DNA of 64,000 nucleotides from Fimbriimonadia bacterium (lineage in GTDB: Bacteria > Armatimonadota > Fimbriimonadia > Fimbriimonadales > JABRVX01), in assembly GCA_041483895.1 (NCBI GenBank), contig JBGPGO010000009.1:96001-160000 (forward strand), given 5' to 3'. This document shows positions 1 through 64,000 of this stretch, piece after piece. The notes under the pieces are model-generated. The model had not been told where the DNA came from and searched no databases. It worked only from the letters and a program-made list of their open reading frames with translations. Position numbers and translations under genes: made by a program. Positions within the stretch are counted from its first letter, which is position 1; the number at the start of each line of letters is the position of its first letter.

Positions 1-540
1 AAAACGAAACATGGCCAGCAGGCCGATCCTCCGGTTGCCGATCCCTCCCCCATCGCCGAGCTGGAATTGCGGTTAGAAGAGGCAATTCGGGAACGGGACG
101 CGGCAAAGGATCAGGCCTTGCGGACCCTGGCGGATTTCCAGAATTTCAAAAAGCGCCAATCGCAGGACAGGATTCAGGCGCGAGCGGACGGGATTGAGGA
201 ATTTCTGCTCCACCTGATGCCGGTCCTCGATAACTTCGAGCGCGCCATCGCCGCGGTGGAACAGGCCAGCGATGTGAAGGCGGTCGTGGGTGGTATCAGC
301 CTCATCCAGCGCCAATTCGAAGCCGCCATGGACCAGGTAGGAATCAAACCGATCGAGGCGGTCGGCAAGCAGTTCGATCCGAACACGCACGAGGCGCTGC
401 TGGTTACGGAAACGGAGGACTATCCGCCGGAACAGGTGTTGGAAGAGCTTTCCCGCGGATACACCCTGAACGGCAAGGTGATTCGCCCCAGCCGTGTCCG
501 AGTCGCGAAGGCGCCAACCACTCCTGAGAGCGATGAATAA
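1..540 (+). CDS. grpE: Nucleotide exchange factor GrpE (5' end lies outside the window)
   Basis: Motifs [29 protein letters not shown] and [16 protein letters not shown]; the frame is open from position 1. Confidence 0.96.
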
Positions 541-1906
541 GAAACTGTTCGGCACCGACGGCGTGCGCGGCGTCGCCAACCAACAATTGACCCCAGAACT
601 TGCCCTGTCAATCGGGCGGGCGGCCGGCGCGTATGTGCGGGAGCAGGGCGGCGGTGAAGTTCTCATCGGTTGGGATCCGCGGCTCAGCTCGACAATGCTC
701 AAATCCGGGCTCGCAGCCGGCTTCTGTTCGAGTGGTATCGATGTGGTTGAGGCCGGGACGATCCCGACAGGGACGCTGGCGCTGTTTGTGCGCTGCGGTG
801 GATATGCGTTGGGGGCAATGGTGTCGGCTTCCCACAATCCCGCGAGCGATAACGGGATCAAATTGATCGGCCCGAATGGCCGAAAACTGGCCGATTCTGT
901 AGAAGTTTTAGTTGAAAAGTTGATCGATGCTCCCCCATCTCGTGCCGCTGCCGACGCCGTCGGTACCATTACTACGGCCGAGGGGCTCAAGGCCCAACAT
1001 CTCGCCTTCTTGCGGGAGAAATTCCCGATCGATCTGTCCAAGTTTCGCTTGGTCGTCGATTGCGCGCACGGCGCCGCCGCCGGCTGGGCCGGAGAGGTGT
1101 TTCGCCAAGCGGGCGCGGAGGTTGTGGAGATCGGCGTCACCCCGAACGGTCTTAATATCAATGCGGAAGGTGGCGCGACGAAGCCTTCGCAAATCCAAGA
1201 ACAGGTCCGGATTCACAGTGCGCATGTTGGGATCGCGTTCGATGGAGATGCCGACCGCGCCGTGTTTGCCGACGAGCACGGGAACCTGCTCAATGGCGAC
1301 GCGATGATGGCGATGTGGGCGACCCACCGCGCTGCCCAAAAGCAATTGCAGCCGCCAGTTGTGGTCGGTACCGTGATGAGCAACATGGGAATGGAACGGT
1401 TCCTCGCCACTCAAGACATTCGGTTGGAACGCACCCCGGTCGGCGACCGATACGTAGTCGAGAAGATGGACGAAACCGGCGCACTGATCGGCGGCGAGCA
1501 GTCCGGGCACATCGTGTTTTCCGAATTGGCGCCGACGGGCGACGGCATCGTTACGGCGATGGAAATGCTATCGGTGTTGGCGGAAACCGGGAAGCCATTG
1601 TCGGAGGCGGCGCGCCTCTTTGAGCCCTGGCCGCAGGTTTTGCTCAACGTGCGCCTTGGCGACAAGGACGCTTGGCGAACAGCAGCGGTGGAGACGGCGA
1701 TCGAAGATGCGACGGAGATTCTCGGCGAGCTTGGCCGAATCAACGTCCGGCCATCGGGGACCCAGCCCATTCTCCGGATTATGTGCGAGCACCGGGACCG
1801 AACCGTACGGGATGCCGCTGCGGAAAAGGTGTTTGCAGCCTTGCGGGCCGCCGCCAAGGCCGAAATATATTCTCGAGTGGAGTTGACAGATGCTCTTGGC
1901 GATTGA
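533..1906 (+). CDS. glmM: Phosphoglucosamine mutase
   Basis: [29 protein letters not shown] and RPSGT motifs; ATG at 533 overlaps the grpE end. Confidence 0.95.
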
Positions 1907-2639
1907 CATCGGCAACACTCATATCTTCTACGGCGTTCATGATGGCGCGGAATGGCGTTTGACGTGGCGCCAGCACACGAATCCGTTGGTTACAGAGGAC
2001 GAGATCGCCGTCTTTGCGCAGCCGATGCTGGAACGCATCGGGGCGAAGGTAGGCCGGGTCGGAATCAGCAGCGTCGTGCCCGCTCTGGATGACGCCTTCC
2101 ATCAATACTGCGTCAAATGGCTGGAGCGGGAACCGGCGATGGTGACGCACAAGGCGACCGGGCGATTGAAATTGGCTGTGCGGCATCCGGAGACCGTTGG
2201 CGCGGACCGAATCGCAAACGGCGTGGCTGCTCTCACCAACTATTTCGTTCCGGCCATCGTGGTTGATTTGGGCACGGCTACGACGTTTGATGCAATCTCA
2301 GCCGGCAACGAGTACTTGGGAGGCGCGATCATGCCGGGCGTTGAGATATCGATGGCCGCGCTTTTTCAACGCGCCGCCAAACTGCCCAAAATCTCCCTTT
2401 CGGCTCCTCCCAAGGTAATCGGCGCAGACACGGAAACGAGCCTCGCCTCCGGCATCGTCCTCGGCACGGCCGCGGCGATCGACGGAATGGTGGGACTCAT
2501 ATCTCAAGAACTGGGAGCCGCACCATTTGTAATCGCCACCGGCGGGCTGGCGCCGAGCATCGCGTCGAACTGCAAGACGGTGCAGCAGGTGGATCCGATG
2601 TTGACCTTAGAGGGCATTCGCATTTTGACTAGTGCTTGA
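1890..2639 (+). CDS. coaX: Type III pantothenate kinase
   Basis: [29 protein letters not shown] and IATGG motifs. Confidence 0.95.
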   Translation: MLLAIDIGNTHIFYGVHDGAEWRLTWRQHTNPLVTEDEIAVFAQPMLERIGAKVGRVGISSVVPALDDAFHQYCVKWLEREPAMVTHKATGRLKLAVRHPETVGADRIANGVAALTNYFVPAIVVDLGTATTFDAISAGNEYLGGAIMPGVEISMAALFQRAAKLPKISLSAPPKVIGADTETSLASGIVLGTAAAIDGMVGLISQELGAAPFVIATGGLAPSIASNCKTVQQVDPMLTLEGIRILTSA

Positions 2640-4026
2640 TCTTGGGCCAATATTTGTCGTACATGAAGTTCGGACTATTTTCGGGGTTGTGACAACCGAT
2701 GCAGGCCTTCTCGCCGTTCGCCTTCATTGATGGATATTGCATTGGAGTGGCCCCGCCGTCTTTCTTGGCTTTGTAATAGGCGACATGCTCGCTGCCCGGT
2801 CCATGACAGTTTTCACAGCCGACATCCCGCAGATGCGGCGTCGCGACCGGCGTGGAGAAGCCGCTCTTGTAGGCAAAACCAACCGAGTGACAACCGACGC
2901 ATTCTGGGTTGTAGTCCATCTTCACCTTTGTCAAGGTCGCGTAGGCGTGGGAATGCGGCGATGCCTTCCAAATGTCCTGTTCCTTCTGATGGCAAGAGGC
3001 GCATTCGTTTGACCCGACATAGGTCGCGGACGCCGGCTCCTTGATCTTGGGATGCGTTTTCAAGTAGTCGCCTTCTCGCAATCGAAGCGAGTAATAGTCC
3101 CTGATGGAAGCGGTCTTTTCATCATCCGCGAAGGTGGGCCCAAGCTCGACGTGGTTGGCAGTGATTCCATCCTGCGCGATCTTAAGCTCGCCGACCTCTT
3201 TGCCCCTCTCGCCGGCCGCGACCAACATCACTGTCCCGATCTTGATCGGTTCCTGCCACTTGTCCGATGCGTGGGCGTAGACGATCGCTTTGAGCCAGGG
3301 CGCGGCCTTTGCCGCTTCGATGGCGCCCTCCTTGCCGCCGTGGAAAAGCAGAACGGCGGCCTTGCCCTTTGCCGCCGACTTCATCTCTTGCAGCAGATCT
3401 TCGACGGGCAATACCTGGAACCCAGGGCACGAACTCTTGATCGCATCCTCAAACAGCGGCGAAATCGCGCCGATTATCAGCAGCTTGCCGCCACCCACAT
3501 CCGTTCGCTCTACCGATGCCGGGAATGGCCGTTCACCGTTCTCATCCCGCACGTTCCCGGAAATAAATGGGGTCCCGTAATTGATGGTCATCAGTTTTAG
3601 GGTGTCGACGCCGAGAGCATAATCCTGCTCACCAAGGTTGACCGCCCCGTATTTGAGCGACTTGAAATATTCGGCGATGATTTCCGTCTTCAGCAGAGAT
3701 TGCGGTTCGAGATCGCTCACCAAATCCCCATTGGAAACCGGCACGGCGCGGGGGTCGGACAGGTACTTTCGGATGAATGTCGCCTGTCGCGCAAGACCGC
3801 CGACCTGGGGGGCCGTGCAACCGCACGGCTCCAGGTATCCGCGTAGTTCTCCGGTGAACAGCAGGCGCCAATCACTCGCCGGCCCATCCGATCTAGCGCC
3901 GACGAGAATCAGCGCCAGCAAGACGGCGGTGATGATCCCCGTTATCGCCCGGGCGATCAGTGTTCGGTGCCCGAGCCGCCGGGTACCGGCTGGGCCCCTG
4001 GCACGTCGTTCGTTACATTGAGCCAT
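2629..4026 (-). CDS. Secreted 5'-nucleotidase/UshA-like domain fused to a tetraheme cytochrome c554-like domain (start probably nearer 3960)
   Basis: N-terminal hydrophobic helix; GELRGYLEPCGC..GGLAR, GD and NLGEQD metallophosphoesterase-like motifs; four CxxCH (CASCH, CVGCH, CENCH, CIGCH). Confidence 0.8.
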   Translation of the reverse strand: MAQCNERRARGPAGTRRLGHRTLIARAITGIITAVLLALILVGARSDGPASDWRLLFTGELRGYLEPCGCTAPQVGGLARQATFIRKYLSDPRAVPVSNGDLVSDLEPQSLLKTEIIAEYFKSLKYGAVNLGEQDYALGVDTLKLMTINYGTPFISGNVRDENGERPFPASVERTDVGGGKLLIIGAISPLFEDAIKSSCPGFQVLPVEDLLQEMKSAAKGKAAVLLFHGGKEGAIEAAKAAPWLKAIVYAHASDKWQEPIKIGTVMLVAAGERGKEVGELKIAQDGITANHVELGPTFADDEKTASIRDYYSLRLREGDYLKTHPKIKEPASATYVGSNECASCHQKEQDIWKASPHSHAYATLTKVKMDYNPECVGCHSVGFAYKSGFSTPVATPHLRDVGCENCHGPGSEHVAYYKAKKDGGATPMQYPSMKANGEKACIGCHNPENSPNFMYDKYWPKIKH

Positions 4027-5741
4027 ATCGCCGCCTGGATCTTCGGCTGCTTTGGACTATCCGTATTGATGAGCACTCGGATCTGCTTGGTCATCGGTTG
4101 GAGGTCGGGCTTCGCGGTAAACCAGATGCGATACTCGTGACCTTCTCTAACCGTTTCGACAGTGGCTTCAACTTCATCGGAACTCAGCTCCACACCGAGA
4201 ATCTTGAACTCTGCCAGATTCTGTTCGAGTTCGACCGCCTTCTTCTCTTGCTCTTTCCCAAAGACGGCATAGTGAGTAACACCCGGATTGACCGAGATTC
4301 CCTTTGTCATCCGGAGCACATAATACAGTTTCGCTTCGTTGTCGAGATTCGTGACCATGTCCACCCGCATATTGTAGGGGCCGCCATATCCAAGTCGTTC
4401 ATTGAGCAGAATCTTGACCACGTAGCCGTCTCGCTCCGATTCTCCCAATGTGGGATATTCCGGAGGCGTAAACTTCCTCTTTCCTCGCTCAAACGTGGCG
4501 GTGCATCCACTCAGCGTGCAGGTTGCTGCCAGAAGTTCGAACGGCTTGCCGGTTGGCGAATAGACAAAGAAATCGTTTTCCCCTTCCTTGTCCGCGGGCA
4601 ATTCTATCGAGGACACGTTGGATGGGAAGGTAGCGACGTTTCGCATCACGGTCAAATTGATAATGTATCTCTTCTCAGATTCTACAAGGTCGTTGGAATA
4701 GATCGTCATGCCGCGGGAGATCATCCCCGAGAACTGCGTTCCGTCGATCGACCCCGTAATTTTCCCTGTCGCGCCCGGCGCCACCTCGGGATCCCATTCC
4801 TTATGAGTGCATTTGCAGTCGGCATTAATATTCGAAATGCGCAGCGTCGCATTCCCAGTGTTCTTGAACTTTATGACAAAGTCCACACCCGCCTTTGCGT
4901 CAACCCGCCCCAGCTCCAAATAGTCCTGATCAAACTTGATCTCCGGGAGTTCCAGGTCGATCTTCTTCTTCGCGACGGCGAATTCTTGAATGGTGGATGC
5001 CGCATTGACGACACTCTTCGCGGCGGCGATCTCGGTAGGAGTCGCCGCGATCGTCGAATATCCCCCATGGAGATCTATCGACATAATCCCGAGCGCGCCG
5101 CCGGAAGGCCGCAGTCCAAAGAACCCGCCGACGCCGCGGCCCGCGAGGTGGCTGATTGAACGTGCCGAATGTGGCGTCCCTGAAGGTCCCTCATCCATCG
5201 ATATCTTGACCCGCAATTTGCGGTTGTTCGTGGGACCGCCCAGAAAGCCGAAATCTTCGCATCCCATCGGCCCAGACTCATTCCGGAAAGACATCGAGTT
5301 CGACGGAATATAGCCTGGATTCATGATGAACAGCAAGTTGGCGGATGTCGCTCCATCCAACTTCGGAGGAGTGGTCTTTGTGAACGTAACCGCTCCCTTG
5401 AGCGCGGTCTCCCACACTTTGACGCCTTCCTCAATCGCCTTCTCTGCCGCCACTCGCCGATCCGGGGGTATCGCCGATACGTCGGCGCTCCATACCACAT
5501 TATTAAGGGAAAGTCGCGTGATGAACCCTTGAGCTCCGGCAAAATCACCTTTCGCCAGGCACTTCTCCGCTCGCACCAGATCCGCTTGAAGCACCGCTGA
5601 CGCTGGGGTCGCGAACGGAATCGGCAATTGGTCGGTGCTGGTCGGCGACAGCGTCGCGGGTGCTCGCAGACTGACGTCAGAGCCGGCGACCCCTGAATGC
5701 AACATGGATAACTTAAGGATAATCATTAATGTAGTCAGCAT
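3957..5741 (-). CDS. Secreted DUF1573/Ig-like domain protein
   Basis: ATG at 5741 with GAGGTG RBS; FKNTGNATLRI..CKCT..VAPGATGKI is DUF1573-like. Confidence 0.7.
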   Translation of the reverse strand: MLTTLMIILKLSMLHSGVAGSDVSLRAPATLSPTSTDQLPIPFATPASAVLQADLVRAEKCLAKGDFAGAQGFITRLSLNNVVWSADVSAIPPDRRVAAEKAIEEGVKVWETALKGAVTFTKTTPPKLDGATSANLLFIMNPGYIPSNSMSFRNESGPMGCEDFGFLGGPTNNRKLRVKISMDEGPSGTPHSARSISHLAGRGVGGFFGLRPSGGALGIMSIDLHGGYSTIAATPTEIAAAKSVVNAASTIQEFAVAKKKIDLELPEIKFDQDYLELGRVDAKAGVDFVIKFKNTGNATLRISNINADCKCTHKEWDPEVAPGATGKITGSIDGTQFSGMISRGMTIYSNDLVESEKRYIINLTVMRNVATFPSNVSSIELPADKEGENDFFVYSPTGKPFELLAATCTLSGCTATFERGKRKFTPPEYPTLGESERDGYVVKILLNERLGYGGPYNMRVDMVTNLDNEAKLYYVLRMTKGISVNPGVTHYAVFGKEQEKKAVELEQNLAEFKILGVELSSDEVEATVETVREGHEYRIWFTAKPDLQPMTKQIRVLINTDSPKQPKIQAAIWLNVTNDVPGAQPVPGGSGTEH

Positions 5742-5919
5742 AGTCTTGTAGCCACCTCGATTTGGGTCCCTAATGCGGGGCGCAGGACCGCTCTCCCCAC
5801 AGGATGCTCTATAATGATACGCCAAAACGCCAGTGGCTGTCCCCATTTGACTGGCGCTACGTTAATATCACTTGTTGCGCGTCGGTATTTCGCCGGTACG
5901 ATTGCGAGGTCTGTCACAG

Positions 5920-6258
5920 ATGTCCAGCCAAATCGAGGTATTCCAGAACCCCAAGCCATCCCGAGACTACGTGATTCGGCACACATGCGCTGAGTTCACT
6001 TCGATGTGTCCGAAGACAGGGAATCCGGATTTCGGGGCCATCACTCTGGAATATACGCCCGATCAACTTTGCCTCGAACTGAAATCCCTCAAATTCTATT
6101 ACTTTAGCTTTCGAGAGAAGGGCATATTTTACGAAGCCGTCGTGAACCAGATCTTGGACGATTTGATCGGGGCGTGCAGTCCGAAGAAGATGACGATAAC
6201 CGGAGAATTCAATACCCGCGGCGGCATCGCTTCAACCATCGTGGCAACCTACCCGTAA
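5920..6258 (+). CDS. queF: NADPH-dependent preQ0 reductase (short, type I QueF)
   Basis: EFTSMCPKTGNPDF, ELKSLK and FNTRGGI motifs. Confidence 0.95.
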   Translation: MSSQIEVFQNPKPSRDYVIRHTCAEFTSMCPKTGNPDFGAITLEYTPDQLCLELKSLKFYYFSFREKGIFYEAVVNQILDDLIGACSPKKMTITGEFNTRGGIASTIVATYP

Positions 6259-6309
6259 CGCTGCCTTCCAGGCGGCACCGGATTTGTGCCGCCTGGAAGG
6301 CAGCGTTAC
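6255..6309. repeat. Inverted pair of REP-like palindromes (24-bp arms) between convergent queF and ppa; probable bidirectional terminator
   Basis: GTAACGCTGCCTTCCAGGCGGCAC-CGGATTT-GTGCCGCCTGGAAGGCAGCGTTAC is a perfect inverted repeat covering both stop codons. Confidence 0.85.
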
Positions 6310-6815
6310 TTGTCTATGCGGAATTTGGTGATGAGCGCCCGGGCGACGTCTGCGTCCTTCCAGCCCAGCACATCTACCGCCTTCCATTCCAAGTGCTTGT
6401 AGACCTCGAAAAAGTGTATCAATTCCGCGAGTAGATGGTCGCCTACATCGGCGAGCGATCGGGTCTCCGCGAACCGAGGATCGTTGCTCGCGACTGAAAG
6501 AATCTTCTCATCGGGACCCTTGTCGTCCTCCATCATCAGCACACCAACGGGCCGTACCCGGACGAGGCATCCAGGAAAGGTGGGCTGGGAGACCAGGACC
6601 AGAATGTCCAGCGGGTCGCCGTCCAGATAGTTGGTCTGCGGGATAAAGCCATAATCGCACGGATAGTGTAATGGAGAGTACAGAACGCGATCCAGGACGA
6701 CCATATCCAGCGCCTTGCTGTACTCGTACTTGTTGGAGCTTCCCTTCGAAATCTCGATAACACAATTGATCTCATCCGGAGCCTTGTTGCCGATAGGAAT
6801 CTCGCTCAGCCTCAT
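6306..6815 (-). CDS. ppa: Inorganic pyrophosphatase (family I)
   Basis: IEISKGSSNKYE, YGFIPQT, DGDPLD and FFEVYK motifs; start taken at MRLSEIP (6815). Confidence 0.95.
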   Translation of the reverse strand: MRLSEIPIGNKAPDEINCVIEISKGSSNKYEYSKALDMVVLDRVLYSPLHYPCDYGFIPQTNYLDGDPLDILVLVSQPTFPGCLVRVRPVGVLMMEDDKGPDEKILSVASNDPRFAETRSLADVGDHLLAELIHFFEVYKHLEWKAVDVLGWKDADVARALITKFRIDK

Positions 6816-6852
6816 GGCCACCTTATACCTTATCTGATGGTCCGAGCCGGTT

Positions 6853-6868
6853 TGGCATGAGTCTTGCA
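6853..6868 (+). promoter_or_regulatory. Sigma54 (-24/-12) promoter-like motif
   Basis: TGGCATGAGTCTTGCA matches TGGCA-N6-TTGC. A weaker GG-N10-GC motif (TGGCGTAAGTTATGCT) lies at 7076-7091. Confidence 0.5.
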
Positions 6869-7119
6869 CCCTTCCCAATCGCCGGATCTGGAATGATTGC
6901 CGGTCTGGCTCGGCGTCGAATTGCCCGGTTAAATGGATAGCTGGCGGACATTCCAGGGTTTTGCCCGGTCGCCACACCGGGTTTGAACCGGGATTACCAT
7001 ATTAATTATAACAGTAAAGTAAGTTTGCTGTTTACGATGTTTGCTAGCTGCATTCATCGCTTGTTTGGGATGTTATGGCGTAAGTTATGCTACTTCTTCC
7101 TGGCAAACTGGCCTTTTAG

Positions 7120-7128
7120 TGTTATAAT
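7120..7128 (+). promoter_or_regulatory. Extended -10 sigma70-type promoter
   Basis: TGTTATAAT in an AT-rich intergenic stretch upstream of a long leader. Confidence 0.6.
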
Positions 7129-7134
7129 TATTGC

Positions 7135-7410
7135 CGGAGGGGTAGTCAAGTTCAATCGAAAGTGCGACTTGATACTGGAATGAGTGGGCGTAAGCCCGAG
7201 TTACTTAGGGGTCGAGAGAACGTTAACTGCCGATGATGTTCACCACTCGATCTTAGAAGGAGCCGATGCTTCCGGCCACCGGCGATCTTGGGGAGGTTGT
7301 CTGCGAAAGCAACCGACTGGAGGACGCGCGAACGGGGGTGCGGCCAGTCCATATTGATTGTGTATCCACTTGAGGCAAGAGGTCCCCTGCAGGGGCTGAC
7401 TCCTCAGTTA
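7135..7410 (+). ncRNA. Candidate structured 5' leader or ncRNA (unclassified)
   Basis: Consecutive stems: TCAAGT..GAAA..ACTTGA, GGGC-GTAA-GCCC, TCGAG..CTCGA, GGTTG..TGC-GAAA-GCAACC, GACTGG..CCAGTC, TGAGG..CCCC-TGCA-GGGG..CCTCA. Confidence 0.4.
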
Positions 7411-7446
7411 TCTTATCTTGCCTAAATTGAAGGAGTAGAAAACTAA

Positions 7447-8403
7447 ATGTCTATCCTCAACAAGACTCTGACCAGCGCTTTGGCGCTGTGTGTAGTGGCC
7501 GGCTCTTTCGGCCAGCTCGTTAAGTCGGGCAATACCAACAACACGAACAGCTCCAAAGTCGGTAACTCCGGCGTCGGCGCTGCCGCTGATGATGGTAGCC
7601 TGTACTTGCTTGTAGTCCCGAACCTGATCTGGGGCCGAGACGACGTGATCACGGACCCGTTCGATGGTCAGAAAAAGCATTGCTTCCGACCGGAAGTCAT
7701 CAACATCGATCATCTTACGATCCGCGACGTCCTTACGGCCACCGGTACAACCGGTATCGACGGCAACCTGCTCGTCCAGGCCGTGCGCGTCTCCAAGGAG
7801 ACTCCGTACTGGAAGTGCACCGCGTTCGTTACCGGTCCGGGTTCCGGTCGAAACACCAACTTCGACACCGGCTGGAAGTACGCTGACAGCTCGATGCTCG
7901 ATGACTTTCTCTGCAACATCGCCTTCGGTATCCCCTTCGATTCGAAGTGCCTAGGCGATCGCTGCCTTCTCTTCTCGCCGCCCGCGACCAAGTACACCCT
8001 GTACGTGGCCTATGTGCGCCGAGATCCCAAGACCGGCCGTGTCGGCGCTCCTGTAGTCGTCCGATACTGCATCCAGGTCAGAATCCCGACCCGCGAGGAC
8101 ATCGCTTGCAACATCGAGTACTTCATGACCGTCGCCGCCGGCGTGACCCAGAAGTGCAAGATCACGGAAGAGTGCGCTGAGGCTTTGCTCGTCGCTTTGA
8201 GCGAGCCGGACAACCTGACCGCGTTGCTCGAGTTCGAGTTTGTGGTTGCGTTCTGCGCCATCGACTTCAGCGTTCTTCGCGATGCCAAGGATGCTGACGG
8301 CAACTGGGATGCTCGCTTCATCAGCGACTACCTGATCGACAGCGACGAAGAGCCGATCGGCTGCCTTCTCATCGAAATGGCGAATGCCGCTCTTTGGTTC
8401 TAA
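7447..8403 (+). CDS. Secreted Cys-rich hypothetical protein, probably highly expressed
   Basis: AAGGAG RBS, signal peptide, 11 Cys in the mature part, codons strongly favouring GGT/GCT/AAC/TTC, own terminator. Confidence 0.85.
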   Translation: MSILNKTLTSALALCVVAGSFGQLVKSGNTNNTNSSKVGNSGVGAAADDGSLYLLVVPNLIWGRDDVITDPFDGQKKHCFRPEVINIDHLTIRDVLTATGTTGIDGNLLVQAVRVSKETPYWKCTAFVTGPGSGRNTNFDTGWKYADSSMLDDFLCNIAFGIPFDSKCLGDRCLLFSPPATKYTLYVAYVRRDPKTGRVGAPVVVRYCIQVRIPTREDIACNIEYFMTVAAGVTQKCKITEECAEALLVALSEPDNLTALLEFEFVVAFCAIDFSVLRDAKDADGNWDARFISDYLIDSDEEPIGCLLIEMANAALWF

Positions 8404-8433
8404 ACTAGACTATCGACTGATTGCGATAAATTG

Positions 8434-8467
8434 CGGGGGAGTGGAAACACTCCCCCGATTTTCATTT
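8434..8467 (+). terminator. Rho-independent terminator
   Basis: CGGGGGAGTG-GAAA-CACTCCCCCG followed by ATTTTCATTT. Confidence 0.85.
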
Positions 8468-8486
8468 GCAATGAACGCCCATCCGC

Positions 8487-8572
8487 ACTTGCGACTCGGT
8501 CGGGAGACCGGTCGCATCAAGCGCATCATGACTTGCAACTTGCGACTTGGTCGGGAGACCGGTCGCATCAAG
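8487..8572. repeat. Two 35-bp direct repeats, each internally palindromic
   Basis: ACTTGCGACT(C/T)GGTCGGGAGACCGGTCGCATCAAG at 8487-8521 and 8538-8572 (1 mismatch, 16-bp spacer); an inverted copy lies at 40628-40658. Confidence 0.9.
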
Positions 8573-8579
8573 GGAAGAA

Positions 8580-8635
8580 CCCCCACCCAGCCCTCCCCCT
8601 TGTTCCAGGCTGACGCCTGAAAAAATGGGAGGGCT
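8580..8635. repeat. CCCCACCC..CCCTCCC / GGGAGGG palindromic element
   Basis: CCCCCACCCAGCCCTCCCCC...TGGGAGGGC; same family as the element at 40553. Confidence 0.7.
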
Positions 8636-8650
8636 TTCCGGAATCCTGTC

Positions 8651-10486
8651 TTACAGCGCCTCGCGAATCTTGTCCACGAGCTCCTGTATCGCGGGGACCT
8701 GCTTGATGAATTTGCTCAACCCATCCGCCACCTGCAGCGCTTCCTCTTGACGCCCGGTCAGCTTCGCCGCCATCCCCAGATTGCCCATCACGGTGAGGAA
8801 TTGAGGATATTGCCGCACCGTGCGCCGCAACAGTTGATAGGCGTCTTCCGCCCGATCCTGGCGAAATAGCGCACCGGCCAGCTCCCCATACGCCGGCTCG
8901 CAGCCCGGATACATCTGAATGAGCTGCACCGCGGCCTGCTCCGCGCGGGGATGGTTGCCGAGCGCATTATGTGCGTGGGACAGCGCGAGCCATAGCTTCC
9001 AGTAGTCACTGAGCCATGCGGCAAGCTGTTCGAGGCCTTCCACCGCTCGCTCCGGTTCATTGGGCACGAGCGCCATCAGGGCGTTGAACCGCTCCAGCTT
9101 CTGTGGGGTCTCGATTTCCATTTGCCACGCCACGGTTTGAGCGCGAAGGTCGGGGGGAGGTTCGGACGCCAATATCAGCTTGATTGCCTCTTTCAGCTCT
9201 TCCGTTTTGCCGTTTTGAAACAGACAGACGGCGTATTCCGCCATCAGCGAGTGATCGTATGGCATGAACGGAATGGCATGCTCGAACTGTTCCAGCGCCT
9301 CGACATGCATTTCTCGCCGAGTCAGGTAGGTGGCGTAATGCCGATGAACGAGGGCCGTGTCCGTTACAGACTCGAGCGCCGTCTGAAATGTCTGGTCGGC
9401 ATCGTCAAACCTTCCAAGCTGTTCGTAGGTTGACGCCAGATTTGTCCAATTTGACGATTGGGATGGATCCTGATCGCGCAGTCCGGTCCACAAATCAATG
9501 ACGTCTTGGGATCGGCCCTCTTGCAACAGGAGGGTGGCAAGGTATGGCCCGGCGGTTTTCTCCTCGTCCTCGCCCTCCCTTGTGAGCGCCTCACGAAGGG
9601 AATGCTCCGCATCGGAAAGCTTGCCTTGGGAAATCTGCATCAAACCGAGCCTCACCCACACGGACGCCTCGGCCGGATTGAGGCTCAGAGATCGTTCGTA
9701 CGCCGCCTCGCCGTCTTCCGCTCGATTCGTTCGCTGACAGAGATCGCCCAACATGTACCAGCCTCGCCAGTCGTCGTCGCACAGGGCTATTGCCGCTCGC
9801 AATGACCGCTCGATCATTTCCAAAGAACCGATCTCGGCACCCAGGCAGAGCCGGCTTAGGCCGATGATCGCTTCGTACGGGGCGACGAAATCCGGGTCCC
9901 GCCGGAGAGAATCGACCAACGCATCGAACGGCCGATCAAAATCGAAATCCGGGGGCAGCTTGTCGGCCGCGCGCTGCAGGTAGGTCAGGCTGTCCCATCC
10001 GATCAGCAGGGAGAGGAACGCCTCGTGATCGTCCGTGCCAAAATCGCCGGTGCCGCGGATAAACTCGTCGGTGGCGACTAGCCCCAATCGATCCACTGTG
10101 TCTCGCATGAAGGAGGTCAGAACCGGTATCACTTCCGCGCGCTCGCCGGCGAACTCCCCGCGTCCGATCTCTCCCTCCCCTGCGCTCGTGATCCGGGCCA
10201 GGATGCGAAACTCCGCGCCGACCTCGACCAGGCCATCGACGGCCCATTTTGCTTCCGTCTCTTGCAAGACCTGAGTTACCAACGCTTCATCCGCCATCTG
10301 ATCGGACAGATTGACCAGGGCGATCTGCTCCCGGCCCTCGTTCTCGAATCGCGCCATATAGGAAATCCCCATGGCCTCGATGTCTTCCAAAGTCTTCATG
10401 GCTTCCGCCAAGATGAAGGAGACCTGCCGGCCATACGCGGCGTCGGTGCCTTGCTTGGTATTGAACGGAAGCACTGCGATTCTCAT
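8651..10486 (-). CDS. Tetratricopeptide repeat protein
   Basis: Many TPR-like repeats (WYMLGDL..A..AYERSLSLNP, WVRLG..GKLSDAE, WTNLASTYEQLG). Confidence 0.85.
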   Translation of the reverse strand: MRIAVLPFNTKQGTDAAYGRQVSFILAEAMKTLEDIEAMGISYMARFENEGREQIALVNLSDQMADEALVTQVLQETEAKWAVDGLVEVGAEFRILARITSAGEGEIGRGEFAGERAEVIPVLTSFMRDTVDRLGLVATDEFIRGTGDFGTDDHEAFLSLLIGWDSLTYLQRAADKLPPDFDFDRPFDALVDSLRRDPDFVAPYEAIIGLSRLCLGAEIGSLEMIERSLRAAIALCDDDWRGWYMLGDLCQRTNRAEDGEAAYERSLSLNPAEASVWVRLGLMQISQGKLSDAEHSLREALTREGEDEEKTAGPYLATLLLQEGRSQDVIDLWTGLRDQDPSQSSNWTNLASTYEQLGRFDDADQTFQTALESVTDTALVHRHYATYLTRREMHVEALEQFEHAIPFMPYDHSLMAEYAVCLFQNGKTEELKEAIKLILASEPPPDLRAQTVAWQMEIETPQKLERFNALMALVPNEPERAVEGLEQLAAWLSDYWKLWLALSHAHNALGNHPRAEQAAVQLIQMYPGCEPAYGELAGALFRQDRAEDAYQLLRRTVRQYPQFLTVMGNLGMAAKLTGRQEEALQVADGLSKFIKQVPAIQELVDKIREAL

Positions 10487-11172
10487 TTGCGCGACCTCGC
10501 CGCTTCCTCAACGAAGGCGCGGAGCAAAGCCTGGGTATGCGGTGATTCGGGCGTTCGTTCCGGGTGCCACTGAACGCCGAGGAGCCACCGGCCGTTCGCC
10601 GATTCAATCGCCTCGATGGTGCCATCCATCGCATGGCCGGCGACGCGGAGACCCTCTCCCAACGTTTCGATCGCCTGATGATGGGAACTGTCGGCCTCGA
10701 ATTGGGCTCCCCCGCAAGCCTGGGCCACCATCGATTCCGGATTGAGGTTCAGCGCGTGCGGCAGCGGGCCTTTGGGTTCCACTCGGTGATCCGTTAGGTG
10801 CTGAACGAGCTTTCCGCCCGAAAGAACGTTGATGAATTGGCATCCGTAACAGATGCCCAAGATCGGTTTTCCCGTCGGCAAAAAATGCGGCCAGAAACTT
10901 TTTTCGAAATGAAACCGGATCGGAGAGATAATCTCGACCTCCGGCACAGGCTGTTCCCCGTACTCCGCGGGATCGATGTCGTCGCCGCCCGCGATCAGCC
11001 AACCATCCAACCGATCGGCGTATTCGGAAAAATTCCCGACGAAAGGTAAAATGACGGGCAGACCACCGGCCTCAGAAACGACTCGGCAATATCGGGCGAT
11101 CACTTCGTCCTTGGGGTCGAGAGAATACGAGGAACGATCGGCTGTGATGCCGATGAGCGGCGAACGGTGCAT
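10483..11172 (-). CDS. Gamma-glutamyl-gamma-aminobutyrate hydrolase family (peptidase C26, class I glutamine amidotransferase-like)
   Basis: GGDDIDP, PILGICYGCQ, SSHHQA and GVQWHPE motifs. Confidence 0.92.
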   Translation of the reverse strand: MHRSPLIGITADRSSYSLDPKDEVIARYCRVVSEAGGLPVILPFVGNFSEYADRLDGWLIAGGDDIDPAEYGEQPVPEVEIISPIRFHFEKSFWPHFLPTGKPILGICYGCQFINVLSGGKLVQHLTDHRVEPKGPLPHALNLNPESMVAQACGGAQFEADSSHHQAIETLGEGLRVAGHAMDGTIEAIESANGRWLLGVQWHPERTPESPHTQALLRAFVEEAARSRK

Positions 11173-11221
11173 GGCCTAAAGTATAGACGCTGGCCAGTTG
11201 GGAAAGGAAGGTATCGGAGCA

Positions 11222-12007
11222 TTGAGGACTGCAATTCAACCCCTGACATGGGGCAATACCTCGTTCGAGGAAATCTGTAAGGAGATCGCTGCAGCGGGAT
11301 ACCAGGGCGTGGAGCCTTGGGTGGAAAACTATCTGGACGATCTCAGCCCTCTGCGTGACATCCTCGCGGCAAACAACCTTGCCTGCACGACCACTTACCG
11401 CGGTCTCAACCTCATGGACCCGTCCACCCGAGAGGATGAGATGGCGAAAGAGATGCGGTTTGCCAAGGCGCTGCGGGAGCTGGACGCGGAGGTTATTATT
11501 GTCTCGTCGCCTTCCCGACGGGTGGAGCGAAACGTGTCGCATGATCCCGCGATCATCCGTGAGTTTGCCAACCATGTCAACGAATTGTGCCGGCGCATCA
11601 AGGACGAAACCGGCGTGAAGGCGGTCTTCCACAACCACATCGGGACGCTCGTGGAGCGGCCGGAAGAGATCGACCACTTCATGGAATACACCTCGCCAGA
11701 CCTGTTGTACGGTGGTTTCGACACCGCGCAGCTATCAGCGGGCGGGGCCGATCCGGTCGAGTATTTTGTCCGCTATGCGCCCCGGATCAAGTATGTGCAC
11801 CTGAAGGATCGCCAGGTGGGGCGGCCGACGTACGGGAACTTCTGCGAGTTGGGATTAGGCTTCATCGACATCAAGACCTGTGTCCAGGTGTTGAAGGATG
11901 CCGGGTACGACGGCTGGCTGACTGCCGAGGTGGACCAGTCGCTCACAACCCCATACGACAGCGCCGTCACCTGCCGGGAGTATCTTCGAACCCACTGCGG
12001 CGTGTAG
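11222..12007 (+). CDS. Sugar phosphate isomerase/epimerase (IolE-like TIM barrel)
   Basis: GYQGVE, FHNH.GT.VE, FDTAQ, YVHLKD, ELGLG.ID and GYDGWLTAE motifs; TTG start inferred. Confidence 0.88.
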   Translation: MRTAIQPLTWGNTSFEEICKEIAAAGYQGVEPWVENYLDDLSPLRDILAANNLACTTTYRGLNLMDPSTREDEMAKEMRFAKALRELDAEVIIVSSPSRRVERNVSHDPAIIREFANHVNELCRRIKDETGVKAVFHNHIGTLVERPEEIDHFMEYTSPDLLYGGFDTAQLSAGGADPVEYFVRYAPRIKYVHLKDRQVGRPTYGNFCELGLGFIDIKTCVQVLKDAGYDGWLTAEVDQSLTTPYDSAVTCREYLRTHCGV

Positions 12008-12019
12008 CTGGTTTCCGCA

Positions 12020-12122
12020 ATAGGACTTATACGACCTATAGGACCTATATTTTGCCGGCAGGATGCCGGGGTTACGTGAGGCTGAACTCCAGACGTGTTG
12101 CCGGCAGGATGCCGGCAACACG
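12020..12122. repeat. 9-mer tandem repeat followed by two GCCGGCAGGATGCCGG REP-like palindromes
   Basis: ATAGGACTT ATACGACCT ATAGGACCT, then GCCGGCAGGATGCCGG twice. Confidence 0.8.
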
Positions 12123-12226
12123 TGGGCCGAAAGGCCCATTTGCGTGGCGGGCATTCCAAGGATGCGTTATAATGCCCCTTCGCTGGCAGAACCTGCCGGC
12201 CAAATTTCTCCCAAGGAGGCGTCAGC

Positions 12227-12286
12227 ATGATTAGGACAATACCAACAACCAGCGCGGGAAGCGTCGCCTCCGCCGCCGCTCGGTAG
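12227..12286 (+). CDS. Candidate 19-aa leader peptide MIRTIPTTSAGSVASAAAR
   Basis: TATAAT at ~12168, AAGGAGG RBS, ATG at 12227; the TAG stop is supplied by the first GTAG REP. Confidence 0.35.
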   Translation: MIRTIPTTSAGSVASAAAR

Positions 12287-12528
12287 CCGCAAGCTTCAGC
12301 TTGCGCTTCTGACATACAGCGACCACGGTCGCGACATCTCCGAAACATTCGAACATCATTTCGACCCATCTTTGCGCCTTAAGCTCGTCCGGTAGCCGCA
12401 AGCTTCAGCTTGCGCAGTACGTTGACGATTCGATCGTCAATTAAATAGAAATTACCGAACGGGAACGCAAGCTAAAGCTTGCGGCCACGGTGGCCATGAT
12501 TGGGACGCAAGCTAAAGCTTGCGGCTAC
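12283..12528. repeat. Cluster of four GTAG-type REP sequences (two forward, two reverse)
   Basis: GTAGCCGCAAGCTTCAGCTTGCG at 12283 and 12392; CGCAAGCTAAAGCTTGCGGC(C/T)AC at 12466 and 12506. Confidence 0.9.
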
Positions 12529-12711
12529 CGTGGACCGTGCGAGAGGCGCGCGTACGATACGAAGGAGATTTCAAAGTGCTTCTTACTCGTGATGATCTGG
12601 CGGAGCTGCTCGCCAATCGCAGCGCTCCGCGGCTCCTGCTCGCCGATCCGGAATGGGTTCGCGAGTGGGAACTGAAATGGGAAGATGCCGAGGCGGCCGG
12701 AGAAGACGAAA

Positions 12712-13665
12712 ATGGCGACTGACATCGCAACCGTCTTCCGGAAGTTCACCGGACGCTACGACGTCCATCTCGATGGGCGGACGCTGTCCTGCACCGTCGT
12801 CGGCATCTTACGGAAAAATCTGGTCCGCTCCAACGACGGTCGGCGCGTCGCCTCCGTCAAAGAGCTCGCCACCAATGAACCTGTCGCGGTTGGGGACCAA
12901 GTGAGAGTTCAGGATCTGGATAACGGATCCGGTCTGATCACTGAGGTCCTCCCGCGCCGGTCCAAGCTGTCGCGACGCGCGCCGGGTTCGCGGCACGTCG
13001 AGCAGGTGATGGTCGCCAACGCGGACCAGGTTGTCGCCGTGTTCGCCGCCGCCAAGCCCGAGCCCAAATGGGGCCTGCTCGACCGGTACCTGATCGAGGC
13101 GGAAGCGGTGGAATTGGAGGCGACAATCTGCATCACAAAGTCAGATCTCGCCGAAGATACGAAGCCGCCGGCCATCTTGGACCTGGAGCGTGTCGGCTAT
13201 CCAACGATTTTCACCAGCACCATCACGATGGCGGGGATTGCAGCGATGAAGGAAGCCCTCCAAGGAAAGGTCTCGGTGTTTGTCGGCAAGTCGGGGGTGG
13301 GAAAAACCTCCCTCCTCAACGCGCTCCAGCCAGGTCTTGGAGCGAAGGTTGGAGAGGTCAGCCCGTCCGTCGGCAAGGGCCGGCACACGACGACCCACCT
13401 CGAAATGTTTCCGCTTGACTTTGGAGGCTTTGTCATCGATACACCCGGAATACGTGAGTTTGGATTGTGGGATATCGCAGGTTCCGAGATGGCGGCGCTG
13501 TTTCGCGAATTTCAGCCGCATCTGGACTCATGCCGATTCGGAGCGAGCTGCAGCCATGCGCATGAGCCGGGCTGCGCGGTCCGCGAGGCGGTCGCCGGTG
13601 GAACGATTAGCGAGCGAAGGTACCGGAGCTATCTTCAGCTCTCCGGCAACAATGCATGCCAATAG
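12712..13665 (+). CDS. rsgA: Ribosome small subunit-dependent GTPase A
   Basis: VGD.V, ANADQ, TKSDL, GKSGVGKTSL, GRHTTT, IDTPG and the CRF..CSH.HEPGCAV zinc finger. Confidence 0.95.
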   Translation: MATDIATVFRKFTGRYDVHLDGRTLSCTVVGILRKNLVRSNDGRRVASVKELATNEPVAVGDQVRVQDLDNGSGLITEVLPRRSKLSRRAPGSRHVEQVMVANADQVVAVFAAAKPEPKWGLLDRYLIEAEAVELEATICITKSDLAEDTKPPAILDLERVGYPTIFTSTITMAGIAAMKEALQGKVSVFVGKSGVGKTSLLNALQPGLGAKVGEVSPSVGKGRHTTTHLEMFPLDFGGFVIDTPGIREFGLWDIAGSEMAALFREFQPHLDSCRFGASCSHAHEPGCAVREAVAGGTISERRYRSYLQLSGNNACQ

Positions 13666-13807
13666 CAAGATTCCGCCCGGCTGAAATACCAACCGGGCGG
13701 AACAAACAGGTATATCAACCGACCAAATCGCAGACAGTTATGCGATTTATCCTTTATAATTGATAAGTTGCGGATATTCGCGTTTGCTTTAACACGGAGG
13801 GGCTAGG

Positions 13808-15898
13808 ATGAAACGAGTGGGTTTCCTTATTGTCGCGGCTTTGGCGGGGTTGCCGGTCGTCGGCCAAATTCAAACAAAATCGGATCGGTTGATCGCGGAA
13901 CGTCTTTCTGTGTCGGAGTGGAACCTTCAGGCCTTCGACCTTCCCGACCGGGTCCAGCCAACTGTCTATGTTCCCATAAAGCTCGGCGGCTTGGACTATC
14001 AGCTCAAGCTATGGCCGCATGATAATCGCGCCAAGGATTTCAAAGTGTTGGTTCAAGGCGCCGACGGCCAACTCCGCGAGGTCGTGCCGCCTGTGCCGCG
14101 AACGTATCAAGGGACGGTCCTCACCGCGGACGGAGAACCGGTCGATGGAACAGTGGTTGCCTGCTCGATCGTCAATCGGCAACTTCGCGGCATGGTCTGG
14201 ATTAATTTCCGCGAGGACCTTCCCGGACCGCAGATACGATATACGATCACTCCTCTCTCTGATATCGATCGATCTGCCGCGAAACCTCTGCACGTTGTCA
14301 CCGACAACTTCGCTCTCAAGTTGCTGCCTTACACATGTGAGGAAGTCCAGATTGAGCACGACGACGGTGGGGACGGCGTATCGATGCAAGCCACAGGAAA
14401 CAAGATCTGTGACATTGCGTTCGATGCCGATTATGAGTTTTATCAGCTCAGTGGCAGCAGTGTGCCGAATGTGGTGTATGACATCGAAAACACGCTGCAA
14501 TCCGTGGAAATGATCTACCAGCGCGATTGCCAGATATCCTATGAAGTGCCGGCAATTATCGTTCGGACGACAGTGAACGATCCATATTCAACTACCGTTG
14601 GCGCGACGGTTCTGTCCCAGATGAGAACGGAGTGGAACAACAATCAGGCATTGATCCGCCGTGACTTGGCGCAATTGATCACTGGGCGCGACCTCGATGG
14701 CACTTTGATCGGCATCTCTTATATTGGCGTAGTGTGCACACTCACTGACGCCTACGGTGTGAATGAGCTAGAGTATTCTCCCTATTTCGAATTGCGAGTC
14801 GCCTTGCTGGCGCATGAGATCGGACATGGTTGGAATGCGGTCCATTGTGTAGAAAACACCGATTGCCACATTATGTGCGCCGTAATCGATTCATGCGACG
14901 GCGTCTTAGGCCCCAATCTTCGTTTCGGCGTCGGCGAAAAGGGATTGATCAATCCGTTCAGAGATTCCCGGACCTGCCTCACGACGGAACCGGATACGCT
15001 GTCCCCGCCGTTTACCGAGGCCTGGCCCGCGGCCGCGATCGATCAGACCCGGTGGACCTACTTCAAGAATCCCTTCGTGGTCTCGAATGCCGTCAACGAA
15101 CCAAGTCCTCTTCTGTCATTGCGATTGCGGGCCGCATCGTCGTTGGCCTATGCGAATGACGAAATTCGAAGCAATTACATCAATATGCTCGGCCAGTCAG
15201 GGTCCGTAATCTCGTTTTGGACGGAGCATGTCGGCGTGGAATCCGGCAAGAAGCTGTACGTCGAGTTTTGGAACCAATCGCAGCTTCGCTGGGATCCGGT
15301 TACGACGCTGACTTCGAACGGTACGGATCAATCGGATTTTGTCAAGACTACGGTCAATATGCCGACGGCGGGCTACTCCAGCAGATTCCGGATTCGCTTC
15401 GTCGCCGGTTCGACTGACACGACCGACAATTGGTACGTTGACGACATTTCGATAAGCGGCGTGCCGTTAGCGACGGTTTCCGGGAACGTAGTGTTGGAGA
15501 ATCTAGCGATCAGCCCGGCGGGCCTTGTGGCGACCTTGCAATTCCGAACGCCGGGAACAACAAACGTCTTCTATAGCAGCAATATCACATTAAATGCCAA
15601 CGGAGACTATTCGTTGGGTACCGTCCCGCCGGGCACATACGATATTGCCCTGAAATTCCCGACTTTCCTTCGCAAAGTCGTGACCAATAAAACGGTCAGC
15701 GGCACGACAACCAACGTCAACTTCGACCTGGTTTGTGGTGATTCGGATGGAAACAATGTCATAGACTTGAAGGATATGAATCCGGTATTTCAGAACTTCC
15801 TGCTGCCGGGTCAGGGCGACGTTAATCTGTCCGGACTCGTCGACCTGCTTGATCTCAACCTGATGTTTGCCAACTTTGGAATGTCAGGAACCAACTAA
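13808..15898 (+). CDS. Secreted M12 (reprolysin-like) zinc metallopeptidase with C-terminal beta-sandwich and dockerin-like repeats
   Basis: GGAGG RBS, signal peptide, IAFDADYEF, HEIGHGWNAVH and Met-turn HIMC; C-terminal GDSDGNNVIDLKD and GDVNLSGLVDLLD. Confidence 0.88.
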   Translation: MKRVGFLIVAALAGLPVVGQIQTKSDRLIAERLSVSEWNLQAFDLPDRVQPTVYVPIKLGGLDYQLKLWPHDNRAKDFKVLVQGADGQLREVVPPVPRTYQGTVLTADGEPVDGTVVACSIVNRQLRGMVWINFREDLPGPQIRYTITPLSDIDRSAAKPLHVVTDNFALKLLPYTCEEVQIEHDDGGDGVSMQATGNKICDIAFDADYEFYQLSGSSVPNVVYDIENTLQSVEMIYQRDCQISYEVPAIIVRTTVNDPYSTTVGATVLSQMRTEWNNNQALIRRDLAQLITGRDLDGTLIGISYIGVVCTLTDAYGVNELEYSPYFELRVALLAHEIGHGWNAVHCVENTDCHIMCAVIDSCDGVLGPNLRFGVGEKGLINPFRDSRTCLTTEPDTLSPPFTEAWPAAAIDQTRWTYFKNPFVVSNAVNEPSPLLSLRLRAASSLAYANDEIRSNYINMLGQSGSVISFWTEHVGVESGKKLYVEFWNQSQLRWDPVTTLTSNGTDQSDFVKTTVNMPTAGYSSRFRIRFVAGSTDTTDNWYVDDISISGVPLATVSGNVVLENLAISPAGLVATLQFRTPGTTNVFYSSNITLNANGDYSLGTVPPGTYDIALKFPTFLRKVVTNKTVSGTTTNVNFDLVCGDSDGNNVIDLKDMNPVFQNFLLPGQGDVNLSGLVDLLDLNLMFANFGMSGTN

Positions 15899-15999
15899 CA
15901 CAACAGGTCGATTATCCACGCTGGAGTTATCGGGCGGGGAACAATATCGAAGGTCAGGATGTCAGATCGGTGGGGTTCATACAACCCCGGAGGTCCAAC

Positions 16000-18069
16000 T
16001 TGAGATATTTCGCCGCCCTCTGTGCCTTGGCAATCGGCTTGGCATCACTGGGCCAGATAGAAACGAAGGCCGACCGCCTGATCCATGACAAGATGATGGT
16101 TTCAGAGTGGACCGTGCAAGCTCTAACGTTGCCAAGAACCGTCCAGCCCACGGTGTTGGTGCCGATCAACTTGGGAGGGCAGGCATTCACCCTGAAGCTC
16201 TGGCCGCACGCATCTCGATCCAAGGATTTCAAGCTCCTCATCCAAGATCGAACCGGATTGCACGAGGAGCCCGCCGCCGCCCCAAGCACATGCAGAGGCA
16301 CGGTACTGGGCGTCGATGGCAGCGCGGTTTCCGGATCGATCGACAACAACCAATTCACCGGCCTCGTCGTCTTCAATTTCACAGGCAAGGAGCCGGGACC
16401 GGAAGTGCGCTATTCCGTGGTACCGCTCAGTCAAATCGACCCGACCGCGGCGAAGCCGCTTCACGTTGTCGCAGACAGTTCCAACCTCCTGCCAACTCCG
16501 TTTCATTGTGGAGTGACGGAAGGTTCCCGCGATAACGACGGTGACGAGGTAATCATCCAAGCGACCGGAGAGAAGATCTGCGATATCGCGTTCGATAGCG
16601 ACTACGAGTTCTATCAGAAGAATGGCAGCAGTGTTCCGAACACGATGAAGGATATCGAGAACGTGATGAATACGGTCGAGTTTGTTTATGAGCGGGATGT
16701 GGATATAACGTATGAGGTAACCACGATCGTTGTCCGTACAATTGCGGCGGATCCGTATACCAGCACCGACCCAAACACGATCTTGACCGAGTTTCAGAAC
16801 GCCTGGAACTCGGGAATGGGGCTGATCCGCAGAGACACGGCGCACATGATGACCGGCAAGGCTATCGATGGAAATGTGATTGGGATCTCCTTTGTTGGAG
16901 TCATATGCAACACATCGTATGGGTATGGACTTGACGAATCGCGATTCTCGAGCAATTTTGATCTACGGGTGGCACTTTCCGCGCACGAGATCGGACACAA
17001 CTGGAATGCCAGCCATTGCAGCGGCTCGGATTGCCACATTATGTGTCCCACAATCAATCAGTGCGGCGGTGTCACCGGGAGCAATCTGAAATTTGGGGCC
17101 GCGGAACAGAGCGAGATTGAGACGTTTCGCGCAACTCTATCCTGCCTCACTACAGAACCCGACTTCCTAAGCCCCCCGTTCTCAGATGCTTTCCCCACCA
17201 GCCTCATCGATTCCAACAAATGGGTGTACGTTTACGGGGCGACCGCGCCAACGACCGCTTCCAATGAGCCCAGTCCATCGAATTCCTTGGACTTGGACGC
17301 AACGGTCTCAGCCGATTATGCCGACGACGAGATCCGAACGCACTTCATCAACCTGTCCGGCCTGTCCGGGCATATTGTCTCCTTCTGGATCGAGCACATC
17401 GGCGTCGAATCCGGAGAATCGCTGAGCGTTGAGTATTGGAACAAAGGACAACTTCGATGGGACGTGCTGACAACGGTCGCGTCGGATGGCGTCGACCAAA
17501 CGAACTTCACATACACTGTGGTGGGGTTACCGGCGGCGGCCTATACCACCGATTTCCGCCTCCGGTTCGTCGCTGTCGTCAATGAGCCGAATGACGACTG
17601 GTACATCGATAATGTATATGTCGGGGCGCCGCTCACCGCGACGGTGCAAGGGAATGTCGATCTTCAGAGCATCGCAATTAGCCCATACGGCCAATCGGCA
17701 ACGATCGAATTCCGATCCCCGAAAACGACGAACCTGGCCTTCAGCGGTCCGGTCTCCTTGGATGGCAACGGAAATTATGGGATCGCGGGCGTGCCGATCG
17801 GCGTGTACGACGTCGCAGTGAAGTTCCCGACATGGCTTCGGCAGGTTTTGCCGAGCCGCACAATCGCCTCACCAAGCACTTCGGGTGTGAACTTCAGTCT
17901 GGTCTGCGGCGATGCGGTCGAAGACAATTCGGTTGACCTGTTAGACCTGAACAGGGTGCTAACAAACTTTGGAGGGTTTGGGGAAGGGGATGTCGATCTG
18001 TCCGGTCTAGTTGATCTCCTCGACCTCAACACCATCATGGCGAACTTCTTAATGGCGGGACAACCGTAG
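16000..18069 (+). CDS. Tandem paralogous M12 zinc metallopeptidase with the same C-terminal module
   Basis: GGAGG RBS with TTG at 16000; HEIGHNWNASH and HIMC; colinear with 13808..15898. Confidence 0.88.
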   Translation: MRYFAALCALAIGLASLGQIETKADRLIHDKMMVSEWTVQALTLPRTVQPTVLVPINLGGQAFTLKLWPHASRSKDFKLLIQDRTGLHEEPAAAPSTCRGTVLGVDGSAVSGSIDNNQFTGLVVFNFTGKEPGPEVRYSVVPLSQIDPTAAKPLHVVADSSNLLPTPFHCGVTEGSRDNDGDEVIIQATGEKICDIAFDSDYEFYQKNGSSVPNTMKDIENVMNTVEFVYERDVDITYEVTTIVVRTIAADPYTSTDPNTILTEFQNAWNSGMGLIRRDTAHMMTGKAIDGNVIGISFVGVICNTSYGYGLDESRFSSNFDLRVALSAHEIGHNWNASHCSGSDCHIMCPTINQCGGVTGSNLKFGAAEQSEIETFRATLSCLTTEPDFLSPPFSDAFPTSLIDSNKWVYVYGATAPTTASNEPSPSNSLDLDATVSADYADDEIRTHFINLSGLSGHIVSFWIEHIGVESGESLSVEYWNKGQLRWDVLTTVASDGVDQTNFTYTVVGLPAAAYTTDFRLRFVAVVNEPNDDWYIDNVYVGAPLTATVQGNVDLQSIAISPYGQSATIEFRSPKTTNLAFSGPVSLDGNGNYGIAGVPIGVYDVAVKFPTWLRQVLPSRTIASPSTSGVNFSLVCGDAVEDNSVDLLDLNRVLTNFGGFGEGDVDLSGLVDLLDLNTIMANFLMAGQP

Positions 18070-18086
18070 CGCCGGAACAAAGATAG

Positions 18087-18122
18087 TGCGGCGTGGCGAC
18101 AGCCGCGCCGCATTTCCTTTTC
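18087..18122. terminator. Hairpin terminator between convergent genes
   Basis: TGCGGCGTGGC-GACA-GCCGCGCCGCA then TTTCCTTTT. Confidence 0.65.
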
Positions 18123-18891
18123 AACCGATTCGGAAGTCGGGGCTTCGCTTCTCCAAGAAGGCGGCTACCCCTTCGCGCCCTTCTTCGCTCGCTCGCAAAT
18201 CGGCAATCAGGGCAGCGGCTTCGTCTTTCCCTGAGACTAAATCGCGCAACAGGTCCTTGCATGCCGCGATGGCTGCGGGGCCGTTTTGCAGGATGAGTTT
18301 GACGACGCCGTCCACATCCACATCCAGGCTTTCAGCGGGGGCGATCCGATGGACCAACCCCAAGGTCTTGGCCGTCTGCACATCGAACCGCTCCCCTGTG
18401 ATGAACAGGCACCGCGCCGCGCCAAGGCCGATCTTCTGCACGACATATTGCGAAATGACTGCCGGAGCCAACCCCAGCTTCACTTCGCTAAATCCAAGCG
18501 TGGCGGCCTCTGACGCGATCACGACATCGCACACGGCAGCCAGCCCGACTCCGCCTCCCATCGCCGCGCCGTGCACGCGCGCAATCGTTGCTTTCGGGCA
18601 TCGGTCTATGGCTTCGAACATTTCTTGCAACCGCCGGGCATCGGCCAGGTTCTCTTCGCGCGAAAACCCAGCCATCCGGCGCATCCACTCCAAATCCCCG
18701 CCGGCGCAAAAGGATTTCCCTTCGCCCGAGAGAACGACCACGCGCACCGCATCGTCCTGCCAAAGCTGCCGAAACGCCAAGGTGATCTCGGCTATCAATT
18801 CGTCGTTGAAGGCATTGTGAACCTCGGGCCGATTGAGCCGAACGTCCGCCCTGGGCCCGGCGATTGTGAGGAGGAGGTGCTTGAAACCCAT
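18121..18891 (-). CDS. Enoyl-CoA hydratase/isomerase (methylglutaconyl-CoA hydratase-like)
   Basis: LNRPEVHNAF, FCAGGDL, GAAMGGGVGL, FSEVKLGLAPA and EGREGVAAFLEKR motifs. Confidence 0.92.
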   Translation of the reverse strand: MGFKHLLLTIAGPRADVRLNRPEVHNAFNDELIAEITLAFRQLWQDDAVRVVVLSGEGKSFCAGGDLEWMRRMAGFSREENLADARRLQEMFEAIDRCPKATIARVHGAAMGGGVGLAAVCDVVIASEAATLGFSEVKLGLAPAVISQYVVQKIGLGAARCLFITGERFDVQTAKTLGLVHRIAPAESLDVDVDGVVKLILQNGPAAIAACKDLLRDLVSGKDEAAALIADLRASEEGREGVAAFLEKRSPDFRIG

Positions 18892-18959
18892 AGCACGTTG
18901 TACCCTCCCAAGAACTCATCGGGCAGTTATTGATACTAAAGGGGTGGAGGTGGTACCCC

Positions 18960-19868
18960 ATGATGTCAAGATTGCTGCTTATACTCCTCGTTGGATGCGT
19001 TGTTGGCGGCTGTAGCACGTCGGACCGGACGATCAACTTGGCCGACGGCAAGATAGCGACCGAAACCTCGGAGCGCCTGGCCAAAGGGACCGTTATGGCC
19101 GGTACGGCCACATCGGACGGACGGCTTGCCGCAATTCTGATTGGCAGGGAAAAGGACGGCGGCCTGATCGTACGAGAGATGGACACCGATCGGGTCGTTT
19201 ACAAGCGAACCGTTACCGAAGGGGATCTTTGGATGCCGGTGCTGTTCAATGCGGCGGGGACTGTGTTGTACTGCGAAACGAGCCGCGATAGCGAGTCCGG
19301 ATTTGGCTCCATTGATCTGGCGACCGGTCAAGAGACATTCGTGCCCGCCGCGACAACCCTGAAAACCGACATAATCTCGCCGCGCGGACAAAACCAGGAC
19401 TGCACGCTCGCGATTTGCGGCATCGGGGTCATCACCCAGGACGGCAAGCTCCTGCCTGTTCCCGATAGGAAGTTGAGCCGGTCGGACGCGTACTTTGATG
19501 AATGGGGAAACATCTGGATTCGAATCGGCAGATCGTACACAGAGTATTGCCGCGATGGCTCAGTCCGCTCCGGGCTGCGGAGGCCGAGGTACCTTGTGCA
19601 AGACCCGAGCAAGGCGCGCGGATCGATGACCCTGGAGCGGCAGGAAATACAGTTCCGGTACAAGGATTCCGGCGCGCTTGTCACCGCTATCTGGCTTGTC
19701 CACGCGAAGGCTGTACAGCGGCCGAACGGTGGCGCCTGGCGGGCGGCGTTGGTGGATGCCGCGCCGGATGTGTGGGACTTCGGCTTCTTCCCCAGCCGCG
19801 ATGCGATATGGGTTGTGACGCAGATTGATCTGCGGATTGTCCCATTTACAAAGACGTCGGCGCCCTAG
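18960..19868 (+). CDS. Hypothetical lipoprotein
   Basis: Hydrophobic signal ending VVGGC; beta-rich mature region. Confidence 0.65.
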   Translation: MMSRLLLILLVGCVVGGCSTSDRTINLADGKIATETSERLAKGTVMAGTATSDGRLAAILIGREKDGGLIVREMDTDRVVYKRTVTEGDLWMPVLFNAAGTVLYCETSRDSESGFGSIDLATGQETFVPAATTLKTDIISPRGQNQDCTLAICGIGVITQDGKLLPVPDRKLSRSDAYFDEWGNIWIRIGRSYTEYCRDGSVRSGLRRPRYLVQDPSKARGSMTLERQEIQFRYKDSGALVTAIWLVHAKAVQRPNGGAWRAALVDAAPDVWDFGFFPSRDAIWVVTQIDLRIVPFTKTSAP

Positions 19869-19874
19869 CCTGGG

Positions 19875-21221
19875 TTATTTGCTCCTGGTCCGCCGGGCCA
19901 CGAGCAGCCCGAGGCCAAATCCTGCCAGAACGATCCCTCCCGGCTCCGGCACTGGCGAGGAGAGGACGTAGGCGAAAGTGTGGTCGGGATGGACGATCTG
20001 CCACAGGACTTGGCCGTTCGGCCCGATGGCCATTCCCGTGCTGGAATCATAGGCTTGGCCCTGCAAATAATCCTGTGTCAAATTGAATCCATTGACGAAC
20101 GTGTCCACCCTATGATTCGTGAGCGGCCCGCTGCCGGACCAGAGGGCGTTCCCCAACTCGTCGATCCCATAACAATAGAGCCGATCGGTGATCGGCGTCT
20201 GCGGGCCGAGCAGAGCGCTGGAGATGTCCGTCTGGTTCTTCGCGATGACGTGACTGCTGTCTACCACGTCAGAGGCCAGCCAAACGACGTTGCCGGATTC
20301 GGACAGGAAGGTCAAGCCCTGTGGCGCCTGATACTGGTCCGCATGGCCGTCGATGTGGGAAAGATCCCTGCCGTCCACCTGAAGGAAGCCAACGCCGCGC
20401 GTCAAGGCGAGCCATGCGATGTGGCCGGAGTTGGTGATCTTGACGGCGACCGCCGCGGGCCTGTCGGTGTACTGACTCCGCGCGTAGACCTGGTCGTTCA
20501 AGAATACGGCGCCCTCCCGGCCGGTGTTGTCACCACCGCCATCCCACAACAGATCGTTATGATCGTTGAGGCTGAATTCGCCGGTATAGCGATTCCCTCC
20601 CAAGATGGCCGAAGAGTAGTTGACACCGTCGTGGAACAGATCGTAAACGCCGCCGGTCAGGCCGGAGAACGCTTGGAACGCCATGTCTCCAGACCTGGTG
20701 ACGGCGGCGCGCTGGGAAGAGAAGTCGTACAGTTTCATGCCGACGTAAATCTCCTTGTCGCCAAGGAATAATCGCGCATACTGGCCGGGAGAGCTGGCAA
20801 CCCAAAAAGGTCTTCCTTGACCGTCGATGCCCAAGACGCCAGCATCGTCCGGCGGCAGGCCCGGTGGCAGGACGTCCGCATAATAGTCGTGTCCATCCAC
20901 CATCGCGTGCAGAGAGGTCGAGTCCAACCCAATCCAGGCCACTTGGCCGTGATCATTGATCGCTCGAGTAAAGCCCTGACTCGGACCGGGAAATGCCGCT
21001 TGAGTCAAATTGGTCTTGTATCGAAATGCCTGCGGCAGCACATTCGATGCGCCAGGCACGTGCGTGTAAGCGGTGTATATTGGAATTCCGTCCCTGTTCA
21101 CCGCGAAGTACGCGGTGCCTCTCGTCACACCATCAATGAGAACATTATGCTTCCATTCGCTTTGTCCAGACGCGGCGAAGACCATTAGGACGACGCAGAT
21201 CAGGATCGTTATCGATTTCAT
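19875..21221 (-). CDS. PEP-CTERM sorting domain protein with internal ~42-aa beta repeats
   Basis: AGGAG RBS, signal MKSITILICV; repeats such as INDHGQVAW, LNDHNDLLW and ITNSGHIAW; C-terminal VPEPG-TM-RRTRSK. Confidence 0.88.
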   Translation of the reverse strand: MKSITILICVVLMVFAASGQSEWKHNVLIDGVTRGTAYFAVNRDGIPIYTAYTHVPGASNVLPQAFRYKTNLTQAAFPGPSQGFTRAINDHGQVAWIGLDSTSLHAMVDGHDYYADVLPPGLPPDDAGVLGIDGQGRPFWVASSPGQYARLFLGDKEIYVGMKLYDFSSQRAAVTRSGDMAFQAFSGLTGGVYDLFHDGVNYSSAILGGNRYTGEFSLNDHNDLLWDGGGDNTGREGAVFLNDQVYARSQYTDRPAAVAVKITNSGHIAWLALTRGVGFLQVDGRDLSHIDGHADQYQAPQGLTFLSESGNVVWLASDVVDSSHVIAKNQTDISSALLGPQTPITDRLYCYGIDELGNALWSGSGPLTNHRVDTFVNGFNLTQDYLQGQAYDSSTGMAIGPNGQVLWQIVHPDHTFAYVLSSPVPEPGGIVLAGFGLGLLVARRTRSK

Positions 21222-21286
21222 TTCATTTGACTCCTGAAGGGCTCCCCCGCGCTGTCGCGCGGGGGAGCATTGCACAGCAGGTAGGC

Positions 21287-22775
21287 TCAATTCCAATGTG
21301 GGCCCCAATAGGCCGCTACTTTGCCGTTGCCAAGCGTTAGCACAACGGCGCCGTCAAGGTCTATGGCGAGGTCCTGAGTCGGTATGGAACTTGCGGGATG
21401 GATGGGAAAGGGATAGTACAGCGGCTGCAAACCTCCACCAAAATCTGAGGGATTTTGGCAGTAGATGTAGCCGGTGTCGGTGGCCCAATAGATGATGTTG
21501 TGGCTGTCCGCATTTGTGAACAGTGGCGTTGAGGACAGGTTGTCGGAAGTGGAACTCATCTTTTTCCCGAATGAACCGCTGCCGGAGGTGCCTTGATCGT
21601 CCACCTTCACGGGGGTCGGTTTGCCGGTCCCAGTTCCCGCGGTTTGAGCCAAGAAGAAGACGTTCATGTCTCCGCTCGGAATTTCGACGCAAGGGTTGGC
21701 ATCGATTCTCCCGATGGCGCGTTGGGTGCCGTTGTCGTTTGCAGTCGTCAACCGACTGCTCCATGCGGCGGTTCCCAAGTCGTCACCCGCGCCAATAATT
21801 GAGTAAATGTATCCCTGGTTGCTCGAATCATACGTGGCAATGTAGACGCGATCGTTCGAGCCGTTGTCATTGCCAATGATGGGCCAAGTGTGGCATGTTT
21901 CGCCGCCGGAATCGGGAGTAAACGTCCACCGGAGCGTGGCGTGATCGCCCTGATCGAGGAGGCACTTGGCATGCCCGTCGCTGTTGGCGAGGACGATGTT
22001 CATGGTGGCCGGCGCTTCTCCCTCAAGCGGCGGGAGCAAGATCGACGACATCGGCCGCACAATTGGGTAGCCGGTGTCGTAACTCCACTCCTCGGATGCG
22101 TCCGAACCGGACGAATATCCTGAAGGATTGAACGCGTAGACCCTGCCGTTTGTGGACGGCACGTAGACGCGATATCCTTCGCTGTTCGGTTGGGTGACAC
22201 CCGCTATGAGATACAGTGGGGCGCTCAAAGAGTCCCCGTTCGAACCCAGTTGCGCCGATCGCCATAGCTTCGATCCGTCGGATGCTTCGAGGCAGTAGAG
22301 ACGCCGATCCGTATCGACGATGAATACCGCTTTCGTACCGTTGGACAGTCCCAGTACAGGAGAGCCGATCGGCGTTCCTGCCAACGTGTAAGACCCTTGG
22401 TAGTCCTTGGCGACAGAGAAGGTTGGCGGGTTTCCGTTGGTAAAGGTGACTTGGAGCCGGTAGAGCTTCTTGTCGTTCCCAAAGTAGTAGACCTTGTATT
22501 CGAACGTATTCGGATCGCTGGGTTCACCCAGCGCCACCCCATTGATCGGAGTTCCATCGCCTCCGCCCGGCGTGTAGGACCATTTCGCCGCTCCCGCCGT
22601 ATAAGGCGGCCGCAATGTCTGTCCCGCTATCGTCGGATGGCCGCTTCTTTGGACATCAAGCCCACCCATCGGCCACTGCCCGTACGTCCCGCCCGTTTGA
22701 GCGTGAGCAGTAAGTGTAAATACTAAGCCCCTCCCCCATTAGCAACATGGAGAGGCGTCGTGTCGGTCGATTCAT
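21287..22775 (-). pseudogene. Secreted PQQ-like/BamB-type beta-propeller protein, frameshifted in its signal-peptide region
   Basis: Repeats of the type LYCLEASDGSKLW and VYAFNP..WSY. The main frame extends upstream as GLVFTLTAHAQ-TGGTYGQWPM, but the RBS and ATG (MNRPTRRLSMLLMG, 22775) are in another frame across GGGGGAGGGG. Confidence 0.7.
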
Positions 22776-23057
22776 TGTCTCCATCCCTCCCGCCGAAGGC
22801 CGGTCCAAAGGCGCCCTGGTTTGCAACCATTCGCGGGTCTGTAAATCAAGGGGTCGGATCGACCCCAGCAATATATGCTGTAAACATATCACACTTTTGC
22901 TCGGTTGTCAAGCAGAATTCGGTGGTTCACCGACCCAATCCCAGATCCGCCGGGGGGTTGACAATCCGGTCGCCACGGAAATCGTGGGCATTTGCCGCGA
23001 TTCCTGTGCTGGCGATTGTGGGGCGTGACTCGGGGCGTTCGGGAACACGGTCCGTGT

Positions 23058-24302
23058 CTACGGAGAAAGGTGCTGCATGACGTCCTCTTCGCTCGCCTGG
23101 ATGAGGGCCATGGCGACCGCGCGGTTCGTGTCGCCGTTGGAGCGGAACGTGCCGGTCAATTCTTTCATCTGCGAGGGGGTGTAGAGCGTCGCCTGCACGG
23201 ACGCAAACGTTTCCCCATCAGCCGTTGTGCTCAATCGCGAGTCATGCACCATCAGGCTGGTGCCTTTCGGCAATGCGTGACTGATCGCATCCGCGACCGT
23301 CTGCGCCACCAACCGCTCCAGCATCCCGTCCGTCGCGGGACCATTCAACGAGGCGGTCACCAGCGTGCTCCCGACGGTGAGCTCCACCGACACGGTCGCG
23401 GCATTCCCTTCCGCCGAAACGTTGACGGACCGCAGCCCGACTCCGCCTGTCGTCTCCACCGGTTGGTCCTGGACCACGGCGCCGCGCTTGCCCTCTTTCA
23501 TGGCCTGCGCCTGCTTGCTCGCCAGATTGATCAGGTTGTCGAGAGTCGCCGCAAAATGCACGTCGTCTCGCTCTTTCGTTCGCTTGCCGCCCTTGACCCC
23601 CCAGGAAACTTCGATGCGGCCGTCGTCCGCCGGGGGATCCAAAGATTCGATCTCGCGGGCGGCCTCTTCGGCAAACGCCTCGCTGGCCTCATTGCCACGG
23701 ATGGTGCCGATTGCAAATTCGTCGCCGCCGTAACGGCACAGCACATCTGAATCCGAATCGATCACCTGCCGCAAAGTGTCGGCTACCGCCTCCAGCACCC
23801 GGTCGCCGACTCGGTGGCCAAATTTCTTGTTGAACAGACCGAACTGGTCGAGATCGAAGAACAGGATGGAGATCTCTTGGCCGCCCCGGAGCCTGTCCAG
23901 CGCCCATTCGCGCAAGGAGTCGGACCAGGAAAGGCCGGTCAGTGGGTCCTTCGATCGACCCAGCTCCGGCATGAGATTGTGGGGAGATACCCATCCGACC
24001 AGGCGCCCTTCGTCAACCACAGCGATGCGATCCGCCTTCGTTTCCATGATAAGCGCGGCCGCATCGGCGATACTGTCCGTCGGAGCCAAATAGGCGCCGC
24101 CCTTCTTCATCACTTTGAGCAGGGGTGTGTCGGGTTCGAGATCGATGAGATCGGACCAATGGACGATCCCCAGGTAGGCCCCGCCTTCTACCACGGCCAG
24201 CGTACCCGTCAAAAAGCCTTTCATTGTGACGAGAGCCATCCGAACCGTGTGGTCCGGACACAGCCACACAGGCGGTTCCATAACATCGGAGACCAGTTTC
24301 AC
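23058..24302 (-). CDS. CBS-pair plus GGDEF diguanylate cyclase
   Basis: Two CBS repeats, DPLTGL, FDLDQF..FN.KFGHRVGD and RYGGDEF; GTG start inferred. Confidence 0.88.
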   Translation of the reverse strand: MKLVSDVMEPPVWLCPDHTVRMALVTMKGFLTGTLAVVEGGAYLGIVHWSDLIDLEPDTPLLKVMKKGGAYLAPTDSIADAAALIMETKADRIAVVDEGRLVGWVSPHNLMPELGRSKDPLTGLSWSDSLREWALDRLRGGQEISILFFDLDQFGLFNKKFGHRVGDRVLEAVADTLRQVIDSDSDVLCRYGGDEFAIGTIRGNEASEAFAEEAAREIESLDPPADDGRIEVSWGVKGGKRTKERDDVHFAATLDNLINLASKQAQAMKEGKRGAVVQDQPVETTGGVGLRSVNVSAEGNAATVSVELTVGSTLVTASLNGPATDGMLERLVAQTVADAISHALPKGTSLMVHDSRLSTTADGETFASVQATLYTPSQMKELTGTFRSNGDTNRAVAMALIQASEEDVMQHLSP

Positions 24303-24415
24303 GTCATAACACCGCGGAGAATCAGAATCGGTGGGCGTTTTTGGAAACACCCACCAATCCAAGGAAAATCTCGGGCGCTCCGAGCCAAGGTCGCTGGCAC
24401 GCGCCCTATACTTTA

Positions 24416-25507
24416 TTATGACCTGGTTAGTTCATTCCCGCCACTAATAGCAGCAAATCCGGTAACAGGGACAACAGCCTGCCCGGTTAGCTCTCTATCC
24501 AGTTCTACCGAAATGTGCGTTAGAAAGGCGTCTATGGTCGAATCTTCCTGTGCCCTGGCTTCCACGCGCCGGACCGAGTAGTGAACTGTGGATCGGCCGA
24601 TGCGAATCCAATCGGCAGCCATGGCCTCAGTGATGCCGGACCGCCTGCAAAGTAAGTATGCACACAATTCCCTGCCGTCCCGGCTGTCCAGGCAGTGGTA
24701 GCGCCCAACGACGGTCCGGACAGCCTCCAGCAGGTCCGTATGGCCCGCCTTCGCCTCCAACGGGCTGAGCGCGCCGACAACTTGGGCGGTTGTCAGCTTG
24801 GCGTCGCCAAACTGGTCCCGCAGGAGCAGAAGCCGATTGAGAGCCCCGCGCATTCCGCGCAGCGCGCCGGAGACCCGCTCCGCGACAATCTGAACGGTCC
24901 CTTCCGGCAGCTCCAGCCGCTCGTGCCGGGCCATCTGGTCCAGCAACAGCATGCGGTCTTGTCGGCTTGGACTATGTAGATGAGCTATCGGCCAGTCCTG
25001 CGTTCCCAGCATGGCGGCGGTACGCAGGCTCGGCGTCTTCGTGGAGCCAAGAACAATTTTTCCACCCGCCGCCTGCACCTGCCGCATAGCGCCCGCCAAC
25101 AGGTCGATCGCTCCGTGAGAGGAGGCAAGGATTTGAAGATCGTCTATCAGAAGCGCGTCAAGCCGTTCAATTTTGCGGCGATTGAGCATCCACTCTTCCG
25201 CGCGGAAGAGTCGCACCTTGCCTGACAATGCCAATTCGCTTCGCAGGACCTGCAAAAGATAGGTTTTCCCGGTACCGGATCCGCCGACAATAAGAAGCCT
25301 GTTTCGGCCGGCCTGAATCACCTCTCGAACGGCGCTGCAAGCCTGCTCATTGCAGGGTGCGATGACGAGGTCGGAGTATCGCGGAGCGACGACTTTTGAA
25401 AGCAAAAGTTCGGCGCCGTGGATCGCGTTGATAATGTTGTCATCCCGGGTCGTTCCGAGACCGGAAGAGACGCGCGCGGACGAATGCGCGCTGCTATAGC
25501 TCACCAT
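24416..25507 (-). CDS. DnaA/Hda-like AAA+ ATPase (divergent, lacks DnaA domain I)
   Basis: GGSGTGKTYLL, DALLIDDLQ, LRGMRGALNRL and a C-terminal IGRSTVHYSVRRVE resembling DnaA domain IV. Confidence 0.75.
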   Translation of the reverse strand: MVSYSSAHSSARVSSGLGTTRDDNIINAIHGAELLLSKVVAPRYSDLVIAPCNEQACSAVREVIQAGRNRLLIVGGSGTGKTYLLQVLRSELALSGKVRLFRAEEWMLNRRKIERLDALLIDDLQILASSHGAIDLLAGAMRQVQAAGGKIVLGSTKTPSLRTAAMLGTQDWPIAHLHSPSRQDRMLLLDQMARHERLELPEGTVQIVAERVSGALRGMRGALNRLLLLRDQFGDAKLTTAQVVGALSPLEAKAGHTDLLEAVRTVVGRYHCLDSRDGRELCAYLLCRRSGITEAMAADWIRIGRSTVHYSVRRVEARAQEDSTIDAFLTHISVELDRELTGQAVVPVTGFAAISGGNELTRS

Positions 25508-26061
25508 AGTTCCCCTAATAATTGAATTAATACCTTCCGACTTATCACAATCCCGAAGGAGTTAGACAAATAAAAGCATGAACCGAGAATTAATGCCCAA
25601 TGGCGAATAACAGTATTTTATCCGGTTCCTGTCGGCTTGTCAAGCCCACCACGGGTCAACGGAGGGCATCTGAACCAAGATGCTGCCAAATTATCTGACG
25701 AATCATGCAATTTTCACGTAATTTCAGCCTTTTTGAACCAGAACCACATATTGTATGCAAATCTTGATTGTTAAGTCGGCAAGCCGACCGCGACGCCGTT
25801 TGTGCATAATTACGTTAAAAGTCACTAGGCAAGATTAGTCTGGCCAGGTTCCTCAGCCGTGGTCCATTGTTGCAGGATTCTCGCCTTTCTTGTCTGTTTC
25901 GCGATCCAAGTTTGCGCACTTCTTTTGAAAGATCCGATAAAGTCCCCCTCCTGCGCGCGGTTGACTTATCGCCCTTGAACTGTGTAGCATGGAGGAACTG
26001 ATTGATCTCCACTTTTTTCTTTCTGCAGGAGTGCGCTTCACGCGGCAGAACATACGATTGA

Positions 26062-27153
26062 ATGGCGCAAAGGGGTTTATACGACGTGCAAGCGAACATC
26101 AAAGTATTCGGAATCGGTGGCGGCGGCTGCAATGCGGTGGACCGAATGGCCGCCCATGGAATCTCCGGTGTGCGATTGGTCGCCATCAACACCGACGCCC
26201 AAGCCCTTCAGCGATCCCAAGCGGATGAGAAGATTCAAGTCGGCTATGACCTGACACGCGGTCTTGGCACCGGCGGAGACCCGGAGATCGGCAAAGAGGC
26301 GGCGCTCGGGATGGAGAAGGAGATCCGAGGGCAGGCCGAGGGCCTGGACATGGCCTTCATCACGTGCGGCATGGGTGGCGGGACCGGTACCGGCGCGTCG
26401 GCTGTGGTCGCCAAGCTGTGCCGCGACGCGGGCGCGCTGACCGTCGCCGTGGTGACCAAGCCATTCACCTTCGAAGGCCCCAAGCGCATGCGTACGGCGG
26501 ACAACGGGGTCGGGGAGCTCCAAGAGGCCGTGGACACCGTGATCGTCGTGCCGAACGATCGGCTGTTGGATATTGTCGAGCGCGGGACGACCTTGGCGGA
26601 GGCGTTCGCCACAGCGGACGATGTTCTTCGGCAGGCCGTGCAGAGCATTACCGACATCGTTTTGGTACCCGGCGTCATCAATGTGGATTTTGCGGATGTG
26701 CGGGCGGTTATGGAGACCGCCGGGCCGGCCCTCATGGGCATCGGGCACGCGAGAGGCCCGAACAAGGCCATCGAAGCCGCTTCCCGGGCGGTGGCGAGCC
26801 CGCTGTTGGAAAGAAGCATTGATGGAGCTTCGCGGCTGTTGGTGAACATGACCGGCGGCCCCGACCTGACGATCGGGGAGGCGAACGATGCCATGAGTTA
26901 CATTCAGGAGTTTGTCGAGGCGGACGACGGCAACATCATCATGGGCCATGTGGTCGATCCCCGGATGACCGGGGAGGCGCGCATCATCGTCCTGGCCTCC
27001 GGCCTGCCCGATGCGCCGAAGCGGTTCGATCCGAGACCGGAGACGCAGGCAGCGCCGCCACCGCGGGAGCCTGTCAGGTCAGAGACCGTCAATCGGCCGG
27101 TGGAAGAAGACACGCTCGACATTCCGTCTTTTCTGCGGAAGCATCGGTATTGA
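26062..27153 (+). CDS. ftsZ: Cell division protein FtsZ
   Basis: GIGGGGCNAV, GMGGGTGTG, INVDFAD and C-terminal LDIPSFLRK. Confidence 0.98.
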   Translation: MAQRGLYDVQANIKVFGIGGGGCNAVDRMAAHGISGVRLVAINTDAQALQRSQADEKIQVGYDLTRGLGTGGDPEIGKEAALGMEKEIRGQAEGLDMAFITCGMGGGTGTGASAVVAKLCRDAGALTVAVVTKPFTFEGPKRMRTADNGVGELQEAVDTVIVVPNDRLLDIVERGTTLAEAFATADDVLRQAVQSITDIVLVPGVINVDFADVRAVMETAGPALMGIGHARGPNKAIEAASRAVASPLLERSIDGASRLLVNMTGGPDLTIGEANDAMSYIQEFVEADDGNIIMGHVVDPRMTGEARIIVLASGLPDAPKRFDPRPETQAAPPPREPVRSETVNRPVEEDTLDIPSFLRKHRY

Positions 27154-27156
27154 TCG

Positions 27157-27564
27157 CTAAAGGAGCGTGACAAATCCTTCTTGGCCGAAGTGCTTGTCGT
27201 GGGTGAGAACTTGGTCGATCCCGAGTTCTTTCATAGCTATCATGCTGATACAATCAGTAAGGCTGTATGAACTGTTGAGGCGGTCTTCGTAGAATTTCAA
27301 GCCGCGCAAAAAGGTCTGTCTTGATTGAGGCACAACCAGCGTATTCTTATCGGCCAGAGCGTCGCGGATCATCTTGATCGCCGCTCTGCGCATGTGAGAA
27401 CCCTGACCGGCAAAGAATGTCAAGAACTCCGCAAACACCTCGTCCGTCGTCGCGACAATAAATGGGATTAGCTTGATACTTGCCGCAGCGGCAGCCTCGT
27501 GTAGATTGTCGCTCCTGTCAAGCAGCGCTATCCAATAGGCCGTGTCGGCAAAGACAACATTCAT
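27157..27564 (-). CDS. PIN-domain (VapC-type) toxin
   Basis: FADTAYWIAL, YSLTDCISM and LTHDKHFGQEGF motifs. Confidence 0.9.
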   Translation of the reverse strand: MNVVFADTAYWIALLDRSDNLHEAAAAASIKLIPFIVATTDEVFAEFLTFFAGQGSHMRRAAIKMIRDALADKNTLVVPQSRQTFLRGLKFYEDRLNSSYSLTDCISMIAMKELGIDQVLTHDKHFGQEGFVTLL

Positions 27565-27785
27565 TCGTCGCGCTTCGGTAAACCGTAAATGTAGTGATCG
27601 TGTTGTTCCGCACCATCGGTGGGCAATTGTGCAACGACATCATCCGGCAACTCGCGCGCAATCTCGAGAATCTTCTCCCAAATTGGCTTCGCATTGGGAT
27701 CATATTCGATCCGATAGACTGTGCCGTCCGCGGCTGTCAACTCGACCACGTTCCCTTGCTTCGTCTTCTCCGGTTCCATGCTCAT
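27561..27785 (-). CDS. Putative antitoxin
   Basis: Small acidic ORF overlapping the PIN gene by ATGA; ends LPTDGAEQHDHYIYGLPK. Confidence 0.8.
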   Translation of the reverse strand: MSMEPEKTKQGNVVELTAADGTVYRIEYDPNAKPIWEKILEIARELPDDVVAQLPTDGAEQHDHYIYGLPKRDE

Positions 27786-27845
27786 AGTGTACTATACGTT
27801 GCCGCCGCACAATCCAATGCGCTGGAGCGTGCCATACTGGGTTCG

Positions 27846-28751
27846 ATGGCGGCAGAAGTCCCCTGGCATCGGTTCGTTCTCTGGCTCAACCTGACCCCTA
27901 AGCTCGGCAGTCAGGGCATCGAGGGGCTGCTTCGAAAAATCGCACAGGAGGGCCTTTCGCCGGAAGAGTTCCTCGCGATTCCGGTCGAGGAAAAATCGCG
28001 GCGATATAAGTTGCTTCCCGAGGCCGCCGCGGCCCTCAGTCGCGGAGCCGCCGTCATTCAATCGGAATATGGCCCCGTCGAGGACCGATTGCGCGGTCAT
28101 GGCGTGGAATGGGTGACGCACGCCGACGCCAGCTATCCGCAGCGGATCGTTCAAAGGCTGGTCACAACCCCATCCATTCTGTACTTCTATGGCAATCGCT
28201 CGCTGTTGGACAGGGAGACGTTCGCCGCCTTCTCGTCGCGCGGCACGAGTAGGCAAGGGTTCGATCGGATGGAGCGCGTCGTTGAGAAGTGGGTGCTGAA
28301 GCCCTCGGTGCTGGTAGGCGGCCACAGCACGCCGTCGTATCAACGCGCCGCGGTGGTCCCGTTGCGGTGGGGAACTCCCCGCATCATGGTGCTCGACTGC
28401 GGAATGTTTACGGCTCTCAGTGACGATCTGAGCACCGAGCCGTTCAAGACCGCTCGACTTTGGCGTTACAACTTCGACCCGAAGACCGACCTCGTCATCT
28501 CGTTTTGCCGGCCCAAAGATCTGCCGCTTGGAATCCATAACAAGCCACGCGATTGGCTCATCTCCGCGATTGCCGACGACCTGCTGTTTATCGAGGTCCG
28601 AACCGGCGGGGTGATGGAGTCGATCGGCCTTGCCGCCCTGTCGCAGGGACGGGATGTATGGGTGATGGAATGGCCACAGTATACGGATCGATTGCAGGGC
28701 AATGTGCGATTGTTGACTTCGGGAGCGATCCCGCTCAACGAAAAGGAATGA
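27846..28751 (+). CDS. dprA: DprA/Smf-like protein (divergent)
   Basis: YPQRI...PSILYFYGN.SLL, RDWLISAIAD and IEVRTGG..ALSQGRDV; the central SGLAxGID motif is absent. Confidence 0.65.
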   Translation: MAAEVPWHRFVLWLNLTPKLGSQGIEGLLRKIAQEGLSPEEFLAIPVEEKSRRYKLLPEAAAALSRGAAVIQSEYGPVEDRLRGHGVEWVTHADASYPQRIVQRLVTTPSILYFYGNRSLLDRETFAAFSSRGTSRQGFDRMERVVEKWVLKPSVLVGGHSTPSYQRAAVVPLRWGTPRIMVLDCGMFTALSDDLSTEPFKTARLWRYNFDPKTDLVISFCRPKDLPLGIHNKPRDWLISAIADDLLFIEVRTGGVMESIGLAALSQGRDVWVMEWPQYTDRLQGNVRLLTSGAIPLNEKE

Positions 28752-28814
28752 GAAACGGGTTCCCCTTCCGTGCCGATAAGGGGAACCCGAATTCGGTTGT
28801 CAGCGAACGGACTA

Positions 28815-29384
28815 CTACTTCGCTTGGGCCTTGCCGTGAATGGGCGCAGGAGCGGTTACGTTTTTTTGGGCGTTCGGAACGTATTTCGCGGGGTCTTTGG
28901 TGAATGGCGCTTGGCAGCCTGGGCAACAGTAGTAGTAGCGTGTGCCTTCATAATCGGTATAGCTGTTAGCGCTGACATAGTTGGCGATCTTCGAACCCAT
29001 TACGGGGCAAACAAGAGACTGCTTTGCCGGCATCGCGGCAAACTTGATCGGCGAAGCATCAAAGCTGGTCTTGTCGGCCTCCGTTTCAAAATAGTATCGA
29101 ATGCCTTTGTAGTCAGCGCTGGCCTTCGCCTTGGAGGCTAGTACGCGCTGACCGGACACCGGATCGAAGAGCGAGTAGCCGATTGTCTTTCCAGACTTCG
29201 CGGCTTCCGCGATGTACTTGGCCGGTTCCTTCTCAAACTTTGCGTCGCATCCGTCGCAACAATATTGAAATCGGATGCCGTTGTAGTCCGTATACGGGCC
29301 ATTCGCTTTTGACGCCCCGCCCATCACCGGGCAGGACAGCGCGTTCGATGCGGCCCAAAGAGTAGCGAGTGTAAGTGTTATCAA
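28815..29384 (-). CDS. Secreted protein with three YHS domains
   Basis: AGGAGG RBS with TTG; CPVMG..YNGIRFQYCCDGC..F..EPAKY repeated three times. Confidence 0.88.
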   Translation of the reverse strand: MITLTLATLWAASNALSCPVMGGASKANGPYTDYNGIRFQYCCDGCDAKFEKEPAKYIAEAAKSGKTIGYSLFDPVSGQRVLASKAKASADYKGIRYYFETEADKTSFDASPIKFAAMPAKQSLVCPVMGSKIANYVSANSYTDYEGTRYYYCCPGCQAPFTKDPAKYVPNAQKNVTAPAPIHGKAQAK

Positions 29385-29521
29385 ATCTTGGTTCCTCCTG
29401 ATATGTCCCTGCGCAGGGATATCTAAATTGATGTATTGCGTTGCGCCTTCCCTACAGGATACGACTCCAGCGCCGCGATGCGTTCCAGGGGGAAGATCTT
29501 ACCTGGGCCGCACGCCGGATT

Positions 29522-29564
29522 CAAAAAAAGAACCGGGCGGGCAGATGTAACTGCCGCCCGGTCC
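29522..29564 (-). terminator. Rho-independent terminator of the pil operon
   Basis: Minus strand ACCGGGCGGCAG..CTGCCCGCCCGGT followed by TCTTTTTTT. Confidence 0.8.
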
Positions 29565-29579
29565 TTGTTGTCATCTTAC

Positions 29580-32342
29580 CTATTCGGCAATCCGAACCGT
29601 AATGAAGATCACGACCTCCGAAGACACCTTGCTCTTCGAGCGATGCCTGAAGAACTGGCCGAGGACCGGCAGATCGGCAAGGATTGGAGTGTGCGTGATC
29701 GTTTCGATGTCCTCTTCCCGTATCAATCCGCCGATCACTAGCGTGGCGCCGTCGCGGAGGCGGACGGTGGTGTCCATGTAGCGCGTGGAGATCTGCGGCA
29801 GCTTTCCTCCGCCAGGTACGTCGTTGAATGCGGAGATCAGGCTGACCTCCGGATGGATCGCCAGGGTGATCCAACCGTCGGAGGAGACGCGGGGCACAGC
29901 GGCAAGTTGGATACCGGCATTTACGGTACCGATTTGGAAGGTGGTGCCCTGCGGCGTCTGGGACTGGCTCTCGATGTACTTCACCAGGTCGCCGATGAAG
30001 ATCTCGGTCTTTTCGCCATCGATGACCGACACCTTGGGACTGGCCAGCAGCCGAGAGCGCTTGTTGGTCACCAGCGCGTCCAGGAACCCGTTAATCGAGC
30101 CAAGGAACGAGCGTGGATTGAGCGACAGGTTGAACGCCTGCACGATCGGATCGCCGATGGGACCAAAGGTCTTGTTCCAGGAATTGCCGTTGGTTTGGTC
30201 GTTTCCGTTCGTGTTCGTCGAATTGCCGTTCTTGTCCGTGTTCGTCGTGTTGTTGTTCGTGCCGTTCGTTTGCGACTGGGTTGTCGTGACCTTTTCTACG
30301 GTCTGCAGGTTGAGGACGCCGTTGTTGAACACGTCCCACTGAATGCCGAGTTTATCGAGGTCGTCCCGGAGGACATCCATCACTTTCGCTTCGATCACGA
30401 CCTGCGGCGGGGCCTTGTCCAACCTCGTCATCATCTCGATGGCCTCATCCACGCGATCTTCGGTGCCCCGGACGATCAAGGTTCGCGGCCCGTGCGTGTT
30501 GCGCTTCTCGCCGGTCTTCTGAGCATTTGCAATATTGCCGAGCTGCTCGCTCTCATTGCCGCCCTGATTCCCGCCCTGATTGCCGGTCGGGCCGTTGGAT
30601 TGATTGCCGGCATTGCTGTTGCCGGCGCTCGGGGCCTTACCTGTGGTGCCGCCTGTGCCGGCGCCCGCCTGCGCGGCAACATCCAGCTTGGTGCCCGGGA
30701 GGTTCACTGCCGGCATGATTCCCGCCGCACCCAATCGGACCTGAACGCCGTTCACAAGCGATCCCGGTCCGGTGAAATAGGCCGCCAGGTCGCGGGAGTC
30801 GACATACTTCACTGTGTAGGTTTTCATCACAATCTGCTGTGCGGCGGTCGTAGGCTCCATTTCGGCGAGCATCCGGATCGCATCGTTCACCGCGTTCTTC
30901 GGACCCGCAAGGGAGATCTGTCCGGAGCCCATCGGCGTGGCCCGGACGCCCATCGCGTTGCCGCCGTTGTTGGTTAGCATGGCTTGAAGCTCCGTCGCAG
31001 TGAAGCTTCTCGAAACATAGAGCTGCGTCACGATCGGATCCGGAACATCAACCCGATCGAGAATCGCCATCGCTTGATTCACCAAGCCGCGAGGTCCCGT
31101 CACGATGATCTGACGCGTGCCTTGACCGGCGACCTCTTTGCTGGACGAGGTCTTGGAACCGACGCCATTCACGTCTTCCTTGGTCTCGTTTACGATCGAG
31201 GAGGAAAGCGAAGGCATGATGTCTTTGCCGCCAACCATCACGCTTATGCCGGGCACCAGGCTCTTCGACTTCGTCTTATCGTCGTCCACAAAGAGGCGCG
31301 CCAGGTCCGCGGCGTCCCGATACTTCGCGAAATAGATTTCGGTAACGACCCGCTGCTCTTCGCCCGGCTGCGGCGTGTCCGAACCCGTCCACCGGGTCAG
31401 GTATTCCGGCTTGCCCACGATGTAGGTGTTGCCTTCTTTCACATACTTGTAGCCGGAAAGCGTGGTGACCAAGTCGAGGGCATTCGTCAGCGATTCGCCT
31501 TTGAGGGAGATAGTGAGGTTGCCCGTCACGTCGGGCGCAGTCACGATATTGGAGCCGGTCTGGGCCGCGAGGGCTTTGAGTATCTGCACGATGCTTGTGT
31601 TCGTGAAATCCAATGAAACGCCAGGACCCTGCTCGCCGAAATTGGCGCGTTCCGTCCGATCGCCCTCTTCCGTCCGTTCCGCGACGAACTCGCCCTTCAC
31701 TTTTGGCTTGGGTTTGGCGGCGATGATGTTGGTCTTCTTTGTCTTTTTCTTGGGAAGCGCGCCGACGCCGTCCTGCATCTTGCCCATGCCATCGACCAGG
31801 TTTTCCTTGCCAGTGGCAACGATGACGGTCGGTTCAGCCGGTTTGCTCAGCCGCGCCGAGGCGGAGTCTCCCACTGGTGTTTGGATAGCCCCACTTGTCA
31901 GAGTCGGCTGTGCTGCCGTCTTCACTTTCGCGGCATGCCGATCCGGTGAGGTCGCTGGAACTTCGACGCCAATACCGATTACCCAGTCGCCGTTGGGCTC
32001 CTGCGTTACGGTCGGGGTCATGTTCGGGTCGATCCAGGCGAGAACGTTGACGACCGGAGGCTTGGAGGTGTACCAGCCGTACTGAACGTATCGAACCATT
32101 TTGTTCTTGATCGATACGAACTTCGAGCCGGTCTTCAGCGTTGCGGGAAAGGAGGCGATCCAGGCCCGGTTGCCGTTCTTTCTTGCCACCTTGGGTTCGG
32201 GTAGGTCATTGCCCGAGACGCGAACAATTGCTCCGTCTCCCTGCTTTGTCACGACCACCTTTGTGATCGTCGATTGGGTCCATCCAAATGTTGCCAGAAC
32301 CAGGCTGGCAGCGCATGCAACAAAAATCAAATATCGTCTCAC
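29580..32342 (-). CDS. pilQ: Secretin (PilQ/GspD family) with N-terminal extension
   Basis: STN-like VSLDF..ILKALA, N domains, PQVVIEAKV, LASPKVSV.DG, GATLVIGGLI and PILADLPVLGQFFR; GTG start at 32342. Confidence 0.9.
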   Translation of the reverse strand: MRRYLIFVACAASLVLATFGWTQSTITKVVVTKQGDGAIVRVSGNDLPEPKVARKNGNRAWIASFPATLKTGSKFVSIKNKMVRYVQYGWYTSKPPVVNVLAWIDPNMTPTVTQEPNGDWVIGIGVEVPATSPDRHAAKVKTAAQPTLTSGAIQTPVGDSASARLSKPAEPTVIVATGKENLVDGMGKMQDGVGALPKKKTKKTNIIAAKPKPKVKGEFVAERTEEGDRTERANFGEQGPGVSLDFTNTSIVQILKALAAQTGSNIVTAPDVTGNLTISLKGESLTNALDLVTTLSGYKYVKEGNTYIVGKPEYLTRWTGSDTPQPGEEQRVVTEIYFAKYRDAADLARLFVDDDKTKSKSLVPGISVMVGGKDIMPSLSSSIVNETKEDVNGVGSKTSSSKEVAGQGTRQIIVTGPRGLVNQAMAILDRVDVPDPIVTQLYVSRSFTATELQAMLTNNGGNAMGVRATPMGSGQISLAGPKNAVNDAIRMLAEMEPTTAAQQIVMKTYTVKYVDSRDLAAYFTGPGSLVNGVQVRLGAAGIMPAVNLPGTKLDVAAQAGAGTGGTTGKAPSAGNSNAGNQSNGPTGNQGGNQGGNESEQLGNIANAQKTGEKRNTHGPRTLIVRGTEDRVDEAIEMMTRLDKAPPQVVIEAKVMDVLRDDLDKLGIQWDVFNNGVLNLQTVEKVTTTQSQTNGTNNNTTNTDKNGNSTNTNGNDQTNGNSWNKTFGPIGDPIVQAFNLSLNPRSFLGSINGFLDALVTNKRSRLLASPKVSVIDGEKTEIFIGDLVKYIESQSQTPQGTTFQIGTVNAGIQLAAVPRVSSDGWITLAIHPEVSLISAFNDVPGGGKLPQISTRYMDTTVRLRDGATLVIGGLIREEDIETITHTPILADLPVLGQFFRHRSKSKVSSEVVIFITVRIAE

Positions 32343-32968
32343 TTCGTTACGCCCCCTCCGATTGCGAGTCGTATTTCCTTCCCCATGTGTTTCACAGATA
32401 CAAATCGATCGCTGATTGCGACAATCTTCGTATTCCCATCCACCTGCTGGCCTTGACGCGCCAGGACCTGCTGGCCGGATTCGTCTTTGAGCACGACCAT
32501 CGGCCGTGGTCCCAAAACGATGCCCGCGACATCCCATCCGCATCCGTTGAGGACCGGCTTTTCTTCGATCTTTGGCTGCCCCGGCGTGCCCTTGTTGGGC
32601 TCCGGGTCATGGAGCTGCGTGCCGATCGGCTTCAGGCCGCCGCCCGATTTGACGTGCGGAACGACCGGAGCCGAACCGTCCGACTTCGCAATCTTCTTCA
32701 TGTTCTCCATGATCGCCCTACGGCTGGCGTCCGTGTCATTGTTCGCACCGCTAACCGGAGCGAACGGATCATGCTTCTGGCCGCTCACCGCAACGACAAT
32801 GGGTTCTCCCTGACCGGCGGATTTCTCGTCGGTCCGATGTATGGCTTTGGTCCTTGCGTCATGGTTTGGGCGAGGCGTGTTCTTCGGGCCTTTCGTGAAT
32901 TGAAAGACCCCGACGCCGCCCAGCACAACAACAAGCGCCACCAATATGATCGCTTTCTTATCCCCCAC
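32339..32968 (-). CDS. PilP-position protein (membrane-anchored)
   Basis: N-terminal TM, HDPFAP and a C-terminal beta domain; located between pilO and the secretin. Confidence 0.65.
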   Translation of the reverse strand: MGDKKAIILVALVVVLGGVGVFQFTKGPKNTPRPNHDARTKAIHRTDEKSAGQGEPIVVAVSGQKHDPFAPVSGANNDTDASRRAIMENMKKIAKSDGSAPVVPHVKSGGGLKPIGTQLHDPEPNKGTPGQPKIEEKPVLNGCGWDVAGIVLGPRPMVVLKDESGQQVLARQGQQVDGNTKIVAISDRFVSVKHMGKEIRLAIGGGVTK

Positions 32969-33662
32969 CTTTGGCCTCCCCGCTACCGAAACTGGTGGTC
33001 GATGCGACCTCCGCGGGCTTCTGCTTGAAGATATATGCCCGCACGCTAAAGGTGACATCGAGCGAAGGCGGACCGGTCTCTCCGGGCAGCCTGTTCTTTG
33101 TCGTCACGGCCACAGATCGCACGGCGATTACCTTTGGAAAACTGCCGAGCCGTTTGAGAAAGTCGACTATCTCCGGGAATCGGCCGGAAGCCTGGATTTC
33201 GATATCCAACTCTTCGTATGGCTTCTTTTGCTCCTTGAGCTTATCGGCCTCTTCCTTTTTCTTGTCCTCATCCCCCTCTTTGGGGGCGCCGGCCTTTGCG
33301 TCCGTCGGCTTTGGCTTGGCCTTCTTGGCGATCGGCCGCACTCCGACGATCTTCAATCCCGATTCCGTGCAGAATCGCTCCATCTCACCAAGCATTGTCG
33401 GAACGTAGTCCCTTGTGGACACGTTCATTTCCAAATGCTGGAGCTTCATTCTGTTGTCAACGATTTGCGTGCGCAGACTGGTCATCTCGGCGCGGATTTC
33501 CGCGGGACCGCCAACCTCTTTGGCCATAGCGTCCGCCTCGTGCTTGGCATCGGACATCAGGCCCCCCTCAAAGTACATACCTGCTGCGGTCGCCAGAGCG
33601 GTAACGACCATGAGCAACACGAAAATCCGTTGGATCCGATTGAGGGTTTCAGCTTTTTGCAC
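32958..33662 (-). CDS. pilO: Type IV pilus assembly protein PilO
   Basis: TM, coiled coil and YEELDIEIQASGRFPEIVDFLKRL; AGGAGG RBS with GTG. Confidence 0.85.
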   Translation of the reverse strand: MQKAETLNRIQRIFVLLMVVTALATAAGMYFEGGLMSDAKHEADAMAKEVGGPAEIRAEMTSLRTQIVDNRMKLQHLEMNVSTRDYVPTMLGEMERFCTESGLKIVGVRPIAKKAKPKPTDAKAGAPKEGDEDKKKEEADKLKEQKKPYEELDIEIQASGRFPEIVDFLKRLGSFPKVIAVRSVAVTTKNRLPGETGPPSLDVTFSVRAYIFKQKPAEVASTTSFGSGEAKGGG

Positions 33663-34257
33663 CGGCGGCCTCCTTTTGATTGGGGTCGGGCTTGGCATCA
33701 CCGAAACTTATCTTTGTGTACACTTCGAACTCCACTCCCTGGGAAGCCACGTTCTGCTTTTCGCGCGTAAACTTCAACTCCATGTCGCCAAGGTCGGGGC
33801 TGTTGTTGAGGCGCATCATCGTTTCGCCCACCAACTCCTGATTGACAGCGATGCCGGTGAAAGTGACATCAACGTCTTCCGAATCCTGTTTGGACTGGCC
33901 AATTCGAATGCCTGTGAGCCAAGCCCCCTGCGGCATCTCCATGCTCAAGTGCTCCAGAATCCGGATCCACCGATCGGTGAATTTGCCCGCGTTTTGAAGG
34001 GTCGTAAGACGCGGCACCAGCATGGACAGTTCCTTCTTGCCTACGTCGAGAACATCAAGCTGCGGCTGTAGCGCGGCGTTCTTCGCCTCCAATTCGGCGA
34101 GCCGCTCGTTCTGCTTGTCCACCTGCCACAAGATGAAACCGAACGCGCCAACACAGACGAGCAGCTCCACTCCCCAAACCATCATGGTGAATCGCGTGCG
34201 CCGAATCCCGGCTCGCCGGGCAGACCTCTGTTCGGCAATTAGGTTGATTAACGGCAT
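33649..34257 (-). CDS. pilN: Type IV pilus assembly protein PilN
   Basis: INLI motif, TM, coiled coil and W..ILEHLS..MPQGAWL. Confidence 0.88.
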   Translation of the reverse strand: MPLINLIAEQRSARRAGIRRTRFTMMVWGVELLVCVGAFGFILWQVDKQNERLAELEAKNAALQPQLDVLDVGKKELSMLVPRLTTLQNAGKFTDRWIRILEHLSMEMPQGAWLTGIRIGQSKQDSEDVDVTFTGIAVNQELVGETMMRLNNSPDLGDMELKFTREKQNVASQGVEFEVYTKISFGDAKPDPNQKEAAGAKS

Positions 34258-34270
34258 CGATCTCCTCCTG

Positions 34271-35371
34271 TCACGCGGCCACCGCCTGTCGCCCGGGCCG
34301 TCTCATCGCCAATCCCGCGGCTACTCCGTAATCTTCGCCTCCAACATCCATGTCGTCGCTCGCAAATTGGAAGCGGCCTGTGTCCCAAACACCGAGGGCA
34401 ACGCAGGGAATTCCGAGCTTGTAGCCGATGTACTGGCCGATGCCGGGAACGCGGGAGCAGCCGCCCGTTGCGATCACCGTACTGACGGGCGCGCCGCTTC
34501 CACCTTCTGTATGCTGTGTCTGGTAATAGTTGATCGACCGGCGAATCTCTCGGACCAGCTCATCGACAATCGGCTGCAACAGTCGGAGTTCGGCGCTGTC
34601 TTGGATGTTGGCGTTCTCTTCGCACAGTTGGGCGAAATCCAATCTCCGCTTCGTCTCTTCCGCTTCCCCCGGGTTCGTCCGGAAATAGGTGGAAATGGCG
34701 TCCGTGAACGTCGCGCCGGCGATTGGTATCGAGCGGGTCAACGAGAACTGACCGTAGGCGATCATGCTGATGTGCGTGTGCCAGCCACCCATGTCAACGA
34801 GCGCGATCACCTCGTCTTTGTAGTTGTTGTCGGCCTGGTACTCGATGAGGGCGCGGTAGAGCGCGAAACCTTCGATGTCCACAAGCTCCGTGTCCAACCC
34901 CGCCAAACGGCAGGCGGTCACCCGGCTTTCGACCATCTCTTTCGGCGCGGCCACCACCAAGACGTCCATCTTGTTATCTTCGCAATCCCCGATGATCTCG
35001 AATTCAATGTAGCTGTCCTCAATGGACGATGGAACATATTTCCCGGCCTCGAACTTGATCGACTTCCGCAAAGAAGCCTCGTTCATCTTGGGCAGCTTCA
35101 CCGTTCGAACGATGACGGAAGAACCGGCCACGGCGATATTGGCGGTCGAGGCCGTGATGTCGTGGGCGCGGACCAGATCTCGGATTGCATGCCCCACGCC
35201 TTCGGTATCCACGACGACGCCGTCACGAACCGACTCGGTTGGCGACGGGAACGAGCCCGCAGCCAGAATTCTCCAGCCCCCGGGGCACGGCTCCAATTGG
35301 ACGGCCTTTAGGGTGTGGGTCCCGATATCGACGCCGACGTATGACTCTTTCGCAAAAGGGTTAAGGCCCAT
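34271..35371 (-). CDS. pilM: Type IV pilus assembly protein PilM
   Basis: VGVDIG..LKAVQL, LVDMGG, EIRRSINYY, TGGCS and VAAGLAMR motifs; ATG at 35371. Confidence 0.93.
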   Translation of the reverse strand: MGLNPFAKESYVGVDIGTHTLKAVQLEPCPGGWRILAAGSFPSPTESVRDGVVVDTEGVGHAIRDLVRAHDITASTANIAVAGSSVIVRTVKLPKMNEASLRKSIKFEAGKYVPSSIEDSYIEFEIIGDCEDNKMDVLVVAAPKEMVESRVTACRLAGLDTELVDIEGFALYRALIEYQADNNYKDEVIALVDMGGWHTHISMIAYGQFSLTRSIPIAGATFTDAISTYFRTNPGEAEETKRRLDFAQLCEENANIQDSAELRLLQPIVDELVREIRRSINYYQTQHTEGGSGAPVSTVIATGGCSRVPGIGQYIGYKLGIPCVALGVWDTGRFQFASDDMDVGGEDYGVAAGLAMRRPGRQAVAA

Positions 35372-35822
35372 CGGGACCCTCCTCGTATTCCTGTTCGTTT
35401 GTGAGGTCCGCCATGGACCGCGCGGCCAGCCAGTCGTCGAGCGCCGCCTTCGGGAAGCGCCATTTACCTTCCAGCTTGAACGCAGGCACCTGATGCGATT
35501 CGCACAATTGTTCAAGATCGCCGGCTGTGATGCGAACATATTTGGCCGCCTCGCGCAATGTCAAAACAGAGTGGGCGCCCCGGACGATTCCGCTCAACAG
35601 AATGCTTAGCTGCTCCGGGTCCAAAAACAGTTCCAAGCGAACGATGCTGCCGCCGAACACCTCTTTGTTTGGCGCGGCCGGCGGCGCAACGTGCAGAGCC
35701 GCGGAGCCGGCGGTTGCAGCCGATGTCGGCGGCTGTGGGATCACGGCCGCTGAGGTCAAGGAAGGATCCGTGACCGGCGTCGGATTCTTTGCAGCTTGTC
35801 TGATTGCGTCTACGAGTTGCAT
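35361..35822 (-). CDS. Helix-turn-helix (HTH_17/excisionase-like) DNA-binding protein
   Basis: VLTLREAAKYVRI..VPAFKLEGKWRFPKAALDDWL. Confidence 0.85.
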   Translation of the reverse strand: MQLVDAIRQAAKNPTPVTDPSLTSAAVIPQPPTSAATAGSAALHVAPPAAPNKEVFGGSIVRLELFLDPEQLSILLSGIVRGAHSVLTLREAAKYVRITAGDLEQLCESHQVPAFKLEGKWRFPKAALDDWLAARSMADLTNEQEYEEGPDGP

Positions 35823-35825
35823 CTC

Positions 35826-36641
35826 CTACCAGTCCTTCCCGTCAAAGTCTTGAATAATTCCGTGCATGGTCACGCCATCGATGCGCTGCGACTTTTGCGA
35901 CATCGCAACCAAAAGGGCGTTGTCGGCGAGCTGACTGATGATCCGGGGAGTACCTTCCGTGTACTTGTGTATCTCGTAAACGGCATCGGGCAAAAACGGG
36001 GACATCTCGCCGAGGTACCCGGCTATGCGCAATCTGTGCATGATCATCTCGCCCGTCTCGTTCTGATCCAGCCCCTTGAGCTCGTATCGAATGGAAAGGC
36101 GCTGTTTGAGGGCAGGCACCTTCTCGATCTTGCGTTTGATCTCTAGCTGGCCCATAAGGAGCAGGCTGAGAAGAAACTGATCGTTCATCTGGCAGTTGAG
36201 CAGCAGGCGCAATTCCTCAAAGGTGCTCGTCTGCTTGATCAGGTGCGCCTCGTCCACGATCAGAACAATCTGCTGACCACGCTCGTAAGCGCAGAGCAGA
36301 TGATTGTGCAGCGTGTTCACGAGTGTCTGCCGGTTTTTTGAATTCGTCGTGACCCCAAGCTGCGACAGGATTTCCTGGTGCATTTGCGAGGGGCTAAGAA
36401 CAGGGTCGACGATCAGGACCACCTTATAGGCGACCGGATCGAGCAGCTCCAGCAGCTTGCGGCTGACGGTTGTCTTTCCATATCCGATATCTCCGCACAG
36501 CATGGCCGCACCCTTGTTTCGCGTGATGGCATAGTGCAACATCATCAGCGCATCCTCGTGCTTGCGACTCAAGTACAAGAAGCGGGGGTCTGGTGTTAGG
36601 CTGAACGGTGGCTCATTGAGGCCCCAGTACTGTTCGTACAT
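35826..36641 (-). CDS. ExeA/GspA-family AAA ATPase
   Basis: MYEQYWGL..PF..TPDP.F, GDIGYGKTT, LIVDEAH, ALKQR and GTPRII motifs. Confidence 0.92.
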   Translation of the reverse strand: MYEQYWGLNEPPFSLTPDPRFLYLSRKHEDALMMLHYAITRNKGAAMLCGDIGYGKTTVSRKLLELLDPVAYKVVLIVDPVLSPSQMHQEILSQLGVTTNSKNRQTLVNTLHNHLLCAYERGQQIVLIVDEAHLIKQTSTFEELRLLLNCQMNDQFLLSLLLMGQLEIKRKIEKVPALKQRLSIRYELKGLDQNETGEMIMHRLRIAGYLGEMSPFLPDAVYEIHKYTEGTPRIISQLADNALLVAMSQKSQRIDGVTMHGIIQDFDGKDW

Positions 36642-36805
36642 TCACATCCTCCCGGCAGGACTCACAGCAGGATTATCGTCACGGGGCGGAGGAAGCTATA
36701 GGCGGTTTTTAGCTTTGGGGACCGGTTCCTACGGGGGTGCGGTTTTCAACCAAGTGGTCTTAACAGGTTCCTGATTTCGGTTCTTGTAAGGCTGGGATCG
36801 GATAA

Positions 36806-36843
36806 ATAGGACATATAGGTCCCATACGACCGATATGTCCTAT
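36806..36843. repeat. 9-mer tandem repeat (4 units)
   Basis: ATAGGACAT ATAGGTCCC ATACGACCG ATATGTCCT. Confidence 0.75.
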
Positions 36844-36881
36844 TCTGCAGGCCATGCCAGGCTATCGGGTACCGTTGGGGT

Positions 36882-37691
36882 GTGTCGGAGTTTTGGCTGT
36901 TCGTCGTCGGGTTGGGTGTTGGATTGGTGGGGACGCTCGTTGGGGCTGGGGGAGGGTTTTTGCTCGTTCCGCTCCTCCTGTTCGTCTATCCTCATGACTC
37001 GCCGGAAAGAATCACCGCGATTTCGCTGGCCGTCGTGTTTTTCAATGCCGCGTCGGGCTCGGTTGCCTACCACCGAATGGGGCGGATCGATTACCGATCC
37101 GGGCTTCTCTTCAGCTTGGCGACGATTCCAGGGGCGATTGGGGGAGCTTTGGTGACCAGCTTCATCCCGCGACGCACCTTCGACGGGATATTTGGCGTTG
37201 TACTGGTCTGCATTGCCGCCGCCCTGTTCCTCCGGCCGGAGAAGGCTGACCGTAAACCCACCGCGCCGACGGCGGGTCATACCCACCGAGAGATCGTGGA
37301 TCGCGACGGCACTGTCCATCGTTACTCGTACGACCTCAAGCTTGGGATGGCAATCAGCGTTGGAGTGGGTTTCTTGTCCAGCCTTCTTGGGATTGGCGGT
37401 GGCATCATCCACGTCCCCGCGCTCGTCCACATTCTCGGTTTTCCCGTCCATCTGGCGACGGCAACCTCCCACTTCATCCTGGCGATCACGGCGCTGACCG
37501 GAACATTGACGCATTTGTCCCAAGGCTCGCTTGCCGGGACGTTCGGGAGAATTTTGCCCCTCGCCATCGGAGTTCTCATCGGCGCGCAGGCCGGAGCGCC
37601 GCTATCCAACCGGATCCATGGACGCAACATCGTTCGGGTACTGGCTGTGGCGTTGGCGTTCGTCGGAGTGCGCTTACTGGCCGGTCGCTAA
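36882..37691 (+). CDS. Sulfite exporter TauE/SafE family membrane protein
   Basis: GTLVGAGGGFLLVP and SSLLGIGGGIIHVP repeats; ATATSHF. Confidence 0.92.
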   Translation: MSEFWLFVVGLGVGLVGTLVGAGGGFLLVPLLLFVYPHDSPERITAISLAVVFFNAASGSVAYHRMGRIDYRSGLLFSLATIPGAIGGALVTSFIPRRTFDGIFGVVLVCIAAALFLRPEKADRKPTAPTAGHTHREIVDRDGTVHRYSYDLKLGMAISVGVGFLSSLLGIGGGIIHVPALVHILGFPVHLATATSHFILAITALTGTLTHLSQGSLAGTFGRILPLAIGVLIGAQAGAPLSNRIHGRNIVRVLAVALAFVGVRLLAGR

Positions 37692-37970
37692 CGCCACTTG
37701 GAACGGCCAGACCTCGACGGTAAACACGCCCCTGACGATCGCCGGATCGTTCGCGGCGATCTCCTGAGCGGCGGCCAGGTCGTCGGCCTTGAAGACGGCA
37801 ATTCCGAACTCCGCATCCTCTCGGCGGCCTGCGAGGTAGAGCGTGCCGGCTTCCAGCATCTGCTTTAAGTACTGGAAGTGCTCGCCGACGGCTTCCAACT
37901 CTTCCGGCGTGCCGTCTGCCGGGAAGGTGGGTCGGGGCGGACGGACCATATAAAGAAAGTCGGGCGTATG
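37674..37970 (-). CDS. YciI family protein (start uncertain)
   Basis: HFQYL..L..G.L.LAGR and A.NDPAI..G motifs; the MPALP N-terminus in the ORF track comes from a repeat. Confidence 0.8.
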   Translation of the reverse strand, partial: HTPDFLYMVRPPRPTFPADGTPEELEAVGEHFQYLKQMLEAGTLYLAGRREDAEFGIAVFKADDLAAAQEIAANDPAIVRGVFTVEVWPFQVALATGQ

Positions 37971-37983
37971 ATTCCGTTCCAGG

Positions 37984-38081
37984 GGGAGCGCCGGCATCCT
38001 GCCGGCGTCGCATCGGAAATATCGGACTTACAGGACGTATGGGTCGCATAGGTCGTATGCCGGCTGGAAGCCAGCGCTCCC
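37984..38081. repeat. Composite element: inverted REP-like pair flanking a 9-mer tandem array
   Basis: GGGAGCGCCGGCATCCTGCCGGC ... ATCGGACTT ACAGGACGT ATGGGTCGC ATAGGTCGT ... GCCGGCTGGAAGCCAGCGCTCCC. Confidence 0.85.
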
Positions 38082-39461
38082 CTATTTGGCGGCGAAGCTC
38101 AGCAATAGCAGCAGGCTGTTGTAGGTCCCGTGCATGACGATGCAGGCGAGCAGGCTGCGCCGTTCCCGGAGCAGGAGGCAGGACACCAGTCCGACCCCGG
38201 CGATGGAGAGATAGCCGGCAAAAAGCTGGGGATGAACGATGGCGAACGCGACGGATGACAAGATGGCCGCCGGCCAGAAACGGCCGAGCCGTCGCCACAA
38301 TCCCATGAACAGCGCCCCGCGAAACAGCAGCTCTTCCGTTACCGGCGCTACGACGCTGGCTTCGAAGAAGATAACAATCCACTTGAGCCACGACCCGTTC
38401 TGCGCGATCTCTTGCGAAATCGGGTGGGGCGCTTGCGGCAGTCCGTAGAATAGCGGGATGGAGATGAAATAGCCGACCACCGCGGCAAATACGGCAACAG
38501 CGGCTCCGCAGATGCCCCAAACGACATTTGCCTTCCAATCGCGAAGATGCCAGCCGATGGTTTCAAGATTAAGACCGACGCGGTGGGCCACTCGTCTGAG
38601 ATAGTACAGCGTTACCGCAAATGCGGCAATGGCGATCAGCAATTGGTAGTCCAGCGCGGCTTCGATCCCGGATTTGCCGCCCAGTTGAGACACGATGGAG
38701 ACGAACGCTCCGGCGATGCCGATCGAAGCAAGGAGATAGAGGATGAACACCTCGCCGAGCCCGTCGGCAGCGCCCTTGTCCGGGATGTCGGGTGGGTAGA
38801 AGGAGAACCCCAATCGGTATATGGCATAGCCCAGCGCCAATGCCAATCCAGCGGCCATCGCGAGTAAATACAAGCCGACGGTCGTCGCCTCCCAGGGTTT
38901 GTTCGACTGATCCTTCGCCGTCGCCGCTTTCCGTTCTTTCGCAGCCAGTTTGCCGCGGCCGGTGCGTTCGAGCAATGCCCAGCGGGCAATCTTTCGCACG
39001 GAGGGCAGGTCGTACTTGTCGAGCAGCTTTTCGGCCTCTGGGATTTCTCCGGGCAAAAACCGCTTGGCGCCATAGATCTTTTCCCACAGTTGCGTGAGTT
39101 GCCTTCCGGTCTCCCCTCCCGCCATTTCATCCTGCAGCGCGACCGTCTTTCGCGCATTGCCGAGACTGAATTCAAATTGGATCGAGGCGGCGACGCGAAG
39201 TGCCGGATTTCTTGTTGGGCCCTTGGTTTTCAGAAGCTCGTCCACGATGGGCCGCAATTTCGGGCCGTATGTATCTGAAGGAGACCCGATTGAATCCGCG
39301 ACGGCGCTATCAGCTCCCTGAAGGGCGGGATCCTCGCGGCCGAAAAGCTCTCCAGCGAATTGCAAAAGAATCAGGAAGGCGACGACCACCCAAATCCAAG
39401 GTCGCTCGGGGCTTGCCTGCCTGCTTTCCGGCGGGGGCGCATCGATCGGATCGAATTCCAC
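38082..39461 (-). CDS. CPBP (CAAX/Abi) family intramembrane metalloprotease with N-terminal soluble domain
   Basis: APVTEELLFRG, FAIVH and HGTYN motifs. Confidence 0.9.
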   Translation of the reverse strand: MEFDPIDAPPPESRQASPERPWIWVVVAFLILLQFAGELFGREDPALQGADSAVADSIGSPSDTYGPKLRPIVDELLKTKGPTRNPALRVAASIQFEFSLGNARKTVALQDEMAGGETGRQLTQLWEKIYGAKRFLPGEIPEAEKLLDKYDLPSVRKIARWALLERTGRGKLAAKERKAATAKDQSNKPWEATTVGLYLLAMAAGLALALGYAIYRLGFSFYPPDIPDKGAADGLGEVFILYLLASIGIAGAFVSIVSQLGGKSGIEAALDYQLLIAIAAFAVTLYYLRRVAHRVGLNLETIGWHLRDWKANVVWGICGAAVAVFAAVVGYFISIPLFYGLPQAPHPISQEIAQNGSWLKWIVIFFEASVVAPVTEELLFRGALFMGLWRRLGRFWPAAILSSVAFAIVHPQLFAGYLSIAGVGLVSCLLLRERRSLLACIVMHGTYNSLLLLLSFAAK

Positions 39462-39521
39462 GGGAGGCTAATACCTGATTTCGGCAGGTTCTCCTTTGTT
39501 GCGCGTTGAAATGGGGCCCTC

Positions 39522-41171
39522 GTGGATATCTTCTCCAACCTCACGTACTTTGACGGCCGTCGCTTTGTTCCGGGCGAGATCGCGGTTTCTGACGGTCAGA
39601 TTGTGGAGGTTTCCGAGCACGTTTCCCGTGCGGGAAAGCGGCTGGATTTGGGCGCCGCTTACCTCAGTCCGGCGTATAACGACTGCCATTGCCACACCAC
39701 AATGCTGGCCGAAAGCTTTACTCAAATCGATGTCGGCGCGCGCGCATGTCCCTCGATTGCTGATGTCTTGGCGGCGCTGCGAAATGTCGATCCGGCTCGG
39801 CCCTGGGTGATCGGCAACGGGTTTAGCCAGGGATTGGTGGCGGAGCGGCGGTACCCGACGTTGGCGGAGCTGGATTCGGTTGCGCCCGAGCGCCCTCTGT
39901 ACATTTGGGACGCCAGCAGGCATGGCATGACAGCCAACAGCAAAGCGCTGCAGATTGCGGAGATTGGAGAGAAAACGAACGACCCAACTGCCGGCAAAAT
40001 TGGTCGAGACGAATCCGGCAAACCAAATGGGCAGCTCTTTGAAAGTGCCATGGGGTTGGTTCGTCGGAAGGCGCCAAAAATCACTCAAACCGAGCTGGCC
40101 GATGCTCTGCCGGAAGCGGCGCGGCATTTGCACCGGATGGGGATTACGGCGGCAACCGACCTATCTTCATTCCGATTTGGGGTCGAGGTCGAGATGGGGG
40201 CCTACGAGAAGGCAGTGGAGCGAGGAATGAAGCTGCGGGTCCGGTTGACGCCGCTTTTCGAGCTGCTAACGGCGATTCCGGACTGGGAAACGTGGGACCC
40301 GTGGCGCGGGCATCCGCTCTTGTCATTGGGCGGCGTGAAGCTGTTTGCCGATGGGGCGATCGGGACACGAACCGCGTTCATTTCCGGGGAGTACTCCAGC
40401 GGCGGATCGGGCTTTCCGATCTACAGTCAGGACGAGCTGAATGAGAAGGTGATGACGATCCATCGGTCGGGCAGGCAGTGCATCATCCATGCGATCGGAG
40501 ATCAGGCCGCCCGCATGGCGCTGGATGCGTATGAAAGCGCGTTGCAAGAAGACCCCCACCCTAACCCTCCCCCGCAAGCGGGGGAGGGGGTCTTAGCTGG
40601 CCCGCAAGCGGGGGAGGGGGAAAAGAATGATGCGACCGGTCTCCCGACCGAGTCGCAACCGAGGAGCCCTCGTCATCGCATCGAACATTCCATGCTGCTC
40701 GACCCGGCGCTCATATTGCGATATTCGGAATTGGGGATCTGCGCGGGGGTGCAGCCGGAGTTCCTTCTTCGGTTCGGGGATGACTATTTTGCGGCGTTAG
40801 GAGACAGAGCGGCGACGATCAAGCCGTTGCGCTCCCTCCTGCGGGCCGGGGTTCCGTTGGGGTTCAGCTCGGACCTTCCCATCGTGCCCGGCGACCCAGG
40901 GGACGGGATGGTGGCGGCGGTCCAACGAGAATCCGGCAGCGGGCGGCAGTTCGATTTGGCGGAGCGGATCACGGCGGGAGAGGCGTTGGCAGCCTACACA
41001 TCCGGTTCGGCCTATCTCAATTTTCAGGAAAATCTGTTGGGTTCGATTCGGCCTGGATGCCGGGCGGATTTTATCGTCTTTCGCGACGATCCGTTGGAAC
41101 AGATTTCAGAAGGCCAGCATCCCGACATCTTTGCGACCTTTTTTGAAGGGGAATCGGTTTGGGAGAAGTGA
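39522..41171 (+). CDS. Amidohydrolase family 3 (YtcJ-like), carrying an in-frame repeat insertion
   Basis: DCHCH, KLFADGAIG.RTA, HAIGD, RHRIEH, SSDLP and GSIRPGCRADF motifs. Confidence 0.92.
   Translation: MDIFSNLTYFDGRRFVPGEIAVSDGQIVEVSEHVSRAGKRLDLGAAYLSPAYNDCHCHTTMLAESFTQIDVGARACPSIADVLAALRNVDPARPWVIGNGFSQGLVAERRYPTLAELDSVAPERPLYIWDASRHGMTANSKALQIAEIGEKTNDPTAGKIGRDESGKPNGQLFESAMGLVRRKAPKITQTELADALPEAARHLHRMGITAATDLSSFRFGVEVEMGAYEKAVERGMKLRVRLTPLFELLTAIPDWETWDPWRGHPLLSLGGVKLFADGAIGTRTAFISGEYSSGGSGFPIYSQDELNEKVMTIHRSGRQCIIHAIGDQAARMALDAYESALQEDPHPNPPPQAGEGVLAGPQAGEGEKNDATGLPTESQPRSPRHRIEHSMLLDPALILRYSELGICAGVQPEFLLRFGDDYFAALGDRAATIKPLRSLLRAGVPLGFSSDLPIVPGDPGDGMVAAVQRESGSGRQFDLAERITAGEALAAYTSGSAYLNFQENLLGSIRPGCRADFIVFRDDPLEQISEGQHPDIFATFFEGESVWEK
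40553..40658. repeat. Composite palindromic repeat inserted in frame in a CDS
   Basis: CCCCCACCCTAACCCTCCCCCGCAAGCGGGGGAGGGGG, a 20-bp duplication, then TGATGCGACCGGTCTCCCGACCGAGTCGCAA (reverse complement of 8489-8519). Confidence 0.9.
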
Positions 41172-41190
41172 TTTCGCGGAAGTGCAAGAC

Positions 41191-41298
41191 CTACTTTTTC
41201 TTCCCGGCCTTCTTCTCCTTATCCTGCTTAATGTATTCTTTTGCCTTCTCGCCGAGCCGCTGACGCTTGACGCGAAGTTCCTTGTTTCGTACTCGCAT
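41191..41298 (-). CDS. 35-aa basic small protein MRVRNKELRVKRQRLGEKAKEYIKQDKEKKAGKKK
   Basis: AGGAGG RBS and upstream TATAAT (41325-41330); fills the intergenic gap; too short for the ORF track. Confidence 0.7.
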   Translation of the reverse strand: MRVRNKELRVKRQRLGEKAKEYIKQDKEKKAGKKK

Positions 41299-41325
41299 GG
41301 TTTGTCCGACCTCCTGGAGCGGTCA

Positions 41326-42306
41326 TTATACCGAGAAATGATGGGACCGGGCCAGGTCCACCAATTCTTGCGGTGTGGGCACGGCGACGCCGACGTGGCG
41401 AACCACGCAGCCGGCCGCCAAATTGGCAATGCGCGCGGCGACGGTCATGTCGATGCCCGCTCCCAACGCCAGCGCGATCGTGGCTATGACCGTGTCGCCC
41501 GCGCCGGCGGTGTCGTACACCTCGACCCGCAATGCCCGGATTGGGGTCATCCGCTCTCCCAACAGGACCATGCCGTCTTCGCCCAGCGTGACGAGACCGT
41601 TTTCGATGCCGCACTCCCAAAGTTTGGACTGGGTGGCGTGGGACAGCTCTTCGTTCGTTGGCTCTTCGAGGCCGACAAACCCCTCGGCTTCATGGCGATT
41701 GATGGACACGAGATCCGTCCCCGCATACCAAGAAATCGTCGCCGGTTTTGGATTGGCCACGCACGGCTTACGCATCTCTTTTGCAACGGCTATCAGTGTG
41801 CGCACCCGTTCTTCGTTGAGACATCCCTTGCGATAATCCGAAAGCACCAATGCGTCTGAATTCTTCAAAGCTGCGATGGCGGATTCAGTTACGTGATTCG
41901 AGGTTTCCGCCGATAACGGTCCTCGCTCTTCCCGATCCAATCGCAGCACCTGCTGGTGCTGCGCTATGATTCTTGTCTTGCGAGTAGTCTGCCGTGTGGC
42001 GTCGCGCACGATGTGATCTGTTTCGACGCATAGATCTTGCAGACATTGCTGAAGGGCCGCGCCGGCATCATCTTCTCCGATCACGCCGACAAGGTTGGCC
42101 TTGCCGCCGATCGAGACAATGTTGTGCGCGACGTTGGCGGCTCCGCCAGGGACGCGGGAGTCGCGCTGGGCATCTAGCACCATCACGGGGGCTTCCGGGC
42201 TGATCCGTGCGGCTTTTCCCCACACATAGTCATCCAGCATCAGATCGCCCACGACGGTGACGACCTTATTCTTGAACGAAGACAGGTATTGCTCGAGTTG
42301 GCTCAT
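41326..42306 (-). CDS. rfaE1: D-glycero-beta-D-manno-heptose-7-phosphate kinase (RfaE domain I/HldA, PfkB family)
   Basis: GDLMLDDY..G...RISPEAPV, GGAANVA, LSDYRKG and DTAGAGDT motifs. Confidence 0.9.
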   Translation of the reverse strand: MSQLEQYLSSFKNKVVTVVGDLMLDDYVWGKAARISPEAPVMVLDAQRDSRVPGGAANVAHNIVSIGGKANLVGVIGEDDAGAALQQCLQDLCVETDHIVRDATRQTTRKTRIIAQHQQVLRLDREERGPLSAETSNHVTESAIAALKNSDALVLSDYRKGCLNEERVRTLIAVAKEMRKPCVANPKPATISWYAGTDLVSINRHEAEGFVGLEEPTNEELSHATQSKLWECGIENGLVTLGEDGMVLLGERMTPIRALRVEVYDTAGAGDTVIATIALALGAGIDMTVAARIANLAAGCVVRHVGVAVPTPQELVDLARSHHFSV

Positions 42307-42321
42307 GGGACCGAAGAGGGA

Positions 42322-42861
42322 TTATACACGCAGGTCGGCAAATGAGATCGGCGGGAGCGGGTCGCGAGAGTGCTCCCCCAGGGTGAGGCGCCAAAATCCA
42401 ACGTCGTGCCAGGCGCCGAATTTGTAGCCGATCTTCTGAAAAACGCCGATCGGTTGGAAGCCCATGGATTCGTGGAGTCGGACGCTCGCGTCGTTGGGCA
42501 GCGTGATTCCGGCAATGACGTTGATGAATCTTTGGCGCTGAAGGATCTCAAAGAGCGCAACGTAGAGCGCGCGGCCAACTCCCTTTCCGCGTGCTTCGGC
42601 GGCGACGTAAACGGAGACTTCGACGGACCATTGATAGGCGGGACGATCTCGGAATTGGCGCGCATAGGCATAGCCGACGACAATGCCATCCAATTCGCAA
42701 ACCAGCCAGGGGAACATCGGAAAAGATTTGGTGATGCGCGCGAGCATCTCTTGTTCGTTTGGCGGTTCCAACTCGAATGATATGGCCGTTTCGCGGACAA
42801 TGGGGGAATAGATCGCGGCGCAGGTTGCCGCATCTTTCTGACAAGCGGTTCGGATGATCAT
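42322..42861 (-). CDS. GNAT N-acetyltransferase (phosphinothricin/arsinothricin acetyltransferase family)
   Basis: ETAISFELEPP, GYAYA..FRDRPAYQWSVEVSVYV, LPNDASVRLHE and GYKFGAWHDVG motifs. Confidence 0.92.
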   Translation of the reverse strand: MIIRTACQKDAATCAAIYSPIVRETAISFELEPPNEQEMLARITKSFPMFPWLVCELDGIVVGYAYARQFRDRPAYQWSVEVSVYVAAEARGKGVGRALYVALFEILQRQRFINVIAGITLPNDASVRLHESMGFQPIGVFQKIGYKFGAWHDVGFWRLTLGEHSRDPLPPISFADLRV

Positions 42862-42862
42862 A

Positions 42863-44104
42863 TCAGTGTCCAGGAACGATATCTCCCGTTGCGTTGGGTG
42901 AGATGAATGCGTACCGATAGTGGACCGGTTGGCCTCCTTGGTCAATGGCATCGGGTCCGATGCTGTATAGAACGTAGGAACGGCCCTTGCGCGAATAGGA
43001 ATATGGTTTGTGGTCAGTAAATGGATCGTTGAGAACTGATTTGATACCGACGGCTTGCAACTGTGACAGGCTTGCAGGGTATTTGCCTTCGCGTTCATGA
43101 TAGGCGCGCAAGGCAACCGATAGCAGCAACAAATCATTGTTTGCCTGGCGCGCACAATATTGAAGTCGTTCTAAACGATTCATATTTACGACATTATCCG
43201 GCGACCACCAATCCGGGTCTCGCTTCGTTAGCGAGGTTTGCTTGTGCTACGGCCCGTTCGCTTCCGCAATGGAGCGATCGTAGCCCTCCGTGCACTCCGC
43301 GAAAATGCGGCGTTTGCCGGCGATAATTGTCTTGAATTTCCGAATGCGAAAGTCGAGGTCGACTCGACCGATTTTTGACATGACATCTTCGATCATCAGT
43401 TTCCCCGCCCAGTCGCGATCTCTGAACATTTCCAGCAGTTCCCATTGACGAGACGCCTTGTCTTCCTGAAGAAGATCCGCGAAGGTTGCATGCTTTGCCA
43501 ATATGTCTTGCAACCTCTCAACTACTGATATCGCGCTGTTTGCGGTCATCTTCGCGATTAATCCGGCAATCAGCTTCCGATAATCTTGTTGCATGATCTC
43601 GGCGGCCATATAACTTCCGAAGTCGGCGCCCCGCGTACTCATAACCGCAATCTCGAACGCATCCAAGTAACAGTTTGCGGCCACCTGCGTGTCTCCCTTT
43701 CGCAGGAACAGGTTTGCCTCGATTCGGAATAGATAGCCGATACTTTGGTAGTAGTATGCGCTCCAGTTCCGTTGGTCTGCTTTGCGAATTGGAGGTTCAC
43801 GGTATTCGTACGACAATCCTTCCCGCGCCCACTGGATTGCGCGCGCATGGTCATCTAGTATCTGCCTAGACCTGGCCGCCGGATAGCGGTTGCCTGCTGT
43901 CACCGCAGTCCGGATTTGTTCGTCAGATTCCGTATCGTGCCCGGCCCAGGCAAAATAGTCGTACGCGTTCGGTTCCGGCATGGATGGGGTGGGGAGAACA
44001 AAGTCCGGATTGCTGTTTCCGGAGAGCCAGAGGATCGCGCTCGACGCGATGGTTAGGAAGGCGATGACGGCAAACCCGATCACGATCTTTTTCCAACGTT
44101 TCAT
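42863..44104 (-). pseudogene. Membrane-anchored hypothetical protein with GspG-like C-terminus, interrupted by one in-frame TAG (43247-43249)
   Basis: ORFs 43247..44104 and 42863..43183 share a frame (..NGP*HKQTS..); C-terminal ALRAY...GKYPASL..DPF..YVLYSIGPD..DQGG. Confidence 0.7.
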
Positions 44105-45564
44105 GGCCCTTTTGCGACCCGAAAAACGAATCGAACCTCTTTGACATACGGTTTTGGACTCTGGTCCTTTACTTCCATTGTGATTGGAAAATCGCCCAGT
44201 TCTGTTGGCGATCCGGTGATCGCTCCTGTAATGGATGAAATTCCGACGCCTTTTGGCAATGCGCCTTCTTTGATGCGCCAAAAATAGGCTGGTATTCCTC
44301 CGTATGCTTGCGGAACGATCTGCACCGGCGCACCCAGTTTCGCAGCTACCGATTCGGGCAACGCCGCGACCAACGGATCGAAGCATGAGACGCTGCGTAT
44401 CTTGTACCCATTGGCTTTGAGGCAGAGAAGATGCAACTTTGTGATCAGCCATCTCCGGGTCTTCATTTCACCGTGATATTCCAATCCAAAGCCGCCCATC
44501 TTGCTGGCTGGATCGGTCGCGCCAATCAGGTGGTCGCTGGCATCGTAGCCCGGGTCGAAGCCGAGATAGTCGCGCACTTCCACGGCGGAATATTTCTTCG
44601 TGGTTTTTGCCGTGCGGCTGATCGGATAGGCCTCGAAAAAGCAGAGGGCATGTCCCATTTCGTGAACAGCGATGGAATAGAAATCTGCCGGTTCGTTGCG
44701 CTGGCTGCCGCTCACCCACCAGTCGTCGTCGCCGCGCGAATAGAACCAGCCGAGCTCGTGGTAGTTCCCGGCCGTATCAAAGTGCACGACCCCGGACCGC
44801 TTGAGTGGCAGTTCTTTGCCGCCGGAATGCTGCTGGCCACCGGACCAGGACGATGCACCGCCCGATCGGAGCTCGGTTCCATGAATTCCGACGATGTACA
44901 TCAGATAACCCGTGTATGAAGTCTTGTTCTTTACGAGGCGGCTTGCGACAAATCCATCCTTGTTCCACACTTCCGTTTGCTCTGAAGCCGCTTTAACTTC
45001 GTCCAGATTCATATCATCAATAAAGTAGCTCCAATCGGCTGCCGCCTGCCCCACCACTCGCCGCACGTCATCGGATAGTGTGAAGTCTGTGGTGTCTTGT
45101 GAATAATCTAACTTAATATATGATACACGCGATTCGTCCTTGTCTTGGTCGATGACATGTATGGGAACATAGCTGCGCACCTTTTCCGCATTCGACGCAT
45201 CGAATACTTGCAGTACCAGCTTGTGATCTTCGTCCTTGCCATCCCGATCAGGAAAGATGGCGATCCAGACCGGTGTGGTGGATTTTGGCTCACTCGCAAG
45301 GTATATGTCTTTGCCGACGCCATATCGATCCGATCCGTCCGATCGATTAAAGTAGATGCGCGAACAGGTTGAATGGAGGTAAATGTGAACCGGATAGGTG
45401 ACCGTTTTTGGCGGCTCGATCTTGATCTGGATCGCCGGATTTCCGATCTCCCCTTCCCAATCCAGCAGGGTGATGCCGGATTCGTTGATGGGGCGGTCGA
45501 ACGCATCCCGCACCGTGAGCGGTAAGCCGATTTGCGCGAAGGCGATTGCGATCAGGACTAGCAT
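44101..45564 (-). CDS. Secreted zincin-like protein with C-terminal putative Ig domain
   Basis: AVHEMGHALCF; GGIPAYFW....GALPKGV.I...TGAITGSPT..G.F. Confidence 0.75.
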   Translation of the reverse strand: MLVLIAIAFAQIGLPLTVRDAFDRPINESGITLLDWEGEIGNPAIQIKIEPPKTVTYPVHIYLHSTCSRIYFNRSDGSDRYGVGKDIYLASEPKSTTPVWIAIFPDRDGKDEDHKLVLQVFDASNAEKVRSYVPIHVIDQDKDESRVSYIKLDYSQDTTDFTLSDDVRRVVGQAAADWSYFIDDMNLDEVKAASEQTEVWNKDGFVASRLVKNKTSYTGYLMYIVGIHGTELRSGGASSWSGGQQHSGGKELPLKRSGVVHFDTAGNYHELGWFYSRGDDDWWVSGSQRNEPADFYSIAVHEMGHALCFFEAYPISRTAKTTKKYSAVEVRDYLGFDPGYDASDHLIGATDPASKMGGFGLEYHGEMKTRRWLITKLHLLCLKANGYKIRSVSCFDPLVAALPESVAAKLGAPVQIVPQAYGGIPAYFWRIKEGALPKGVGISSITGAITGSPTELGDFPITMEVKDQSPKPYVKEVRFVFRVAKGP

Positions 45565-45583
45565 GGCAAGAGATTACCCGCAG

Positions 45584-46363
45584 TCATTGATTTGGTTTCC
45601 ATGTCCGCACGTTTAGGTCCGCAGGCAGGGTCCAATGAACATGGCCGTCTGCGCGCGCGATGACAAGTCCCTCCTTGTGCCGCGCAACTGCCAGGCTGTC
45701 ATTGCCAAACAGATTCCAGCCGGGGATGGAGTCAAACAAGAGAACGACTTCACCGGGTGATTCGAGGCGATTCAACGGCATCGAACTGAGATATCCATTC
45801 ATCGCATAGCTGCTTTCATGGGCCCCCAAGTGGATGCAATGGAGAGAGTCGAGACTCATTAAATATGGCCCCGCGGCGTCGCACCAGGCGGCCCCCGGCG
45901 GCAAAGTTCCTTCATTGTCGGACGAATACATCAGGAACGCGCGTGCCACCTGCCTTTGATTGGTGATGCACGTTTCCAGCAAAGTTTCTTCCTGGTTCGA
46001 CACGAAAAGCGATCGCGTCAGATAGAAGAGATAGGGTCCGGTCAGGATCGCCCCGCTGGAGGCGATAATCGCGCTGATCGCCACCCCCTCCCCGCGCAGA
46101 TCGCCCCAACTTGTTTGGATCAACCGAAGGGCCCGGATTCCAAGGACCAACCCTACGATCCCCGAGACACCATATGACAAATAACCCGCAAATCCAAACG
46201 CCAGCGCCACCACCGCCAGGCGGCACAATCGCGAGGGCCGAAACGCGATGAGGGGCGGGATCTCCGGCATGTCCCATATTCTGACACCTTCGCCCGAAGG
46301 AATCTGCTTGCCACGGTCGAACCCAGCCACATGTCGAAGCAGGCATTGTTGCTCGAATGTCAC
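45584..46363 (-). CDS. DUF4190 plus H-X9-DG domain membrane protein (start uncertain)
   Basis: GIVGLVLGIRAL..I......GEGVAISAI; CITNQRQV..AFLMY..D; SYAMN; RHKEGLVIARADGHV. Confidence 0.75.
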   Translation of the reverse strand: MTFEQQCLLRHVAGFDRGKQIPSGEGVRIWDMPEIPPLIAFRPSRLCRLAVVALAFGFAGYLSYGVSGIVGLVLGIRALRLIQTSWGDLRGEGVAISAIIASSGAILTGPYLFYLTRSLFVSNQEETLLETCITNQRQVARAFLMYSSDNEGTLPPGAAWCDAAGPYLMSLDSLHCIHLGAHESSYAMNGYLSSMPLNRLESPGEVVLLFDSIPGWNLFGNDSLAVARHKEGLVIARADGHVHWTLPADLNVRTWKPNQ

Positions 46364-46401
46364 ACGGTTCTGTCTTCCGCTCGTGCTGCGTCGTCCTTCA
46401 A

Positions 46402-46548
46402 GTTGTGGTGGCGCTCGCGCTGTATCCGGATCGACAGGAGTTCCGCCGCCAGTACCCTGATATCGACGATGAGGACGTCCGTCAGGCCCTAGCGTACGCT
46501 GCGGCGAATCTTTACGATGCGTCGTTCGACCAGCCGGCTGTAAATTGA
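46402..46548 (+). pseudogene. 5'-truncated DUF433-family antitoxin remnant
   Basis: ALALYPDRQEFRRQYPDIDDEDVRQALAYAA matches the DUF433 C-terminal half; no N-terminal G.P.I.G.R segment and no toxin partner. Confidence 0.6.
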
Positions 46549-46617
46549 GGCTGCTCCTCGATCAAGGCTTGCCGTTGCCATAATCAGCAGGTCTGATCGC
46601 TTCGGAACGCGAACTCT

Positions 46618-48222
46618 TTGACTGTGGAAATACTCGAGTCTCGATTGGATGTCGGCGCGGCCCAGTTCGAAGCGAATCGCGGGGCGTATGAGGCAGTTCT
46701 GAGAGAATTCCGCGCCAAGTTGGAACAGGCGAAGCAGGGCGGGGGGGCGGAGTTGCAAGCCAAGCACAGGTCGCGCGGAAAAATGCTCGCCCGCGAAAGG
46801 ATTGATGCACTCATCGACCCCGGCGCGCCATTCCTCGAATTCAGCTCCCTCGCCGCGAACGGCATGTATGATGACGAGGCCCCCTGCGCCGGCATCGTGA
46901 CCGGAATCGGGCCGATCCACAGCAAGGAGTGCCTGATCGTCGCCAATGATGCCACCGTAAAGGGCGGCACCTACTTCCCGATTACAGTCAAGAAGCACCT
47001 GCGCGCCCAGGAAATCGCCTTGGAAAATCGTCTGCCGTGCATCTATTTGGTGGACAGCGGCGGTGCGTTCCTGCCACTGCAGGCCGAGGTGTTTCCGGAT
47101 CGGGACCATTTCGGCCGGATATTCTACAACCAGGCACGTATGTCGGCGGAGCGCATTCCACAGATCGCCGCGGTCATGGGCTCTTGCACGGCCGGCGGCG
47201 CCTACGTCCCCGCAATGTCCGACCACGCTGTTATCGTCAAAGGGACTGGCACCATCTTCCTCGGCGGCCCGCCTTTGGTAAAGGCGGCGACCGGTGAGGT
47301 GGTCAGCATCGAGGACCTTGGCGGGGCGGACGTTCACACGCGGCTGTCCGGCGTGGCCGACTATATGGCGGATAACGATGGTCACGCTTTGGAATTGTGC
47401 AGGTCTATCGTTGAAAACTTAAACATAACTAAGACGATCTCGGCTGATGTTCGCTCGCCGGAAGACTCGATTTACGACCCGCGAGAACTGTACGGAATCG
47501 TCCCCGCCGACCCGAAGCAGCCGTTCGACATCCGGGAGATCATCTCGCGAATCGTTGACGGCAGCCGATTCCACGAATTCAAACCGAGATATGGCCAGAC
47601 GCTCGTTACCGGCTTCGCCCGCATCCATGGCTACCCGGTGGGCATTCTCGCCAACAACGGCATTCTTTTTTCCGAGAGCGCGCTGAAAGGGACCCACTTC
47701 ATTGAGCTATGTTGCCAGCGGCGCATCCCCATCATATTTCTGCAAAACATCACGGGCTTCATGGTGGGGCGCAAGTACGAGAACGAGGGGATCGCAAAGG
47801 ACGGGGCCAAGATGGTGATGGCGGTCGCCTGCGCCAATGTCCCGAAGTTCACCGTCGTGGTTGGCGGCTCGTTCGGGGCGGGGAACTATGCGATGTGTGG
47901 CCGCGCATACGGTCCGCGGCAGCTATGGATGTGGCCGAACGCCCGAATTTCCGTTATGGGTGGGGAGCAGGCGGCAAATGTGCTCCTCACCGTCAAACTC
48001 GATCAAAAGGGTGAACCGATGAGCGCTGAGGAGCAAGAGCAGTTTAAACGGCCCACACTCGAGAAGTATCAGGAGGAGGGCAGCGCATACTATTCCACGG
48101 CCCGGCTCTGGGACGACGGCATCATCGATCCGGTGGATACGCGCATGGTGTTGGCGCTTGGAATCTCCGCTGCCTACAACGCAACCATTTGTGAAACCGA
48201 TTTTGGAGTGTTTCGGATGTGA
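46618..48222 (+). CDS. mccB: Methylcrotonyl-CoA carboxylase beta (carboxyltransferase) subunit
   Basis: [50 protein letters not shown] and terminal FGVFRM. Confidence 0.93.
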
Positions 48223-48716
48223 AGAACCTGTATCTGATCGTGGTAGTGACCGCGGTTTTGTTCGGTTGTCATACGCCAAAGAAGGCCAGCACAGTCACCT
48301 TTCATGGCTATTCTCTAAACATTCCAGGGGGTGTACAGCACGAATACGATGGGAAAGATACACTCATGATCTTCCCTGAAGACGATCGTTGGAGAATTGA
48401 CTTTTCCCCCATCGCCGAAGACGTTCTCAGGACGGAGGCGGAGCGCCACCGGTCGGCCGAAGTGGCCATGAGACTCGATAAAGGGGCCGTCTCTATGACG
48501 GTCCCGCCGGAGGTCCGAAAGCAAGGCCAGTATTATGAGGTTTACTATCAGTGCAAAACCGTCGAACAAGGAATTCCTGTAACTATGGAGGAGCATATTT
48601 TCGCCCACGAAACTAGTGGCGTGATTTCGGTGTCATTGAGAAGCCGAGCCACGGACGATGATAGGCGGATCATCGATTCAATTCTCGCAAGCATGCGATA
48701 TCAGCCCAGCCAGTGA
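48219..48716 (+). CDS. Hypothetical lipoprotein
   Basis: GTGA overlap with mccB; lipobox LFGC. Confidence 0.7.
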
Positions 48717-48740
48717 GTCCGGTTTCTGTATAATTGCCGC

Positions 48741-49418
48741 ATGTGCGCGCGCTACTCGTTATTCCAAGAACGCTTGGCCTTCCCCGGCCTCTTTGAAGGC
48801 GATGGGCCGGACTGGACGCCGAACTACAACATCACTCCCTCAACCTATGTCCCCGTCGTGTTCGAACAGGACGAGGAGAGGACGCTGCATTTAATGGAGT
48901 GGGGCCTTGTGCCGGCGTGGGTAAAGGACTACCAGGGCGTCAAGGCTCGGCCCGTCAATGCCCGATCCGAAACGGCGAGTGAAAAGCCATACTTCCGCAC
49001 CAGTTTCAAAAAGCGCCGTTGTATCCTGCCGATGTCCGGCTTCTTCGAATGGAAGGCCGAATCGGACGGCACCAAGGTATTCAAGCAGCCCTACTATGTT
49101 TCCCGCACCGATGGCGGCATCCTGGCGGCGGCGGGACTATGGGACATTTGGGATCGCGGCGAACCGATTCATGAGACATGCACGATCCTGACGACGGATG
49201 CAAATCCGTTCATGGCCAGGCTGCACGATCGCATGCCCTGCTTTTTGGAGCCGGATGATTATGATTCCTGGCTGGACGCGGACCTCCAAGAACCGGCAGC
49301 AATACAGTCGATGCTGAGTCCTCTGCCGGAAGGGGTTCTGCGGGCTTGGCCGGTTACTCGGTCCATGAGCAATCCGCGCTACAAATCTCCCGAATCGATC
49401 GTACCGATTTCTGCGTAG
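48741..49418 (+). CDS. SOS response-associated peptidase (SRAP/YedK, abasic-site crosslinker)
   Basis: N-terminal MCARY, YNITP, WGLVP.W, NARSET, GFFEW and HDRMP motifs. Confidence 0.95.
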   Translation: MCARYSLFQERLAFPGLFEGDGPDWTPNYNITPSTYVPVVFEQDEERTLHLMEWGLVPAWVKDYQGVKARPVNARSETASEKPYFRTSFKKRRCILPMSGFFEWKAESDGTKVFKQPYYVSRTDGGILAAAGLWDIWDRGEPIHETCTILTTDANPFMARLHDRMPCFLEPDDYDSWLDADLQEPAAIQSMLSPLPEGVLRAWPVTRSMSNPRYKSPESIVPISA

Positions 49419-49504
49419 CCTCCCTCCCAGGCTGCATGAGCAGCGACGGGCCAGCAATCCTATCATCCCCATTTCCCGGTAATTACGGATCGGCCGTCTC
49501 CTGT

Positions 49505-49519
49505 TGGCACGCAAATTGC
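49505..49519 (+). promoter_or_regulatory. Sigma54 promoter of PEP-CTERM gene 1
   Basis: TGGCACGCAAATTGC, 94 bp before the ATG. Confidence 0.8.
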
Positions 49520-49598
49520 CGCCCTGCAACCAAGACGCCGTGACGGCCGGCTAGAGCGCGCGGCGATTCAGCACACTCACCAACTGGAGAACAACCAA

Positions 49599-50183
49599 AT
49601 GAACCGCAGCATTCGATTCGCCCTTTTGGCGGCTGCCCTCGCTTGCGTAGGGGCCGTCAACGCTGATGATTTCAACCCGCCGCCGTGGCGCGGCGCGCCC
49701 ATGAGCGACTTCCAGCAGTGGGAGTTCAAAACCGATGGCCCGCTTCCGGAACTGTCCAACAACCCGTTCGGTCAACCGGCGATCACGCAGATCGGTGATT
49801 CTCGCTGGCTCGAGACCTTTGAGGGCCGCGACGGCGTCTGGTGCATTCCCGACGGCAGCGCCATGGTTTTCTTCATCCCGGATGCCGATGACCCGACCGA
49901 GCAGAAGATCATCCGAATGCAGGTCACCTACTTCGGTGGCCCGGACGGTTTCACCTGGAACGGCGGTCAATTTGACCAGGGCTATCAAGACCTTGGCAAC
50001 GGTTGGACCGGTACCTGGGCGGACTATCTGCTTCCCTGCCAGCCATTCAACGCCTACATCTCCGGTGGCCCAATCTATGTCGACGAAGTCGTCATTGACG
50101 CGGTCTGCGTTCCGGAACCGGGCACGATTGCGGCCTTCGCCGCCGCCGGTCTTGGACTGATCCTTCGCCGACGCAAGAGATAG
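49599..50183 (+). CDS. PEP-CTERM protein (paralogue 1 of 3)
   Basis: GGAG RBS, signal peptide, C-terminal VPEPG-TM-RRRKR. Confidence 0.92.
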   Translation: MNRSIRFALLAAALACVGAVNADDFNPPPWRGAPMSDFQQWEFKTDGPLPELSNNPFGQPAITQIGDSRWLETFEGRDGVWCIPDGSAMVFFIPDADDPTEQKIIRMQVTYFGGPDGFTWNGGQFDQGYQDLGNGWTGTWADYLLPCQPFNAYISGGPIYVDEVVIDAVCVPEPGTIAAFAAAGLGLILRRRKR

Positions 50184-50207
50184 GCGAACCCGAGTCCTCG
50201 AGCTCTC

Positions 50208-50240
50208 AAGGCTTCCCGCTAACAAGCGGGAAGCCTTTCT
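50208..50240 (+). terminator. Rho-independent terminator
   Basis: AAGGCTTCCCGCT-AACA-AGCGGGAAGCCTT then TCT. Confidence 0.75.
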
Positions 50241-50318
50241 GCTTGCATCAAATCACAAGAACGCCTAGCAATTCTGTCATCCCCATTTGCCGGTAATTTC
50301 GGCGCGAGCGCATCCGGT

Positions 50319-50333
50319 TGGCATGCAAATTGC
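50319..50333 (+). promoter_or_regulatory. Sigma54 promoter of PEP-CTERM gene 2
   Basis: TGGCATGCAAATTGC, 94 bp before the ATG. Confidence 0.8.
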
Positions 50334-50412
50334 CGCCTTGAAGGAAGTACGCCGTGACGGCCGGATTGAGCGCGCGGCGAACACGCATACTCACCAACTG
50401 GAGAACAACAAT

Positions 50413-50997
50413 ATGAACCGCAGCATACGATACGCCATCTTGGCGGCTGCCCTCGCATGCGTAGGGGCCGTCAACGCTGATGATTTCAACCCGCCGCCGT
50501 GGCGCGGTGCTCCCATGAGCGACTTCCAGCAGTGGGAGTTCAAGACCGACGGCCCGCTTCCGGAACTGTCCAACAACCCGTTCGGCCAACCGGCTATCAC
50601 GCAGATCGGTGATTCTCGCTGGCTCGAGACCTTTGAGGGTCGAGACGGCGTTTGGTGCATCCCTCAAGGCGGCACCATGGTTTTCCACATTCCGGATGCC
50701 GATGAGCCAACCGAGAAGAAGATCGTTCGCATCCAGGTCACCTTCTTTGGTGGCGCCGCCGGCTTCCATTGGCTGGGCGATCCCTTTGACGGTGGCTATG
50801 AAGATCGCGGCAATGGTTGGACCGGCGCTTGGGCCGACTACACGTTGCCCTGTCAGCCGTTTGACGTGGTCCTGATCGGCGGCCCGCTGTATGTGGACGA
50901 GATGGTTGTTGATGCCGTATGCGTTCCCGAGCCGGGCACGATTGCGGCCTTCGCCGCCGCCGGCCTTGGATTGGTTCTTCGACGCCGAAAGCGATAA
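50413..50997 (+). CDS. PEP-CTERM protein (paralogue 2 of 3)
   Basis: N-terminal ~80 aa nearly identical to paralogue 1; VPEPG-TM-RRRKR. Confidence 0.92.
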   Translation: MNRSIRYAILAAALACVGAVNADDFNPPPWRGAPMSDFQQWEFKTDGPLPELSNNPFGQPAITQIGDSRWLETFEGRDGVWCIPQGGTMVFHIPDADEPTEKKIVRIQVTFFGGAAGFHWLGDPFDGGYEDRGNGWTGAWADYTLPCQPFDVVLIGGPLYVDEMVVDAVCVPEPGTIAAFAAAGLGLVLRRRKR

Positions 50998-51134
50998 CTC
51001 CGAGAACAACAAGATGATAGACCCCCCTCGGTTCTCCGCGGGGGGCTTTCCGTTGCGTTCTCGATCAAGGTCTCCGAAAGCAGGCATTCCAGCCGTCCCA
51101 ATTTCCCGTTAAGCAACGCAAAACCGCCTGGATT

Positions 51135-51149
51135 TGGCATGGTCCTTGC
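51135..51149 (+). promoter_or_regulatory. Sigma54 promoter of PEP-CTERM gene 3
   Basis: TGGCATGGTCCTTGC, 94 bp before the ATG. Confidence 0.8.
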
Positions 51150-51228
51150 CTCAACTTATTGAACGCGTGGTCCCGGTGCGCCGGCACGCTCGATGGCCCA
51201 GCACACTCACCAACTGGAGAACAATAAA

Positions 51229-51837
51229 ATGAACCGCAGCATCCGATTCGCCTTATTGGCGACTGCCCTCGCATGCGTCGGGGTAGCCACCGCAGATGAC
51301 TTCAACCCGCCACCGTGGCGCGGCGCTCCCATGAGCGACTTTCAGCAGTGGGAGTTCAAGACCGACGGACCGTTCCCGGAGATTTCCAATAACCCGTTCG
51401 GCCAGCCGGCGATGACGGACGTTGACGAAGCGCAATGGCTGGAGACCAAAGAGGGACGCGATGGCGTCTGGTGCATTGGCGAAGAAGGCAAGCTTGTCTT
51501 CCACATTCCGGATGCCGAAGAGCGCGAGATGAAGAAGCTCATCCGCATTCAGATCACTTTCTTCGGTGACGACTTCCACTTCATCGGCGATCCGTTCCAT
51601 CATGGTTTCGTCGATCTAGGCAACGGTTGGCATGGTGGCTGGGCGGACTATGTACGCCAATGCAAACCGTTTGACGTGTATATCTTCGGCCCGAATGACG
51701 ACGACGGCTTGACCCATCAGGACAAGCTCTATGTTGACGAGCTGGTTGTCGACGCCGTCTGCGTTCCGGAGCCGGGCATGTTCGCCGGCCTCTCCACCAC
51801 GGGCCTCGGTCTGGTTCTTCGACGCCGAAAGAGATAA
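51229..51837 (+). CDS. PEP-CTERM protein (paralogue 3 of 3)
   Basis: Same DDFNPPPWRGAPMSDFQQWEF start; VPEPG-TM-RRRKR. Confidence 0.92.
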   Translation: MNRSIRFALLATALACVGVATADDFNPPPWRGAPMSDFQQWEFKTDGPFPEISNNPFGQPAMTDVDEAQWLETKEGRDGVWCIGEEGKLVFHIPDAEEREMKKLIRIQITFFGDDFHFIGDPFHHGFVDLGNGWHGGWADYVRQCKPFDVYIFGPNDDDGLTHQDKLYVDELVVDAVCVPEPGMFAGLSTTGLGLVLRRRKR

Positions 51838-51860
51838 CGGTCCGACGAACCCTCGGAAGT

Positions 51861-51892
51861 AATCCCTTCACAGTCTGACTGTGAAGGGATTT
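51861..51892. terminator. Inverted repeat between convergent genes
   Basis: AATCCCTTCACAGTC-T-GACTGTGAAGGGATT. Confidence 0.7.
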
Positions 51893-51922
51893 CCATTTGT
51901 TTGCACTTATCGATTCGATCCG

Positions 51923-53419
51923 CTATTGCAGCCGTACGCAGACTGCCTTTGTCTCCGTGTACAGGTCCAACGCGTCGTGGCCCATTTCGCGGCCCCAGCC
52001 CGACTGCTTGTATCCTCCGAACGGCAGCGCCGCATCGAAGATGTTGTAGCAGTTGATCCACACGGTTCCGGCCCGCAGCCTGTTGGCGATGCTATGCGCC
52101 TTGGAAATGTCGCGCGTCCAAATCCCGGCGGCAAGACCATACACGCTGTTGTTGGATGCGTCCACAACTTCGTCCAGGTTCTTGAACGGCACGGCCGCGA
52201 CGACCGGTCCGAAGATCTCCTCCTCGATCACCTTCATTCCTGGCTTCGTGTCCACGAGAACCGTGGGCTCGACGAAATAGCCGGGCAGGTTCATCTTGTG
52301 GCCGCCGACAACCGCCTTCGCGCCTTGGGTCTTACCCGATTCTAGATATCCGCACACGCGGCCGAGCTGCTCTTCCGACACCAGGGGTCCCATTTCGCAG
52401 GCGGATTCCATGCCGGGACCGACATGAATCTTCTTCGCCTGATCAGCAACGCCGCTCACGACCTTGTCGAAGATGCGCTCCTGAACATATAGCCGAGAGC
52501 CCGCGCAACAGCACTGGCCATGGTTGAAGAAGATCGCGCTGGCAGCGCCGGCGATAGCCATGTCGAGATCGGCGTCGTCCATCACGATGTTCGGGGATTT
52601 GCCGCCCAATTCCAGGGTCACCTTCTTCAGGTTTCCCGTCGCGGCTTGGGCGATCAGCCTGCCGACTTCGGTGGAACCCGTGAATGCCACTTTGTCTACA
52701 TCCGGATGGGCGGAAAGGGCCGCTCCGGCTGTCTCGCCATATCCTGGGACGATGTTGACCACGCCGGGCGGGAAGCCCGCCTCACAGATCAGCTCGCCGA
52801 GCCGGAGCGCGGAGAGCGGGGTCTGCTCGGCAGGTTTGATAACGACCGTGCAACCTGCCGCGAGCGCCGGACCAAGCTTCCACGCCGCCATGAGCAGCGG
52901 GAAGTTCCACGGGATGATCTGCGCAACCACGCCGACCGGTTCGCGCCGGGTGTAGGCATGGTACTCGGCGCCGGGAGTGTAGTGGACGCTGATCGGGATC
53001 GTGTGCCCCTCGATCTTGGTCGCCCACCCCGCCATGTATCGGAACAGGTCGGCGGCCAATGGAACGTCGGCGGCTCGGGCGATGGTCAGCGGCTTTCCGT
53101 TGTCCAAGGTCTCCAGCTGCGCGAGCTCCTCCGTATGGGCTTCTATCAGATCGGCGAGCTTCCACATCAGCCGGCCACGCTCGCTTGGGGTCATCTTCGG
53201 CCACGGGCCGGATTCGAAAGCTTTGCGAGCCGCGCGAACCGCGGTCTCTACATCTTGTCTGTCGCCTTCGGCTATGTGCGCGAGCACCTCGCCGGTGGCG
53301 GGATTGTAGGTCGGAAAGGTTCGACCGGACGCGGCTTCCACCCATCGTCCGTCGATCAGCATCTTTTTTTGCGATGCGACAAATGAGCTGACTTGTGGCT
53401 CAATTTGAGCGATTGCCAT
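51923..53419 (-). CDS. NAD(P)-dependent aldehyde dehydrogenase
   Basis: IIPWNFP, KPAEQTP, FTGST, LELGGKSP, GQCCCAGSR, EEIFGPV and PFGGYKQSG motifs. Confidence 0.97.
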   Translation of the reverse strand: MAIAQIEPQVSSFVASQKKMLIDGRWVEAASGRTFPTYNPATGEVLAHIAEGDRQDVETAVRAARKAFESGPWPKMTPSERGRLMWKLADLIEAHTEELAQLETLDNGKPLTIARAADVPLAADLFRYMAGWATKIEGHTIPISVHYTPGAEYHAYTRREPVGVVAQIIPWNFPLLMAAWKLGPALAAGCTVVIKPAEQTPLSALRLGELICEAGFPPGVVNIVPGYGETAGAALSAHPDVDKVAFTGSTEVGRLIAQAATGNLKKVTLELGGKSPNIVMDDADLDMAIAGAASAIFFNHGQCCCAGSRLYVQERIFDKVVSGVADQAKKIHVGPGMESACEMGPLVSEEQLGRVCGYLESGKTQGAKAVVGGHKMNLPGYFVEPTVLVDTKPGMKVIEEEIFGPVVAAVPFKNLDEVVDASNNSVYGLAAGIWTRDISKAHSIANRLRAGTVWINCYNIFDAALPFGGYKQSGWGREMGHDALDLYTETKAVCVRLQ

Positions 53420-53667
53420 TGTCAGAAATTCCTCCAGTACTAGTATGCGCCGGCGGCGCGGGGACCCTTCGCGTTGCCCGCAATCTTACTATACACGCTG
53501 CGGTAGAAAAGCGCAAGCGATTCTGCAGAGTATGCCGGACTTCACAGAGAGACCTCCTGTTGAGGGTCCCATTATTGCCTCCTGCCGCTGTGACGGTCTC
53601 ACGCGGCATCCAGAGGTTTGGGAACGTTACGGTCAGATGGCCGTCTACATCCGTGGGGAGGTGCGGC

Positions 53668-55011
53668 ATGCATCTGCGGAAATGGCTATCCTTCATTTTT
53701 TTTGCGTCCGCCATCGCGCCGTTGGCGGCAATGTCTGCATTCAAACTGTCGCCAGGCGAGGGCGGCCTCACGAATGAGCAGCTGATTGATTCCCTCGCCA
53801 ACATCTCATCCGAAGGTACAGGTTTCAACTCTTTCTCCATGTCCTCGACGTTCATGGCAATCAACGAGGAACCGCAATTTCATGGGGGCATCATCGGCTC
53901 GCCGAAGCCGACGGTTCCGCCGGCTATGCGCGAGCTAGTTCGTCGCGGGGTGAAGGCCCTGCCGGACCTCTTGAAACACTTGTCGGATCCGCGATCCACG
54001 AAACTCCTAGTCGCTGGCGGCGGGATTATTGTGGACGGCTGGTTCTCGGATGAATACCATCCGCGTTGGGCGGAGCCGGAAAAGCAACCAAAGAACGTCA
54101 ACCGGCTAGACGACGACGGCGGCCAAATCAACCTGAAGGCCGGCTATGTCCCGCGGGTGGGAGACCTGTGCTATGTGTTGGTGGGTCAAATCGTGAATCG
54201 CGGCCTCAATGCCGTGCGATACCAGCCATCGTCTTGCGTCGTTGTGAACTCTCCGGTTCAAATCGAAGCGCTGGCAACGGCTACGCGAAAAGATTGGGGT
54301 GATCTCACAGCCGAAGCGCATAAGAGGTCACTGATCGAAGACGCAGACAATCCGTACTCATACGCCGCCCTCAATGCGCTCAAACGCCTTCTTTATTACT
54401 ATCCGGAAGTGGGAGAAAAATTTGCTCTGCGATTCCTTGGGCGCCCCTATTATGATCCACTTGTCATTTGGCAATTCATCGAAAAGACACTTATGAAGCA
54501 CGCGAAGCCGGGCGAATGGAAAGAGGATGTCGCCACGTTCGTCCGAAGGTATGGCAAAGTCTACGCCGAAGCGCTTCCATCAAAGGTTTGGTCCGATGCG
54601 AGACACGCCTTTGATAGAAAGAGACCAAAGCCGAATCGCGCTTTGGAAATCCTCCTTGCCGTCTATCCGAACTACGGGCTCTACCATCACAAATTCCTCA
54701 ATGCCACCACGATCAGAGATCAAGCAGACCTGGTCGAAGGCCTTCAGATATTCCGATCGGCGGCCCTCGATGATGCCGTTCAGCGCGCCTTCTCGGCTGC
54801 AAAGGCATTCGCGAAAAACGTCTCGGTCCGATTCGAGGTTGACATGCTGGCGCTGGCTGCTGTGGCAAGGCTGGAAAAGAGCAAGTATGCCCCGACCTAC
54901 CTGCACTATTTCCAACAGCGCATCGCCTACATGAATAAGCTGGACGTAAAGTCTCCCGATCGATACCGATTGGACGATATGAAGAAATGGGCCACCAAGC
55001 TGCGCAAATAG
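53668..55011 (+). CDS. Secreted hypothetical protein
   Basis: GGAGG RBS with ATG at 53668 and a signal-like N-terminus; long ORF with no recognised family. Confidence 0.7.
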   Translation: MHLRKWLSFIFFASAIAPLAAMSAFKLSPGEGGLTNEQLIDSLANISSEGTGFNSFSMSSTFMAINEEPQFHGGIIGSPKPTVPPAMRELVRRGVKALPDLLKHLSDPRSTKLLVAGGGIIVDGWFSDEYHPRWAEPEKQPKNVNRLDDDGGQINLKAGYVPRVGDLCYVLVGQIVNRGLNAVRYQPSSCVVVNSPVQIEALATATRKDWGDLTAEAHKRSLIEDADNPYSYAALNALKRLLYYYPEVGEKFALRFLGRPYYDPLVIWQFIEKTLMKHAKPGEWKEDVATFVRRYGKVYAEALPSKVWSDARHAFDRKRPKPNRALEILLAVYPNYGLYHHKFLNATTIRDQADLVEGLQIFRSAALDDAVQRAFSAAKAFAKNVSVRFEVDMLALAAVARLEKSKYAPTYLHYFQQRIAYMNKLDVKSPDRYRLDDMKKWATKLRK

Positions 55012-55096
55012 CAGTTATGAATCTGTATAATGTGTTCATAGGCTTGCCGATGGAGATGCTGGTTCTTCGGCGGATTTCTTGATCGGGGGTGTCATT

Positions 55097-56179
55097 ATGA
55101 GTCGGTTGATCGGTTTCTGCTTCGTGATTGTTTTCATTGCGTTCGCGGCCGTCAGCTTAGCGGTCACGCGCGATATCGTCATTGTCCATAAGTCGAAGCC
55201 GATCGCCTACTTCGGTTTTTATCGCGCCAATCAAATGACCGGAGATGGGTGGACGTTATTCGACCGAACCGTGGATTGGGCAAGGCCGGCGGGCGCGCCC
55301 AACACTCAGGACGTCTTTCTCGCGACCTACAACGGTACGCTGAACCCAAACTCCCACAGCGCGGAGCTTGGGGGAATTGCCGTCTACAACAATCTGGTCG
55401 CCCGTGGTTTCAACGTGACGGTCGGCGCACAGGCGACGATCGAGACCGGCAACTTCGCGGCATACGATCTGGTCGTGTATGCCTGGAGCTATCCGCGAGA
55501 CGCCACGAACGTGGTCAATCAAGGAAAGCCGTTTGTTACGTTTTCTGCCGGCGAAACCGACGAATTGGGAATTGGAACCGGCGCCGAAATGATGCATGAG
55601 TACAGGGACAACTCCTGGGTAATAGACAACGCCCATTCGATCACCTCCCCGTATGCTCTCGGAGTGCTCACGTTTCCTAACAGCATGTTTATGGATGCCA
55701 CGAGCGCGTCCGGGTTCGGGCGTCCGCTGATTCGCGCGGAGGCCGTGACCATCACCGGATTCGTGAATTTGGACAGCTATGTCGCATCCCCGGAAAACAT
55801 CGAATTCAATGTGAAAGCGAAATCCGGCGCCCTCGTTCTCGACAAGATGACGGCTTTGCTTGCGAGTGACAGCAGCTATGTTGTGTACACAAACGAGGTC
55901 GGACCCTATCATCTATGGGGCAAGTGCACCCATTGGCTCTCGGAAACGTTGCCCGAGGAGGACTACGAGATCGGTGGCGTCTACAGGAGAAACTTCGATC
56001 TTTTGCGGAACGGGGACGTGGATGAAAGCAACGCCGTAAACCTCCCGGATATGAATTCCATTTTCATTGCCTTCGCATCGGCCGGCCCAGCGCCGGAAGA
56101 CCTGGACGGCGACGGGATCGTGGCACTTCCCGACCTCAACCTAACGTTCCTCAATTTCGGCCAGGTGGGGGCGGAGTAG
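55097..56179 (+). CDS. Secreted protein with C-terminal beta-sandwich and dockerin-like repeats
   Basis: Signal peptide; C-terminal NGDVDESNAVNLPD and EDLDGDGIVALPDLN..FLNFG. Confidence 0.8.
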   Translation: MSRLIGFCFVIVFIAFAAVSLAVTRDIVIVHKSKPIAYFGFYRANQMTGDGWTLFDRTVDWARPAGAPNTQDVFLATYNGTLNPNSHSAELGGIAVYNNLVARGFNVTVGAQATIETGNFAAYDLVVYAWSYPRDATNVVNQGKPFVTFSAGETDELGIGTGAEMMHEYRDNSWVIDNAHSITSPYALGVLTFPNSMFMDATSASGFGRPLIRAEAVTITGFVNLDSYVASPENIEFNVKAKSGALVLDKMTALLASDSSYVVYTNEVGPYHLWGKCTHWLSETLPEEDYEIGGVYRRNFDLLRNGDVDESNAVNLPDMNSIFIAFASAGPAPEDLDGDGIVALPDLNLTFLNFGQVGAE

Positions 56180-56183
56180 GGAT

Positions 56184-57179
56184 CTAACTCTGGCCCATCT
56201 TCGCCGCGCTCACGTGTCCCGTGCGCATGAGAATCCACCGCACGATGACAAACAGCACCAGCATCATCCCGAAGGAGCTGACGAGAGATGGGCCGGTCGG
56301 ATAGTCGCGGGCGGCTGAGATATAGAGACCCATGACGCTGGCGGCGATGGCGATTCCCCATGCCAAGACGAGTTGCTTCATGAACCCCTTCATCACCATC
56401 GAGGCCGCCGCCGCGGGGATGATTAGGAAGCTAAACACGACCAGCACACCGGCCATGCGAACCGACTCCGTGACCATCAACGCGAACGTGAGATAGAACA
56501 AGAAATCCCACCCGATCACTTTCAGCCCGGTCGCCTCGGGATTGTGCGCGCTTTCCGAAATCTGCAGGAACTGACGACGGAACAGAAAGTGAATCACGCC
56601 AATGCCGAAATAGAGGAAAAATGTCCGAATGACATCCGATTGGTTCTGAAACAGAATATTCCCAACCAGCATCGCCTCGATCTCGTCTTTGCCATGCACG
56701 GATTTGCTCAGCACCATCACCGCAAGCGCCGCCGATACCACATAGAAGATACCGATGATGGCCTCATGTGGCACGCTGTCGTCGCGGAAACGGCTGACCC
56801 CGATGAGCGCCGCCCCGATCACCGCGAAGCCCAATGAGAAAATGTATACAAGTCGGTCCTGTTCCCGGTCATGTTCCGCCTGCTGCTGTTGCTCAACCTG
56901 CTCCGGAGTCATGCCTTTGGCCTGTGCGTGTTCCAGCGCCTCAACCTGCTGTGCGAAGTCGTCGCTAGTCACTGACGAGTGCACGTCGTGGATGAAATAG
57001 GGTGATGCCAGCAGCGCCACCGTCGCACCCAGCGCGGCCATCTGTGCCAGCGCCAGGTCCACAAAAATTACTCCGCGCCGCAAAACATGCATACCCATAT
57101 AGACATGCAACCCCGTCATCAAGAGACAGATAAAAAAGGGCCACATCAGCAAATGCCAGAGCTCTATCCAATCATGCAT
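56184..57179 (-). CDS. Metal (Zn/Mn) ABC transporter permease
   Basis: GMHVLRRGVIFVDLALAQMAALG, EAIIG, GVLVVFSFLIIPA and DYPTGP motifs. Confidence 0.9.
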   Translation of the reverse strand: MHDWIELWHLLMWPFFICLLMTGLHVYMGMHVLRRGVIFVDLALAQMAALGATVALLASPYFIHDVHSSVTSDDFAQQVEALEHAQAKGMTPEQVEQQQQAEHDREQDRLVYIFSLGFAVIGAALIGVSRFRDDSVPHEAIIGIFYVVSAALAVMVLSKSVHGKDEIEAMLVGNILFQNQSDVIRTFFLYFGIGVIHFLFRRQFLQISESAHNPEATGLKVIGWDFLFYLTFALMVTESVRMAGVLVVFSFLIIPAAAASMVMKGFMKQLVLAWGIAIAASVMGLYISAARDYPTGPSLVSSFGMMLVLFVIVRWILMRTGHVSAAKMGQS

Positions 57180-57206
57180 CTCTAAACCTCCGTGGCCCTT
57201 CGCATA

Positions 57207-58208
57207 TTATTTCGCCGCCTCGACCAGTTTGGTCACGACGTTGTCGATCATGGCAATGTAGTCCTTGGCGGCCGGCTGCCCGCCGACGGAGTTGGCCGCG
57301 AGCACGACGGTGCCATTCACTTTGCCCGCCACCAGATCGGCGGGTTTGCGGGAATAGAACGGTTCCATCAGGATGATCTTCGCGCCATCCTGTTTCATGA
57401 TTTTGATCACATCGAGCACATGGCCGGGACTTGGCTGGATTCCCGGCTTGGGCTCCAGCTCTTCGACGACATCGAATCCAAATCGCCGCGCGAAGTAGCT
57501 CCAGCTTCGGTGATAGGTGACGATTTTCGTGCCCTTCACCTTCTTCACCATCCCCAGCCATCCGCCGTACCGATGGTCGCCCTTTGCCAGCCACGCATCC
57601 AGATCGCCCGCGAAATAGTGGGACCACAGCTTGTCCCCACCTACTGCCGCCGCGCACACTTTGCCGAACATCGCTCCATCGAGGTCTTCGACAAACTTGC
57701 CATAGTTGGCTTCGTATGTGGACTTTCCGGCCGAGTCCAATCGGATCAGCCGGTCGCGGATCGCCTTCGCGATAATGCGGCCGTTGTACGGATCGGTCCA
57801 ATAGTGGGGATTGCCATACGGATGGATGTCTCCCATCGACCGGTCAACGGTCCCTGTCGGCACTTCAAGCTTCGATATGCCGATGGAGGCATCGAGGAAT
57901 CCCGGACCGCCCGGCAAGATGGCGGAATTTCGGGCCCCCTGCATCAGGGGCTGGGACCAGGCCTTCTCCAGCTCCATCCCAACCTCGATGAACAGGTCGG
58001 CATTGCGCATCTTGAGCATGTAGCTGGGTTTGGCCTCGATGAAATGGGGGTCCTCCAGGCCCGACGCGATGTTCGTGACGCTCACTCGGTTTCCGCCGAC
58101 CTGCCGCGCGATGTCGGCAAGATCGGGGATAGTTGTTACGACTTTTAGGCTGGCGAGCGCCGGGAGGCAAAGCGCTCCCAGCGCGGCTAGTACAAACATT
58201 TTTTTCAT
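57207..58208 (-). CDS. Metal (Zn/Mn) ABC transporter substrate-binding protein (ZnuA-like)
   Basis: EDPHF, GDIHPYGNPHYWTDP, YHRSWSYF and EPKPGIQPSPGH motifs. Confidence 0.92.
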   Translation of the reverse strand: MKKMFVLAALGALCLPALASLKVVTTIPDLADIARQVGGNRVSVTNIASGLEDPHFIEAKPSYMLKMRNADLFIEVGMELEKAWSQPLMQGARNSAILPGGPGFLDASIGISKLEVPTGTVDRSMGDIHPYGNPHYWTDPYNGRIIAKAIRDRLIRLDSAGKSTYEANYGKFVEDLDGAMFGKVCAAAVGGDKLWSHYFAGDLDAWLAKGDHRYGGWLGMVKKVKGTKIVTYHRSWSYFARRFGFDVVEELEPKPGIQPSPGHVLDVIKIMKQDGAKIILMEPFYSRKPADLVAGKVNGTVVLAANSVGGQPAAKDYIAMIDNVVTKLVEAAK

Positions 58209-58220
58209 AAGTATCCTCCC

Positions 58221-59621
58221 TTAGAATTTGTGCGCCGGATGGGCGCCGAAGCCGACTTCATATTGCAGCCAGATAGAATGCTGTGGCATGCCAAGGAAAT
58301 CGGACTGGTCGTAGTTGTATTGGAGCCGGATGCGGCTGAACTCGGATGGGTACCAGGTCAGCGCCGGCGACACCCGCCAGCGGCGCGCGCGAAGCGGGTC
58401 GGCGCTGTTGTCTCCGTTGGCATCGGCGTAGTCGAAGCGCAACCCGGCCACCCAGTTCCTTTGATAGCCGTAGTTGAATTCCGAGTACCAACCCCAGTCC
58501 TTTAGGTCCTGGCGTGACGTCGTGACGCCCCCTGCTTGGAAGGTGCGCGACATCGCCTCCGCTTGGATCGCCAGGAATGGGAAGCCGTGGTCGTTCACGC
58601 GGGGCTTCCACTTGTAGTAGAGGTCCGTCCCATACAGCTGCGTCCGGTTCGTTGGGCCGGTATTGTTGGGTCCAAAGGCGCTGGAGAACCCAAGGTTCAC
58701 CGTCTTTTCGTCGGAAAGCTCCCAGGAGTTGAACCAACGAGCGGTGTACAGCATGTCTCCGAGGGACCGGACCTGGCGATCGATGGTTGGGGTTCCCGCA
58801 GGTCCGTCCGATCCGAGGAAGCTGGCCGCCGTCCCTCCGCCGGCGTTTTGCGTTCCCAGAATAAACTCCGAATACCAATGGAACGGCGTGAGGTATGACA
58901 GTTGAACGCCGGGATTGCGCAGGCCGTCGCCGCCGAGCAGCCGACTGGTTATGACCGGCGCATCCACAAAGTTCCACGCATGGGGATGCCGAGCGTTGAG
59001 ACGCCCGAATTGGGTGAAGTATTGCCCGCTCTTGATCTCCATCGAGTTGGGCAGGCTGGTGGTGGTGAGGAAGGCCTCCTCCACCTCCGTCTCCGTCCCG
59101 CCATCGGGACCGAGTTTGAACACCGTGTGCATCTCGGCATTGAAGTAGGGATCGACGGCGCCGTTGAGCGAGAACTCCAGATTGCGGATGTTGAAGCCGC
59201 GATCTTTCGGATCGTGGTCGCCGCCCTGAAGCTGGCCCAGCAGTGTCTGGTCGGCAGTGGACCATCCCGCCGTAGTCAGGATGTCATAGGAGACATCGAT
59301 CAGCTTGAGCTGGCCCGGCGCGCCGGTCGCGGGAGCGCTGGGCTGCCCCTGCCCGCCGCCGAGCGCCTTCTCTAGTTCGGCCTTTAGGGCTTCGTCCTCC
59401 GGCGTCTCTTTCTTGCCGGCGGACAACTCGGCGATCGTGGCCTTCAGCGTGGCGATCTCTTCGGCGTGCTGCTTATTGGCGTCTTCAAGGTCGTTGATGC
59501 GCTTGATCAGCGCATCGATTTGATCCTGCTGTTTGTGATTGGGCTGGTTGTCTTGTCCCTGGGCGGTTGCACTCAGGCAGCCGAGACAGACGATAACAAA
59601 CCCGATAAGATACCTTTGCAA
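58221..59621 (-). CDS. Outer-membrane beta-barrel metal receptor/porin
   Basis: Signal peptide, coiled coil, GAVDPYF, FGRLN..HPHAW.FVD, PSEFSRIRLQY and terminal GAHPAHKF. Confidence 0.85.
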   Translation of the reverse strand: MQRYLIGFVIVCLGCLSATAQGQDNQPNHKQQDQIDALIKRINDLEDANKQHAEEIATLKATIAELSAGKKETPEDEALKAELEKALGGGQGQPSAPATGAPGQLKLIDVSYDILTTAGWSTADQTLLGQLQGGDHDPKDRGFNIRNLEFSLNGAVDPYFNAEMHTVFKLGPDGGTETEVEEAFLTTTSLPNSMEIKSGQYFTQFGRLNARHPHAWNFVDAPVITSRLLGGDGLRNPGVQLSYLTPFHWYSEFILGTQNAGGGTAASFLGSDGPAGTPTIDRQVRSLGDMLYTARWFNSWELSDEKTVNLGFSSAFGPNNTGPTNRTQLYGTDLYYKWKPRVNDHGFPFLAIQAEAMSRTFQAGGVTTSRQDLKDWGWYSEFNYGYQRNWVAGLRFDYADANGDNSADPLRARRWRVSPALTWYPSEFSRIRLQYNYDQSDFLGMPQHSIWLQYEVGFGAHPAHKF

Positions 59622-59648
59622 GTTATTTCCTCCTGTATCGTTGAATGT

Positions 59649-60026
59649 TTACGCGTCAACGAACAGGAGGGAAGGAGGGCCGCGAGCGCCGGTGACTGCA
59701 ACGGCGCAATTCGTAGGAGGGACCGACGCGTACGTCTCATGCCATGCGACCTTGGTTTCGGAGTGGCCCATGGCGGTATACGCGACAGTTGCGACGAAGC
59801 CGCTTAGCGAATGGCAGATCGGGCAGTTCGAGGAATCATGGGACTGCGTCGGGTGGTGATGGGTTGGCAGCTTGCAATCCGCGGCACACATACCGGCGAT
59901 CGGCGCATGCGCGCCGCTTGCCGGTTCTTCCGACAGGAGATGGAACGTCGGGGCAAAAAAGTAGATCCCGACGAACCAAACTGCCAATTTGGCGAAAATC
60001 GCCCGGTTGCGTAGCCTTCGCATCAT
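59649..60026 (-). CDS. DUF2946-like His/Cys-rich small protein
   Basis: TM/signal, HHH..HDSSNCPICH and terminal ARGPP; first gene of the metal-uptake operon. Confidence 0.7.
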   Translation of the reverse strand: MMRRLRNRAIFAKLAVWFVGIYFFAPTFHLLSEEPASGAHAPIAGMCAADCKLPTHHHPTQSHDSSNCPICHSLSGFVATVAYTAMGHSETKVAWHETYASVPPTNCAVAVTGARGPPSLLFVDA

Positions 60027-60080
60027 GGCTGTATGGGGCCATTGTACCTAATATTCCGTGAGGAGATTGCCGGATGCAGC

Positions 60081-60103
60081 AAATGTGAATAGCTAACACA
60101 TTT
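60081..60103. promoter_or_regulatory. Palindromic operator candidate in the divergent promoter region
   Basis: AAATGTG-AATAGCTAA-CACATTT. Confidence 0.45.
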
Positions 60104-60256
60104 ACCGCATTTTGAGATGGCAAGTCATCAGAACCTATTACGTATTTCGTACTCTATGTCGTGCAAAATGACGACAGATTCGTACCTTGACGGCGAGGAA
60201 TAATGAGCTAACAATATAGGTATGGTTCGAGTAGAACCGTTGAAGGAGAATCAGAC

Positions 60257-60604
60257 ATGAAAATCAAAGTAATGATCGTCGCGGGATTGGTCGCCATGGC
60301 GGTCGGGGGCACGGCCCTCACCGGTTTTATGAAGACGTTTCAGTCAACCTACGCGATCGCCAAGGACTCTCATCTTAGCAAGGAAAAGTGCATGACTTGC
60401 CACGACACGAAGCTTCCGACGAAGGCGAAGCATGTGCTGAATGCGTACGGTCTTGCCCTACAGAAGGAAATGAAGGCCGAAGGCACGAAGAAACTAAATG
60501 AGGACGTCTTGGAGAAGGTCGGCAAGCTGGATTCCGATGGCGATGGAATGAGAAACGCTGACGAAATTAAGAAGGACCGGTTGCCGGGCGACCCGAAGGG
60601 GTAG
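60257..60604 (+). CDS. Small secreted monoheme c-type cytochrome
   Basis: AAGGAG RBS, signal peptide, CMTCH, LNAYG and DSDGDG..N.DEI...LPGDP. Confidence 0.85.
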   Translation: MKIKVMIVAGLVAMAVGGTALTGFMKTFQSTYAIAKDSHLSKEKCMTCHDTKLPTKAKHVLNAYGLALQKEMKAEGTKKLNEDVLEKVGKLDSDGDGMRNADEIKKDRLPGDPKG

Positions 60605-60918
60605 TTGGCTCCGGATTTCGATTTGCAAAGGAATGCAGGACATGTTGATGTGGGTGTTGGCAGTCGTACAATTGTGGTTTGTCGAACGTTATGTGTCGAC
60701 CAAGAGGCTTTTGGGAAGTTTGAAGCCGGGCCGGCAGTCCAGTGGACTGGCGCCGGCTCCCAAGACCGATTCCAGACAGGGCCCATGCGACGCACGTAGA
60801 GCGCATGGGCTTCTTGTTGTCTGCCCCAAAACATTGGCCGGCAGCGTCCTCGGTCCGAGGAGAGTGATTTGCTATGGAGAGTAGCGGCAGCAGATCGGCT
60901 GCAAGGAGGCTAGGAAGG

Positions 60919-61989
60919 ATGTACCGAATGCAACGATCACGCGGAGCAGCATCGCAATTGGTCCTTTTCACAATCCCCTTGGTGGCATTGGTCGCGGTCG
61001 CATTGGCCCCGAGCATCCCGAACCAGGATCAGAAGAAGGACAAGCAAGGCGAGACAACCGTGGCAAAGGCGGCCCCGGTCGACAAGAAATTCTTGGAGCA
61101 GGACCACCCGGGTCCCGAGGCCACCAAGGTGGGAATGGAAGCCTGCGGAGACTGCCACGGCAAGCAGGTCGCAAAATTCTCCGCCTCGAAGCACGCCGTT
61201 TATCTGCGAAAAGTGGTGGCCGAAAAGGGTGAGGTATGCGAGTACTGCCACGGGCCCGCAAGCGAGCACGTCGATGAACGGGCTAATGTGAAGATCCTCC
61301 ACTTCCCGCAGCGATCCGCCTATACAGTCAAGCGAACAACAGAATTGTGCGTGAGTTGCCATACGGCCGTTTTGGACAAGCCCCATTGGCAAGGCAACAC
61401 GCACGCGATGGCCGACGTAAGCTGCGTCGACTGCCACAGCTTCCATCAGGACGACACGCAGCCCTATCTGTTGCGCAAGCCGGATATCAAGGTTACGAAC
61501 AACGTGGCCTTTCGCTACGACGAGAAGCATCCGACCACCAATCAGGCCATCAACGGCGCGTGCCTCAACTGCCACAGGGAGCAGCAATCGCAGCTGCGAA
61601 TGCGTTCCCACCATCCGCTGTTCGAAGATCGCGTCAATTGTGCCGATTGCCACGAGCCGCACAAGTCGACCGATCCAATGCTGCTTGCCGAGAACCGGGA
61701 TCTCTCGGAGACCTGTCTCAAGTGCCACACGAACAAGCGAGGCCCGTTTGTGTTCGAGCATGAGCCGGCTCGTGTCGGCGGGTTGGGTGATAGCTGCCTG
61801 ACCTGCCATCGCCCCCATGGCTCACCGAACCCAAAATTGACCGTTGCGTTCGGTCGCGGCCTGTGCATTCAGTGTCACACCGACATCAACCAAGATGCAG
61901 CACACCTCAATCGGCCAGGAAGCTGCTGGCGGTCGGGTTGCCACAGCGACATTCACGGCTCCAACACGAGCCCACTATTTTTCCACTGA
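60919..61989 (+). CDS. DmsE/MtrA/PioA-family decaheme cytochrome c
   Basis: Nine CxxCH plus terminal CWRSGCH..IHGSN; SHHP..E, KRGPFVFEHEP and PHGS motifs. Confidence 0.9.
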   Translation: MYRMQRSRGAASQLVLFTIPLVALVAVALAPSIPNQDQKKDKQGETTVAKAAPVDKKFLEQDHPGPEATKVGMEACGDCHGKQVAKFSASKHAVYLRKVVAEKGEVCEYCHGPASEHVDERANVKILHFPQRSAYTVKRTTELCVSCHTAVLDKPHWQGNTHAMADVSCVDCHSFHQDDTQPYLLRKPDIKVTNNVAFRYDEKHPTTNQAINGACLNCHREQQSQLRMRSHHPLFEDRVNCADCHEPHKSTDPMLLAENRDLSETCLKCHTNKRGPFVFEHEPARVGGLGDSCLTCHRPHGSPNPKLTVAFGRGLCIQCHTDINQDAAHLNRPGSCWRSGCHSDIHGSNTSPLFFH

Positions 61990-61996
61990 AAGGAGG

Positions 61997-63718
61997 ATGA
62001 AATTGCGAACAATTGGAACCAGCTTCGCGATCCTTCTCGCCTTCGGCATTCTGTCGGCCGGCGCCCAGGACGAGGCTCCGGTGATCAACCAGTTTGAATT
62101 CGATGCCGTGCCCGGTTGGAACAACCTCACCTTCCACGGCAATGAGAGCTTCCTTTTCCAGTACGGAACGATTCCGGATGACTTCTTTGGCGACATGGTT
62201 GCCGGAACTTTCCGAACCTTTGATACAAAGGAGTTGCTATTCACAGGGATGCTGCGAGATATCGGAGAACGATCCCAAGCGGGATACGGCAAGCTTGCGT
62301 TCGGTGGATCGGAGAGCTACATCCGGTTCTGGTCGGAACGATTTCAGTACTATTCGGATCCGACTCTAGGCGAAGTAATCGGCGCGGAGCAGAACTACCG
62401 GAAGGCAAAAGGGCATTTCTCGCTTGGAGAGCGCCTTCCCACCGTCGACCTGACGGCATCGGATCGGACAGTCTTCGAACCGGACATCGTGCGATTGCGC
62501 CCCGGCCCGCCGCAGGATTTTCGGAATTTCCAATATTCCGGCGAAGCAAACTACGCGGTATTCGGCGGGAAATTCCAATTTGGCCTCGGCAATTCTCGGT
62601 TCGAGGACAACACGGGGTATCAGCCGTCCGGAAATAGCCACAACGTGTCGTTCGGCACGACCCAATCCATCGGCGATCGGTTTAGCGCCAGCCTGAATAT
62701 GGCAAACGTATACACAGATCAGGACGGTCTGGGCGGGTCGACTTTGCGAAGCTGGGCCGGATCGGCCACCTGGCTTGTATTGCCGAAAGTTGTTTGGCGG
62801 GCAAGCGGCCAGATCAATCGAATCCATATCCCGTTCACGGTTTCGCGGTTCGCCAGCCATCGGGATGTGTTCAATACCGATGTCAACTGGCGTCCCATCC
62901 GGGAATTTGGGCTGCAGGCAGGCTACACACGGAGAAACCTGGAGCGGATTAAAGAGGGTAGCCAAGTCACCCAACGGCCGGCGATCAATGAAACCTTCGT
63001 CACGGCTCGGTATCGGCCTGGCGCCCTTGGTGACCTGATGGCGAGATATCGTACGACCCGTATCATCGACGCGCCGGAGGCCGATATCAGCGCTTTCGCA
63101 AATACCGCGACGCTCTACTATGACCAGGTGGATCGGTTCGACGCGCGATGGAGCAAGATGTTCTGGTACACGACGGATCTCCATGCGGGCTATCAGTGGT
63201 CCAAGAGGAGACACACCGAGAGGGATAGCGAGCTTCGGCTCCAGTCCTTCAATGCGGGCGTGTCATCGGAGTTGAGCCCGAACCTGAGCTTCCTCATCGA
63301 CTTTCTGTGGGAAGACTGGAGCGGCAACGGACCGGATTTTGACTCGACCGGCCTCAACACGGGTGACGACGGCAGCGTGACATCCGGCGCCGAAAACAGG
63401 TTGCTGTTCTCTCAAGGACAATCGGTTACCTTCGGCCTCAACTATCTGCTCAACAATCGAACATGGATCGACGGAACCGCGGTCGTGTACACCGGCCACG
63501 GTGGGGAGCGCGCCCGCAATACATTTGCCGCTATCGACCTGCGGCAAGAGTTCCTGAATGGATTGATCTTTGGAATCGGCTTCCAGAGACAGGTTTTTAC
63601 AGACGACTTTGTGGGAGGCAACGACTACGACAGCAATGTCTTCCGCATTACCCTTACTGCCAAGTTCAGTGTTCGAGAAGCCGGCAAAGGGGAAGGAGAA
63701 AATCATGGCGGCAAATAA
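61997..63718 (+). CDS. MtrB/PioB-like outer-membrane beta-barrel
   Basis: AGGAGG RBS, signal peptide, alternating aromatic beta strands throughout; directly downstream of the decaheme gene. Confidence 0.75.
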   Translation: MKLRTIGTSFAILLAFGILSAGAQDEAPVINQFEFDAVPGWNNLTFHGNESFLFQYGTIPDDFFGDMVAGTFRTFDTKELLFTGMLRDIGERSQAGYGKLAFGGSESYIRFWSERFQYYSDPTLGEVIGAEQNYRKAKGHFSLGERLPTVDLTASDRTVFEPDIVRLRPGPPQDFRNFQYSGEANYAVFGGKFQFGLGNSRFEDNTGYQPSGNSHNVSFGTTQSIGDRFSASLNMANVYTDQDGLGGSTLRSWAGSATWLVLPKVVWRASGQINRIHIPFTVSRFASHRDVFNTDVNWRPIREFGLQAGYTRRNLERIKEGSQVTQRPAINETFVTARYRPGALGDLMARYRTTRIIDAPEADISAFANTATLYYDQVDRFDARWSKMFWYTTDLHAGYQWSKRRHTERDSELRLQSFNAGVSSELSPNLSFLIDFLWEDWSGNGPDFDSTGLNTGDDGSVTSGAENRLLFSQGQSVTFGLNYLLNNRTWIDGTAVVYTGHGGERARNTFAAIDLRQEFLNGLIFGIGFQRQVFTDDFVGGNDYDSNVFRITLTAKFSVREAGKGEGENHGGK

Positions 63719-64000
63719 ATCACTTTGCTCAAAGAGGCTCACCATCGGGTACGGCGCCAGCGTCGCGGTCCTTGCCGCTGCACTTGTGGTGGGATGCAAG
63801 ACGGGAGATCTTGTGTCGGGCGGTGGCGACTTCGCACCGCCGGGCACGATTATCTTCAATGACCCATCGCCCATCCCCTCGGATAACACGCCTCCGACCG
63901 CGACAATGCTCGGCAGGGAAATCTGCCAGTCCTGCCACGGTCGATCGACCTCTGCGCATCCGAATGGGATCATCGCGGAATGGCTGACGACGCCACACGG
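63705..64000 (+). CDS. Lipoprotein c-type cytochrome (3' end lies outside the window)
   Basis: AAGGAG RBS; MAANKSLCSKRLTIGYGASVAVLAAALVVG-C...GREICQSCH...EWLTTPH; lipobox plus CxxCH; absent from the ORF track. Confidence 0.8.
   Translation, partial: MAANKSLCSKRLTIGYGASVAVLAAALVVGCKTGDLVSGGGDFAPPGTIIFNDPSPIPSDNTPPTATMLGREICQSCHGRSTSAHPNGIIAEWLTTPH

What the first reader, a model, noticed from the sequence alone, without database searches (positions are those of the whole stretch)
60257..64000. Porin-cytochrome (MtrAB-type) electron conduit with an unlisted lipoprotein cytochrome
Seen: monoheme cytochrome, then a decaheme (9 CxxCH plus atypical CX4CH), then a beta-barrel, then an overlapping ORF at 63705 with lipobox VVG-C and CQSCH running off the window. 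Known: MtrA/MtrB/MtrC, PioAB and DmsEF use this architecture for extracellular electron transfer. Inference: a complete conduit with a surface lipoprotein cytochrome that may not be an MtrC homologue, in a lineage (probably Armatimonadota) where I know of no characterised example. The barrel is short (~570 aa) and continues 16 aa past its apparent terminal strand (TLTAKF).
Basis: partly seen in the sequence, partly recalled or inferred. Interest (0 to 1): 0.8.

Follow-up and report, generated by a model that had tools for sequence, protein, structure and literature searches.

The report
Electron conduit with OcwA-type hexaheme cap
Four neighbouring genes encode a one-haem cytochrome, a ten-haem cytochrome, a protein predicted to fold as a 26-strand outer-membrane barrel and a six-haem protein with a lipoprotein signal that is related to the surface iron reductase OcwA of Gram-positive bacteria; together they likely form a wire that carries respiratory electrons across the outer membrane, with a different outer end from the textbook Shewanella wire.

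Summary
Observation confirmed. The decaheme passes the DmsE/MtrA family cut-off. The barrel has no MtrB HMM hit, yet it models as a plug-less 26-strand barrel whose best structural match is MtrB (Z 24.9, next 16.4). Read past the window edge, the 63705 ORF is a complete 399-aa, six-haem lipoprotein. It is not MtrC. Its family matches OcwA and OmhA best, then NrfA-type proteins, and it looks like OcwA minus three central haems.

Of 401 genomes of the phylum, 69 hold both cytochromes; in 59 the OcwA-like gene lies 1.7-4.6 kb downstream of the decaheme. Natural decaheme-barrel and monoheme-barrel fusions exist.

Surface location, docking and direction of flow are inferred, not shown; 9 of 32 relatives show no lipobox. 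Kato 2022 noted MtoAB-like genes in one Armatimonadota MAG; my ten searches found no paper on the OcwA-type partner. This scan has reported the same arrangement on other DNA five times. Verdict: new variant of a known kind.

The parts
60081..60103 (.). Palindrome with perfect 7-bp arms and a 9-bp spacer, between the operon and the divergent metal-uptake genes; candidate regulator site
   Evidence: The only such site in the genome at 0 or 1 mismatch; function not tested
60257..60604 (+). Small monoheme c-type cytochrome (115 aa, signal-peptide-like N-terminus, CMTCH, DSDGDG-type acidic motif); likely periplasmic electron shuttle
   Evidence: NF041762 GEGP diheme domain, E 5e-12, far below cut-off. 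A homologue is fused to the barrel N-terminus in L034. No His or Met is conserved as distal ligand in 10 aligned homologues
60919..61989 (+). MtrA/DmsE-family decaheme cytochrome (356 aa; nine CxxCH and a terminal CX4CH)
   Evidence: TIGR03508 196 bits vs cut-off 192.2; chain A of the Mtr complex 6R2Q, E 1.6e-33; ten conserved non-motif His
61997..63718 (+). MtrB-like outer-membrane barrel (573 aa), predicted 26 strands and no plug; 16-residue tail after the terminal Phe557
   Evidence: AlphaFold2 pLDDT 88.5; Foldseek best hit 6r2q_B, E 4.9e-14, TM 0.72; Z 24.9, rmsd 3.8, 501 aligned; no PF11854 or TIGR03509 hit for this protein
63705..64000 (+). 5' part of a 399-aa hexaheme lipoprotein of the OcwA/OmhA/NrfA superfamily; it runs on to window-equivalent 64904 (G000:C9:159705-160904)
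   Evidence: family profile vs PDB: OcwA 6I5B E 5e-25, OmhA 6QVM E 1.2e-13; model vs PDB: OcwA Z 11.7, rmsd 3.0, 156 aligned, C-terminal half only

Best explanation
The four genes encode a monoheme cytochrome, an MtrA-family decaheme, a predicted MtrB-like 26-strand barrel and an OcwA-related hexaheme lipoprotein, which likely assemble into a porin-cytochrome conduit that would pass respiratory electrons outward across the outer membrane. Steps: (1) a quinol dehydrogenase encoded elsewhere in the genome would load a periplasmic carrier, probably the monoheme (inferred); (2) the decaheme would sit inside the barrel, haem 1 in the periplasm and the CX4CH haem 10 at the outer face (inferred from MtrAB and from natural fusions); (3) the hexaheme would sit on the outer face in the MtrC position, take electrons from haem 10 and pass them to an extracellular acceptor such as Fe(III)/Mn oxide, humics, an electrode or a partner cell (inferred from gene position and OcwA kinship). 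Its haem 2 may keep an open coordination site. My odds: MtrAB-type conduit about 0.9; hexaheme on the outer face about 0.7; mainly outward flow about 0.7 given a conduit.
For: Decaheme over the TIGR03508 cut-off. Barrel model: 26 strands, no plug, a short helix between strands 1 and 2, short strands 3-4; MtrB has 26 strands, that capping helix and short first strands (PMC7198977 section 10). MtrB is the best structural match by a wide margin. Loops assigned to the outer face have net charge -13, and are negative in 40 of 43 aligned barrels, as reported for MtrB-family barrels that dock outer partners. Two full-length proteins fuse ten haem motifs to this barrel type (P0125, P0154) and two fragments show the same join (P0147, P0188). 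The monoheme is fused to the barrel in L034. Of 401 genomes: 69 with both cytochromes, 21 decaheme only, 7 OcwA-like only, 304 neither; 59 of the 69 have the OcwA-like gene downstream on the same strand. The two best solved relatives of the lipoprotein family are cell-surface iron reductases (PMC6703420, PMC9250108 passages). The genome holds a NapC/NirT-type and a cytochrome b-multiheme gene pair, CcmF, Omp85, Lgt and three secretins; RuBisCO was not found (genome 95% complete).
Against: No experiment exists. The barrel itself has no MtrB family hit, and only 3 of 43 relatives have weak ones (best E 0.0015). A lipobox does not show surface exposure. 9 of 32 aligned relatives show no lipobox (two look N-terminally cut), including L023, which still lies directly behind a barrel. 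LolA was not found with PF03548, and I did not show that any secretin belongs to a type II secretion system. The OcwA superfamily also holds periplasmic enzymes (NrfA, ONR, MccA), which come next in the hit lists. The third gene is dispensable or exchangeable: 21 of 90 decaheme genomes gave no OcwA-like match, this genome's second decaheme-barrel pair has none, and a paralogue in relatives has an EB_dh-domain lipoprotein there. The lipoprotein model is mediocre (pLDDT 64; Foldseek gave nothing at E <= 0.001). A small in-operon monoheme also recalls the oxidative MtoABD layout (PMC10654088 passages). The genomes counted are kin, so the co-occurrence is not a set of independent events.
Confidence: 0.6

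Rival explanations
1. The decaheme and barrel form the conduit as in MtoAB/PioAB, but the hexaheme faces the periplasm. It would act there as a membrane-tethered relay, or as a nitrite/hydroxylamine-handling enzyme wired to the conduit.
For: No lipobox seen in 9 of 32 relatives. NrfA, ONR and MccA follow OcwA and OmhA in the hit lists. Haem 2 aligns with open-site haems of OcwA, c554 and NrfA. LolA not found. OcwA itself reduces nitrite slowly (PMC6703420 passages). In L013 the operon lies between two genes that look like nitrate/nitrite transporters (label by eye and recall).
Against: No CxxCK in any of 32 aligned members. The best matches are the two surface proteins, not the enzymes. The operon already holds a candidate periplasmic carrier, the monoheme. 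The outer loops of the barrel are negative, as in barrels that dock outer partners.
Confidence: 0.2
2. Same three-part conduit with a surface cap, but used mainly inward: the cell takes electrons from Fe(II), reduced humics or partner cells and feeds them through the monoheme to oxygen or nitrate respiration.
For: Mtr complexes conduct both ways (PMC7198977 passages). A small in-operon monoheme parallels MtoD. The genome has a haem-copper oxidase. Kato 2022 placed an Armatimonadota MtoA nearer PioA/MtoA than MtrA (PMC9671151 section 21).
Against: Described oxidative MtoAB/PioAB systems have no outer multiheme partner, and MtrA-family trees do not sort by direction (PMC8805035 passages). OcwA and OmhA are reductases. 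RuBisCO was not found, though this does not exclude mixotrophy.
Confidence: 0.13
3. No electron transfer across the membrane: the barrel is a transporter or scaffold (for example for metal uptake or export) and the cytochromes work in the periplasm.
For: The operon is flanked by ZnuA/ZnuB-type uptake genes and an AcrB/HlyD efflux pair. The language-model neighbours of the barrel are mostly unnamed barrels.
Against: Those flanking genes were not seen beside the relatives' operons that I read. The barrel has no plug, matches MtrB far better than TonB-dependent or LptD barrels, and is naturally fused to the decaheme.
Confidence: 0.05

Closest known systems
MtrCAB of Shewanella (PDB 6R2Q; PMC7198977, abstract, passages and sections 10-11 read)
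   Same: MtrA-family decaheme, a 26-strand plug-less barrel with a helix in loop 1 and negative outer loops, and a third multiheme lipoprotein in one operon.
   Different: The third subunit is a hexaheme of the OcwA/NrfA superfamily, not a four-domain MtrC decaheme. The barrel is 532 residues without signal and tail, against 649 modelled in MtrB, 11% identical and missed by the MtrB HMMs. Haem 10 has a CX4CH motif. Gene order is A-B-cap with a monoheme in front.
MtoAB(D) of Sideroxydans, PioAB(C) of Rhodopseudomonas, DmsEF of Shewanella (PMC10654088 and PMC8805035, passages read)
   Same: Same decaheme-barrel core; a small periplasmic carrier gene in the operon, as with MtoD or PioC.
   Different: MtoAB and PioAB have no outer multiheme partner and DmsEF uses a molybdoenzyme. 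The monoheme here is of another family (weak NF041762 match, no conserved His or Met distal ligand).
OcwA of Thermincola potens (6I5B) and OmhA of Carboxydothermus ferrireducens (6QVM) (PMC6703420 and PMC9250108, passages read)
   Same: c554-like N-terminal haem module, NrfA-like last two haems and a C-terminal three-helix bundle with the G-x-H motif; no CxxCK.
   Different: Six haems instead of nine or eleven. Haems 1-4 align with OcwA haems 1-4 and haems 5-6 with OcwA haems 8-9. There is no His-His pair, and a His replaces the Met ahead of the last haem pair. It is encoded with a porin-cytochrome core in a diderm, whereas OcwA and OmhA come from Gram-positive cells.
Geobacter Pcc conduits (OmbB-OmaB-OmcB) and the GSU2203/GSU2204 families
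   Same: Porin, periplasmic cytochrome and outer lipoprotein cytochrome in one operon. Weak matches to NF041028 and NF041027; an 'OmcB family' cluster appears among the language-model neighbours at 0.91.
   Different: All matches are far below the family cut-offs; the core here is MtrA/MtrB-like. That OmcB ends in a similar helix bundle is my recollection and was not tested; if true it is a precedent for this kind of cap on a conduit.

Membership tests
MtrA/DmsE decaheme (TIGR03508) | Score above the curated cut-off | tested here: met
   196 vs 192.2 bits
MtrA/DmsE decaheme (TIGR03508) | Ten haem motifs with ten distal His | tested here: met
   Nine CxxCH plus one CX4CH; ten conserved non-motif His in 42 rows. 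Haem attachment at the CX4CH is inferred
MtrB/PioB barrel (PF11854, TIGR03509) | Sequence match to the family HMM | tested here: not met
   No hit for P0003; 3 of 43 relatives hit weakly, best E 0.0015 and 0.0031
MtrB/PioB barrel (PF11854, TIGR03509) | 26-strand plug-less barrel of MtrB fold | tested here: met
   Predicted model with 26 strands; MtrB best match, Z 24.9, rmsd 3.8, 501 aligned
MtrB/PioB barrel (PF11854, TIGR03509) | Encoded directly after a DmsE-type decaheme | tested here: met
   7-nt gap here; a barrel follows the decaheme in 32 of 33 Armatimonadota-titled loci, the other is cut by a contig end
MtrB/PioB barrel (PF11854, TIGR03509) | Decaheme held in the barrel lumen | not tested
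   Not co-folded as a scored pair; indirect support from natural fusions
MtrC/OmcA | Ten haems in a four-domain protein | tested here: not met
   Six CxxCH in 399 aa; no TIGR03507 hit for P0004 at E 0.01. The PF22113 hit (33.1 bits) covers only a haem-motif stretch
OcwA/OmhA clade | c554-like N-terminal module plus NrfA-like C-terminal module with three-helix bundle | tested here: met
   Profile alignments; three long C-terminal helices at pLDDT 85-97; Z 11.7 to 6I5B over the C-terminal half
OcwA/OmhA clade | Nine or eleven haems, two five-coordinate haems under His-His motifs | tested here: not met
   Six haems and no HH pair in P0004; one conserved His (H230) aligns with the second HH of OcwA
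OcwA/OmhA clade | Cell-surface location and Fe(III) oxide reduction | not testable with these tools
   Needs fractionation and assay
NrfA/ONR nitrite reductases | CxxCK catalytic haem | tested here: not met
   0 of 32 aligned members carry CxxCK. NrfA variants without the lysine exist (PMC9250108 passages), so this lowers rather than removes the case
Porin-cytochrome conduit (works-like claim) | [quoted passage not shown] | not testable with these tools
   Needs proteoliposome or mutant assay

The most novel reading that the evidence does not exclude
A distinct class of porin-cytochrome conduit, spread through Armatimonadota, in which an OcwA-type cytochrome replaces MtrC as the outer terminal. 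The hexaheme here is a pruned OcwA whose haem 2 keeps an open, histidine-lined site, so that the cap does chemistry on soluble substrates as well as passing electrons to solids. The third slot is an exchangeable adapter (octa-, hexa- or nonaheme OcwA-type, or an EB_dh-domain lipoprotein). Armatimonadota are diderm Terrabacteria, so this would link the surface reductases of Gram-positive metal reducers to outer-membrane conduits and add extracellular respiration to a phylum known for sugar degradation, at loci that MtrB and MtrC HMM screens miss.
Probability: 0.3. Interest if true: 0.75.

Novelty: new variant of a known kind. Interest (0 to 1): 0.5.

Why it matters
The decaheme was found in 90 of 401 sampled genomes of the phylum and the OcwA-like partner in 76. 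The window's barrel is invisible to the MtrB HMMs and the partner is not MtrC, so screens that need MtrCAB would miss these loci. If they work as predicted, a sizeable share of Armatimonadota could exchange electrons with minerals, humics or partner cells. The 369-residue mature hexaheme is a small natural test case for how multiheme cytochromes lose modules and for what an MtrAB core needs from its outer partner. The core mechanism is known, the function here is untested, and this scan has already noted the arrangement in other genomes, which caps the surprise.

Tried and rejected
Complex prediction of barrel + C-terminal half of the decaheme + hexaheme (partner): no answer, score 0.00 in two runs, controls not folded; not evidence either way.

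Sequence searches of the barrel against Pfam and the PDB found nothing useful; MtrB was reached only by fold. Profile comparison with one longer Acidobacteriota protein (L087) gave probability 3%.

Foldseek on the hexaheme model gave no match at E <= 0.001, although OcwA ranked first. No MtrC chain was listed; absence from fold lists is inconclusive.

No RNA holder listed.

Promoter and terminator scan: 4 vs 2.3 +/- 1.5 and 6 vs 5.6 +/- 2.1 in shuffles; nothing concluded. CRP, FNR and Rex consensus patterns (recalled) have no exact match upstream.

Frameshift or assembly error behind the 16-residue tail: rejected. H156 as a haem ligand: rejected, missing in 5 of 20 hexahemes.

The decaheme tree is only a quick tree: 73 rows; nine decahemes were dropped by my filter (L045, L059, L065, L074, L079, L083, L091, L095, L096); the Armatimonadota group has SH-aLRT 86, and long branches meet. 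No donor or order of events is claimed. No tree with OcwA, MtrA, MtoA or PioA was possible because no tool gave me those sequences.

Literature: ten searches of open-access full text; no supplements were read, and those of PMC9671151 and PMC8805035 could list such loci.
Full report
Observation. The genome continues 12.9 kb past the window. The last ORF is complete: 399 aa, lipobox VVG-C31, six CxxCH (C74, C124, C165, C195, C261, C289), no CxxCK. An AcrB/HlyD pair follows on the other strand, so the unit has four genes and no catalytic subunit behind it. Signal peptides were judged by eye; no predictor was run.

Decaheme. It scores 196 bits against TIGR03508, cut-off 192.2, and matches chain A of the Mtr complex at E 1.6e-33. 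In 42 aligned relatives, ten histidines outside the motifs are invariant or nearly so, one for each haem if the CX4CH binds one. Among the 80 loci, CX4CH is present in 30 of 33 that I counted as Armatimonadota from their titles, 0 of 40 titled otherwise and 4 of 7 without a lineage in the title. In MtrA, haem 10 is the one presented to the outer partner (PMC7198977 section 11). The motif is not required for the partner: L033, L034, L083 and L091 have CxxCH and still carry one.

Barrel. It has no PF11854 or TIGR03509 hit, and 3 of 43 relatives hit weakly. With a 43-row alignment, AlphaFold2 gave pLDDT 88.5, 26 strands, no plug and a short helix between strands 1 and 2. MtrB has the same strand count and helix. 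MtrB is the top Foldseek hit (E 4.9e-14, TM 0.72, next 1.6e-8) and the top VIA hit (Z 24.9, rmsd 3.8, 501 aligned, next 16.4). Loops assigned to the outer face, assuming a periplasmic N-terminus, carry net charge -13 and are negative in 40 of 43 rows. The family has 215 representatives at E <= 0.001. Of the 150 listed, 125 are over 480 aa, with median 551, and 102 of these end in F. The 16-residue tail is real but local, and would lie in the periplasm; I read it as a recent stop-codon shift of no evident importance (GC3 0.31 over 16 codons against 0.68 for the gene).

Fusions. P0125 (1054 aa) and P0154 (988 aa) carry ten haem motifs followed in frame by this barrel type; fragments P0147 and P0188 show the same join. 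In L034 a homologue of the monoheme is fused by a Pro/Ala linker to the barrel N-terminus. These tie three of the four genes to one machine. No cap-barrel fusion was seen among those 150.

The lipoprotein. The single protein hits OmhA (E 3e-4) and, weakly, OcwA. Family profiles give OcwA first (E 1e-22 and 5e-25), OmhA second, then NrfA-type proteins and cytochrome c554. The model is poor in its N-terminal half (mean pLDDT 64). Its C-terminal half matches OcwA at Z 11.7 (rmsd 3.0, 156 aligned), then OmhA 8.8, MccA 8.6, ONR 8.4; this region is helical, so the Z alone would not be decisive. In the alignments, haems 1-4 pair with OcwA haems 1-4, and haems 5-6 with the helix bundle pair with OcwA haems 8-9. 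The simplest reading is an OcwA-type chain that lost three central haems, the 'pruning' described for this superfamily (PMC9250108 passages). Haem 2 falls on an open-site haem in both registers (OcwA and c554 haem 2; the NrfA CxxCK haem). H230 aligns with the His-His pair that lies over OcwA haem 5. Six non-motif histidines are widely kept in 20 hexahemes: H98, H175, H230, H254 and H380 at 90% or more, H277 in most rows. That count fits either six bis-His haems or five plus an open haem 2; I could not measure the geometry. The ligand assignments rest partly on recalled NrfA and c554 structures.

Distribution. In 401 genomes drawn from the phylum, the decaheme profile matched 90 and the lipoprotein profile 76. 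69 hold both, 21 the decaheme only, 7 the lipoprotein only, 304 neither. Of the 69, 59 have the lipoprotein 1.7-4.6 kb downstream on the same strand, 8 have the two on different contigs and 2 have it upstream. Of 33 Armatimonadota-titled loci, 32 have the barrel and 22 the OcwA-like gene; 7 are cut short; L021, L070 and L096 lack it in about 5 kb of downstream DNA, and L019 has another lipoprotein there. None of the 40 other-titled loci had it downstream. The genome set and the locus set may overlap and all are kin, so these are descriptions, not tests. Most relatives are octahemes; the hexaheme is the minority form. The closest named homologues come from a Fimbriimonadales MAG (58% decaheme; 56% lipoprotein). 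The five runs holding half or more of the region's words are sediment metagenomes, four of which I laid.

Results against the reading. No lipobox was seen in 9 of 32 aligned relatives. LolA was not found. Three secretins exist, in clusters that look like type IV pilus or type II secretion genes by eye, unassigned. This genome's second decaheme-barrel pair (C18:1689-4174) has no third cytochrome. In two genomes of the same family a paralogous pair is followed by an EB_dh-domain lipoprotein. An oxidase is present, so inward flow is possible.

Supporting context. The genome holds a NapC/NirT-type pentaheme facing a seven-haem cytochrome b fusion (C3:61279-64338); similar genes sit next to the operon in L014 and L033. 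CcmF, Omp85 and Lgt are present, and a CcmF-like gene follows the operon in L013, L014 and L028 (label by eye).

What is known. PMC7198977 (abstract, passages, sections 10-11): MtrCAB structure. PMC6703420 and PMC9250108 (passages): OcwA, OmhA and the superfamily. PMC8805035 (passages): calls MtrAB a modular core; 'Armatimonad' does not occur in its main text. PMC9671151 (passages, section 21): MtoAB-like genes in one Armatimonadota MAG and predicted iron cycling, no third subunit described in what I read. PMC13055281 (passages): iron-reduction genes in one Fimbriimonadales MAG. PMC11535203 (passages): Armatimonadota include a cultured diderm placed in Terrabacteria, with no anaerobic growth seen in enrichment. 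PMC12133095, PMC11492766, PMC10654088 and PMC6137239 (passages): no description of this arrangement in what I read. Other papers were seen only as search listings. Ten searches found no paper pairing an OcwA-type cytochrome with MtrAB; subscription journals and supplements were not covered. Five earlier notes of this scan describe the same arrangement on other DNA, in Armatimonadota, an acidobacterium and a Zixibacteria-like genome. I saw them after reaching this reading (note), and they are not independent support.

Verdict. It works most likely as an MtrCAB-like conduit. The decaheme is a family member; the barrel is MtrB-like by fold but not by HMM; the third subunit is neither MtrC nor a full OcwA. 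New variant of a known kind, interest 0.5. This window adds the pruned hexaheme form, and the session adds the fusion evidence and the exchangeable third slot.

Noticed in passing
G000:C18:1689-4174 (L015:1689-4174): A second decaheme (nine CxxCH + CX4CH) and a 528-aa barrel-like gene in the same genome, with no third cytochrome; about 34% identical to the window's decaheme.
   Followed up: partly
L011:10491-11918 and L012:5055-6311: In two genomes of the same family, a paralogous decaheme-barrel pair is followed by a lipoprotein with an ethylbenzene-dehydrogenase haem domain (PF09459, 103 bits for L011) and one CxxCH plus CX3-4CH motifs.
   Followed up: partly
P0125, P0154, P0147, P0188: Natural decaheme-barrel fusion proteins; the two full-length ones have CX4CH at both haem 1 and haem 10. 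Genomic context not available.
   Followed up: partly
L034:4008-6122: Monoheme cytochrome fused through a Pro/Ala linker to a 26-strand-type barrel, superficially like Cyc2 but next to a decaheme and an octaheme lipoprotein.
   Followed up: partly
window 60257-60604; G000:C3:147938-148267; L013:14474-15274; L067:7285-8103: The monoheme family keeps CxxCH, N-x-(Y/F)-G and an acidic D-x-D-x-x-G motif but no His or Met distal ligand. Two members have a C-terminal membrane extension (DUF2231 in L013). A paralogue lies alone on C3.
   Followed up: partly
L026:7981-8732, L029:7849-8566, L030:7981-9506, L031:1882-3360, L032:1162-1878, L049:1854-3397: Fervidibacter-type loci carry one or two similar units of about 700-770 bp between decaheme and barrel, and other inserts before the lipoprotein. 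No frame of 140 aa or more was open on the minus strand; unexplained. An extra pentaheme precedes the decaheme in these loci.
   Followed up: partly
L037:8227-9339, L042 and L046:9710-10822: A second, different octaheme lipoprotein sits between the barrel and the OcwA-like gene.
   Followed up: no
window 56184-60026 (minus strand): Divergent metal-uptake unit: small Cys/His-rich protein (weak DUF2946), an outer-membrane porin-like gene, ZnuA and ABC-3 permease. Not seen beside relatives' conduit genes.
   Followed up: partly
window 60081-60103: Palindrome with 7-bp arms, CRP-like arms but a 9-bp spacer, unique in the genome.
   Followed up: partly
L048:1656-9699: Tandem duplication of decaheme + barrel, with a monoheme gene between the copies and one lipoprotein after the second.
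   Followed up: no
G000:C11:83051-86137 and G000:C15:33029-34519: Further multihemes in the genome: a 1028-codon frame with eight CxxCH, and a nonaheme next to a cytochrome b-like gene.
   Followed up: no
L065:6875-10126: A 1083-aa Acidobacteriota ORF with ten haem motifs and a barrel-like end, another possible decaheme-barrel fusion.
   Followed up: no
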